A stretch of 60,708 bases of DNA, filler included, from Sphacelaria rigidula (lineage: Eukaryota): NCBI GenBank assembly GCA_964200075.2. It is 10 parts of 10 records of this genome, joined end to end, with 100 filler letters (N's around TTAATTAATTAA, not from the genome) between each part and the next. Parts side by side here need not be neighbours in the genome. Positions count along the whole stretch, not along the records: positions 54,729 to 60,708 come from CAXNAA020023037.1; 9 more parts are not named here. One strand, written 5' to 3'. A program made the position numbers and the translations under genes. The notes beneath the pieces were generated by a model. The model was given only the letters and a program-made list of their open reading frames with translations, made no database searches and was not told the DNA's origin. Below are positions 1 to 60,708 of the stretch, one piece after another (the first letter of the stretch is position 1; each line of letters begins with the position of its first letter).

Positions 1-69
1 GGGAAAGCGGAGGTGGGAGTGGGGTGGAGGCGGTCGGGGCTGGGGGGGGGGGGGGGGGGGCGGGGGACG

Positions 70-730
70 GGGGGATAAAGGACCAGGGTGCCCGGAGCAA
101 AACTGGCTGAAGTGCCTACGGGACGATTTTCAAGCTTTCGGAGCCACGAACGGCTCTAAGGACGACAGCAGAAAGACGTTCGGAGTTGAAAGTGCCCTCT
201 GGCCTTTGGCAGCGGAGAGGGAAGGGGGGGTACTATGGCACACGGGGGTGCTGCAGGGAGCAGAGAGGTTCATGACCTCTTGGCACAAAATCGAGGAAGA
301 GGCCAGCCGACATTGCTGACTCCAACGCACCCCTCCCTCGAGGTGGTGTGTGTTGTAATGTGGTGCTTTCCCTGTTATGCCTATTATATTCGTACGCATA
401 GCTGTCCCCCTAGAGGCACAAGGTTAAAACCCTGCGACTCTTCTCGCTTTGGCTGGTGATCATGGCTCTTGATTTCGGTTCCCTTCCTCTTTGGCCTCGC
501 GTGTTGAGTGGACCAACGGGCTCTGCTTCCAGCAGCCCGAATGGTCGCATATGACATCGGGACTTAGAGGGCAAGCAGTAATCTTTTTTCCTTCCTCTTT
601 CTCCTTCTTTATTAGTATTTTTTTTTCTTCCATTTAATTTGTATCGCGTCTATGTGAATTGTTTCTGGGTCCGATTTTATGCTATGACTTTTCTTCCACC
701 TCATATTGGGGTAGTTAGCCTATGACCACG
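70..730 (+). mobile_element. 3' fragment of an RTE-like non-LTR retrotransposon (degenerate ORF end plus 3' UTR)
   Basis: Reads ...PEQNWLKCLRDDFQAFGA...LWHTGVLQGAERFMTSWHKIEEEAS, resembling a LINE ORF2 C-terminus. A related copy lies on the minus strand at ~35950-36387 (shared gaggttcatgacctct and cgcatagctgtcc motifs). Confidence 0.6.
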
Positions 731-970
731 GAAGGCGTCCGCATCAGATGCCCAGTACAGAGTGCTGTGCAGATATCGGAATGATTTATTTGTTGTTTCC
801 TCACACTTTGAACCCCTCTCCTTCCTCGGGATGAAGTTCGTGGTCTCAGGGGATCAACCCATCTCTCCACCGATACGTGCCTTTCATTCTGGGCTCACGG
901 ATGGGGTCAGCACTCCCGCACCGAGTGTCAAGACAAGAACAACATAAACAACGACAACAACAATACAGCA

Positions 971-1832
971 TTGAGAGTAGAGTTGGGAATGCATCCACTC
1001 AAAACCAGAGACATGAGAAAGATGAGGTGGCATTATAGCGAAAAGAACATGCAGAGAAGGAGATTGCCAGCTATAGCTGATAGGGCTGTACGGAAGAAAA
1101 GTACGACAGGGCAGGCTGGAATAAGGTGGGATAGAGAAGTCGAGAAAGTACGGAAAGAGATAGAAGGAAACCAAGACGAAATACTGCCCATAGGTGAAGG
1201 CGTAACGTGCAAGCCAAAAGTAAGAGACTTGATAAAAATAAGGGGGGGGGGGAAAGCCCTCAGACGCAAAGTAGACGAGGAAGAACATCTGGATATATAC
1301 GGGGGGTGGAGAGAGGGGATCGGGGTCAAAACATATTTGCACGGCCCAATGGTCGCGGCGAAAAAAACGAAAGTGCGATTTCGGGTGGGGGACCCGGACC
1401 TGCCAGAGAGAAGAAAGGTATATACCAGTAGTCGAGAGGAGGAGGAAATAGATGCACAGAATTCACCCTGTGGCAAAGCAATAGAGAGCAGAACCCGTAT
1501 AGTTGCAGAATGTAAACTATACAAGGAGGAACGGGACGTGCTAGAGGGGGAAATGCGGGACCTGAACGACATCACCATAAAATCGCTTGACGCATTAGAC
1601 AGAAGCGAAAAAAACATGGCTATACTAGGAGATAGATGGTAGCCACAGAAGGCGAAACAGGACGGGAATAAGATATGTAAAATGTTTCTGTGTAATGTAT
1701 GGAAGAAACCTAATGAGCACCTGAATGTTGGAGGAGACTCTATTAGGAGCAGGAACGGTGCTCCGTCTCGAAAGGGATGCGTGGTTAACGGTCAAACAGC
1801 TACGGCAAGCAACTAATGAGTACGCCCGCCCC
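971..1832 (+). mobile_element. 5'-truncated non-LTR retrotransposon (family A), ORF2 C-terminal region
   Basis: ORF 971-1642 (RVELGMHPLKTRD...CGKAIESRTRIVAECKLYKEER, a degenerate zinc-knuckle-like region). Homologous copies at 44866-45980, 46040-46480, 48649-48860 and 36488-36625. Ends ATGAGTACG followed by a C-tract. Confidence 0.85.
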
Positions 1833-1849
1833 CCCAGTCACCTATCGTC

Positions 1850-2390
1850 ATCATCTATTCTTGGTTTTCCCGACATTCTTCCATTCATTCTCGACTAGGC
1901 TACCCCACCTTATTCAAGCCCGCATTTTCATTACTTTCTCCCATACAGCCCTATCAACAATGACGGCAATCTCTTTTTTGGCTTTCCCCTGACATCATAT
2001 TGTCATTACTAATTATTCCATGTCTTCATTCATTTCAAGTGGGTACATTCCCAATTCTGCTCTTGATACTGTATTACTTGTCGTTTTCGAGCATCCAAGT
2101 ATCTTCTTCGCTGCTGTTATTTGTACTGTTTCCAGTTGCTTCGCGAACTTTGCGTTCCTTTCCCATACTTCTACATACCCTACCTTTGGTACAATCATAT
2201 TCATCAGCATATATCTCGAAATGGTAGTATCGAGGTGCACGTCTGTTAGGACGACGTCCACCTTACCTGTCCGTGCCTTATCCTCTCCTATTAGTCTATT
2301 AGTGTTTGCATCCCAAAAATAATATTTTATATGTCTATGCCAACGTGCTTGTCTGTACCTTACCCTTTTCTATTAGTCTATTCATGTGTG
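1850..2390 (-). mobile_element. Family A LINE internal fragment, inverted relative to the neighbouring copy
   Basis: ORF 2013-2261 (KQLETVQITAAKKILGCSKTTSNTVSRAELGMYPL) overlaps in homology with the start of the 971 copy and with 45700-45960. Confidence 0.8.
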
Positions 2391-2639
2391 CACCCCGAAA
2401 GCAGTTTTTGATATCTACGCAAAAGTAGATATGCTAGTCTACAATCGGCAATCCCTCTTCTCCACCCTTCCATTTGAACTCTACTGGGTACTCGTTAACT
2501 TCGTTACATACAACTACCGCGCATTGCACCCCGATATCGTATCTTCCTCGACCGTGATTCCTCGCTGTTTCCACTGCTACTCTCACGTCATCAATGAACA
2601 CCTTGAGACGGGGGCGGGGGGGAGGAGGGGTCGTCATTA

Positions 2640-2950
2640 TTCATCCCGTAGATCTTGTAGTGAGAAGCTCATTGAGCTGACATCCCTACAAAGCTGGGAC
2701 GGAGCACGCCGATTTTCGCCGGACCAGGCTCGCACTTACCAAGCGCGAGGCGCCGTCATGTGTTCGGCGAGTCGCATGAGAGGTGACCTGCATCCTACTA
2801 AGATTGTTCGACCCGAAGCGTACTAATTCTCTTGCACATGAATAACAGCCTCGCATAAGTTGCTTCATTTCCTGGTATTGCCACTTCCAGAGACAGCCAC
2901 GGGTTGCACACTGCTTCATGGGTGTCTGACCATTCAAACATTGCATAGTA
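2640..2950 (-). mobile_element. Family B LINE 3' fragment. Other copies at ~21626-21725, 24341-24525, 38075-38250, 39450-39745, 48440-48548, 52590-52875 and 54560-54628
   Basis: A shared block (ttttcgccggaccaggctcgca...cgcatgaagggtgagctgcatcctgctaagattgttcg.cccgaagcgtact), or parts of it, recurs in 8 places on different contigs. Confidence 0.8.
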
Positions 2951-3149
2951 CGATCGACCCCTTTGCTTGGAGTTCAGGTTGTCCACCCCGCACAATGTGA
3001 TATAACTCGACCACCAACACGGTGACCCCGAAAAAACGGAAGCGAAAGACAAAAAACGGTAACCTGGTTGTCTAGCCTACGCATTGAGTGGCGCGTTTTA
3101 CAGCGTCATTGCCAACCGACGCCATACCTCAAAACGAAGATGGGATACG

Positions 3150-3290
3150 CAATGATTGACTGATTGGTCAATTGATTGATTGATAATCGTACTTTAACTG
3201 ACCCGCCAGGTAGTCATGATCCAGCCGTGGTCATTATCCACGTGATAGACGTACTCGAGACAAAACGAAACTGAAACACTCGCTGAAGAA
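3150..3290 (-). repeat. 3' end of a retroelement with a (TCAA)n tail. Second copy on + at ~5485-5590
   Basis: The motif gtctatca.gtggataatgaccacg.ctggatc...gggtcagttaaagtacga followed by tcaa repeats occurs twice in opposite orientation. Confidence 0.7.
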
Positions 3291-3849
3291 AAAAACGAAT
3301 ACACAGAAAAGGTAGAACAGAACAACATGATAGACTACGAAGTAACAAAAGAAAAAAACAAATAAAAAGAAAAGGAAGGACAGAAAAAAAAAGGAAAGAA
3401 ATTGCCGGTCTCTGCCACATGGCTTCGGCGGAAAAGGTCTTGCGCAGGACTACACCCATACCCAGTCGTAGGAAACAAGAGGCCGTGGAAAGGAAAATAC
3501 TGCAGCTCATCTACTACAACGACTCTATTTAGGGTATGGACCCTCTCATCCATGAAGAAACACGATGAAGCGAGGTACCACACTGCTCCGGCACACACCA
3601 TACACCGGCGGGAAAGAACACATATGGAGAGAGAAATATGGGGAAAAGGGAAAACAGAGGAGGAGGATAATGGCTGCCTACAATATCAATTGAGATCGAG
3701 ACAAATATGACCCGCCCCGATTTCTTCCACATCACTGTCAAGGCCGGCCGCATGAACCCGAGAGCATATACACTGGGGGTACTACTTTGCCTTGGGGGTC
3801 TAATATGGAACATATACGCCATGGACAGACCTCCTCCCCTCCCCTCCCC

Positions 3850-4235
3850 TCATTTCCTCCCTTCCTCCTCTTTTCTCCCAAATACCGTCCAACCACTCGC
3901 CTTCGATGCCCAAAACGCAGCCGATGCGCCCGATCTTAGCTTCGTCATACCACTCCCTTCCCCGCCTCTCCTTTTCCCCGTTCTGGCTATTGCCTTCTTG
4001 GTTTTGGCAGGACCAGCACCACCACCACTACTCTTCTTCTTGGCGGTTTTCTGTTTCACCGTCTTCTTTCTCGGCGGCAGCGACGGCGTCGCCATGCTTG
4101 CAGCACTTCTGGGAGCTGCAGCGAAAGTAGTAGATGCATGATGTGCATAGTGTTGCCCGTCATCAACATCACTGTCATCCTCGTAGGCCGGTGGTGGCGG
4201 TCGCGAGTGATTGCCATATGCCGGCGGCGGGGCTG
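3850..4235 (-). CDS. Putative terminal exon of an unknown Pro/Lys-rich protein
   Basis: Pyrimidine tract plus AG acceptor at ~4236, then an open GC-rich frame (APPPAYGNHSRPPPPAYEDDSDVDD...KKTVKQKTAKKK...) to a stop at 3850. No family recognised. Confidence 0.4.
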
Positions 4236-5057
4236 CTTGATGGAAACGACCGAAGAAAAAAAACGGCACAGAGAAAAAAAGAAGCAGACAAACAACTGAG
4301 AGTGTGCGTATGTGCATATATATACAGAGAGAGAGATGAACGATGATGGGAAAACATTGAGCTGTCTCACCAAGCTTTCGACAATGAAATATGTCGCACG
4401 GTGACGTGGAGCTGAAGGGGTTTGCGAAGTGTACTGTTTCAAGAGTAGGTTCAGTTGTCCCGCTTGCACGGGAGCCTTCACACGTAATCTTAGTTATATA
4501 TATATATATATATAAATATTTGCGTACATGTGCTGTAATGTATCGTGTTGTGTTGTACTGTCCTATTATGCAGCCGGTCGCCTTGACCATGAAAGCTTGG
4601 TCGGCACGGGAGCCGGGGTAGCAATTATTGAGTAGAGCAGCAGCAGACTCCACCCTTGCTCATCGCACGGCACCTCAGTTATCTTTGAAACGTCGACCAG
4701 GCATTGTCATTTATTTCTCAAGATTGGTTGGGCTTGCTGCGTGGTAAAGTTCACCCTAGCACGATGGGGGAGATTGAGTGGGAAAACGCCCAGTCCCGAC
4801 ACCGGGGAAAATCGTCACCGTCGAACAACATAGAAATTAGAAGGCGGAGGAGCATTTAAAACTGCATAAAAAAAGCGGGAAAAGTCTCACGCGATGTTGC
4901 ACTGTACTGTTCACTAGCAATGAGTACAACCTAACGAATTGCGCTGTGTAGAAGTAATGGTTGTTCTGCGAATCCTCGTGGTACCTACCCGTACGCCACA
5001 GCCGTTCGCTGGGCCAAACAAGACGTCACCTGGACTTGCTTGGGCACACGATACATC

Positions 5058-5376
5058 ATTTCATCGAAGGTTTGTTGTTGAATATGCCAACACCACTCAC
5101 CATCGACGACCTCCCCCTTCGCTACACGGACACTACAACAAACGACGCGATTGTACGTGACCGATGAACCCAGGTGGGCTACATTTTGAAAATGGCCATA
5201 CCCTGGTTCTCTTTCTTACACAATTTCATCGAAGGTTTGTTTTGGAATATGCCAACACCGCTCACCATCGACGACCTCCCCCATCGCTACACGGACACTA
5301 CAACAAACGACGCAATTGTAGGTGACCGATGAACCCCGGTGGGATACCTTTTCAAAATGGACATACCCTGGTTCTC
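5058..5376. repeat. Tandem duplication, 165-bp period, 2 copies
   Basis: atttcatcgaaggtttg...ccctggttctc at 5058-5211 and 5223-5376, with scattered substitutions. Confidence 0.9.
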
Positions 5377-5982
5377 CTTCCTGTTTATTTCCCCCTCTGT
5401 TTCTTCTGTTCTCATTTTTCTTTCATAGTCCACTCTGTTATTCTGTCTCACCTTTTCCGTTTCTTCTGTTTTCTCCGGCGAGTGCCTCAATTTTGTTGTG
5501 TCTCGGGGACGTCTATCATGTGGATAATGACCACGACTGGATCCCTTGGGGGTCAGTTAAAGTACGACAATCAATGTATCGATGAATGAAAATTAAAGTG
5601 GACAACGAACAACAATATCAAAAAGTGTACTGCGTACAGTATCAAATATGTTGTCTATCCTAGTAAACAAAATATCCAATTCTGTACGCAATACACTTTT
5701 CATATAATCTAACCTACAATATTATCTGGGGTGCGAAATGATACAACTGAAACCGGTTAGCGCAGGAGATCGGGGGTTCAAATACAGCCGACCCCGCCTG
5801 AAGGACACGTTTTTTTTCTTCAGGTGTCCTCATCCCGGGGAAGTGTCACTACGATTCAGGGGACCATAATTCACCATCCGCGGGGTTAATGGAGGCGTGC
5901 TATGGGTAAAGTTAAGCGTCTTCGGGGAGATGGGGGGGCGTACACATTTGTTGCTTGCATTAGTCGTTTGACCATTGACCAC

Positions 5983-6082
5983 NNNNNNNNNNNNNNNNNN
6001 NNNNNNNNNNNNNNNNNNNNNNNNNNTTAATTAATTAANNNNNNNNNNNNNNNNNNNNNNNNNNNNNNNNNNNNNNNNNNNN
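5983..6082. other. Artificial scaffold linker (N44-TTAATTAATTAA-N44). Identical linkers at 12064-12163, 18145-18244, 24226-24325, 30307-30406, 36388-36487, 42469-42568, 48549-48648 and 54629-54728
   Basis: Nine 100-nt gaps share a six-frame-stop core. Intervening contigs measure 5982, 5981 (x6) and 5980 (x3) bp, so they are size-sorted. Confidence 0.97.
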
Positions 6083-6178
6083 AGGAGCTTCCTCTCTGTC
6101 GTTGCTTCTCTCTCTGGTGATATCGTCATCGACACGCGTGTACACCGCCTTTCGTTGGGTGCACCTAGCCAGAGTTGC

Positions 6179-6290
6179 TTAACCCTTAGACCGCGGTGCC
6201 CGTAGTTCATCTGAACCACGCGTATACTTTTTCCAAGTGAATATTGATGCCGATTCAGGAGGTGACCTACTGTCGCGGTCGGACGGTCAA
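6179..6290. mobile_element. ~110-bp piggyBac-like MITE (TTAA site, CCCTT(A/G)GACCGCG termini). Other copies at ~29714-29822, 34616-34827 (two) and 35641-35750
   Basis: Pattern TTAA|CCCTTAGACCGCGG...CGCGGTCTAAGGG|TTAA with a conserved interior (gatgccgattcag, ctggatcacgcatactttt). Confidence 0.75.
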
Positions 6291-9200
6291 GTCCTCCTGC
6301 GTAGTTTGGGGGGGGGAGATACTTTCGCTCTGTGTTACTCTTTCGTATCTTCCCTGCAATAGAGAAATGCGACTTCAGCCCCATTTTAGTGTTGAACCCC
6401 AAAATTTAAAATCGGCTGTTATTTGTTGCTTGCCTCAGTCGTTTGACTTTCGACCATGCCCCGTCTCGAAAGGTCAATAGTCAAACGACCACGTCAAGCA
6501 ATAGATGAGTACGCCCCCCCACCCCCCCCCGAAAATGATCGAAGGTACGTCCGGACAGTACTTCCCTCGGGTTTTTGTCGCATACTGGTTAGCCTCCTCA
6601 AACCTCATTTCATTGATCAACCTCCTTATATAAAACCCTCTGTAAGTTGTACTGCTGCGTGTTATGTTTCCGTCCGCACAGAACCGGGTGGGATCGAAAC
6701 GCTGCAGAAACAGTTTCAAACAATCACGTGACGAGTGTGCAGCTGTCTGTTCGGTCTGCAGTGGCTTTAGTACCGCAGAAGTCACGCAAGGCAGGTGCAG
6801 GCAGGTTGAGGCAAAAAGACTGACCCAGCACAGAGCTGCTGTATCCTCGGTGATTGGTGGTAGCAGCTGTCTGCCTCACAGCAACACAACGTGTGGGCCC
6901 AGTGCCAGACTTTTGTTTATTAACGTCTTAGCAAACTACCCTACAGGGTCCGCGGGTTTGCGTTTGTCGGAGGGGCAACAAGATTGTTTTTTGTTGTTGT
7001 TGGCTTCCTTGCATGGTAGACATACACCAGATATCCCACATGATTTGGATCTAGTCCCATAGGACATCACCCTGGCAAACGAAGGCAAGCAAGTACCCTT
7101 GACCAGCGGAGGTGGGATCAACACCCCATCCTGTCCCACCGGCACCGGCACCGCGGTACCCGTATCTATTGCCCGTACACCTCTGTACTGCTGAATACAG
7201 ATGGTCCATACAGCACGGGTTGTAGCACAAGACATGCACCCGTAATAACCGCACCATTCTGAGGAACACCAAATTATTATCTGCACAGGAAGTTGGTAAG
7301 TAATAACCACAAATCTGAGCACTCATACGACTGGAAAGACAAACTGTGAGTGATACCACTGTTGCAAAAATCTCGACGATACAGTCTATATACATTGTGG
7401 TTGAATGAACTCGTTGCAACAAAAGATAGCGTTGCTGTTCATCGAAACCACGAACCATTGTAGACCGTTTCATCCGTATCTTTTTCACGGAGAGTGCCTA
7501 TTTTGTGTTGATTTATAGTCTACCTGAGCGAAGAACGTTTCAGGTAGCATATTGCTAGAGTAGGCGTGTTACCATGATTTGTCAATGAAAGATACTCTAG
7601 TAGAGTGTAGGCCACGTAACCTACAGGATATCTTGTGTGCAACTTTGCAGTTAATCTACGCTGGCAAGGCTACCGCGTCAGCAATAGCGAGGTTGAATTG
7701 AATGATACGATTAGACCTTACGTCCGTGTCGAGTGTTTGATTCTTCTTCCAGGATTGAGCATGGTTGTAATCGGTGGTTCCTATCGTCCTCGTAACCACT
7801 CTCCCAAGCTTACCCAGCTTACCCAGCTCTTCTTCATTTCCTCAGCACTCTGCTTGCGAAAGAGGCTGCTTGATTTTGTTCAGCCGAAGTGAAGAGCCCC
7901 AAACATCATTTTCATCTTTGGACTTTCTGTCTGCTGCAGAAGCAAGTGGTTTGACTACCACTGTGCAACCTCTACTATACTACTGTCTCTGCGACGGTAT
8001 CGGTCTGTTTCGAGAAGAGTACCAAACGCCACAAGGCACGAATATTTCCAACAACAACTACAGATTCCACGTAAATTACAGGGCAGCATAATGAGAACTG
8101 CCTGTGCACAGTAGATTTTGGTACATTGTGCCGAGGGCTTGAAAACTAGAACACTACCCAGGTATATGCAAGTTAAGTGGTTGCTGGGTCGGACTGAACA
8201 CAACGGATCTGCGCTTTTGTTTTGTGCGAGTTGATGGAAATATTTTCCAGGCAGCGACGGCGATCAACTTTCGCATGAAACGAAGCTTATTACAGACCTG
8301 ATGTATAATCTACGCATGATATCCATGTGGTTTACACTTGGTGAATTCATGCACATGAAATGTTAACTCACATGTCGAAACAAACCTCACATGCAATGCA
8401 CAAAATATCTGCAGCCGCTGCCACCAGAAAAATTGCCGTAGATCCCATAAACAGAATTGCTGCATTCGGCACTGCTTATCCACAAGCGACACCCACGCCG
8501 TATTCGCTCTTCCTGTCCCCTCATGTACCGTGTGTCCTTCCTTTTCATACTACAAGCAGACAAGTATTTACCACGCATGTGAGACCCCACATCGCTCATA
8601 CGACGTAGCGTAACCGACACTACGATCGACCAGACTCACATCCAGGGCAACGCGTATTCTCCCGCGCACAATATTGCCCGAACAGTGATACATTGCTTGC
8701 TTGCGAGACTTATCGGAAGTAATGATTTTTTTTCATGCGAGACACGAGATCAGTCCCTCCCCTTCTTTTTCTCCTTTCTTCTTTTTCTTCTCTTCTTGGA
8801 CATGAACGGTAATGAAACGACATTCACGTAGGTCATCGTTCTCCTCTGAACAGGTATGTAACTCTCTCTCAATAAAGGAAACACGATGATCACTCATCCC
8901 ATCGACGAAAATCATGAAACGCCAATCAGTATCGACAGCTAACATGACAACATTCTACGTTGGTAACGCGGTCAACAGACTACAGATACCGACAGATGCC
9001 AACGACAAGAAAAAAAGAGAAAAAAGGAAATGGCTCATGCCCCGCATAAAAAAAAACATTGTTCAGGATTGTTTGCCCGCAAGCAATCCTCACCCAGCGT
9101 TTCGTTTTTTTTTTAAAGCCTCACTCTTTATTTCTTCCTTCATTTTGCTGTACGCCGATGCACACCCGACCCAGACTCAGGGTATATCACCGGCTGAGTA

Positions 9201-12199
9201 AGCACCGACATGAAGTGAATTACTACTCATTTTGTTTCTATAGTTTGTATTTTCATTTTCTCGAGAAGAAAACTCGAACCGTCGGCATCAAAATAGGTTG
9301 CTTGTCAGCGCTGAAAAGAACTGATATACGCTAGTTTAATACAGAATATGAGCTCCCTCTTTTCTTCTGTTTTTTGTCAAGAAAGCGGCGATAGAACATT
9401 CTTCACATGCAGAACCGATATGTACTTTACTCATAATATACACTACATGATGCATGATGCATGATGATCCCACCATCACCCAGGAAATGCAAACAACACA
9501 CAATGTCTACTCGCATGTGAAAATATGCCGTGGAAGCAACGCGATTAATATACTACACCGACGCCGCAACAACAACAAGAGAAGGATTGGCTCATTTTCC
9601 GCATTGAAAAATGGATATATCCAGGTCTGCTCGCCTGATAGTAACTTCCATACATTTGATGTATTTGTTTTTGCACCCTGAAGTTGAGGAAATCCATGCA
9701 CAAGCAAACCCTCCACAGGTCTATCCTCCACCGGGCAAACCCTGGCTTGAGTTGGGGCGTCAAATGACAGGTACAATGGTGGGTGACTCGATCAGCTCCC
9801 ACCCATCCATCTTTCGGAAGAATATTGCTTTCTTCATTCTTTTCTTTTTTGTAGTAACGTCCCAGAGCCCTCCTGTGAGTACCGCGAACCATATGATTGT
9901 CAGTACCGCACCACAAATCGATTATACATGCGACCTTGAGCACAACACGATACATGCCGCGAGACACCCGGAACCCCGTCCAGCAACACAGTTGATATCA
10001 TCCAGTTCAGGTACGGGTCCGGACTGGGAACAGAACCGGGACGGTTAGGTAGCAACATGAATTGGCAGTTCTATCCTCAAGCCCTAGTGCCCAGCTTGTT
10101 TAACCAATTTAAAAGTGAAACAGGGGGCGATGAAAAACAGTTTTTTACTGTTGCACCTCATGCCACAACAGCTTCACGATTACGAGCACTAAAACTCTGG
10201 AGAAGAGAACATGTGATGACCACAATACATGCTGAATTGCCACTCATCTGCTATGCTCCTGGGCTTTCCCCCGCGGCGACCCTTGCGTCCGACTTCACAC
10301 CTTACCGACGTCATCGTTGCCCGTGCACCACAAGGTTTCAAACAGTTTCGTTTTGTGAACTGTAACGTTGTATTTGGTGCTCCTTAACCCTGCTAACTCT
10401 ATATTTGATCGTCGTGTTTGTGCTTATCATCCTTGTGTTTCCGCTTGTGCTGCATCATCGGATATCATTTTTGCGGTGACCGTTTTGTTCTTGGGAATAC
10501 ATGATTCTAGTGAATTTCCCATATTTTGTATTGTGGGATTCTTCTCGCAGTGTATATATTCTACGCACATACATTTCCTCGCTCACTTATACGTATGTAC
10601 TTGTTGCATTGGATGGTCGAACCCTTTTCATATCCTTTTTCATGTGACAAGTTAAATTATCGAATTCGGTAGCACAAGCCACCTACCCCGCACCGCAGCA
10701 CGGTGACTTACTGCGCAGCTAAGATGCGTTGGACCCTTTGCAACCGCATCAGCTTTTCAACGACGCTGTATACGACTAGCGTTGTCGCCACTACCCTTGT
10801 TGCAAACCTTCGCTTCCGTAACAGTCGCTCCCGCCAATAGTCCATTGTGCGTGCCACGCTTCACTCTGGTGTTGCAGTGTTCATCTCGAGTATGGATGCT
10901 CCTATGTTCTATTTATTTTATCATGTTGTTTTTACTGTACCTTCACACTCAACGAATGACAATCGTCCTTTCTCAAACTGTGTGGTTCATCAAGACCGCG
11001 TCGCGACTCTATCGTGACGACTCATGGTGGAAATACTGGTATCCGGCACAATACCTTGGTAAACTACGATCAACTTAGTTGTCCTTTGAATGTGAACTTA
11101 TTCCAGATATCTTTATCTAGTCATTCTTCTATTTGCCATCTTTCAACTCATGCGTTGGGGTTTTATGGAGCTATGTCATTCTTTGGCTGTACTGTTTACA
11201 AGATTTGACAACGATCCGCCCCATAGCGTTTCACGTCTGCAAGGGTTGAACTAGATATAGTCGCTTATTGCAGTAATTTGTCAGAAGTGTCGAACACCCA
11301 AGGGTTGTGTTCCGAGTTCGTTTAGATTAATATCCAAAGCCCCAACGGTATTAGCACTTCTCCGATTTACCCAATGTAGTTGATGAAAGTTAGAGAAAAA
11401 ACACAAACAAACAGAAATCTCCAACTTGAGCGAACACGAGCTGCTCTATTGGACGATACGAAGAGGGAAGGCTCGAAGAACGCTTTTCAGAGTGCTACAG
11501 TAATCAGCGTCAAACGTATACAGAATCCGTAATTTCTTAGTTTTTTAAAGATTGTCCAAATTTGTTTTGCTTGCCACCACTTATCACAGTGACTGTTGGA
11601 TGCCAAAAAATGGACATCCGGAGATATTTTATACCTCTTGACAAACTTTGAAAGAAAAATCTTCTGCGATCAATAATGAGTGACTTACGGGCTTGACCGA
11701 TCTTCGGGGGTCCTACGAAGTACGACCCCAGGCTCTAGCTTTTCGGTATTTTCGGTGAACCGACTAGATCCGGATCATATAAATGAAGACTCAAAAATGA
11801 TTGTTTTTTTGAAACTCCACCTAGTCACTGCGCTAAAGGAGGAAAATTATGTTTCTTGGACCATTTACGGTCAATAACACCCTCATGATAAACGGGGTCT
11901 TTACCCGGTATCGCCCCCACCACGCCAACTTGGGCGATTGTGATTTGAGCACGGCCTGCTTATTTTGCTAAAACTATCGACGCTAGCACTTTCGAGTACT
12001 CATGGAAAATGTTATGCGAAAACCCCCCGAAATAGGCCATCCGCAGAAAATGCTAGACTGAGGNNNNNNNNNNNNNNNNNNNNNNNNNNNNNNNNNNNNN
12101 NNNNNNNTTAATTAATTAANNNNNNNNNNNNNNNNNNNNNNNNNNNNNNNNNNNNNNNNNNNNTACTAATTTTTACGGCCAACGAGCAGCGCAACGAGT

Positions 12200-15100
12200 G
12201 CGAGTGCCACGAGTCACACTCGTGCTCGTCCGACGTATGGAAAATCTCTCTCCGGGAGGGGGGTGGGGGGGGGCTCCGTGCCCGCAAATGTTCTCTCGAC
12301 AGACCCTTGTATTAGGCAACAGTGAGTCGACCCTCGCTCTAAAAATATTTTGAGCCAAAAACGGATCTTGGCGAAACAAGTGTACGAGCTCTGTCCGTGC
12401 TCTTTCAAAATGGATCGAAATTGAATCCTGACGTGAAGGCTAGTCGACCACGGTGTAGACAGCACAGGAGTCTCGGCTTTCATTAACTTCCAGGCGCGCC
12501 TACGGATCAAATAGTGCCGCGGGAAACGAAGGTTACTGCGCAGTAGGCCTCCTTTAGTCCGAGAACGGAGTGGGACGACCCACCACCAGAGTCTACTATT
12601 TTTATCCCCGATCCTCTTTTTTCCATGGTCAGACCCCCGTTTTGCATGCCGAAGTAGACCATCTGGCGATCGCTCTCCGCCCCTCGAACGTCATCCTCCA
12701 GGTCACCTCGCGGCAGCACATCACAGGACCTGAAACATCTCGGCCACATCTTTCCACGGCCTGGGGAAATCCCCCGCACACAAACCAGACCCCATCGGGA
12801 CGTCTAACTGGTTGCTTCATCACGGAACAACAGCAATAAAGATCGACAGTGATCTCACACATCCTATTGTTTTGCAACAACAGTTGCAGAGATCCCGACG
12901 GAACCCAGCGGGTCGCGTCCCCGGCAGGAAACCTACCCTAACATACATGTCGTATATCGAAAAAAGTAGTAACGATCACCAAGCAGTTACCGTTCGAGAT
13001 TTGTCTGGCAAAGAAGTCAATATTTCCGTCCAGAGCAGTCACGCCCCTATATAGCATTACAGTAGCATTCCTGCGTCATATTCGTTGACGGCTTTGTTCG
13101 TGCCTTCATCTATCCCGACAACGTGAAACGCGCTGTGATCGCTCGATTGCTATCAACGTAATGAACCACGGCACCTACGACAAAGTGCTACACCGTAATA
13201 TAGCTTGCTTGTAAGGATGCATGAGTGTGCAGGAGGAACCAGGCGGAAAAATTTATCACCCCCGCCGTTTTCTGCATGAGTTGAAGTAGCTGATGATGAG
13301 AACAATCAGAAGTATACTACATGACAACTAACTGTAGGAATAAGTATGGCCTGGTTCATCTACAACAGTATCTCAGTTGAGAGAAGATGCCTCAGCTAGT
13401 CCGAGTTCAGCTGACTTGGTTCACCCATACTCAGTTCAAGTAATATTTGTCTCCCCTACTATTAAACCAAGTAGCCTGTCTATCCGCTAGTCTACCGTAA
13501 GTTATCTTATTGGTTCACCCATACATCGTGTACGTATTGTCCCTGCTAGTCCGAGATAAACTGACTTGGTTCGCCTATACTCAGTTCAAGTAGCTTGCTT
13601 CTGCCCCAGCTCTGGAATCCAGTAATCTGCATCAGCTAGACTATTATCGAGTGACTGCGTTCACTTTTCCGTTGTCCAAGACACCTGCCTTCCCCACTCC
13701 TAGATCAAGTGACTTGTGCTGTGTGTGAACCAGTTTTAAAAAGTAATAGATGGGAGCTAATATGCCGCCCCCTCACATGGAGGGCCCAGGAGGAAAAACA
13801 CAGGGGGTGTCGATCATGGCTTCTCGGAGGGCACCCCTGAGTGGAGTCCGAAACCCCAGGAGGAATTTTTTTTCGCACTTTAAACATCTCCCCTTCCTCG
13901 GGATGAGTCCGTGGTCTGAAGGAATCAAAACATCTCTCTCCCAGTAAGCGCTTTTCATTTTGGTTTCGCGGATTGGATCTGCATTCCCGCACCGCGTCAA
14001 CTCACGTCACACGAACCCAGTTGACTGCGTCGGTTTACTCACATTCTCATGCTTTTCACGGTGTAAATCATAGATTGTAAAGAATAAACCAAACGCATCG
14101 GGAACCGAACCCCCGTCCTCTCCACCCTAATGGCGACTGTCGGATCGTTGGCCGACCGGGGGATATTGGGGGAAAATTGCTTCGTGGTCGTGGAGCCACC
14201 TTGATATGCACTTTAGAAGAGTGGGAAAGATAGTGCCATTCGGGATGGTGGTCGATGTGATCAGGATTCACGTATGATACGTCAATACAGACACAGTGTA
14301 TCATGGTCGACCCTCCCTGCTGTGATCCTCGCCTCCTACCTCACTACTCTTGACCCTCCGCGTGAGTATGGGAGCAGGGTTCGCTAGAAGTTGTTTCCGA
14401 AGCTGCTGGTGGGAAAATGACGGCGTTATGTCGCGAGCTCCAGTCGGAAATTGGGCGCTTGAGTGATGACGAGGTGCGACCCCCCAGCACAGCCCCAACA
14501 ACGTGACGACGCAAGTGACCACTAGATTTGTCAGATAGATCACCGTTCCGCGACTTATTGTCGAAATTTTCACCCACGTAGTTGCGCACTTAGGGCACAG
14601 ACCGAAGTCGAAGGAATGTGGCGCCGCATGTGGATGACACTGGTGAGAACGATCCCGGACGCCCCGAGTTCCCAGATGACCGGGAGTGTACTGCAGTTGA
14701 TATATCGAGTCGCACGTGTCGACGACGTCTGACAACGACCACTCCTCACGCGAGGGTGTTATAACATTGTCCCCTCCACCATCGCGGTGTTCCCGCGCAG
14801 CTTGCCGAATGCCAGCGGTAAATGTCGACAGAGCGCTTTTCGCTACAACCCACCCAGTATTCCCCTTCGCCTCGTTTAATTCGAAGAGGGAGCAATGCCA
14901 TGGTAGGGGTGCACTTTTTTCGCGAGAGTTTGTCTACTTCAAGAGCTCCCCGCGCATATCGGACGCACAAGAATGTGAGCCAGGACGTCCCATTTTGCAG
15001 ATGCGTTCGGGGATATTTGATGAAAAGTAATCCTGGCGTGCTCTCGCGTACCATCATAAGTCATGTTGTGGATGAGAAAAAAATTATTTGTGTACTCCTA

Positions 15101-15900
15101 CCGTAACGTCACCCTCATTCACGCTGAAAACTGAAAACACTACGAACGAAACAGGCGTGGAGAAACTCTTCAGAGTTTCAGACGTTATTTTCATGTGGGA
15201 CCCCTCACTGATTTCACCAACATGAAACGCGTCGTGATCACATGGGATGATTCGCCGAGGACACTAGTTCCTTCGCCGAGGCAACCAGTTAGTACAATCA
15301 GGAACCAGGTGCCCATTCCTCCTTCATCGTACGATAGCTCTTGGTTCGAGCCGCCAAACGAACCTGTCATGCACTGTGAATTAAAAAGTGACATGACGCC
15401 GACACGAAAAATGTGTGTCGACCATGGTGTGTACCGACTTGTGAGGTTGCGTGGGTCTCCACATTTGTGCCCATGACCGTTGCCACGAATACATGATGCA
15501 CGGGACTTCTAGCGACGAGGGCATCGACCTCTTCGAGTAGTAGTGCGGTCCGGAAGTGTGACCCATGGCCAGTGGGGCGATGGCACTCCAGCCCTCTCGA
15601 TGGTTGGGTAGAGATCACAGCAGAGCATCCACAACAAGAGTTCGTTAATTTCGTACAGACATCACGTCTGTAGCCTTTTTACCAGGTACACTGAGCGAAC
15701 GCCACTAGGTTACATGACTTCACACATGAATATCATCACGGGGTCAACATCCTCAACTAGTGAGACAAGAATGACCACAACTACATCTTTTACAAACGAG
15801 TGAAGAGCACTCAACTCCATCGCCCTTGACCCCGCCACAGTCTACATTCGGACCGTTCAACTCGACGATCGAAGTGCCATCACTATACGATGCCTTCACT
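12200..15900 (-). pseudogene. Long decayed coding-like region, possibly a relic DNA transposon with Cys-cluster and Ulp1-like segments
   Basis: Broken minus-strand frames give FGLCPKCATTWVKISTISRGTVIYLTNLVVTC (~14510-14610), GNIDFFARQI...IVTTFFD...ATRWV (~12900-13030), IKIVDSG (~12590) and DSCAVYTV (~12460). Many stops and frameshifts. Confidence 0.25.
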
Positions 15901-16152
15901 CCAACACCACCGGGTCATCTTTCCTTCCTCAGTCCAATTTTCACCGTGAAATCGAGTGAAAGGAGTCTTGGGAGACGACAATTTTTCAAACGACGATCCA
16001 AGTACAGCGGGGAGCAAGATCCACGCGGAACTAGATTCAAAAGGCCGGTTGGCCAAAAAAATTAAATTCCTGACCCACTGCCACAGGGTAGGAATAATTA
16101 CAAGGTAATCGCAACAACGGGTCATAGCCCAGGGATTCGTCCACATTAGACT

Positions 16153-17382
16153 TCAGCCCAGTATGTTGGCCGGGCTCACAAGCTCCTGCACGAGCATGCC
16201 CGCAATGCCGATCATCTGGTGACGGAAGGACGACGGCACGAGCAGGCACGGTATCAAAATGACTGTGTTTGTTTACATCCATGAGTGGTCCATTGTCAAT
16301 GAGCCACTGCCCGCATGAGGACAGAGATCGGCGTTGGAAACGTTGAATTTCCAGCCAAATGATGTTTGATTACTCCTTACAAGCAGGGGTATGTTCGACC
16401 CATGCTCATACTCGACCACACGTCAAGTTCAACAATATGACGCCCCCCAAAATCTCATGATGTCATGATACCTTGTCCAACAAGTGAATCTGCTTGAGAG
16501 AGGGTTCATGACAACACCGTCACAGTTGTTCCGGGACAAGGTCGAATATTGATTGTAGGCGGGACTGCAAATAAATGAGACTCACCGCCAGGCGTCCGTT
16601 GTTGAGCTCCTTTGTCTGCATTGTCGCTAGGCCCTCGTCGTCCTTGGGCATAAGTCCGAGGGGGTCGAATCCGAGGTCTCCTGGCATGTAGTCCTCCTTC
16701 AACCCAGCCTCACCGGTCATGGACCCGGGCTCCGCAAATGCGGTGGTGATCTGGTTGTACTCGATGAACGCGATAGCCAGAAGAGCCGCCACCCAGAACT
16801 GCTCAATGCATCAAAAGGGTGAGCGTCGGTTCAGGTTGTTGGAGTCGATTCGGTGAACTGGGTATTGGATAGCGCGAGGCCTACCCATCGCGCATGATGG
16901 CAGGTTTGTACTCGGCAGTGTTTCATCTACACCAGTCACGGGAAAAACATCGGCTCTCCGCACAACAAGGCTTTTTACCCGACCCCCGACACCCCTTGCG
17001 CTTCGACATTTTGTTACGTCCGTCTTGGATGGGACGCATTTGTGGCGTACACTACCTCTACTCACGCCCTGCAAGTGATACATATTGGCAAGCCACAACT
17101 GCTGCGATACATGTCAGCACACTCTCAGTTTCGCGTTCGTAACAATATCGGGAGTAGAGCCATCACATCTGCAACATATTTTGGCCATGCCATCTCGTGA
17201 TTCCATCTCAATTGCACCATCTTACAATGTCTACGGCCAGCCTAATCGTACCCTTGGGAAATCTCAAATCGCCACAACACGTGCATTTGGTGAGTCACCT
17301 GCGGGAACTGGGCGGTGATCTCCTGGAAGTGATCCACAGCAGGGCCGATGTAGTCCGGGCCCATGAAGAGGGGGTGGAATGA
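16153..17382 (-). CDS. Light-harvesting chlorophyll a/c-fucoxanthin protein, LI818/LHCX-like; 3' part, exons 17382-17299, 16798-16586 and 16215-16153
   Basis: GT-AG phase-0 splicing gives SFHPLFMGPDYIGPAVDHFQEITAQFPQ|FWVAALLAIAFIE...PGDLGFDPLGL...KELNNGRLA|MIGIAGMLVQELVSPANILG*. This has the canonical LHC FDPLG and ELNNGRLAM motifs. 5' exons are beyond the contig end. Confidence 0.95.
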
Positions 17383-17740
17383 CTGTAGCAGTACACACGC
17401 AGAGGGGATACAATGCGACCAGTGAATAAGTGCGACCAGTGAATAAGTGAAGGACAGATCGTCAACACAGGGAGAGTGTACCCATGATTTTGCATGCATT
17501 ATTTATGCATTTGGTGAGTCACCTGTCTCATATTTGCACAAATCGAGATTCGTTACCATAAAAGTGGTTCTTATATTTTGTCTTTCCCTTGCTCAAAAAA
17601 AGAATTCAACCATCCAACCATCCATCCTCAAACAATCTTTAATTTAATAAATTAAAACTATTATTATTTATTATATATATGTTTCGTTTCTAGTAGGGCG
17701 TGTCTTCGCACTTTTTTTTTCGATCGAAAAAAAAATGTCC

Positions 17741-18144
17741 TACGAGCTGGGCCAGCCTAGAGGCGGACTATTTGAAGTTTGCAGGCCCATGCTCTTTTTT
17801 TATACATTTAGTGTTGGGCCCTGAAATTTGGCATGGACAGTGCATAGGGCATTAAAAAAAAAATATATATATATATATACTGGAGTACCAAAAGTTTATT
17901 TTATTTTATTTCATGAGTTGAGGGCATTTTAGTGATACCTAAAAACCGACTATTATTGCCCTTAACTCATGAAAAAAAAACGTTTGGTATACTTCAGTAA
18001 TTTTTTTTATGCCCTATGCACTGTCCATACCAAATTTCAGGGCCCAACTCTAAATGTATAGAAGAGCATGGGCCCATCAAAAACCGGGTCGGTAGAAATT
18101 CGGAACAGTATTTCGCAGGCCACTCACCGGCCCACGATTGGTTT
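17741..18144. mobile_element. Non-autonomous DNA transposon (TA-CGAGCTGGGCCAGC terminus) with an internal ~290-bp hairpin; truncated by the gap
   Basis: Same family as 46539-47749. Inverted arms span 17784-18074. Confidence 0.8.
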
Positions 18145-19197
18145 NNNNNNNNNNNNNNNNNNNNNNNNNNNNNNNNNNNNNNNNNNNNTTAATTAATTAA
18201 NNNNNNNNNNNNNNNNNNNNNNNNNNNNNNNNNNNNNNNNNNNNAAAAACCCCAATACCTCTAAAAAAAGTTGAAAAAAACCAACCCAACACCCCCCCCC
18301 AAACCGTTGGGCCCCCCCCCCCCCCCCCCCAGTAGTTCACCACTTGATCGGATGGAAGTTTCCCGGAATGTCGTTACTTAGTTTGACTGAACACTACACG
18401 CCGACATTCGGATCTTTAGTGGGGTTGACAGTCCCACGTGCCCCTAGCGTGCACACAATACGTTGTCGTCTATTTCGGCTCCTAAGGCGCCGACTTGAGG
18501 TCTAATAACACTTCGCACCCCCCTCGCCCCGAGCGTTCTCGTTATGTTTTGGCTTCGGGTCAGGGTGAGCGCCGTTCTTATCCAAGGGGATTTTTCCCTT
18601 TTTAAAAAAAAAAAAACTCTTGAACGGGGGTTGTCTCCACAACGACCAGTTTTTGAGTCTTGTTGAGATACAGATTGAGCCCCAGATCTGCACACAGTTT
18701 CAGAAATGCGGCGGGTATCAGTGATCTGGAATGCTACAGACAACACGCAACAAGGCAATACAAGACCTACAATACACACGGAGCCCCGGAAGAACAAGTA
18801 CGGACACACTCCACTCACGCGCATTGGCTCCAGCTGTAGCCCTTGCTCATCTACACTCGGTAGTGTTTGTTTGACGGAAATCCGTTCTGTATCGGACGAA
18901 TGGCGGCCGCGTGCGTGTCTACATCAAGAGAGAAAGTGGTGTTGCGGACCGCTTGTGAAGGTGTGCTGTGCGCGTGTCTCACGCCAACGATCATTCCTCA
19001 ATACATTCTGAAGAGATATAAGCAAAGGTCACGCACAATGCGCTCAGCTGATCAGCAGCTACGGCTCGGCCTGTGTTTTGGTGTGCGGGGGCACCAAGTT
19101 CCTCAGGTTCACCTCTGATTCGTGTAGAGTTGTGTAGGAGGCCTTTGCATATGTCCCGGTCAAACGGTACATGCACATTCCCCTTCGAGGTGTTCGG

Positions 19198-19270
19198 AAA
19201 TCCCCTGTTCAAAAAAGGATTATAGGAAGTGTTTGCACTTCCTATAATCCCTCTTTTGAATAGGGGATTT
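19198..19270. repeat. Near-perfect 34-bp-stem hairpin (probably MITE-derived)
   Basis: aaatcccctgttcaaaaaaggattataggaagtg-tttg-cacttcctataatccctcttttgaataggggattt. Confidence 0.85.
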
Positions 19271-20741
19271 ATGGGCACATGTTTTGGGGGATAGTATCGC
19301 AGCAACCAATGAACGGCCGTTAAAATAAGGGGATTTTAAAGGAGAAAATCCCCCTTCGATGAGCAAGGCCCTCAGGATCAAGGTTAGCTCGAGATAACAT
19401 AGTGTGTTCGCTTCCTGAACACATAGTTCCGAGAAATTCCTTGTCCGACCAAGTAGTAAACTGATCTCGAAATTCTTCGACACCTGAGCATACCTCAACA
19501 ATGCTGGTGGTACATCCATGTGGTGGTGACTGGTCTGCAGCTCCATCTCGTACTCTACCAAGCAATGCCCCCCCCACCCCCCTACCCTGCCCCTCAACCA
19601 TCACAAGGGTTGTGCGACGTGAAGACAAGGTGCCAAGCGGGAGATTCTACACCCTGAACTAAAGATTACATAGACGAAAAGTAGTGTCTTATGTCCAGGG
19701 TTTGGGAAATTCGTCGGCTGACAGCAAATATTTTCTTGATAATATTTGCGTATGTACATGATGAACACGTGCCGTACCCAGAGCTAATTTTCCTCGATTA
19801 TCACCAGTGTGTGTGTGTGTGTATGTTTATGTTTGTGTCCAGAGCTTGACTTGGTCGCCGTTTGAAATATCGTTGACGTTCGATCACTAACCGTTTGGAA
19901 AAATATACTTTCATACTCCATTCCACGGTTCAGACGAATCATCTCTGGTTCGAACCACCAAATCCACGATTTTTCAGGCCTGGTTTCTCCAAAGAGAGGG
20001 AGAAGTTGACCGTTGGTCAAAAAAAACGCTGCGCAATTTCTGAGCCATTCCACGTGCCTGGCCTGCGCGTACCTGGGTTGCAACGCTGAAACAAAACCTG
20101 AAGATTGATTCTTACGGTACGAATCATTCACACTTAAATTAGGTAATTTCCTGACGAATCATTTATTCGTCCAACCCTTGCTTCATTCATGAAATAATCG
20201 TTCACGTTATGTAATTGTCATTTTCGGAATAGTTATTCGATACGAATCATGCGCATGTAAGACAGAAAAGACAAGTTTTTGTCCATGGCATCCAAATTTC
20301 AAGTCACGAAGGGACGTATTCCCAGTATTTCGTGTCTCGCCCGCCGCAGTTTTATGCTCTCCTTTTTACTGCTCTGTAGTTACCACCCCTTTGACCCCGA
20401 CCCGCATACTAATGACCCGGCCCCGTCATCCCGGAGATGTTAACACTTACCCCCGAAGGGGTTCGTGTGCCTATTACCCCGAGGCTCGGCTAGATCACCG
20501 TGTGGCGGTCATATCGGGTAGCCGCCTCGAGCGTTCGGCAAGCTTTACTCAAGACAGTATGGGACTTGAACCCCCCTATCAACTTGCCGCAGTGCACGCG
20601 GCGCCGTACTCCTGTGACCTCCGACCCTAGTGTCTTTCCGGCTGTGCGTGTTGTATATTTCGTATCCTGTACACTATGTTTCATCTCCCCCTCTCCCCTC
20701 GCGCCACACTCTCTCGCTGTTTTTCACGTGTGCGACTCCAG

Positions 20742-22859
20742 GCTCTGGTCGCAGCGCAAATGAAGATGGAAGTAGATCGCGAAAACAGACGTCGGCCGTG
20801 GCAAGAAAACGAGCTGTCCTCGCTCGCGAAGGCCATCTCCAAATTTCCCGCGGGTTCGCAAAACCGTGAGTATTTCCTCTGCCTCACAGATGAGGAGCTA
20901 GCCAGCTTGTCTTTTGTCCATTTTAAGGGTGTGCGTGCCAACTCCTCTGTTTCTTTGTTTTTCCATTGTCGTTTGCCCTTTGCCCTTTGTCGTACGTTGC
21001 TCGCGTGCTTGCGTGCTTTTATCTGTTGTTGTTTTTTCTGCAGAAGGGTATCCTCCTTGCCCCTGGCCCCCTCCACATACACACATCGTAAACGTAATGA
21101 GCGCGCAAATACTGGAACGGGCTCCATCTCGAACGGGATACGCTGCCTCCCCCCCCTCATCTATTATTCCTGCACATGCATTCTTCACTCACCAGATGGT
21201 GGCAACATATACTCCAAGAAAATTTCGTTCTTGATATTACGTTGCCGTGCTCCACCTCTTTCATTTGCCGCGTGTTTGTTCTCGGAACGCTAAATCGACC
21301 GAAATATTGTTGGGCGTCAAACTCTATACCAACAGGCTGGGAGCACATTGCGAATTTCATCTCCCAAGCCACGCGTGCCAAAGACCCGTTCAACAAGGAA
21401 GAGTGCATCGCCAAGTACCAGCAGATTCACGCGGCTCCTGCGGGACCCCAGAAAAAGGGTGACGTTTCACCGGCGACGGCGAACACGGGGGGGGCGGGGG
21501 CTACCTCCTCGGCGAACAGCACCACCGCACCCAATTCGCGGCCCGAACGACGGGAGTCAAGGGTGAGTTGTATTTAGGTGCAGTATGGCCTATACGTGTG
21601 CCCCCCTCCCCTTCCCCCTCCCCCCTGGTCCGGCGAAACGTTGGCGTGCTTCGTCCCGGCTTTGTAGGGATGCGAGGTCATTGGTCATATGACTATGGCA
21701 TGCAAGATCATGAGTACCTCCTCCCCTTGTGTCGAGTTTTGCCGTCAGAGTTGCGTTCATCATGAGTAGTGGAAGTGCCTTGATCAGTCAGTCAGTGTAT
21801 GCATGTTGGAAGGAGAAGGAAAAAAGTACCGCAAAATTGGCCTGTGCGTCATGTCGTGTCGTATGGGTGCTTTCCGTGGTAGATATCGTGAACGGACTTG
21901 GCCGTGTGAGGTCAGGAATCAATTGTAGGGATATCTTCGGATAGCATGATGTAGGATATCGAAGACATGTTTGCTTCTCGGGACTGATACAGGCGTCTGC
22001 GCCAGTCTTCCGCCCAGCACTCTTCTCCGGGCGCGTTACTTGTGGAGCACGGTCGGTTGTTGTAAGCCGTTTTTGCCTGGGAGCGGCACCTTACGAATAA
22101 TCTTTCCTCCGCAGCGCTGGCGCAGCGTGTTTTTTGACGTCATACTAACACCTCTTGAAGTAAATCCTTCTCGGAATTTTTTTGGGGCGACAATGCTAAC
22201 TCTAACCGTGACCCTTACCTAAACAAAGGCACACGAGAACCCTTGGGCAAGCGGAGTTCGAAATGTTCTCTTGTCAAAGCGTGGCGTCGGCAGAACTAAA
22301 ATGGGCGCCGCAGGCGCCGATGTAGTAGGCAAGAACGCGTTCTGCGCATGCTGAGAGCACTTGGGATTTTTTACCCCAACCAAAGATCCGAATTTTGGTG
22401 TGCCCATGCAAATCAAGATGTATTGCCCTCGCGGTCTGGTGATTGACCTCTATATTAGCCTACCTATCGTAGTGAATGGGCGATAACGAAAGCTTCCTTC
22501 CCGCTCGCGCATACCATATTCTGACGGCATCGCCGATATATATATATATATATTACTCCGCATTTTTTGGGTGATGACGAACACATCAATCTGCCCAGGA
22601 GGACGTGTGGAGCCAGTCTCAACAGCAGCAACTGGAAGCGGCCCTGGCGCGCTTCCCCATGGGCATGGACAAGAACGAGAGATGGGCAGCGATTGCCGCG
22701 GCCGTGCCGGGGAAAAGCAAGAAGCAGTGCGTCGAACGTTTCAAGTTTGTCAAGACGCAGCTTTTGGCGAAGAAGAAGGCCGAGAAGAAGGCGGCCGAAG
22801 CTGCAGCGGCGGCTGCGGCGGGGACAAACGGGACGGCGGCACCACCCGCAAAAAAATAG
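20742..22859 (+). CDS. DNAJC2: DNAJC2/ZRF1(MPP11)-like protein, C-terminal two SANT/Myb domains; exons 20742-20865, 21336-21562 and 22599-22859
   Basis: Phase-consistent GT-AG splicing gives PWQENELSSLAKAISKFPAGSQNR|WEHIANFI...KEECIAKY and EDVWSQSQQQQLEAALARFPMGMDKNERWAAIAAAVPGKSKKQCVERFK. The J-domain is not on this contig, so orthology is inferred. Confidence 0.8.
21960..22400. repeat. Dispersed repeat containing a degenerate CCCTAA-like tract; related copy at ~43260-43480
   Basis: Both copies share ctaaccgtgacccttacc / cgtaaccctaacccc, ccct(t/c)gggcaag and cgccgcaggcgccg. Confidence 0.55.
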
Positions 22860-23769
22860 GCGTGGGTTATTTGTTGATGAAGTTCTCAACTTACCCACCT
22901 ACCTGGTCGTTACTTATCAGTCATATTTCTTGTTTTTTTTTTCTTCACGGTGACTGCGCGTGGCGTTTTTTACTTGGATCATTACACGATCCGAATATTG
23001 CTCTGCGGTAAAGATCTCTGAAGGCAGTTTTGGGATTGTGAAGTCCTTCCTTCCGTCCTCACTCACCTCCATCACTCGGCGATAACGGAAGTCACACGGT
23101 TGTTTTTTTCCTACTTGAAGGAAAAAATTAGGAAAAAAAGGGCTCTTGTGCATTCATGTGTTTGCTCCGTGAGACGTGGTAGTTTTTTCAGGTGGGGGGT
23201 TGGCAGACCTTTTGTGAATGTCCTTGTGAGGGTGTTGAGGTATACATCCCGGCCTCATTTAGTACGTAATCTATTTTTTGTTGTTTATCGAGTGTTGGTG
23301 GATGTTTTTTCTTCGCCCTAATTTTGATCGTGGGTGGTATCTGATCGTTGATGTTATGTGTGCGTCTGCTGCAGGCGTGTGCGGCGCTGTTTCGGTGGTA
23401 GCTGAAAGCTGGTTGCTCGTCAAGAGATGTGTACGACACTGTATTTTTTTCCCTCGGTGCTCTTGCACCTGGCCCAGACTGGGGTCAGCCATTGACGGGA
23501 GACGGTATCGGGTGTGGTTGAACCTGCGCGTTGTGGGAGCGTTAATGCTAGAGGTTAGAGCTGTCCTGATTAAAGCGTAACCGTTCGAACATTCACTGTG
23601 CGTGAACTTACAAGTCACCGTTCTCGTTGCATACTTCGCGGTGTCGGCCGCGGTAGTTTCCGGTGTCCTAACTCCACACCATTACTCCTAGGGTCGCCAT
23701 GTATGTTCCGCACTCAACTTGACGAAACACACTCATCGTTTTATCTCAATTACATGCATTCATGACCGG

Positions 23770-24150
23770 TCGTCCCGGTGGCTCAGTCGGTAACCTCGAA
23801 ACCTTCTGACGGCTGGGTCGTGGGTTCGAATCTCGGTGCAGTCACACGATCTGGGACTTTTTCTCACACCACGCGCAACCGTAGTGGAGAGCGACTGTGT
23901 CGTGAGCACACGGAAATCTACCTCACGATCGAAAAGGGAAATAAAGGGACTGCTGAACCCCTCTCGCGAATATAGAAAGAAGACAAGCACCGCAGAAGGA
24001 AAGTTGAGTACTAACACGAAGAAAAGAAGAAAAATACCCCATGTTGCATGGCCTTTCTACTGTGTGATTTTCGCTGATGCGCCCACATATACCGAAAGGT
24101 GTACAGACTGGCGTCCAGAATAGATGGGATGAGAACATACATGTAACAGT
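23770..24150 (+). mobile_element. tRNA-derived SINE; 3' body also at ~34078-34200 (+) and ~51655-51735 (-)
   Basis: Pol III A box (TGGCTCAGTCGG) and B box (GGTTCGAATC) without a proper cloverleaf. The body gctgatgcgcccaca.ataccgaaaggtgta..ggcgtccag recurs on other contigs. Confidence 0.75.
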
Positions 24151-24653
24151 GTTTTCGTGAGAATGAGAGTAGATGATACGATTGAGAGTGGCTTCGATCA
24201 TTCCCTTTAAGTGAGTCATTTTTTTNNNNNNNNNNNNNNNNNNNNNNNNNNNNNNNNNNNNNNNNNNNNTTAATTAATTAANNNNNNNNNNNNNNNNNNN
24301 NNNNNNNNNNNNNNNNNNNNNNNNNCCAACTGCAAAATAATCAGTAGGCTTCGGGCCGAACAATCTTAGCAGGATGCAGCTCACCCTTCATGCGACTCGT
24401 CGAACACACCACGGCGCTTCGCGCTTGGTGCTTTAAGGGCGAGCCTGGTCCGGCAAAAACCCGGCGTGCTCTGTCCCGGCTTCGTAGGGATGCGAGGTTA
24501 ATGGTGTTATGGCTATGGCATGCTCCTGCCACGTGTCACTATGGACACGAGCCCTACAGTAATGTTCTCCTCACCGGGTATGTGGGATGCTACATTCAAC
24601 AAGTAATCTGGACCACCTTCTCTTTCTGTTTGTCTTATCTTGCTTTGGAGCAG

Positions 24654-27600
24654 GCCATGGAGCGCGATCTGTGGGGCGCAGTGGGGCTGACGAAGGCCGT
24701 TCTGCCGCGCATGGTGGACAAGCAGGAGGGCCACGTGGTGTATGTGGCGGGAGAGGAGTCCATGGTAGCCCCTCTTGCGGTGCGGTGTTCCAACATATTT
24801 TTCGATGACAGTATGACACATCTTGATCCTATCTACTTCGAGCAAATCCTCATCCTTCGACTTTCTAGTTCTCGTGCGCAGCTATTGGCAAGGTCGTTTT
24901 CCACTCTGAGCTCCTGTCACTATTTTTTGGGTCTGGTCACTTCTCACGCTCCGAGACGAGGTACAAGTATCTCTCGGGGAATGGTAGGGCTGGGTACTGG
25001 ACCATTACACGTTGGCAGTACTGCTGTACTAGCAGTGACTGGTGCTGGAAAAAGAGCAGTCACTATTGCCAGCACTTTCCTGTTTCCTCACGCCCACTTG
25101 GCGGCTCACATTTCAATAGGAGCCCCTCTAATTGCGCCGCAAGGGAGGCCAAATCGCGTGAAAAATGCACCTCCTGCAGGGTGCCTCCTGCAGGCCTTCG
25201 CCGTGGACCGAAGATAGTGGCAGGATGCAGTATACTGGCTAGCGGCATCAGTACCCAGTCGCAAGAGATTGCCTTTTTCCACTCTCCCGCAGCCTTTTTC
25301 GCCGCACAAGAGAGCTAGGCGGATTCTGCCACCTCGGGATGATTGGGTCTACTATCTGAGGGGATTGCGGTACACTTTCGCCTTTCCCAGTGCACGCAGT
25401 TCGACCTTAAAGCGGATGTGAGATTTACGCGCTACAGTAATCACCAGCGAAGTCCAATGCGAGTAAAATGTGCCAAGAGGGTCGAATATTTTTCATGAGC
25501 ACTGGCCGTTTGTGCGAGTAATCGCCAGTCTGGCTAAAGTCTGTACTGCGGCCACCGGAAAACGCTTATGTGCTCTGGAACCATTTTGGAGAATAGAGCG
25601 AGTCATGCCGAGGTGCCAGGATTCGCCCGGCTCTTTTCTCAGGCGGAAGACGGCGCAGGAGGGACGAAGCACAGATAATAACATTTTTTGGAAAATGAAT
25701 TTTTTCGGATGATGAGAGGCGACCTCGAAACCGGCCCTTTAAATCAAAGAGGTGCAAAATGTAACTTACGAGAAGGGGAAGAGAAAATGAAAAACTAGGG
25801 TGCGCCCGGGTATTGTACCTTGTACCCTGGCCCAGCGGCCCTCGTGTTTCACATCGTCCTTCTTTATTCTTGCTTCGTTGCGCGCGTTGTCTTGCGTCTT
25901 GCTAAAACATGCTCATCAAGGGATTCTCGGCGGCCGAGGTGGCCTCCAAGCACGCCGCAAGAGGATTTTTCGACAGCCTGCGCGCTGAGGTGGCCAGGGA
26001 CAACGTGCGCGTTACACTAGTTCATCCACAAGGTATGTGTCGTTCATGGCGTCTTCAGTGCTGCTCGAGGCATCACCACCTGCTGCCCTGCTGCCCAGAG
26101 CATGGTCACATTTATTTTCGTTCTTTACCACTTCGTGTCTACGTCTTTTTCCAGGAAGCAAAATGGAACAGCGAAGAAGCACATCGAATAGCTGCAATCC
26201 TTCTTCTATATTCTCTGTTTCTTTCCCTGTCTCTGTCTGTCTCTGTCTGTCTCTGTCTCTCCCTCTCTCCCTCTCTCCCTCTCTCCCTCTCCACGTGTGT
26301 ACTCCCCACCCAAAATAATTTCGTCGAAATTTTTTCCTCTTTACTCTATCCACGTTTTGGGTGGAATGGGTTCGGTCTCAATACTTCACCCAATCTATTG
26401 TATGGGTATGACCTCAATACTCCTCCCAATATTCGGGTCAGTAATCTCAGTAATACCTGGGAAGAGACCATCACTCGGTCGTGGCCCCAATATCCATAAT
26501 TTGGGTAATTTGAGTTTGATCGTAATACTCCACCCAAAATTAGGTAAGTACTCTCAGCAATACCCAGGTATAGATAATCACTTGGACATGATCTCAATAC
26601 TTTGCCTACATGTGTATGAGCACTCTCAGCAATACCCGGGTATAGAATATCACTGGGGTATGACCTCTACCCAACGTTTGGGTAGACCTCGGTACGATCC
26701 CAATACTCTACCCCATTTTTCAGATGATTTCAGTATCATCGCAACACCCTATCCAAATGATGGTTGAGTAATATCAGCGATACCCGGTACTCGGGTATGG
26801 AGTATTAATTGGGTATGATCTCCATACTCGATCAATTTTGATTGGTACTAGAAGTTACTCAACTTTTCAAAATATCCGGGTATCGGGTACCCTCCCGACC
26901 TACCTCTGTAAGTGTCATTCATCTTTTTCTTTTTCCTTGTTTCTTTCTTCTTACCCCCCCTTTCACTGTATCGCAGTGCCGAACATGCTGTGTATGTCAC
27001 AGAAAACATGGAGGAAACCACATCCTCACGTTTTGGTGATTCCCACCGTGTTGTACACTGCACAAAAAAGAAATGTGAGGGGATTTCATTCCCATTCCAA
27101 AATTGAATTCCCCTCCGGCATGAATGTTGTAGATGCGACGTGACGGATATGCAGGAGATGACGCGCTGCACGACGGTGCTGACTCACCGTCCCCCTTACC
27201 CCGTACGATCCCGCCGTCCTTCCGGGGTTTATGTTTCTTTGTTATACTTCCGCCCCCTCCCCGTCCTTGGGGCTAGTCCGCAGTCTCAAGGCATCACCGC
27301 ATGTCTCCTAGACTTGCAATCCACGCTGTCGCACCGCTTTTTTGGCATCGCAAATCCTGAGTAACGCCGGGTCGACGGCCGAGACCAGGACCGGACCGGA
27401 CCCACCCGAACCAAGCCGAAGGGATTGTTTTACCGCTGGTTGCTCATGTTCTGCTCTACTTACTTGAATGCTCATTTTGTGTGTACGGCGAGTGCTGTAG
27501 TTTTTTTCATCTTCACGTACGTCCGTCTTTTAAGCGAGGCTAGATCCGGAGGTCACCGGTTAACGCGAATCAGCCAAGCTGTCAATCAATCACGCCGCAC

Positions 27601-28051
27601 CAACCAACCAATCGATCAATCGATCGATCTACCAACGAGTCCATCGATCAGCCCTCACACGGTTCAGCTCGTGCGGTCCACCGTCTACCCCTCCTATCAT
27701 GCAGTTTGCATATTCATACCTTACCCCCTTCCCACTCCCCCTCCCTCCCTCCACACATCAGGAAGGGACGGTGGGAGCAGCAGTACATCTCACGAGACAC
27801 CGCAACGACTAGACCCAACGCTTGGTCATGATCAAAGTCCTCAGCAGCCGGTGAGCCCCGAAGAACGACCGCTGCAAGACTTGTTCCTTGAGCATGATCG
27901 CTTGGCCAGGAAGATGTTGATCGCAGCTGCTAAAGGTCGGGATGAGGTGGTGATACCGTACAACCGTCGAAGATCTCTGCTGGATTGGGTCGGATTCGGA
28001 GAAGCTAGGCGACGAAACTTGCTCAAAACTTTGAGGGGGCTGCGAGGGTAG
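24654..28051 (+). CDS. Short-chain dehydrogenase/reductase (DHRS7/7B-like), 3' part; exons 24654-24779, 25921-26032 and 27762-28051
   Basis: AMERDLWGAVGLTKAVLPRMVDKQEGHVVYV|GFSAAEVASKHAARGFFDSLRAEVARDNVRVTLVHPQG|...LARKMLIAAAKGRDEVVIP. Splice phases (0, 1) are consistent. Confidence 0.85.
26300..26895. repeat. Degenerate intronic tandem/subterminal repeat array (gggtatga(c/t)ctcaatactc; cagcaatacc(c)gggtatag)
   Basis: The motif ctcaatact and its variants recur about ten times. A ~40-bp unit is duplicated at ~26550 and ~26620. The array ends in ccgggtatcgggtaccc. Confidence 0.65.
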
Positions 28052-28399
28052 TCTAACTTTCAAAGCGTTCGAGCGGTTAGTATGTGGGCGCGTGTGGGGT
28101 CGGTGTCAAGGCCAGGAGGTTATCGTATAAGTAGCGTAATGATGTAACTTTTAGCATCGCAACGGTCACATTCCAAGCACAGCGTAAGCGATGTTTTCTA
28201 TGCAAAGACGCGAAGATGTGAGCAGACGAAGCTTAGCGAAAAAGATGGCGCCTGTCCCACTGAGAAAACCATATATTCTTCTGCACGTGTACGGAGGGAG
28301 GGACCACAGTACATGGAGTACGGTGCACATGTGGTGGTCTACAAGCACATACGGGGGGATGGTATATACTTCACCACCAAGATCGCCATGCCATACAAA

Positions 28400-29640
28400 T
28401 GGCAGATAAGAAGCATATGCCCATGAGTCATGTCGGATGAATGTAAATTCGATAAGCATGCACAGCTTATTCATCTCGCATGAATCACAGGTAGGAAACG
28501 TGTACATGTGATTCATGCTGCGTGGATGAAAGAGGGAAATATGTATCTATGATTCATACCGTATGAGCGGAAGGTGGGAAGCATATGCACTTGATTCATA
28601 TCGCATGAATCACAGCTGGGGAACATGTACATGTGCTTCACGCTACATGAATGAAGGGAAGGAATATGTACTCGATGACCCGAGGGAACCCATCGCATGA
28701 TTTACCCCTGCACGGTGGAGTAGTGGAGCGGATCCTCTCACATTGCGGCGAGTACATTTTCATTTGAAAACATGTGTACTGGAGGTTCACCCACCCTAAT
28801 CAAGCGATACAGACAAACGGTAAGCATGGACACGCCGTTTGACAGTGATGTGCTGTATACACTGCAGTACTGCTGCTGTGAGTGTGGGCGGTCGGGTTCT
28901 TGTGTTTGTGATTCACTAGGGCAAGCAAGTCGTAACCAATTGCCGTTACACCATCGGATCGCCACGACGTAAATAGCTGCTGCTGCTTTGTCCTGTTTCT
29001 CCAGCGATCATCCATCCTAGAGACTGCTATAATAGAGAAGATAAGTGTCGTTGTCCCGCACACTCATCACGGGCACTATGCGGTTTGGTCTGCTTTGGTC
29101 CCTCAAACACTCAGCTTTGTGCCCGTTCCATTCCCGTGATGTCGGGTCGTGTTCCGTTTCCTCAACATCGCGAGAAACAAATGTTGGAACGTGTTTGGCA
29201 CATCAATGGAGGATATCGAGCCTACCTCTGACCTCAGCCAGCGCACCTGCAGAGGGATCTCAGTCCTTCCACTACTGGAGGTGCAGAAGGTACCTTTGGC
29301 CGGTACTATTAGCCAATATTTCCCGGGGTTTCGACGTCACCTTGTTCCCATAGAAGAATATCGTTCCCACTTTTCAGTAACCCGTGTTGAGTGTCAAATG
29401 CCACATGAATGGACGGTGGGAACAGGTACGTGTGATTGACGCTGCATGAACGGAAAGTGGGAATTATGTGCGCTTTATTCGCCCTATCATATGGATGAAA
29501 GGTCGGGAACATGTACGTATGATTGATGCTGCATGAACGGAACGGGAGGAACATAGTACGCTCGATTCACCTCGTGTGAATGGAGAGTGGAAAAATGTGC
29601 GCATGATTCATGCTGCACGAATGGGAGGTGAGGAACAAAT
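28400..29640. repeat. Two blocks (28400-28690 and 29400-29640) of a degenerate ~42-bp minisatellite separated by ~700 bp of unique sequence
   Basis: Unit consensus is approximately CATGAAYGGAAGGTGGGAACATGTACGTRTGATTCATGCTG, with ~6-7 copies per block in the same orientation. Confidence 0.75.
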
Positions 29641-31739
29641 ATATACCTGCGAGGTTCCCCTTCGGGAGGTTGTTACGGGCTTCCTGGGGGTAACGCAAGT
29701 CGAAAATATATGGTTAACCCTTGGACCGCGATGCGGGTAGTCAATCTGGATCACGCATACTTTTCCCAGTGAAATTGGTGCCGATTCAGCTGGTGATCTA
29801 CCCTCGTGGTCAAGGGGGTTGAGAGAGGCTTTTGTATCTCAATGTACAACAGTGATCGTGGCTGTACAAAACATCGCATGCGTTATCGGATGTCGTTCGG
29901 AAATATGGAAATTCGGACGGAGGCCGACGGCGGAACCGCCGGCGTAGGACATGTGTGGTATTTCCGAGGTGCCAGAGTGCGAAGCAGCTCTTGTGCCACA
30001 AAGACATGACAGCGGGAGGCACTTGCCGAAAAGTTGGAATAAGTGGAACATGCTTGGCATGTTCTTTGTACATCACTGTGGCTTCCACATCACCGGGCCT
30101 TTTTTTTTGCAAGAGGGAGATTGTTTTTTTGGGCAAAACATTCCTGTGCTGCCGTGCTGCTGTGCTTTGTTCGACTCGCCAACGGACCATTGCACGGTCT
30201 TGCGTTTAGTGCTGACCAAGGCCAAAGAGTCATCCTACGATAGGGGGGGGGGGGGTATTTGGTTGCACGAAAAAAAAGGCCCAAGGGCGGGAGGGGGGGG
30301 GGGGGGNNNNNNNNNNNNNNNNNNNNNNNNNNNNNNNNNNNNNNNNNNNNTTAATTAATTAANNNNNNNNNNNNNNNNNNNNNNNNNNNNNNNNNNNNNN
30401 NNNNNNGTCACGAAAAAAATGGCCATACAGCGCCCGATGTTCGGGTTCAGGCTCCATGAAGCGCCTCATATTGGCGACATTGGCTGGAACGAACCCAAGC
30501 GTGGGAATTCCCAACTTCTCGTTGTGCTTGGCTTTTCCCATTTCGATTTACGTAAACATTTTGCCTCCCAAAACCGTGCACTTTTTTGGGGGGGGGCTAT
30601 CGTAGAAAGTGTCTCGCTTGGCTATCGAGGTTCGAAATTAGCCGCGGAACAAAAAATTGCGCGTAAAAATCTGTGCCTGCGACACCCGCCAGTTTGGCTA
30701 CAGGTATTTTTTGAAATTTCAGCAAAAAAAACAAGATGATGTCATAAGTTCAGGGAAAAAATAATGATAATCTGTAGCTGGACACGTGAAGTATCAGTTC
30801 TTGGGTGCAGAACAGGGTGAGAAAAACTCCACGCGGGCCTGCGCTGGCGCAGATTATTAGGAAATAGTGGCCGATGCGCAGCTGTTGGGAGTGTTTCTCT
30901 GCGGCTTGCCGCAGGGAAAATGTTTGGGCCGCACGTTCTTCGCCGGAGGCGAAAAATATTCTGCTGCTCTCTGTTTTTAGCCGGAGGCGAATTTGTTGGG
31001 GGGGTGTTTTTTTCGCCGCGAGGCTCATACCGTCGAAATGGCCCCATTTTGACAAAATCCAGGCGTCTTTTTGAAAGGGCCCCCCCCCCCACCCACAAAT
31101 CGCTCCACGGGGCCTCTCCGGGGAGGGACCGACGCGGCCGGCGCCCTCCGGCGGGCCGCATATCGCCTTCGGCGCCCGCCTGCAGAGTTTTTCTAACCCT
31201 GGTGCAGAAGGTCTTCCTAAAAAATCAGCTCAAGAGTCGGTGGATTGGGCCGTGCGTTCAACATTTTCCTTGACGCTGCTGCACCCCTATAAATCAAGTA
31301 ACGGGAGACTCCAATCACGGAGGTCACGAGTTCGACTCCTGACAGATTCTCTTTTTCTTTTTCGTCCGTCGTTAAGGTAATACATTCTGCAGTACATTTT
31401 CTTGTCATTCAGCGGCGGTGCCGTGTGTCACCAGGATGGTCCACAATTCCCAGTGATATGCTTACATCGGGTTCATTCGGGAAACTGTGGAAGCTGTTGT
31501 GCGGGCAAGTTTTAGCAGCTTTTAAGCTGGCCCAGCTCGTATATAAACAGGGTTGTCCGTGGGTTTACATTTTCGAAAGCGACGAAAAGGGGGCGTGGGC
31601 TACTCGTACAGTTATCGCTCGATGATCAATAAGACGCCTTGTTGGCTGCTGTCATCCCCCAGTTGGAGGAAGGAAGCTCACATGTACAGCATATATATAT
31701 ACACACACACATATATATAGGAATATATGTATATATACC

Positions 31740-31958
31740 GGTAGCTGTTGACAAGTACTACACGCCATACAAATTTGGATTTCGATACGAAACGTTGGGG
31801 TCTTAGGTGAAAAAACCGATTTCGTGGAATTTTGGCGATCCGATCATAATCACCTAAATTTCGTAAAATTATTTCTTCATATATATTATGACCCCAACAT
31901 TCCGGTCATCGAAATCCAAATTTGTAGAGCGTGTAGCAGTTAGTTGTCGATAGCTACC
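31740..31958. mobile_element. Palindromic MITE (~220 bp)
   Basis: ggtagctgttgacaa..ctacacgc.atacaaatttggatttcgat..gttggggtc is mirrored by gaccccaac..atcgaaatccaaatttgtagagcgtgtag..ttgtcgatagctacc. Confidence 0.8.
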
Positions 31959-32643
31959 AGCAGGTAGTAAATGAATGGAACCCTGTTCCGAAGATTTTGT
32001 TTGGATAATACCAAGATTTTACTCCTCCGGGTTCTCACCCTCATTAAAAAGCTCCATCCTCAATGTCGATTATCGGGTACCCTTTGTGCTACTCCGCGTG
32101 CTCGACGTCCAGCGCGGTAGATAGCAAGCAGTGTGAAAACAGGGCTCAATGTGCTAGCTCATGATCCGGATCATTACAGGTTCATAATGTAAAAAGAAGC
32201 AGTATTATTTGGGTATATCGCATGGGCGTGACGTGTAGTGTGTAACTGGCACTACTGCGTGAATGTACACCATATATGCCATGCACATCCTTACGTGAGC
32301 AAAGGAGGCGAAGAGCGAAGCAATTTTCCAATGTAATCATGCTGACTGGTCGCCGCGATTTCGCCCCGCAGCGTCATGTCGCGGCGCCCAATTTGGCCGT
32401 GTCGATCTTCTCGAGATAGAAAAGCATCACATGGTGGAGTGGCCGCCGGATTGGTGTGTGGGTGCGGCGACCAATCAACATGCCGCTTTTGGACGCTTGT
32501 TTCCGTTTCTCGCTTTTTTTCCTTCATCGTCGATTGTGTAGGTATGTGACTAAAAAGTAACATCTGCTAAAAATGCCTCCTCATTTTTTTAACACCGGTT
32601 CAGCGCCGCGGTTTCTCATGCAGTCAAGATGCAATTTCTTCTT

Positions 32644-32802
32644 CACTTTCCGAGAAAGGAAACGCCCCGCATCCACTTCACCGCGCCGAAAAACCTCGTT
32701 CCCCATCGTTCAGACCAACAAATCACTTTCCGAAGAAAAAAACGCCCCGCATCCACTTCACCGCGCCGAAACACCTCGTTCCCATCGTTCAGACCAAGAA
32801 AT
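32644..32802. repeat. Tandem duplication, 80-bp period, 2 copies
   Basis: cactttccga...aaacgccccgcatccacttcaccgcgccgaaa.acctcgttccc(c)atcgttcagaccaa occurs at 32644 and 32724. Confidence 0.9.
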
Positions 32803-35800
32803 AGTCGTCGCTACCCTCCCATTGCGAGTACCGATGGCCACGAGTCCTGGTTATGAGCTGACCTGCACTACGCAGCTCCCTGTCACGGGCGAGCAGGCAG
32901 GAGAGGCAATCGGCACGTTTTGGAGGCTTATTGTGATGTTGGTGACCGTTTCAGTGGTATCTTCCTGGTGTAATGGTGACAAGGTCAGGCGGCTAACGCT
33001 GTTCTTCGCGCACTGGCTCAGGTATGTTGTGCTCGGTACGTGTACCGACTTGGTTCTCGGGTGAACGCGTGCTGTCCTGAACATACCTAGGGCAGCATCG
33101 AAACCCAACGCAGCGCATTATAGCCGACACGTGCGGCACTATCATGGTCATGTTCATACCCGAGGCTGGGGTCTTCCGGCTGGGGGAAAAAATGTACAGT
33201 TAGTGCTAGTTTTCGATAGTACATCAGTAGAATAGTAGTACTATGGCTCGTTTTACGTTGAAATGATGCCGCGAAAGTTTGAAGTGGAAACTCGAGACTT
33301 GCGGCATTTAATACTGATGTCAGCGACAAGAACCTGCCAAAACAGGGAACGTCACAAGTATACATCTTGAACACTACAGTACTACGGATTACCCCATGGG
33401 TACAACTTGTATGCGTGGTGTCCTGGACCGAGGGAGCAATCTGGACGGCTTGGTCCGATGAGGTCCACTCCCTGACGGGCCAAACGGTATGAGGGCAATC
33501 CGGTTCATCACTTGAAGTAAGTTTGCCTAAAACATGTTGCTCCGACACTACGAGTACTCGAACCCAGAATTTCGGGCAATCTGGGTTCGAAAACTGTCGG
33601 CCACCCTGGATCCTGGACACGGTTTTCCAACATCTGTTAGTTCAGAACAACAGTTGCTGTATACAGGCAGGGATACAGCTCCTGGTTGTGCCTGCATCTC
33701 GTCGTCATTTGGGTGCACAAAAATCATTATACAGCGAGAGGGGAACTCAGCTTGCACGCGCCACATATTTGACAACATCGAGTTCGCGTGTAGACAAACG
33801 CTGTCATCATAATAACGGCAATATCGCAGTTATCGCGTTATACACGAAAAGGTGGGACATGCCATTTGTTCAACCGATAATGATATTATTGTTGATTTGC
33901 GACACTGCTGTTTCATTTCCGGGCATTACTCATGGGTGGTATCCACGTGTAGGTGGGCGGACGGTCGTTCCGCGACTCGGTTTGGTCAGAGTGTGATTGT
34001 GATCGTCGTGTTGTCGAGCAGCACTCTTTTTAAATACACAAGTAGGTGAGTTGTGCGAGTACTTTCCCCCTAGTGTTTAGCACCGCAGAAGAAAGGTGGA
34101 GAACTAATACAAAAAAAAAAAATCCTGTGTTGCCCTTCCTCCTGTCTGATGCCGGCTGATGCGCCCACATGTACCGGAAGGCGTAGACCGGCGTCCAGCG
34201 TTGTAACCGTTTGTTGTGTGCACCGGTAACGCGGCAAAACTTTTCACAGCCATATCACCGTAATCTCCGAAAATAATGTGGGCTCCGGTGATTGCGGAAA
34301 ATCCTCCATCCAGATCACCTCAAGTCCAATTCACATTGCAGTACCGCGCGAAACAGTTGGCATGAGGATCTCAATCAAACTTTCCGATCCTGCTGAGCTC
34401 CTGGCCTTAGCGGGTAGACTTGCCGTCAATCAGCCTGGCATAAATAGACTGTGGTTATCCGCTGTGAGGTGTAAGGCCGTGCCCAACGACGTCCGAAATA
34501 TTATACTTCGAAGTATTAATTTTCATCCGCCGACCACTGCCGACCACTGTTGTTGTTCTTCAGTGGTAAAGCCGAACCCGACCCAAACCAACAATAACAT
34601 CAACCCTGATCTCCACCATTCGACCGCGATGTGGATAATCCATCTGGATCACACATACTTTTTCAAGTGGAATTGATGCCGATTCAGCGGGTAACCTACC
34701 CTCGCCGTCGAAGGGTTAACCCTCAGACCGCGAGGGTAGGTCATCTGCTAAATCGCAGCATCAATTTTCACTTTTACAAAATACGCGTGGTCCAGATGGA
34801 CTACCCGCACCGCGGTCTAAGGGTTAACCCCAAAATGCAGACCATGAACCCCTGGGTAATGTACTGGGGTGCGCCCTAGAGGCAGCAGTCATAGCATCAA
34901 GAACTCTATTTTGTGTTGCTGCTGCGGGCAAAATGTCGCGGCACATGAACAAAACTTCGGGTCGCATATATCGGTGAATCGATATAGGTGGGATCAATGA
35001 TTCTGCACACGACAGGGGCGATCCTGAATAAGGAGAGTCGGATTTTCCCATGAGAACGAACTGAGGTCGAAATTGTAGACGAACTGGGCCAGCCTTGAAA
35101 CGGATTTAACTCTTAGACGGCGACCCCCCCCACTGGTGGACTAAGGTAGACACTCCACTTTTTGGGTTCAGAACCATTCCTTGGTCACAACTCAGAACGC
35201 CTACTCTACGGCGGAAGGGACCAGGAGTGCATAAGAGGCACATAGTTGTGAGAGTCATGACACAGACGGTGGTGTGGTTGTCGACCACCTGATGATTACG
35301 TGCCATACTTCTGCTGTGCAGTCTGTAGTATATCCCGCCGCGGCTGCACGTGCGGTCTACAGCGTACTGGAACTTAGATAGTTGATCGTGCCGAGTGCAC
35401 GCAGCGTGCGTTTGGATATCGAACCGTGACTACCACCGCGAACGCCCCTGACTACCGTAGAGCAATTGCTCGGCGATGGCGGTCGCCTGACCGTCGAAGC
35501 ACTTGTCTACATCACGTGCGTAGGATATTCGTGGCCGCCGCTCGCGTGTTGCGCCATGGCGTTTTATGCCAGATGGAGGTGTGGAGCTGGTAGGACGGTC
35601 AGGCAGTACTGAACAGACAGACACAGTGTACCGAAGATGCTTAACCCTTGGACCGCGAGGTTAGTCTTCCGTTGAATCGGCATCAATTTCGAGTGAAAAA
35701 AAAGTATGCATGATCCAGAAAGACTAATCTCGCGCTCTAATAAGGGTTAAACACCTGCTTTTTAGTTATATAAATCTATGGTTGATTTGGCATGATCGAA

Positions 35801-35848
35801 ATGAGATTCAAGGGTAGAGGGCGATTGTGTCTACCAGCTGTCTACCTC

Positions 35849-35879
<31 letters not shown>

Positions 35880-35949
35880 CTTCACCTTAAAAAGTCGTTC
35901 CGGTATCTGCGCAATGCTGTACTGGCCATCTGACTCGTACGTTTTCCGT

Positions 35950-36387
35950 GGTCACAGGCTACCACCCCATGTTGGGGTAAAAGGAAAAAGGAAAATCAGG
36001 AAATAAAACCGGGCCCACGGCAAATTCACACGGACGCGGTACAAGAAAAATAAAATAAAACGAAACAAAAACAAAGGTGAAGAGAAAAAAAAGAAAGGAG
36101 AAACCTATCCTTGGACCTCTGAGAGGACAGCTATGCGTATGAATAAACAAAGCAAACCAGAAAGGGCGCCACATTACACCGCCCACCGCCTCGGAGGGAG
36201 GGGTGCATCGGATTCAGCAGTAAGTAGCTTCCATCCTCTCCCTACTCTCCTTGAGATTCCCGTTTCAGTGCACGTAGTCGGCTGACCTCTTTTTCGGTCC
36301 TGGGCCAAGAGGTCATGAACCTCTCCGCTCCCTGTAATACCCCTGCTTGCCATGGTATTCCCCCTTCTTTCTTTGCTGCAGAAGGCC
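35950..36387 (-). mobile_element. RTE-like LINE 3' fragment (same family as 70-730)
   Basis: Reverse-complement similarity to 230-460 and 590-720. Confidence 0.6.
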
Positions 36388-37723
36388 NNNNNNNNNNNNN
36401 NNNNNNNNNNNNNNNNNNNNNNNNNNNNNNNTTAATTAATTAANNNNNNNNNNNNNNNNNNNNNNNNNNNNNNNNNNNNNNNNNNNNGTTCCTACTCCTA
36501 ATAGAGATACCTCCAACATTCTGGCGCTCATTACGTTTCTTCAATAGCTCATTTCGTTTCTTCCATAGATTACACAAGAACCTTTTCAAAATCTTATCCC
36601 CGTCCTGTTTCGCTGTCTCTGGCCACCATCCATCTCCTTGTCTGTCTGTGTATGTTTCTCCCTGTTGGACGGTTTGCTCGTCTGACTGCCTGTCTGTGCC
36701 CGTTTCTCCATGCGTCTGTGTCTGTGTGTCTGTATGTATCCAATTTGCTCTCGATGCTTTCGTTTGTCATCGGTCCTCGATGGTGGATGGGCATATTGCT
36801 GAAACGCGGAACGCAAGGCCGTGGTGCGCAGCGGGGGATCCTCATCACGGCCTGAGAAAGTGAGTACAGCTGAGCACCCCCAAGGCTCTTCATATGACCG
36901 GCCTTACACGCATCGTTTTTAGGCACGCACGTCTCCCCTTATGTTTCGGAACCGGCTCAAGAGATGGGTCCCCACGAGATCTTTGCCCATCACCGTCCGG
37001 TTTCATAGATTGGTCATGCGATGATACTTCCTGGTTCAACGATGGTTGGTCATGTGAAGATTTCATCTTTACCGCTCGGTGTGAAAATGGTGACGTGGGA
37101 TGTTCACTCTGTTTTCTTGGTTTTCGCCCTATGGTTCGAAAGTGGGACATCTGAGAGTGTGCCTGTTTTGACGATGCTCGTGTGGAATTTGCGTTTTTTT
37201 GCCGCCCGATTCAAAGACGGCCATGTCAGATTTTCACACCCTGGATAATAGATCGCATGATTAGAAAGTGGGTACAGTATCGACTATTGCGTCTATTGCA
37301 CTAGAAAATGGATTCCATACTGTGCGCAGTACACTTTTCGACAAAATAATCTGTTGCCCGGGGTGCGTAGATTTTTATCCGGTTGGAAGATGATTTCACT
37401 GAAATTCCCATTCTCTCTTGGTATCCGATTCGCAAAAAGCCTTTGCGAGATTCGACCGAGATTTGTACACAGTTCGACAGTAAGCATGAGGGGATTTTGA
37501 CATCTGCCGCCCGGCTTTCCTTTACTTGAGGTTTTTTCTTTTTTGTTTTTCTCTTCGTCTTTTTTGCTGCATTTAGCGAGAAAATGGCGAGAACCTTAGC
37601 CGCGAACATGTCGGGCTAGGGTCACAATGTCTTGATAGTTTCAACATGTAGTGATGCCCCCGTTCCGCACTATTAACCACCGCCGAATACGCACCATGAA
37701 CCACCGCCGAATGCATTCGTAAG

Positions 37724-39988
37724 GTTTCAGACGATGATCCGCAATCCAGAGTACAACGAGTTCTTGGACTACATGTGCCCCGACGCTCGAGCTCAGGGCA
37801 CAACTCCTCCTATCGGCACGGACCCACTCATGTGCCCAAGAACGATCCTGGGAACCTGGGACGATCACGACTTTGGATGGAATGATGGGGACGGGAGACT
37901 GGAGCAAAAATGGGTGAGATTTCGAAGTTGCACGTAATATGAGTATCGAGGGGACGGGTATTCCCGGGAACGGTTCCCATTATCGGCCTGGCGTTCACCG
38001 CGTCGGTTTGCTCCTTTCGATTTCTGTATGTTTTGTTCTCCTTTCCCTTTCGTGAGGGGCGGGGGGGGGGGGGGGTACTAATGATCTTGCATGCCATAGT
38101 CATCTGACTATTGACCTCGCATCCCCACAGAGCCGATACGGACCACGCCGGGTTTTCTCCGGCCCAGACTCGCAACCAGTCAACAAGCGCGAAGCGCCGT
38201 GGTGTGCTCAGCGAGTCACATGAAGGGCGAGCTGCATGCTGCTAAGATTGTGAGGGGCGGAGGGGGTAGAGTTCGCTTTTGTTCGCCGTTTTTGTTCTGA
38301 AGTCTCCTTGTACTTCAGCGGGTGTTGCTTTTTTTGTGTGTGTTTTTCGTCAATTTACCTGCCTTAACCCTTTTGGAACCCATTGACGATTTTGTTTTTT
38401 GTGAATCGGGATCAGTTTCAGTCATTTTCAGGGCAAAATGATGCCGATTCACAAAAACAAAACCCGTCAGTGGGTTCCCAAAGGGTGGAGCGATGCCCCC
38501 GGTAGGGGTGCGCATGTTTTTTTCTGAGGCTCCTTGCTGCAGGAGCCTCTCGATGACAGATATCTTGGCTTTAGTGTGCATGCTTAGAAAACGGTTGGAC
38601 TTCGAACTGCAACCCTACCCGCGGAATCACTCCCTTGATAACGTTCGTCTTGTGCCCGTGACTGGGTTCGTAGTGGATCATGGTCAGGTATTGTTCGACG
38701 CTTGGGCATGGGAGCACGCATTCGATTGCCGTTACACTGGCCGCACCTCGGTGATCAAAGTGATATCACACACCAGGTAGTGTGGCAGAATTCTCATGTT
38801 GGAATCTAGACAAGAATCGCTAGTGTTATTTTTGTCTCATGTCGTCCCAAAAGCATGGGGATCAGTGAGCGAGCGAGCAGAAACACAAAGACGAAACCCA
38901 GCGAAATCGAAGGGATAGAGTGAACGGAATAAAGAATGAAGCGAAACAAATGAACGAACAAACATATTCGAAAAAGCTAGCTAGCCAGGCTGAGGACTAG
39001 TGCTGCACCGGTTCGACGAAACCCCCGACAGCTCAGTCGTCACGGCTTCAAGTGAAGAGACCCTACAAGCAGCAAGGCTCTGTGAAAAAAGCTAGCGACT
39101 CAGCTGCCTGAAGATGGCACTATTTGGGCAGGAACTCTCAGTCGCCGCCTCTGCACACAACGTGGACAAACGGATACCGTGAGTTCATTTGATTGGTTGT
39201 CGCCCGGTCACCGATCCCCGATCAATCCGTTCAGCACCGGTGGTGTATTCGTTTTGGTTTTCTGTAGTGAAAGGCATGAAGATGTGAGTCAACAAAGCGA
39301 TCGATGAAGATGGCGGTGATGCGGAAGTGTGTTGACAGTCATCATCTGAGGCTCGGAAGATGTGTCTTGTAGGTGATACCGCGGGAGAGGTAGACGGATT
39401 GATCTCTCGAGACCTTGAAACGAAGGACTCGTCCGGAGGAGAGGAGGCGGTATAATCATGATCGTGCATGCCCTAGTCATGTGGCCGTTGATCTCGCATC
39501 TCTAACAAGCGGGGACGGAACACGCCAGGGTTTCGCCCGCTCAGGCTCGCAATCAATCACCAAGCGCGAATCGCCGTGATCTGCTAGTCGCATGAAGGGT
39601 GAGCTGCATCGTGCTGAGTTTTTTCGTCTCGAAGCGTACTGATTATCTTGCGTATGGATGACAGTCTCGCATGAGGTGCTCCATTTTCTGTTATCACCAT
39701 TTCCAGAGACAGCCAAGGATAACACTGCCTCATGGGTATCTCGCCATGGGGTAGGGGGACAAGAGGGGGAGGAGGCTCAGAGAGCTACATGTACGGAACT
39801 CATGATGAATGTTGGGTCCCGAGGTATTTTTTTCCGTTCCTCCGCCGCCTTCTCCCGTTTGCGGTCAGGTTTTCAAGAATTTGTTCTTGGATGCTATCGG
39901 AGAGCGCAGAGACAGTCCTCGGAGAAATGCTCACCAGGGAATGTGGCACAAGCATGTCTTCAATGAAGGGACGGACAGAGAAATAGAG
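37724..39988 (+). CDS. PhoD-like alkaline phosphatase D / metallophosphoesterase, internal exons ~37724-37913 and 39869-39988
   Basis: TMIRNPEYNEFL...ILGTWDDHDFGWNDGDGRLEQKW|VFKNLFLDAIGERRDSPRRNAHQGMWHKHVF. WDDHD is the PhoD metal-binding motif, and the junction is phase 0. Confidence 0.85.
38363..38485. mobile_element. Small piggyBac-like MITE (second family)
   Basis: ttaa-cccttttggaacccattgacg ... cgtcagtgggttcccaaaggg imperfect TIRs. Confidence 0.55.
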
Positions 39989-42054
39989 GTGATGCTGTGT
40001 GATAGCTCTTGCTTGTTTATTTTTTCCACACTCCTTCTTTGTCCTAGTGTTTGTTTTTTCTTGGTTTCACTCGCGTTTCTTCTTTACCGGGCGTCTGCCT
40101 GGTAACCACGGCTGAAATTTTAGCGATCAAGTGAGCCTATCAATCAATCGGCGGTGGTCAGGATAAGATATACTCTCGGGTACCCCGGATTTCTCTGGAT
40201 ACCCCTTGTACTCTAGATGAACATCGATTATTTCCGACAATCGACCCCTGCGTACCCTGGAAGACGAGTTGATTTTGCCATTTTACACTGCGAGTATCGT
40301 GGAACATCGTGCACTTGAAGAACTTGAAAAATCTCAAATGTGATGCCTTTGCGTGCGCTGACGAAAAGGAGGGCATCGTGTGTACCACCTTTGCGGGAAA
40401 TGCAACGAAACGCATCTCACGGTTCACTATACTGTACATTTCTGGATGCAGCGCATGCATGTATGGTGCTTGGGGGGGTAATGCCGAGTTTTTACGGTTT
40501 TGTGCAATGCGCGTACACGTAGGGTATTGAACCGGCAACAGGGATGCCCACACTCACGTGTGTTGTGATGTCTCAACAAGAGTGAGCTGAATGATCTACG
40601 CTCGCTTTTCCCCGCGCAACTACCTTTGTTGTTGCACCCCTCTTAGTGTCATTTTCCAAACTCGATTTTTTCTTACGGTATTACCCCGCGCTGTCGCACC
40701 CCCCCTGATGTCATTTTTCACACTTGGTTTTCTACTACCGAGACGCACCCCCCACCAGAGTAGTGACGGCTGCTGCACGTTGCTGCTGGGGACTCTTCCG
40801 ATCGCGGGTCTGAGTAATATGTTGGTGCGATGTTCGAAACAATCACTTTTCCTCCCTCTCGCGCCCCCTGGATTCACACTCCGAGCTGGATTCTCTCAAG
40901 ACGCGAGAGCTTCGTTGCACTGTCGAGTAGGTGGATAGTGTCTATCGATAGAGCTATCGCAACGAAATGTATTTTATATCAATAACCTCGGATGGGGAGG
41001 GAAACGAGTAACGGCATACCAGTAAGCAACCATGTATTCCGTAGGAGAAAGTAGTTGTATTCATATTTTTACATTCACAATACTTGTACAGACGCAAAGG
41101 CAACCGAGGAAATGAGTATTCATGAAGGAATATGAAGGAAAACAGGAGACAAGGTGCAGGAAAAGCAGAGAGAAGCATCCCTCCCACAAAAAACCCCGAA
41201 CCAATCCAAACCAAACCAAACCAAGACGTTGCTGTCGACAAAGTCGAGTCTGGATCATGGGCCCAGATTTTTCTCATCCGGACGCTCCTAAAATTAGGAG
41301 CTACACAAGAATATGGGTCAGGGCATCCCCGTTATCGATTTTAATCCGGGACATCTCCAATCCATTGGGGTGCTAGGTCGTTTTTTTGGTGAGATAGAGG
41401 ACTTCAACAACGTGAACCCCGGAAAATATTTGTGCACCCCTACTGTTGCACCGCTCCTCTCTTTCTGCGAAAGTCGGTGTACAGGCTCGACGTGGGCTGT
41501 GGGTATCTTGCCTTCGCGTCGAGATTGAGTTTTGAGAGGTTTAGGGCTGGCACGGACAGCTCCACCTTGCGCAATATCTGTATCCACGTTTTGGCTGAAA
41601 TGGGTGATAATGTATGTACCGTACTTACTTTTGTCTTTTACCCCCAATAAAAATGACTGCTCTCAACCACATCACGCTGCCGCGGTCCTTGTGGTGAAAA
41701 AAAGAAGACACTGTGCGTCAGCAAAATCATTGTACTGGCCGATTGTCTAACTACGACCTTCTACAATATCGTCATCCTTCACGGGACTGTCAGGAGCCAC
41801 AGCAGACCGTGCGCAGCTACACCGGCCAACTTGTATCTCACAACACAAGCGACACGTCAACCCACCGGCGAAACCGTGGTCGCCTACTATCAACAGGTCA
41901 CCGAGTCAAAACATGGCGCGAAGTAACGCGGCACCCCGGGCGCTTCGAAGATGAAGCAAAAACGAGGACAACCACGTGACAACCAACTCTTCATTACTGC
42001 AGATACGAATGTATAGACAAAAGCTATACGTACTCCCTCTTCCCCCCGCCTCCC

Positions 42055-42395
42055 CCTTACAACTGGATCTGGGAGAATGAGTACACGCCCAAGAGGTGGA
42101 GAGAGGCAGTAGTTGTCTATCTTTTCAAAAAAGGAGACAAGGCTTATCCAGGAAACTATAGAGGAATAGCGCTGCTGAGCACGGTAGGGAAAACATTCTG
42201 TAAGATTCTGAACGATGGAGTTGGCACGATGCTAGAAAAGGAAGACAAAATCAACGAGGCACAAGCAGGATTCAGACCAAACCGTAGTTGCGTAGACCAT
42301 GTGCACACACTAAGTAAGATTATTCAGGGTAGGAGAGACACCGGGCGGGCAACGTACTGTTTCTTTCTAGACATGCAAAAGGCTTATGACACAGT
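42055..42395 (+). mobile_element. Non-LTR reverse transcriptase N-terminal core fragment
   Basis: PKRWREAVVVYLFKKGDKAYPGNYRGIALLSTVGKTFCKIL...QAGFRPNRSCVDHV...FFLDMQKAYDTV, which are canonical LINE RT motifs. Confidence 0.93.
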
Positions 42396-42660
42396 ATCAC
42401 ACGTCGGACAGATCAGTTTCTATGCGATCCAGCTCCTACAGGTGAAGTATGGACACACTTGTGTACCTNNNNNNNNNNNNNNNNNNNNNNNNNNNNNNNN
42501 NNNNNNNNNNNNTTAATTAATTAANNNNNNNNNNNNNNNNNNNNNNNNNNNNNNNNNNNNNNNNNNNNTCAAACTTCGAGTACTTAAAGTATGACTATTC
42601 AAAAATACTGAGTATTGAGTATACTCTACTCAACCTACCCTTGGATCCTTGTTGAAAGGA

Positions 42661-44202
42661 CAATATACAAAAAAGGGTGCATCTTCATGTTTTTGGAATA
42701 AAAATGGGTGACGTATTCTCCAGTTTGGGGCGCGGCGTTGCACGCGGCCTAAACACCACGAAAACATGTTCCAGCGCCTAAACCCCATGTCCGAGGTCTC
42801 TGCGCAGCATGCCCGACCACATCTTTTGTTTTCCATGCGTAGCAAAAGGCTTAAGTACGACGCGGAAGAGGGAAGCCTGCTAGAATACTCCCAACTCGCT
42901 GCTAAAAAATTATCAATTTCCCTTCAACTGTGTACCCCTTAATGCTCAGATTAATACCCTTCTTTGTGAAGTGTTGACGGTACCGCCGGCTCCGCAGCGG
43001 ATACGCCGACCAGTCAAAACCATATTCATCTTTCATTTTTCATGGAATCATACCCCGCCAAAAAGGCCGAAACCCAAGGACCAAGAAATTGTAGCCCCCT
43101 GCTGCTTGGCTCGCAGACCCGGAATATCCAATGATGCATCCAGGGCGCGAACAATTGTGTGCCGGAGGTCACGAAGATCCAACGAACATGTGTGAAAACA
43201 TATGCCGACACACACACGCGCGAACCGCATCATGTGGCGTCACCATGTGGAACATCAGAGAGGCGACCTATAGTTATGGGCGAATACTACGGTTGATTGT
43301 TTCGAACAAATTAAAACTAACACTATCCGTAACCCTAACCCCTACCCATGGCGTACGACACCCTCGGGCAAGGGGGTTGCATAGGTTCCCCGAGGCGAAG
43401 TGTGCGTTGGCAGACCTCAAATCGACGCCGCAGGCGCCGTTTTGGACAAAAGCACGTTCTGGACGAGCGGGTTCCACTGGTCACCTACCTCAAACCATAG
43501 AATTTCTCATACGTTTCACCAGTCTAAAATCAAGTTGTCATCCTGTCAATCATATATTTTCGGCCAAAGCATGAAATCTACTGATATCAGACCATTGTGG
43601 GATCTACAACTTACGGTTGCAAGATGCTTCACACATGCTCGTTGGATCATTGTGGGCTCCGGCACACAAGCGTTCGAGCCCTGGAAGCATCGTCGGATCT
43701 TCCGAGTCTGCGGGCTAACCAGCAGGGGGCTACAATCTCTCGGTCATTGGGTTTTGGTCTTTCTGGCGGGGTGTTGATTTAAAAAAATATGGGTATGACT
43801 ATGACTGGTCGGCGTAGCCTCTGCGTAGCCGGCGTACGGTGATCACTTCACAAAAAAAAGTATGAATTCGAGTATTCAAGGGTACACGCGTGAACCGAAA
43901 AGGAAAAAATAGTAAATTTTCAGCAGAGAGTACTCGTAGGGTGTACCCTCCTGGTTTGTCGACAAAAAAGGGTACTCTAGCATGCTTCCCTTCTACGCGT
44001 CGTAGTTCAGCCTATACCTACGTGTAAAAACAAAACACATGGTCGATCATGCTGCCCTGACACCTGGGGCGTGAGGCTGAGGCGCTGGAACGTGTTTTCG
44101 AGGTGTCCAGTCGGTGTGAAGCGCCGCGGCCCAAACCGAAAAATGCGTTCCTCATTTTTGTTGCGAAAACATGAGAGCGTACCCTTTTTTGTGTACGTAT
44201 TG
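42661..44202. mobile_element. Large foldback element: ~550-bp diverged inverted arms (42661-43200 and 43620-44202) around a ~420-bp spacer
   Basis: Collinear reverse-complement matches, e.g. gtagccccctgctg / cagcagggggctac, acgccgaccagtca / tgactggtcggcgt, gttccagcgcct / aggcgctggaac. Confidence 0.8.
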
Positions 44203-44513
44203 CCATCGTTGAAACCAAGAAACCAGAAATGAAGTTATAAAAACCTGGTAACCAAACCAACGCGTTAGTTACTACGACACTGAGTGGCTTGTTCAGGCAT
44301 ATTCTCAGCCGAAACGAACACGCAAAATAAGACAGCATGGTGGAGCGTCAGCCGCAACTACTGCTTGAAGGTGGTGAACTGATGAACGTCAACATAATGC
44401 ACGCGTGTCATTGATCATTGACACACAGGCCCGACTTGACTCTCAGAAAAAAAGAATGAGAAAAAAAACAGAGGGAGAAGAAGAACACTTGCAGAAAACA
44501 AGAACAAACGCAC

Positions 44514-44740
44514 CGGAAAATCATCGAAGAATATGGCATCGTACTGCCCAAGCGTCGGCAGCGAGGTCTGCCAGAAGCCCTCCACGATTCGAACTCCGGT
44601 TCGCGCTTTCGCCCACTCGCTGAGACGTGCCAGCACTACAGGATCAGGCTCCATAATCGTGTGTGATCTGGGAGAAAAATCTTGGATACGATCCGCCGAG
44701 TATCCACAACCGAAGCCGATCTCGAGAACGTCGCTTTCCT
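44514..44740 (-). CDS. Exon of a class I SAM-dependent methyltransferase, RMT2/guanidinoacetate N-methyltransferase-like
   Basis: DVLEIGFGCGYSADRIQ...SHTIMEPDP...VRIVEGFWQ..LPTLGQYDAIFFDDFP, bounded by AG and GT. Confidence 0.88.
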
Positions 44741-44865
44741 CTAGCATCAAGATTCCGAGGGAGGAGCAGGGCGGGGGGGGGGGTGCGTACTCATTAGTTG
44801 CTTGCCACAGTCATAGATTATCGACTTCGCATCCCTGTGACGACTGAGGAGGGGGGGGGAGGGGG

Positions 44866-45980
44866 GCGTACTCATTTGTTGCTTGCCTTAGTCGTGTCAT
44901 CATTGACCACGCATCATTGACCACGCATCCCTTTCGAGACGGAGCACCGTTCCTACTCCTAATAGAGACACCTCCAACATTCCGGCACTCATTACGTTTC
45001 TTCTATACATTACACAAAAACCTATCACATATCTTATTCCTGTCCTGTTTCGCCGTCTGTGGCCGCCATCTGTCTCCTAGTAAAGCCATCGTTTTCTCGC
45101 TATTGCCTAATGCATGAAACGATTCCATGCCACCTTTGTTCACGTCCTGCATCTCTCCCTCTAGCACGTCCCGCTCCTCCTTGTATAGTTCACATTCTGT
45201 CACTTTATGACTTCTGCTCTCTATTGCTTTGCCACGGAGGCAGTTCTGTCCATCTACTTCCTCCTCCTTTCGACGACTGGTATATCTATTTCTTCTTTCT
45301 GGCAGGTCTAGGTCCCCCACCCCAAATCGCACCTTCAATTTTTTCGCCGCGCCCATGGGGTCATGCAAATATATTTTCATCCCTATCCCCTCCCTCAACG
45401 CCCCGTGTATCTTCAGGTGTTCCTAATCGTCTGCTTTGCATATGAGCGCTCCCTTTCCCCTTATTTCTATCATGTATCTTACTTTTGGCTTTTACCCCGC
45501 GCCTTCATCGATGGACAGTATTTCGTCTTGGTTTCCTCCTATTTCCTTCCATACTTTCTAGACTTCTCTATCCCACCTTATTGCAGCCCGCCCCTTCGTA
45601 CTTTTCTTCCATACAGCCTTATCAACTACAGCTTACTGTCTCTCTCTCTGCATGCTTTTTTAGCTACATAGCCATCGTAATTTCCTCATGTCTGTTAGTT
45701 TCAAGTGGGTACATTCCCAATTCTGCTCTCGATTCTGCATGACTCGTCGTTTTCGAGCATCCAAGTATTTCCTTAGCTAGTGCCATCTGTACTATTTCTA
45801 CCTTCTCCACCAAGTTCACGTTCCCCTCCTACACGTCTCCTGCATATTCCAGCTTTGGTACGATCACGTTCATCAGGATACATCTCTTGATCCTAGTGTC
45901 TAGTTGGGAGTCTCTGAGAATCACGTCCATCCTGCTATCTGTACTTTACCCTTTTCTAATACTTTGTTCATGTGTGCATC
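44866..45980 (-). mobile_element. Family A LINE, 5'-truncated (~1.1 kb)
   Basis: ORF 45003-45398 is homologous to 971-1642. Flanked by G-tracts on both sides. Confidence 0.88.
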
Positions 45981-46039
45981 CCAAGGTGGGGGTGGGGGTG
46001 GAGTGGGGCGTACTCAGACGGGGTGGAGTGGGGGGAAAC

Positions 46040-46480
46040 ACTTATTTTTTGCTGGCCCTAGTCATTTGACCATTGACCACGCATCCCTTTCGAGACGGAG
46101 CACCGTTTTCTACTCTCAAGAGAGACACCTCCAACATTCGGGCGTTCATGGCGTTTCTTCCATACACTACATAAAAATCTTCTACATATCTCACCCCCTC
46201 CCTGTTCCGTCACCTGTGGCCACCACATATCTCCTAGAAGAGCGATCGTTTTCTCGCTACTATCTAATGTATCAAACGATTTCATGCCGCCTTTGTCAAC
46301 TTCCCACCTTTCCCCCTCTAACGCGTCCCGTTCCTCCTTGTATAGTTCACACTCCGCCACTTTATGAGTTCTACTCTATTGCTTCGCCTTAGGGGCAATT
46401 CTGTGCACCTGTTTCCTCCTCCACTCGACTACTGGTACACCTCTTCTTTCTGACAGGTCCAAGTCCTCCGCCCGAAATCG
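46040..46480 (-). mobile_element. Family A LINE 3' fragment, tandem to the previous copy
   Basis: ORF 46058-46360 (AECELYKEERDALEGE...IALLGDMWWPQ). Confidence 0.85.
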
Positions 46481-46538
46481 CGACGGAGGAGGATATTGTT
46501 GTCATCACACCATCACTAATATTGTCGTTATTATTTTT

Positions 46539-47749
46539 TACGAGCTGGGCCAGCGGAGAAGCGATTCTGTAGTTTGCAGGCCCATTATACGGCCAATATT
46601 TAGAGTTAGACCCTGAAATTTGGTATGGACAATGAATAGGGCATGATAAAAAAAATTACCAGTACACACAAGGTTTTTATTTTATTTTTTCATGAGTCAG
46701 GGGCATTTTACCGATATCTGAAAACTGATTATTGCCTTCAACTCATGAAGAAAAAAAAATCGTGTGTAATAGTAGTTTTTTTCATTATGCCTCATTTATT
46801 GTCCATACCAAATTTCAGGGTCCAACTCTAAGTATTGGCCGTATAATGGGCCGTTTAGTGACGGGGTCAGAAGAAATTCGGAACAGTATTTTGCAGGCCA
46901 CTTACCGGCCCACGTTTAGTGTTTGTGTATTGAAACTTTGTGTGGGCCGTGGCTAGGGCATAATTGACGAAACTAAGTGGGTCAGGTTGACTTTTCTTAT
47001 TTTTTCACCGGTTTAGGGCGTGTTAGTATGGAAACCGCCATTGTTTTACGATAACGCCCGAATCTCTCCCAAAAAAACACGAGGGCCCATTTTTTTCTTT
47101 AAAATAGCGTACCTCTGTGGCTCTTTATCCTGAGTTTCAAATTACTATTGTATGAATTGAGCTAAAAAATTGAGATAAGGCCCAAAAGCAGTGTTCATTT
47201 CTCCTCGAAACCGCCCCAAAAACCCGAAAAAAATGAAAAAAAATGTTTTTTTTATTAAACTGTGTTTATAGGCTTTATTATGCACTAGCGGTTCTCCATA
47301 CGAAATTTTATGGCATAACTCTCAAAAATTGAGACGCGATATCCAGGTTGAGCTAATCTAGCGCATCTGCTCGTAATATACTGATTTTAGTATGTAAACT
47401 TATGTGTGCCATATCTCGAGATAGATTACGAATTAGGTGAAGGTGAGGGTATACATCGTCTCCTCGTGCTCCAGAGAATGTCCACACCAAAATTCGTCGT
47501 CATCCGCCGAATGCATCGATCGGGGGTTTCATGGAGATTTCAGTATAGACGCTATCTCCTTTGGGTATAGGAATTACTAGACATGGGGTTTAATCAACGA
47601 GAAAATATGGGCCCAAAATTTTGAGTAGATAGGCACCTTCCCCTTGGTTAGACGATCAATACAATATGCGGATCATCGCCCAACTCGTCCGTGTCGACGA
47701 GATATTGCTTTGAGAGCTTAAACCCGTGTCTAGGCTGGCCCAGCTCGTA
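46539..47749. mobile_element. Complete ~1.2-kb non-autonomous DNA transposon, Tc1/mariner-like (TA plus 14-bp TIR)
   Basis: tacgagctgggccagc at 46539 and its exact reverse complement at 47734-47749. Internal hairpin at 46579-46852. No ORF. Another end of the family is at ~31526-31542. Confidence 0.85.
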
Positions 47750-47803
47750 CTATCATTTTCACTATTATTACTATTTTTAGTACCATTATTATTATCACAT
47801 ATT

Positions 47804-47810
47804 ACTACTG

Positions 47811-47855
<45 letters not shown>

Positions 47856-47856
47856 T
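47804..47856. repeat. (TAC)n microsatellite; also (ACA)n at 49331-49375 and (TTG)n at 35849-35879
   Basis: Visible trinucleotide runs. Confidence 0.95.
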
Positions 47857-48648
47857 CAACCTTATCATTACTACTACTATTAAGCTACATCATCATAATT
47901 GTTTCAGAGGATGAGCCCGATCTCTCAAACGCACGGTTGCGGACATAGGCTCGACTTTACAGTACCGTCACTACTATTCCGCACATGAGATAGAAGCGCT
48001 CCTTGAGCGGCTTCTTCTGCGACTCCGATCACAAAGCAAAATGAAAAATATAACAATAAGAGAGAGACAAGCGACAGAAGAAAAAAATAACCCACCCAAC
48101 TTGGTCGGACTTACTTTTCCCGTATAATTGTCTGCCACGTGACTAGTATAACATGGCTGGCAGACTGATCTCACGATAGAAGCTGCAACCCATGGTATGT
48201 GCTGGTGAAAGATGTTTTATTCTCACCCCGAAAACAGAGAGACATGCATGGTTCAATCCACGACGATGCAGCAATTCTACGCACACCCAGACACGCGCAC
48301 ACGCGCACACACACGCCAGCTTCACAAACTCTAAATACCGTGACTTTTTCGTGAGCCTCTCTCTCCTTCACTACGCTGGGATTTGAACCCTGGTTCACTT
48401 CACTACCCTCGTACCTAACCGTGACCCCGTAAGGGGGAGGTATACTCATGGTCATGCATGCCATAGTAAGACCATTGACCGCGCATCCCTGCAATGCCGG
48501 GACGGAGCACGCCGGGTTTTCGCCGGACCAGGCTTGCACTCAATCACCNNNNNNNNNNNNNNNNNNNNNNNNNNNNNNNNNNNNNNNNNNNNTTAATTAA
48601 TTAANNNNNNNNNNNNNNNNNNNNNNNNNNNNNNNNNNNNNNNNNNNN

Positions 48649-48863
48649 GCTATACTAGGAGATGGATGGTGGCCAAAGACGACGAAACAGGACGGGGATA
48701 AGATATGTAAAAGGTTTTTGCGTATTGTATGGAAGAAACGTTTTGAGCGCCGGAATGTTGGAGGCGACTCCATCAGGAGTAGGAAAGGTGCTCCGTCTCG
48801 AAAGGGATGCGTGGTCAATGGTCGAATGACTAGGGCAAGCAACAAATGAGTACGCCCCCCCCC
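48649..48863 (+). mobile_element. Family A LINE 3' end
   Basis: Homologous to 1620-1830 and ends ...gcaagcaacaaatgagtacg-ccccccc. Confidence 0.88.
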
Positions 48864-49330
48864 GACAATACTTGTGGCTCTGCACGTCTGCGCGAGTTTT
48901 CGCACAACGGTGTAGCAACATGTTTGCCTAAAATTACTGTGGTTCTCATGCATATATATATATATATATGGAGTTGTGCAGAGCCACGGACATCATGATG
49001 ATGAACGTGAAGAGACAGCCTGGTTTAGTACTGCTCACAAAGAAAGCAGGCTCTTGACTCGCACTGGTTCTCCATCTGCCGAAATTAAGTGACCGTAGTG
49101 GTTGAATCGAGAATCAGCTGAAATTATTATCGGGTGTATAAACATAACTTACCATTTTGAAGTATATACTACGTAGAACGATATATCGCAATATTTCGAC
49201 AATATATGTACTTGTTCCTAACAAGTGCTCATTAAAATCCCTTTTTGCCATCATGTATCGTTTGGTGCGCACTCGTTTTTGTCACCCTCATCCATTCATG
49301 AGGTGCATGATTCCGAAATCAAAGGCAAAC

Positions 49331-49375
<45 letters not shown>

Positions 49376-49578
49376 GCCGGGAGTAAATAACCGAGCAAAC
49401 GCTTGCCTCGTCTTTGTTGTTGTTCTCGCACTAAACATATTGCACATTTCCTCGTGTTGATTCCCGCCTGTATACGTCGCTCATTACTAACTGCCTCTCG
49501 CCGTGCACCATTTTGTCCCCATACCAATTGTAACGTCCGACTGGTCGTAAAACCCCACCTCCCTTTGTTCACCACCAG

Positions 49579-52500
49579 CTCGGCAAGAACGTCCGGCGCC
49601 AAATCAGACAGTACGTGGCTCCTTCACAGGTGTCCGACCAATCCACAGGGCCCATAGACTATGCGGTGAGTCACTCTCCCCCCCCTCGTATATCATCGAG
49701 ATGTTGCTCGCTTTGTCCGCTATTATTATCGTTGGTATGTATCTCGGGTGGTAGTTGGTAGGGGCCATGATCAGACTACAACTTAAGAAGGCACACAACA
49801 AGCAGAGGTACCGCTTCGCATTGTTCGCCGTTTGTCTCTCGTTCTTTGATTTACTTTACTCCGTTTTTTCTATCCTTTATTCCCCCGTCTCCCTCATCTC
49901 CAGAGTTTCCTTGAGTGAGTATTTCTCGTTTTGCTTGCCTCGGGTATGTCGATCTCGTGACCGTGGCTGGATTGCTAGGGGATCAGATCGTGTATTGCAA
50001 TGGACTAGCCCATCAATCAATCGCGGGGGGAGGGCAGCACCACGAGATGTCGGGATGTGGTATAGAAACAGGCAAAGCAAACTAGTAAGATGAGGTGGAC
50101 CCAGAACACCAAATGTGGCGGAAGCCCGGACAACACGCTACGAGTCGCATGCTGCTAACTTGTCATACCAGCATAATGTGTCTCGTGGGTCCGAGGAAGG
50201 AGGCATATCCGCGGAAACCATACATATACCCCACCCTGACTGTGATCATCAGTACCCATCGCGATGAAGATACGCGTTGACCGAGCAGGGTTGTTGGGCG
50301 CATTTAGGATTTGTTTTTCGCAAACAAATTGCGGCGAAATCAACCACACATTCGGATGAAAATGAGCTACAGTAAGACCAAAACTGTCAATTGAACTGCG
50401 AACTCTTGTGCCTATTTACGGCGTAAATTCAAGTGCGCATGCACTCTTATCCTCTCCCTGCTGTTTGGAAAACCTTTCCTTCTCTCTCTCCACATATCAC
50501 AGACGCAATATTCCCCGAGAATTGTAGGCACAGTGAGCGTCCCCTTGCATCCCCCGGAAGAGTTTTATGCCCCTGAACCGCGGGGACACCTCGTACATTT
50601 CTCGCATTGAGTCATATCCCCAGACCTACGGTCTGCAGAGAACGGGAGTCATCACCATACTGTTATCACCGGCGAAATCCTTGTTACAAGCCCACCCCGC
50701 TACACCATAGTTGATTATCTGCTCTTCGCCGGCATGTTACGGGATCAGCGTGGTCATGCCCGGCTGAGACCCATGGCACTACGGCGATATCCCCACTGTA
50801 CTGTAGTACTACTACTTTGAGGCATGTAGCTGGACACGTCTTGAAGAAAACGTTTTTTGCGTGACAGAAGCGTATAAAGAGTGGTGCTGTACGGATGCAT
50901 TCGGTGACACAATTGACAACAAAATCAGTGACCATATTACGCCGAAATACGGTAACACACAGGGTGCTTCTTACGCCAACAAAAAGCATATCCCTGACGA
51001 CCCCCTAGAAACAAATCAGGCGTAGATAGTCACAACGAGTCGACATGACTCTGTGATAGCACTGAAGTGTCATGATGAGTACATAATCGGAAATCGTGCA
51101 CGCGATTTGGAAGAACAAACACAACCCGTCAAAGTCAAATAACAAATAACAATGCCCAGGAGCTTCTCTTCAAACAAAAAAAATCCCCGATCAAACACGC
51201 CATCACTACAACAGGCCATATTCAACAAACACGACGTGAAAAGCAAGGGGTTCCTCAGCCGCGCCCAGCTCCGACTTCTCCTCAAGGATGTGGGACTCAA
51301 CGTAGAACCCAAGGATCTCCGCCTTTTGTTCGGCAGGATTGACTACGCCGGTGCAAACGGTGTTTCTCGGTGAGCATATTTCCTGTCTTGTGTTGTTTGC
51401 TTCTCTTGCCCCCTTTCGCACGAGTAAAACCTCGCGATTGAACTGATTTCGTGTCACAGCCACGAGCCATGTTGCTTTTCGTGTCTTCGTGTTCCCTTGT
51501 CTTTGCGTCGACTAATCTTCTGCCACGGCGAGTCAATTCTGATTGTCATCCCCCTGGGCGCGAGACCGTGCGAAACGGCCGCGAAAGCGTCGCTACACGA
51601 AGAAAGGCGGGATTAAATTTCCCCAACGCATACTCCCTTTTTTGTGGATGCTTTCGTATGCGTGTTCATGTATTATCGTCCCATCTATTCTGGACGCCGG
51701 TTTACACCTTTCGGTATGTGTGGGCGCATCAGCATGCGTGTATATACTACGAAGTATATCGATTTCGTATATTTCACTCATCATCCCGCCTCCCGCCGCC
51801 CCCCCCGCCTCTCCCCCCACGCAACCCCCCCTCCGCGAACCCGCCCTCCCGACGCTGCNNNNNNNNNNTTTCTTTTTTTGGGGGGCACCAGACTGGCTGT
51901 TTATACTACCAAGATTATTCTTTTTTTTTTTTTCCCCTCTCCCCCCCCCCCCCCCCCCCCCTCCCCTGCGCCCCCCGGAAATATCACCCGTTGACCCCGC
52001 AATTCCACGTGGAACTGATAAACGGCGGTATCTCCACAACCCGTTCTCGCTCTCGAGGAGTTGATCAGAGCCATTTTTTGTGGTAGGTTTCCTAATTGAA
52101 CCGGCCCCTTGCCACAACAGGACGTTCCGGGGAGAGGGAATGGAGGGGTCAAGCGCGTTCTATGGTAGAGGGTCAATGCCTGTAGAGTAAATCACACCCT
52201 GACCGTCATCGGGCACGTGTCACTCGATCTCAGACCCGCGGTCGACAAAGTTAGGAAGCATACGTTACCCCTAGTGAGAGTGCTAGCCAAGTTGGGGTGT
52301 GCTAACCCGATCAAAAGGGAAACCATCACCAAATGAACAACGGTACATACCATTTCCCGCTCCCTCCCCCTCTTCCTAGGGATTGTCGTCGTTTGGCAAC
52401 GACGCTGGAGAATGTGCCCCTCACTGCGTAAGCCAGGCAGCCTCGTAACCGTTCTTTTCGTCGCTTGCGTTTTTTTTTGCGGTAACCCTGATGGCGGTCG

Positions 52501-53562
52501 ACCTAGATCATATTGCGCAGAGTAGGAGAACCTCAACTCCGCGCAAAGGGGATGGTTGTACTGCGTAATGTTCAAACGGTGAGATACTCATGAGGCGGTG
52601 TTTAAACCGTGGCTGTCTCTGGAAGTGATGATACCAGAAAATGAAGCAACTCATCCGAGTCATCCATATCCAAGACAATCCGTACGATTTGAGCCAAGTC
52701 ATATTCGTAGTACGCAGCTCACCCTTCAAGCGCCTCGCCGAACGCATCACGGCGGTTCGCGCTTGGTGATTGGGAGCCTGGTCCGGCGAAAACCCGGCGT
52801 ACTTCGTCCTGGCTTCGCAAGGATGCAAGGTCAAAATTCATATGGCTGCGGCGTGCAAGATCACGAGTACACCCCTCCGGACCTACTTTTGGTACGTATT
52901 TTGTGTATTTCGAAATGCTGCATTCCTCGTGTTGTTGATGACCCGTGCTTCGCCTCTTCATGCTGATACTGTTCTCTACCGTCACGATCGAAAACTAGGG
53001 AAGAGTTCCTGAGCTTTGTCGCACTAACGGAAGATGAGTTGGACGGGGTTTGCGAGACGTTACGCCGGAAATTTGGAGCCGGTTTGTTCACTGCGGGTGG
53101 AACGTCATCCCGAAAAGAGCAGGTGAGCGATATCCGAAGCCACGGCTTGTTGAAATGTCTTGAGGAACTACTTGAGTCATGCTGCCCTTCTTGAAGACCT
53201 TCTCGAAATGAAGTAAGGCCATCAACACGGTATGTATTTATTGTAGAAGCAGACCTACAAAGTTTCCGGGCTGACCTTGTCTGATCACGAGTTTTGATAT
53301 TATGGGGATGATGGCGACTCGGTACATACCGTGACGATGTTCTCGGATGCCTAATGTGTTTATTGAATGCGTTGACAAGCACATTCAACAGAGAGCTGCC
53401 ACGTGTTTTCTCATGAATGGCACAGATTAAAGGCCTGAGGAGGCGCTTCGCGCAAGTGGACGACGAAGGGAACGGGGTGCTAACGCGGGAACAATTTTCC
53501 AAGATGCTGGAAGGAGTGGGCATCTACCTCACCGCACAAGAGCAAGAGCGCATCAAAGAGAG
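49579..53562 (+). CDS. Multi-EF-hand calcium-binding protein, internal exons 49579-49665, 51215-51369, 52999-53122 and 53426-53562
   Basis: Phase-consistent splicing (0, 2, 0) gives ...PIDYA|AIFNKHDVKSKGFLSRAQLRLLL...RIDYAGANGVSR|EEFLSFV...|IKGLRRRFAQVDDEGNGVLTREQFSKML, containing three EF-hand-like loops. Confidence 0.85.
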
Positions 53563-54305
53563 GTGAACGTACTGTGATCGCGTTCGCTGTCATCGACAAC
53601 GCACCCGTGGACAGGTGGGGGGGACGGAGGCGAGGGGCTCTGCTGGCTCTACACAGACCACAAATTATGACGGAACCCAACACATACCCACTCACCAAAA
53701 ACACGCATATACATGTTCCGCTCCCCCCTCCCTTTCGAGGGAGTGGGGGGGGGATCTGCGAATATTTCAGGGGGTCTCAGTGTTGGGGGGGTCAGTTGGG
53801 ATTGTCTAACGGGATCCCTAAACCCTTCGACGAATTGTTACCTCGTTTTTTTACCACAATTAAAAATGTTCAATCAATTCACTACACTAGCCGTCAGATC
53901 TCTCATCTCTCGTGTTCTCAACAGCTTTTGGACTTGATGAGCAGAACGAGATATAGGAACACGAGAGTTCCCTCACAACGCACTCTCCAGGTGCTGACTG
54001 GTGAGATGCATGCTGTCGTGTGACACACCCGCGCACACACCTGCAAGTTGAAGCGACGGCGACACGGGAAGGACCTTGGCACCGCGGAATGCCACCAATC
54101 GCGTCAGGGTCTCTAGTTTCTTACCCAAACACCATCCTCTCATCTACAACGAAACTTTCCATCAAGCTTGCCCTTACAGAGTGTGATCCTTGCGCAAGAG
54201 ATCGCCACTCCACCAAGAGTATGTATGCAATGGTTTCCCCGGGTAATCGTGGTTTGAGATCAGACCTAGCCATTGCAGCGCGCAATCGTGAGACACTGGG
54301 TGTTC

Positions 54306-54556
54306 GAGTCATCCTACGATAGGGGGGGGGGGTATTTTGGGTCACTTCTTGCACAAAATTCCAAGGCAAATCGTCGTTGAAAGCAGCAACGGTTACTCGA
54401 ACGAGCTTGTTATAGATATCTAACGCTCATTCATATCGATTGACAACGTTTTCAACCAAAAACAAGCACACCGCGAATGTGGCAGGTCGTCTGACACACT
54501 TATGAGCCTCTATTTTCGTACAATCAAATACCCCCCCCCCTACCGGTGAGACACCC
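54306..54556. mobile_element. ~250-bp MITE with G-run-containing imperfect TIRs; other left ends at 30227 and 60669
   Basis: GAGTCATCCTACGATA-G(n) is identical at three sites. The inverted caaata-C(n)-ta end is at ~54525-54556. Confidence 0.65.
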
Positions 54557-57170
54557 ATGAGGCAGTGTGTAAGCTATGGCTGTCTCTGAAAGTGCGATAC
54601 CAGAAAATATAGCAACTCATTGTAGGCTNNNNNNNNNNNNNNNNNNNNNNNNNNNNNNNNNNNNNNNNNNNNTTAATTAATTAANNNNNNNNNNNNNNNN
54701 NNNNNNNNNNNNNNNNNNNNNNNNNNNNGTTCCGTGCAAGAGAGATATGCCACTTCAGCCTCATATTTTGTATGAACCCCAAAAAATAAAATCGGCTGTT
54801 AATAGGAGTGACAAGAGTTTTCGACCAATCAGAGTATTTTAATATACGAAAATGCGGCGATCTTTCACCGATCAGATGACAGAAACTAGTGGTATTTGAG
54901 TGGCAAAATAGCTGTGATTGGCCCACATATGGTGCCGCTGCGAGTCACACAGCTGCTATCATCAATCGCTGTGGATACAGCAGCTCCGTACTGGCTCAAT
55001 TTGTTTGCCTCAATCTGCACGTACCCGCCTTGCGTGTTTTCCCTGATCATAGCACCCGACTACGACTGAAGTACCAGAGAAGACGCAACAGGCAGCTGCA
55101 CAGCCGTCACGTAATCGCTTCAACTTTGTGTAGACAGCACTATGATCCCACCCCAGTTCTGTGCAGACCGAAGAACAGCATGCAGCTGTACAACTGTTCA
55201 GACACTCTCCAGCGCACATCGCACCGTGGTCATCGTAGAGTGTTGAAATGCACAACAGTACAGCGATAACAACAGCATAGAAATGATGGGTGTGGGAGGC
55301 GCCTTGTTCGTGTGACGGAAGACGAAACAGTCAACTCACCATGAAGTTTCAACAGTGTGTAGACAGCACTGCCTGCCGACTAACATTATTTCCTCATGTT
55401 CTGTGAAGACGAATGCAGTGAGAGTAAGGCAACTCAAGCAATCCCAGCGGAGACCAGACCGTCTTCGCAAAGGTCTGAACACACGACAGCGCAATGACAG
55501 CTATAACACACGAAAGAGGGCGTGAGTGTGTTTGTGCTGTGCTGCAGCACAGTGAAACAGGGCATGTCCCACATGATAGTTCTCCCCCTGATTTTAAACG
55601 GGTCCTCAATTTTTTCCTAGTGCCGACTTCCAAACGCTCGGTCATAATCGCGCTTTGCGCGAAAATCTTTTTAGTTCACTTCGAGTCACTCCTATCTGTG
55701 GGACGTGAGCCAAAAACTGTGCACACCGAGCAGCCGGTGAAGAACCGAGGACTACCCTAAGAGAGGAGCTGAAATCGTCTTCACAAGTGTACAAAAGATA
55801 CAAATATGATCTGTTGCACAAGCCATGTGAAAGAGCCGCATTTTGCATGTTAATCGCAACTTCACTGTACCGCGTAACTCTAACGGTCTTCGAATAGTTG
55901 TAAGCCCTTGGTAGGTCAAAATGGAAACGACGGGCAAAAAGAGAAGTCAAACATGTTGATATATATATATATATATATGTGCGCATGGGAGTAAGCGGTC
56001 TGGGTTCCTCGCCTGACTACTGGAATTTGATTCTGCCCTTAACGCGGAATTTACCAGGTAAATGATATCACACGAAGAACGAGCACATAAATGCATCTAT
56101 GTTGTGCGTAAGGGGCTACTGTACGAAAATATGAGCTCCAAGGACACGAGTGTACGAAAGTATGAATTCCAGTACACGAGTACCCGCGAAGCTGTCTTGG
56201 TTATTACTTTCCCGATCAAGAGGCGTTAGAATACCAACCTCGCGTGTAGAAAGATTGAGTGACCACTGGTATTTGATGGTCCAGATCTGGAAAATCTGTC
56301 CGCTACGCACGTTTTTTTGTTGTTGGGGTATATCGGTTCACGGACAAAACACGGGAAGAGCAAGATGTACGTCGCGGAGTGACTGGAGCAGGGTCAGACT
56401 CCCCCCGGATTGGTATTGTTTTGTTAAGTGCAGCTGTTGGCATGTTGTAAATACTCGCCACGTCTCAGCGGACAGACAAGGACAGACGGGCAAAAGGGGA
56501 GAAACAGTTAGTGACGTATTTCGCACGCACCCTGCAGGAATACGTTTTTTTCTCACGTCTTTGGATATATGATCCCGTGCGAACGATGGGAAGCTAGAGC
56601 TTTCATTCCTGCGATTTCAGATCAATGATATTGTGCTGATGTGAGTCTGCTTTGAGGTGTTGACAACAAACAGCATCATGTGCACTTAAGACCTCTAGTT
56701 CGGTACAGACGATCCCTGTTCTCGAGACGGTACGCTATCTGTAACACAAGGCTGGAAGATGACGAAAATGCTATGGTCAGTATCGTCCATGCCACTGCTG
56801 GAGTTGCTAATTGGTGATATAGATGCCATATGGAATAATGGGTGCAGCTTTCGAAACTGCTCAGAAGGCAGGTACCGCTACCGTCTGCGCGACATTTGGC
56901 GTAACATTTGGCGTGAATGTTCATGATGTCAGCACGTACTGGAGGCGGCCCTCCGCTCGGTGGAGTAGCGAGTGTCGTGTGTTTCTACACCAGGCACAGC
57001 GGTCGGAGGATGCACTATCCTCATGTTAGTAAATGCTGCAGTGAATCAAAAGTCACCCAAACGGTGTCGATTTTCATATATCCGCTCCCAGGTGTGCACG
57101 AGTGAAAAACGTCACAAGAGGGTTTCCACGCGACCTGCAGCATTGAGTTGTCGGCGTCACGTCCTGAACA

Positions 57171-60064
57171 ATGGAGCGTACCTGCGGCACAATTCCGGCC
57201 GCCGGCGGTTCCAAAGGCGCACTGAGTGGCATCGCTGAGGTCGGCGTGGAAACGGCAGTAGGTGAGAAGGAGCTCAACGAGCGGTGGCATATGCGCATGT
57301 CATCAAGAACGAAACGCATGCAGTTGGCACTACCGTACAAGGCCTCCATCTCAGCGCATTGTCGCATCCTCGGGCACGATCAGTTGCGCGCGAAAATAGT
57401 TTCGTTTGTTACACTTTGTCGACGACTAGCGTATTGGCACGCATTCAACAATAATCAACTACACATGTTCGATAGGTCACAGTTACACCACATCGTCAAC
57501 TGAACGCTTAGAGTCTACCTCACGTCTGGACCAACCTACACTGACTTGAAGTGATACGAATATCGCGTGTCATCGTAGGCAAGTCAGAAATAATGCAACG
57601 ATAGGTCGCCATCATAACCTTCCAGCCAGGCACGTGACGGTGGAAACAGACGAAGGAATGCCCGTGATGTGTCCATTCTTGTAGGTTGCGTTTTGTATTT
57701 GAATGCAGTCCCATTCCTTCGCCGTGGGTAGGGTGTGTACTGGCCTAGGTCACATCATCAACTCGCGATGAGTTTTACGTGCTCGGTGCTTAATGGTTCA
57801 TTCGAGTTAAACGGGCAAAGTGCTCGTTCCATGCTCTTGTCCCAGGTAGCGACCTTGTTCCGGAGGTTTTGACCATTGCCCTCAACCAGACTTCCTCCGT
57901 GGGCGAGCCGTATTTGCTGACGAAAGAGCTACAGCTGGCTTCACTGCGGCTCTGCATCGTTTGTCGCAGCCTTTGCACCCTGCGTGTGAAATGTGATCGA
58001 TCTACACTGCGCAGGCTATGGACGGATACCGCCGAGCAATCTCCGACTGTGATAACCGGAAGTAGGGGCCGCACTGATGAAACTCGAGTGTTACTATTAC
58101 GAGCACGTAGTGTTGTATGGATGTCGTCTGCTGACGCAGCGTTCATGTCTCGCGAGACCAACCTCTTGGCCAATGTGCGAAGCGTGTACTTCGACAACAC
58201 GTTCAATCGTAGTCTAGACTATGTGGTGTGGCCGCAGCAAGTTAGGAAGATTGTATTTTGGAGCAGGTCCTCAGTGGATGGGTTCAACCAACCCATTTCG
58301 AAAGTGGTTTGGCCTGTGTCGCTGCAGCAGCTGATGTTCGGAGGTTCCTTTAACCAGCCGATCGAGGGTGTGGCTTGGCCCGCGTCGCTGCAGCTACTGA
58401 CGTTCGGAGAAGAGTTCAACCGGCCGATTGAGGGTGTGGCATGGCCTGTGTCGCTGCAGCAGCTGATATTCGGAACTTGCTTTAACCAGCCGATCGAGAG
58501 AGTGGCGTGGCCGGCGTCGCTGCAGCAGCTGACGTTCGAACAAGAGCTCAACAAGCCGATTGAGGGCGTGGCATGGCCTGTGTCGCTGCAGCAGCTGACG
58601 CTAGGAGATCGCTTCAACCAGCCGATCGAGGGTGTGGCATGGCCTGCATCGCTGCAGCAGCTGGCGTTTAGATGGATCTTTGACCACCCGATCGAGGGTG
58701 GATCGTGGCCTGCGTCGTTGAAGCAGCTGACGTTTGGATGGAGCTTTAACCGCCCCATCGAAGGTGGATCGTGGCCTGCGTCGCTGCAGCAGCTGACTTT
58801 CGGATATTCCTTTAACCACCCGATCGAGGGTGTGTCATGGCCTCCGTCGCTGCAGCGACTGACGTTCGGATATTCCTTTAACCAGCCGATCGAACATGTG
58901 GTATGGCCTGCGTCGCTTCAGCGTCTGATGTTGGGAGGTAACTTCAACGAGTCGATCGAGGGTGTGGTATGGCCTCTGTCACTGCAGCAGCTGACATTTG
59001 GGCGAGATTTCAACCAGCCGATCGAGGGTGTGGCTTGGCCTGCGTCGCTGCAGCAGCTGACGTTGGGGGAAGAGTTCGACCAGCCGATCGAGTCCGTGTC
59101 ATGGCCAGTGGCGCTGCCGGAGCTGACGCTGGGAGATCGCTTTAACCAGCCGATCGAGGGTGTGGCATGGCCTGCGTCGCTGCAGCAGCTGACGTTTGAA
59201 TATTACTTTAACCAGCCGATCGAGGGTGGATCGTGGCCCGCGTCGCTGCAGCGACTGACGTTCGGATATTCCTTCAACCAGCCGATCGAACGTGTGGTAT
59301 GGCCTACATTGCTTCAGCATTTGACGTTGGGAAGTAACCTCAACGAGTCGATCAATGGTGTGGTATGGCCTGCGTCGCTGCAGCGTCTGACGTTCGGAGC
59401 TTGCTTTGATCAGTCGATCGAGGGTGTGGCATGGCCTGCGTCGCTGCAGCGTCTGAGGTTGGGAAATTACTTTAACCAGCCGGTCGAGGGTGTGGCTTGG
59501 CCTGCGTCGCTGCAGCAGCTGACGTTCGGCACTTGCTTTAACCAGTCGATCGAGGGTGTGGCATGGTCTATGTCGCTGCAGCGTCTGACGTTTGGGCGAG
59601 ACTTCGACCAGCCGATCGAGGGTGTGGTATGGTCTGCGTCGCTGCAGCTATTGACGTTTGGGCGACACTTCAACCAGCCGATCGAGGGTGTGGCATGGTC
59701 TGCGTCGCTGCAGCTACTGACGTTCGGAGGAGAGTTCAACCAGCCGGTCGAGGGTGTGGCATGGCCTGCGTCGCTGCAGCAGCTGGCGTTCGGAACTTGC
59801 TTTAACCAGTCGATCGAGGGTGTGGCATGGCTTGCGTTGCTGCAGCAGCTGACATTCGGTTATTCCTTCAACCAACCGGTCGAGGCTGTGTCATGGCCTG
59901 CGTCGCTGCAGCAGTTGACTTTTGGAAGCTGTTTCAACCAGCCGGTCGAGAGTGTGGCATGGCCTGCGTCGCTGCAGCAGCTGAAGTTTGGATATAGCTT
60001 TAACCAGTCAATTGAGGGTGTGCGGTCATCTGCCTCTCTGGCTCGTCGGGTCAATAGGAGGTAG
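57171..60064 (+). CDS. F-box-like / FNIP-repeat (22-aa LRR-type) protein; exons 57171-57261 and 57846-60064
   Basis: ATG at 57171, phase-1 donor GTAG|gtgag and acceptor cccag|GT at 57846, in frame with the 731-aa ORF. Contains DLVPEVLTIAL...YLLTKEL...LCIVCRSL and 26 repeats of consensus FNQPIEGVAWPASLQQLTFGxx, matching the FNIP repeat pattern. The first exon is less certain than the second. Confidence 0.9.
58283..59998 (+). repeat. Coding tandem array, 26 x 66 bp with no indels
   Basis: The first unit starts TTC at 58283, and 26 x 66 bp lands exactly on the TTT AAC at 59999 that starts a truncated 27th unit. Confidence 0.97.
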
Positions 60065-60708
60065 CTTTAAGTGAACGATTGAGTGTAAGTGGACAATTGA
60101 GTGTGCGGCGTGATGGCCTACTCGTGTGCAGCAGCTGAAGTTCATGATGCATTCCATTCGTTTGGTTGAGGTTAGGGCGTGGCCTTCGTTGATCTAGTAC
60201 CTGACATTATGGCGGCGGGGTTTAATATCCAGAAGAAGGTCTTTAACTTGTAGAGGCTACTTCAGCCAGTCAGTGTGGTGTACTCCTGATTGTCTTTACG
60301 GGGTACTACTGTACGTTTTTCCGGTACGTTTCCGGTATAACGTTGTACTCTTTGTACACACAAGTCAAACTGTACTCTAGTACCTGTGGTCGGTTCGTTA
60401 TGATGAACGAATCAGGAATAGCTGCCTCAAAAATGAGCTAGCGAGTCGCGGGCGATATTGCAGCCAACCTTTGGGACCAAGCTGCGTCGTTGTCATTCAC
60501 GGGTGGCCCCTGGGGTCTGTAACCTGGCCATTTTGGGACCTTATCCGCCTTTGGCAAGGTCCGCGGGTTGGGTAGACAACTGAAGAGCATTCGCACAGCA
60601 TGGACAGGATCGAAACAAAACATGCCCCAGTCTATAGGCGGGTGACTCCCCTGTAGACTGGAATATGGGAGTCATCCTACGATAGGGGGGGGGGGATTCG
60701 GTTGCACG

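Follow-up and report, generated by a model that had tools for sequence, protein, structure and literature searches.

The array described here, from a 60,708-nucleotide stretch of Sphacelaria rigidula DNA (the window), encodes an FNIP/FGxxFN LRR protein of the CroV539-type 'WP' subclass (LxxLxFGxxFNQPIExVxWPxx) within a large brown-algal subfamily. It is probable that the array evolves by unit duplication and that the variable xx residues lie on a rim of the concave face that most likely binds protein. Hypervariability of xx has already been published as a hallmark of the family, and this part of the finding is real but largely known. New here are a diversity at xx 3.5 times that of four-fold sites, its independence from scaffold similarity and the near-exclusion of aliphatic residues and proline from these positions.

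Twenty-six regular units lie in a single open frame

Tandem Repeats Finder returned one array at 58310-60022 (period 66, 26.0 copies, 78% matches, 0% indels, score 1696). The 26 indel-free 66-bp units which the initial annotation had placed at 58283-59998 were borne out, with the register 58283 + 66i translating in frame in one ORF. This was the sole ORF of at least 300 aa in the whole window, and it ran from an N-terminal module through degenerate N-terminal units and the 26 regular ones to a single degenerate unit at its end. The repeat-related features were as follows:

57714..57779, + strand: weak unit-like relic (..GVYWPRS..QL..) upstream of the ORF, found by consensus identity
57794..60064, + strand: stop-to-stop open frame of 756 codons plus TAG (Pfam FNIP PF05725, E 6.1e-122)
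58151..58282, + strand: two degenerate units (RETNLLANVRSVYFDNTFNRSL, DYVVWPQQVRKIVFWSRSSVDG), the irregular N-terminal end of the solenoid, from the register table
58283..59998, + strand: 26 regular 66-bp (22-residue) FGxxFN units, consensus FNQPIEGVAWPASLQQLTFGxx
58343+66i to 58348+66i (i = 0-25), + strand: variable xx codons, from the unit register
59999..60064, + strand: degenerate last unit (FNQSIEGVRSSASLARRVNRR) ending in TAG, with core W, P, L and F positions replaced
60087..60218, + strand: two more decayed units (KWTIECAA*WPTRVQQLKFMMH, SIRLVEVRAWPSLI*YLTLWRR), found by consensus identity

The units at 58151..58282 aligned with the first irregular repeats of homologues, and model strands fell at residues 130-133 and 152-155. 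At the other end, the last unit of the frame was 57% identical to the unit consensus, and the two decayed units beyond it were offset by 22 bases, placing them out of frame, with one stop codon in each. The unit at 60153 matched the consensus at 60% identity and the upstream relic matched the 60-base scaffold consensus at 55%, where background identity in the window peaked at 45%. Identity between units was flat by lag (mean 0.74-0.81, with a slight rise at lag 20 only), and thus gave no clear multi-unit block structure.

The list of residue pairs given by the initial annotation was exact (GS EE TC QE DR WI WS YS YS GN RD EE DR YY YS SN AC NY TC RD RH GE TC YS SC YS), with 17 distinct pairs among the 26 units; YS recurred five times, TC three times and EE, DR and RD twice each.

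The protein belongs to the FNIP family and matches solved viral structures

The assignment of the array to FNIP, and its solenoid/LRR architecture, were supported by Pfam, by matches to solved structures and by a structural model. PF05725 scored 398 bits against a cut-off of 21, over 14 matched stretches, and a phmmer search of solved structures found 6NYR (CroV588, E 2.6e-113) and 7ZAL (CroV539, E 8.3e-66). The 22-residue unit LxxLxFGxxFN with a downstream [IWL]P was present, its positions being occupied by F1 in 24/26 units, N2 in 22/26, W10 in 26/26, P11 in 22/26, L14 and L17 in 26/26, F19 in 20/26 and G20 in 23/26. By sequence, the residues of the putative buried double Phe spine, shifted Asn ladder and Trp spine are conserved in the units.

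Among 7999 candidates scored, 416 homologues were found at E<=1e-3. Those listed, 120 in number and 32-52% identical when taken as one set, came from Pylaiella, Ectocarpus, Scytosiphon, Ascophyllum, Hapterophycus, Durusdinium and Cavenderia, among others. FNIP-type sequences number 104 in Ectocarpus (PMC9525666) and 121 in Saccharina japonica (PMC4421812), and FNIP is among the largest orthogroups (preprint 10.64898/2026.04.27.720984). Like the brown-algal family, the window copy has the N-terminal module, units of WP type and a long ORF without interruption, but it differs from the family in having neither a C-terminal cap nor an in-frame start. Its 26 regular units exceed those of most listed homologues (5-21 units by the strict motif in 15 homologues).

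The AlphaFold2 model (mean pLDDT 82.4, pTM 0.75) had strands every 22 residues, at unit positions 16-19. Foldseek matched it best to 6NYR chains A and B (TM 0.61-0.69, E about 1e-30, 674-684 aligned columns, 38-39% identity), then to 7ZAL (E 5e-14) and then to TLR ectodomains, including those of TLR7, TLR8, TLR9 and TLR13 (TM 0.34-0.47, 12-15% identity); these TLR matches are of the generic long-LRR kind.

CroV539 (PDB 7ZAL), of the 'WP' subclass and from Cafeteria roenbergensis virus, has the same 22-residue consensus, but it has 12 repeats and forms a cap-swapped dimer, whereas the window protein has 26 regular units with irregular ends, carries a brown-alga-specific N-terminal module absent from CroV539 and is encoded in a eukaryotic genome. 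CroV588 (PDB 6NYR), which is closed and circular, is the best match both in sequence and in fold and has a similar number of repeats (25 regular repeats plus caps), yet it falls in the 'LP' subclass and carries a His/Tyr ladder at position 3, where the WP-type window protein has mostly Gln.

The variable pair follows the strand and probably lies on the concave side

The placement of the xx pair on the ligand-facing side, as proposed, was supported by the model, by the fold matches and by published work on the family. [quoted passage not shown] 2022, PMC9525666).

In the model each 22-residue unit contributes one short beta-strand (QLTF) to a concave sheet, and the xx pair follows immediately after the strand; the two Phe, the Asn and the Trp of the unit would form buried spines. 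With roughly 29 units in all, and because this number is similar to that of CroV588, the protein may form a nearly closed ring like that of CroV588. Together with LRR motif positions 3 and 5 (Q16 and T18), the xx pairs would then make up an unbroken rim of varied chemistry on the concave face. This rim would most likely bind a protein, with specificity for its ligand set by xx.

Diversity at xx exceeds that of synonymous sites

Over the 26 units, the two xx positions reached entropies of 3.25 and 2.88 bits, followed by 1.67 (the x of LQxL), 1.51, 1.46, 1.44 and 1.44 bits, with W10, L14 and L17 invariant. The description of about 20 of 22 residues as following one consensus was roughly right, with the qualification that six scaffold positions are moderately variable (1.4-1.7 bits); the lesser variation noted at the x positions of LQxLxF was seen at Q16 (1.67 bits) and T18 (1.44 bits).

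In a comparison fixed beforehand as the test of the initial annotation, xx proved more variable than synonymous sites, both by pN and against four-fold sites. By the Nei-Gojobori method, pN at xx was 0.669 and scaffold pS was 0.317, the scaffold itself having a pN/pS of 0.48 (dN/dS 0.41 after JC correction). Nucleotide diversity was 0.70 at xx codon positions 1+2 and 0.205 at four-fold sites, a ratio of 3.46 (bootstrap 95% 2.67-4.98) which compares units of one array and, being above 1, is not strict proof of positive selection because either concerted evolution or biased codon use could hold synonymous diversity down. Divergence at xx was uncorrelated with divergence of the scaffold (Spearman -0.04, 325 unit pairs), and had already reached 0.61 in the 27 pairs with the closest scaffolds.

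The composition of xx was also constrained. Tyr, Ser, Asp, Arg, Cys and Glu were abundant at xx. L, I, V, M or P occurred at 1 of 52 positions (binomial P 2.9e-7), or 1 of 34 when the 17 distinct pairs were counted (P 1e-4); family-wide, the shares of these five residues were 8.7% and 6.4%, where equal codon use would give 29.5%. Since xx diversity is above that of four-fold sites, independent of scaffold similarity and nearly free of aliphatics and proline, we take xx to be selected surface positions.

Among homologues the same pattern held on average. In the 57 with at least six strict units, mean within-protein entropy was 2.38 and 2.25 bits at xx and 1.71 bits at the next position, and the two top-entropy positions were both the xx pair in just 18 of the 57. 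Across 14 pairs of close homologues xx differed at 94/229 sites (41%) and the scaffold at 307/2278 (13.5%), with xx changing less than the scaffold in 5 of the 14. Our literature search for a selection analysis of the FNIP family found none.

That xx varies simply through relaxed constraint on two exposed loop residues, with no bearing on specificity, is a reading which we consider quite improbable. It is favoured by the variability of xx in every FGxxFN protein examined, whatever the context (PMC9525666 and the homologues here), and by the lack of any xx difference in the covered codons between samples of the same organism label. These were two other samples (X3 and X4), in which contig pieces covered 9/26 and 6/26 xx pairs with no changed letter reported, the comparison being limited to these pairs because short-read contigs break inside the array. 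Against relaxed constraint stand an xx diversity 3.5-fold above four-fold synonymous sites and the strongly non-neutral composition given above. Under the preferred reading of xx as a selected binding rim, the array would evolve by unit duplication, with purifying selection and/or concerted evolution maintaining a uniform scaffold while the xx codons are kept different.

No support for the pairs as words of a code

TALEs use a small code, in which each repeat contacts one base and the repeats form a superhelix around DNA. The window array resembles them in being a highly uniform run of tandem repeats, each with a single variable diresidue, and the initial annotation had accordingly likened it to TALE repeat-variable diresidues. 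A TALE/PPR-like code, in which each diresidue reads a single unit of a linear polymer, whether nucleic acid or glycan, and the string spells out the target, would fit a strictly periodic, indel-free array with one variable pair per repeat, the recurrence of certain pairs (YS, TC, EE, DR and RD) and the presence of the nucleic-acid-binding TLR7, TLR8, TLR9 and TLR13 ectodomains among the weaker fold matches. We nevertheless find such a code scarcely credible, and the analogy was not supported. The vocabulary is open: the 26 units here hold 17 distinct pairs, and 1018 motifs from the 120 listed homologues hold 263. Most recurring pairs have identical codons, and several have related scaffolds, which points to descent by duplication and not to independent arrival at code words. 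The predicted fold is an LRR horseshoe or ring that carries xx along the rim of its concave sheet, not a superhelix tracking a helical polymer, and nothing points to one repeat per ligand unit. An exception to the shared codons is the YS pair of unit 25, which has a different Ser codon.

The window copy may be incomplete or decaying

Two further features concern the start of the gene:

57840..57849, + strand: acceptor-like site (pyrimidine run then CAG), from a pattern scan
57842..58120, + strand: N-terminal module conserved in the brown-algal FNIP subfamily (...ALNQ...TKELQLASL..C..CR...TL...RV.LLRAR.V.W), from tblastn and alignments

When the N-termini of homologues were searched by tblastn, 38 of 61 matches fell on the + strand in the bin starting at 57800, the best 12 of the 61 lying within 57842-58030 (best E 2.9e-13). 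The module motif was found in 41 of the 120 listed homologues, and in an alignment of 39 sequences L46, C54, C57, R58 and R98 were invariant, including the C..CR motif. Scanning with Pfam gave no family in the module in any of 9 proteins at E<=5, and no F-box. The isolated module was modelled with a pLDDT of 63.2 and a pTM of 0.39, and Foldseek of this model against the PDB gave 0 matches at E<=0.001. Atlas feature scores were 0.84-0.86, where a lead is called at 0.9, to viral FNIP clusters, two of them F-box/FNIP (at most 16% of members with an F-box). An F-box in the module was rejected on the missing Pfam match, the Atlas score below 0.9, the weak model and the absence of PDB matches; the F-box plus FNIP proteins of giant viruses differ in this respect, carrying an N-terminal F-box where the window protein has none by Pfam (E<=5).

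No in-frame ATG was found between the preceding stop (57791-57793) and 58121, so that the whole module lies upstream of the first in-frame ATG, at 58121. The acceptor-like site may be the end of an intron joining an upstream start exon, as judged from its sequence pattern; tblastn with the N-terminal extensions of homologues gave scattered single matches only for such an exon. The brown-algal C-terminal cap (WPASLRRLTLG..FRQSL.GLG.WMPNLE ... LLRGI.WP) was also sought, and all 180 tblastn matches of C-terminal queries fell on the regular array, with none in the 644 bases from the stop codon to the window end. A downstream exon beyond the window is possible.

Because there is no in-frame ATG before the module and no C-terminal cap, and decayed units follow the array, the copy may be incomplete or decaying. 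It is a real possibility, though one we lean against, that it is a relic (a pseudogene or fragment) whose xx string would serve no function today and would only reflect the past of an array that once worked. In keeping with this, the last unit is degenerate, the two units at 60087-60218 have left the frame and contain stops, and an FNIP pseudogene is reported from Ectocarpus (PMC2373305). Compared with samples X3 and X4, there were 9 non-synonymous and 3 synonymous differences across the ORF, about a neutral ratio but from few differences (12), some of them perhaps from paralogous contigs; units 4 and 16 have Leu at a Phe-spine position in the window allele and Phe in both other samples. Against decay, the 756-codon frame with its 26 indel-free units is still open, an upstream start exon could join at 57840-57849, and the stop codon is near enough to the window end to leave room for a further exon.

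Read depth over the array was up to about 70x that of the flank, and contig breaks clustered at xx, which suggests many paralogous units with a common scaffold. Run X8, which we guess to be RNA, gave one exact 151-base contig (depth 2, 58786-58936) and short repeat pieces.

Recognition, viruses and the biology of the family

Lamprey VLRs likewise combine an LRR scaffold with residues that vary on its concave side; Huyton et al. (PMC9525666) made this analogy before, and the design is not new. VLRs owe their diversity to LRR cassettes that are assembled somatically (PMC9525666), whereas no flanking cassette store, signal peptide or membrane anchor was seen at the window gene. The initial annotation had gone further, to a candidate diversifying immune or recognition system; for an immune system there was no direct support. 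The protein shows no signalling domain or signal peptide, and xx was unchanged in the covered codons of the two samples. By eye, no signal peptide was evident in the N-termini of homologues.

A Pfam scan of 98 further ORFs in the window, each 110 aa or longer, found nothing viral, with a reverse-transcriptase fragment (41980-42513) and two sub-threshold matches only. Scanning IMG/VR gave three giant-virus MAG loci, at 37-45% identity; the algal homologues are at least as close. Neither scan therefore supports a recent viral origin.

We propose, as a speculative and rather unlikely reading, that brown-algal FNIP arrays form a repertoire for intracellular recognition, encoded in the germline and diversifying fast, with giant viruses that have the same repeat as one possible target. 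The scaffold would be homogenised by concerted evolution while selection keeps or drives the xx strings apart, giving a different ring-shaped rim in each paralogue. Such a repertoire is compatible with the data because xx diversity is 3.5 times synonymous diversity and unlinked to scaffold relatedness, xx and scaffold differ by 41% and 13.5% between close homologues, and depth over the array reaches about 70x that of the flank, with contig breaks clustered at xx.

The window copy is one more, possibly decaying, member of a family with a hundred or more genes per brown-algal genome, and with that family's architecture, its crystal structures and its hypervariable xx sites already in print, the locus itself matters little. 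The added value is quantitative: xx codons that are near saturation in a uniform scaffold, more diverse than synonymous sites and avoiding aliphatics have the look of a selected binding rim. Should the family turn out to be a diversifying repertoire linked to interactions with giant viruses, it would offer a handle on the poorly understood innate recognition of brown algae.

Unit array, open reading frame and subfamily

The array comprises regular units of 66 bp with the motif FGxxFN, where xx denotes the two variable residues between FG and FN of each 22-residue unit and the other positions form the scaffold. Tandem Repeats Finder recovered it as a single tandem array at 58310-60022 (period 66, 26.0 copies, 78% matches, zero indels), and cutting at 58283 + 66i (i = 0-25) leaves every one of the 26 units in the same reading frame. 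The diresidues listed in the initial annotation proved exact, with 17 distinct pairs across the 26 units. Per-position entropy over the units was 3.25 and 2.88 bits at xx and at most 1.67 bits everywhere else; the weaker variation described at the x positions of LQxLxF was recovered at 1.67 and 1.44 bits, and W10, L14 and L17 were without variation in all 26 units.

Features of the window
57794-60064 stop to stop (57869-60064 from the first listed start codon), plus strand: the only long open reading frame (ORF) of the window, containing all 26 units
57842-58120, plus strand: N-terminal module (about 85 residues) preceding the first in-frame ATG, common to brown-algal homologues
57714-57779, plus strand: weak FNIP unit relic, upstream of the N-terminal module
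60087-60218, plus strand: decayed FNIP units, downstream of the ORF
41980-42513, plus strand: reverse-transcriptase fragment (Pfam RVT_1, E 6.3e-12)

The ORF matched Pfam FNIP (PF05725; E 6.1e-122) and two solved FGxxFN LRR proteins of Cafeteria roenbergensis virus, CroV588 (6NYR; E 2.6e-113) and CroV539 (7ZAL; E 8.3e-66). The unit consensus FNQPIEGVAWPASLQQLTFGxx, in LRR register LxxLxFGxxFNQPIExVxWPxx, is that of the CroV539 or 'WP' subclass, which is typical of brown-alga sequences (Huyton et al. 2022, PMC9525666). From 7999 candidates scored in a large protein collection, 416 homologues were found at E<=1e-3; those named among the 120 listed include the brown algae Pylaiella, Ectocarpus species, Scytosiphon, Ascophyllum and Hapterophycus, as well as Durusdinium (Symbiodiniaceae) and Cavenderia (dictyostelid), with a top identity of 52% among the homologues listed. 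As the N-terminal module is common to brown-algal homologues, the gene is therefore a member of the brown-algal subfamily. The module motif was present in 41 of the 120 listed homologues (best tblastn match E 2.9e-13), and within FNIP proteins the module is specific to brown algae. Five residues (L46, C54, C57, R58 and R98, including a C..CR motif) were invariant across 39 aligned modules. A Pfam scan of the module found no family, and a model of it in isolation gave no confident fold (pLDDT 63.2) and no match in the PDB, leaving an F-box reading unsupported. Published counts make the brown-algal subfamily large, with 104 Ectocarpus sequences (PMC9525666) and 121 proteins for Saccharina (PMC4421812), and a preprint (10.64898/2026.04.27.720984) places it among the largest orthogroups.

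Diversity at the variable pair

Between units, pN at xx was 0.669, against a scaffold pS of 0.317 and pN of 0.151 (Nei-Gojobori). Nucleotide diversity was 0.70, near saturation, at codon positions 1+2 of xx and 0.205 at four-fold third positions of the scaffold, a ratio of 3.46 (bootstrap 95% range 2.67-4.98), so that xx is more variable than synonymous sites; because this compares units of one array, whose synonymous diversity may be depressed by concerted evolution and by codon bias, it shows selection keeping xx different, or changing xx, rather than a clean dN/dS above 1. Divergence at xx was uncorrelated with that of the scaffold (Spearman -0.04, 325 unit pairs) and reached 0.61 even among the 27 pairs with the most similar scaffolds. 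L, I, V, M or P occupied one of 52 xx residues (P 2.9e-7 versus equal codon use), or one of 34 when distinct pairs only were counted (P 1e-4), and family-wide their share at the two positions was 8.7% and 6.4% versus 29.5% expected. The outcome named at the start as speaking against the proposal, xx no more variable than synonymous sites, is thus not seen, and the pair behaves like a selected, exposed surface. A literature search for selection analysis of FNIP repeats found none.

In 57 homologues with at least six strict units, mean within-protein entropy was 2.38 and 2.25 bits at xx and 1.71 at the next position, and xx supplied both top-entropy positions in 18 of them. Across 14 close homologue pairs (71-92% identity), xx differed at 94/229 sites and the scaffold at 307/2278, with xx faster in nine pairs and slower in five, an excess that repeat mis-registration in the alignment could inflate.

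A TALE-like code, with one repeat for one ligand unit, was unsupported, because the xx vocabulary is open (263 distinct pairs in 1018 motifs of 120 homologues) and recurring pairs point to duplication. Recurring pairs in the window mostly have identical codons (TC three times ACTTGC, EE twice GAAGAG, DR twice GATCGC; the exception is one YS that uses AGC, not TCC), and related scaffolds accompany several of them, which argues for duplication and not for convergence on code words.

Other samples and read depth

Contigs of four public runs were compared with 57000-60400. Those of X1 were identical there, and X1 may be the source of the window. X3 and X4, two other samples of the same organism label, differed from the window at eight places inside the array (two synonymous, six non-synonymous), none of them in xx codons; long pieces covered 9/26 (X3) and 6/26 (X4) of the xx pairs, with no changed letters reported there. 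There is thus no sign of xx hypervariability between individuals, at a divergence of about 1% and a coverage of 9 and 6 of 26 pairs that are too little to test it. In units 4 and 16 the first codon, which belongs to the Phe spine, reads CTC (Leu) in the window (58547 and 59339) and TTC (Phe), the family consensus, in contigs of X3 and X4.

Depth within the array rose to 4613 versus 63 in the flank, and of the loose ends listed for its interior, 11 of 15 fell within 12 bases around xx (twelve more loose ends exist). This suggests many paralogous units elsewhere, with a common scaffold and a different xx. Contigs built from short reads are interrupted within the array, and assemblies of such reads therefore probably leave the family under-assembled. 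In three DNA-type runs, contig depth summed over 58254-60077 reached as much as about 70-fold the depth of the single-copy flanks.

Predicted structure

AlphaFold2, given 58 homologues as input, modelled the 756-residue frame with a mean pLDDT of 82.4 and a pTM of 0.75. The strands of the model occur at unit positions 16-19 (QLTF), one every 22 residues, which places xx directly after the FG that closes each strand. The best Foldseek match was the circular CroV588 (TM 0.61-0.69, E about 1e-30, 674-684 columns), followed by CroV539 and by TLR ectodomains. The total of about 29 units suggests a nearly closed ring, in which the 26 xx pairs would line the inner rim. Residues 367-375 (unit 9, window about 58892-58918) are the sole low-confidence stretch inside the solenoid (pLDDT below 50); the input alignment is rich in gaps there, and the low confidence may be an artefact.

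State of this copy and genomic context

It is possible, though less likely than not, that the window copy is incomplete or decaying: no in-frame ATG occurs from the stop at 57791-57793 to 58121, though the conserved N-terminal module lies there, the subfamily's conserved C-terminal cap is absent, the unit after the 26 regular ones (unit 26, counting from 0) is degenerate and closes with TAG, the two further units downstream are out of frame with stops, and X3 and X4 differ from the window across the ORF by nine non-synonymous and three synonymous changes. However, an acceptor-like site at 57840-57849 might link to an upstream exon, and since the 756-codon frame is still open any decay would be recent. 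The upstream relic may represent the end of another, decayed FNIP gene next to this one.

A scan of 98 other ORFs of the window found no viral genes, only the RVT_1 fragment, presumably a retroelement remnant, and two sub-threshold matches; loci of giant-virus MAGs were no closer to the window protein than algal homologues. The window starts with a G-rich tract (20-74, a GGGGCGG-type 7-bp and 21-bp repeat) and ends with a G10 run (60688-60697), and two-copy tandem duplications with 92% matches each occur at 5058-5380 (165 bp) and 32643-32802 (80 bp) in otherwise unannotated DNA.

For FGxxFN LRR proteins, earlier work (PMC9525666) has already described the variability of xx, located the pair on the edge of the concave side, proposed binding by the concave surface and drawn the parallel with VLRs. 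The initial design is the published hallmark of these proteins and not a novelty, and the window gene adds a member to this known kind. More speculatively, brown-algal FNIP arrays might constitute a germline-encoded, diversifying repertoire for recognition, perhaps with a link to giant viruses, a reading we consider unlikely.
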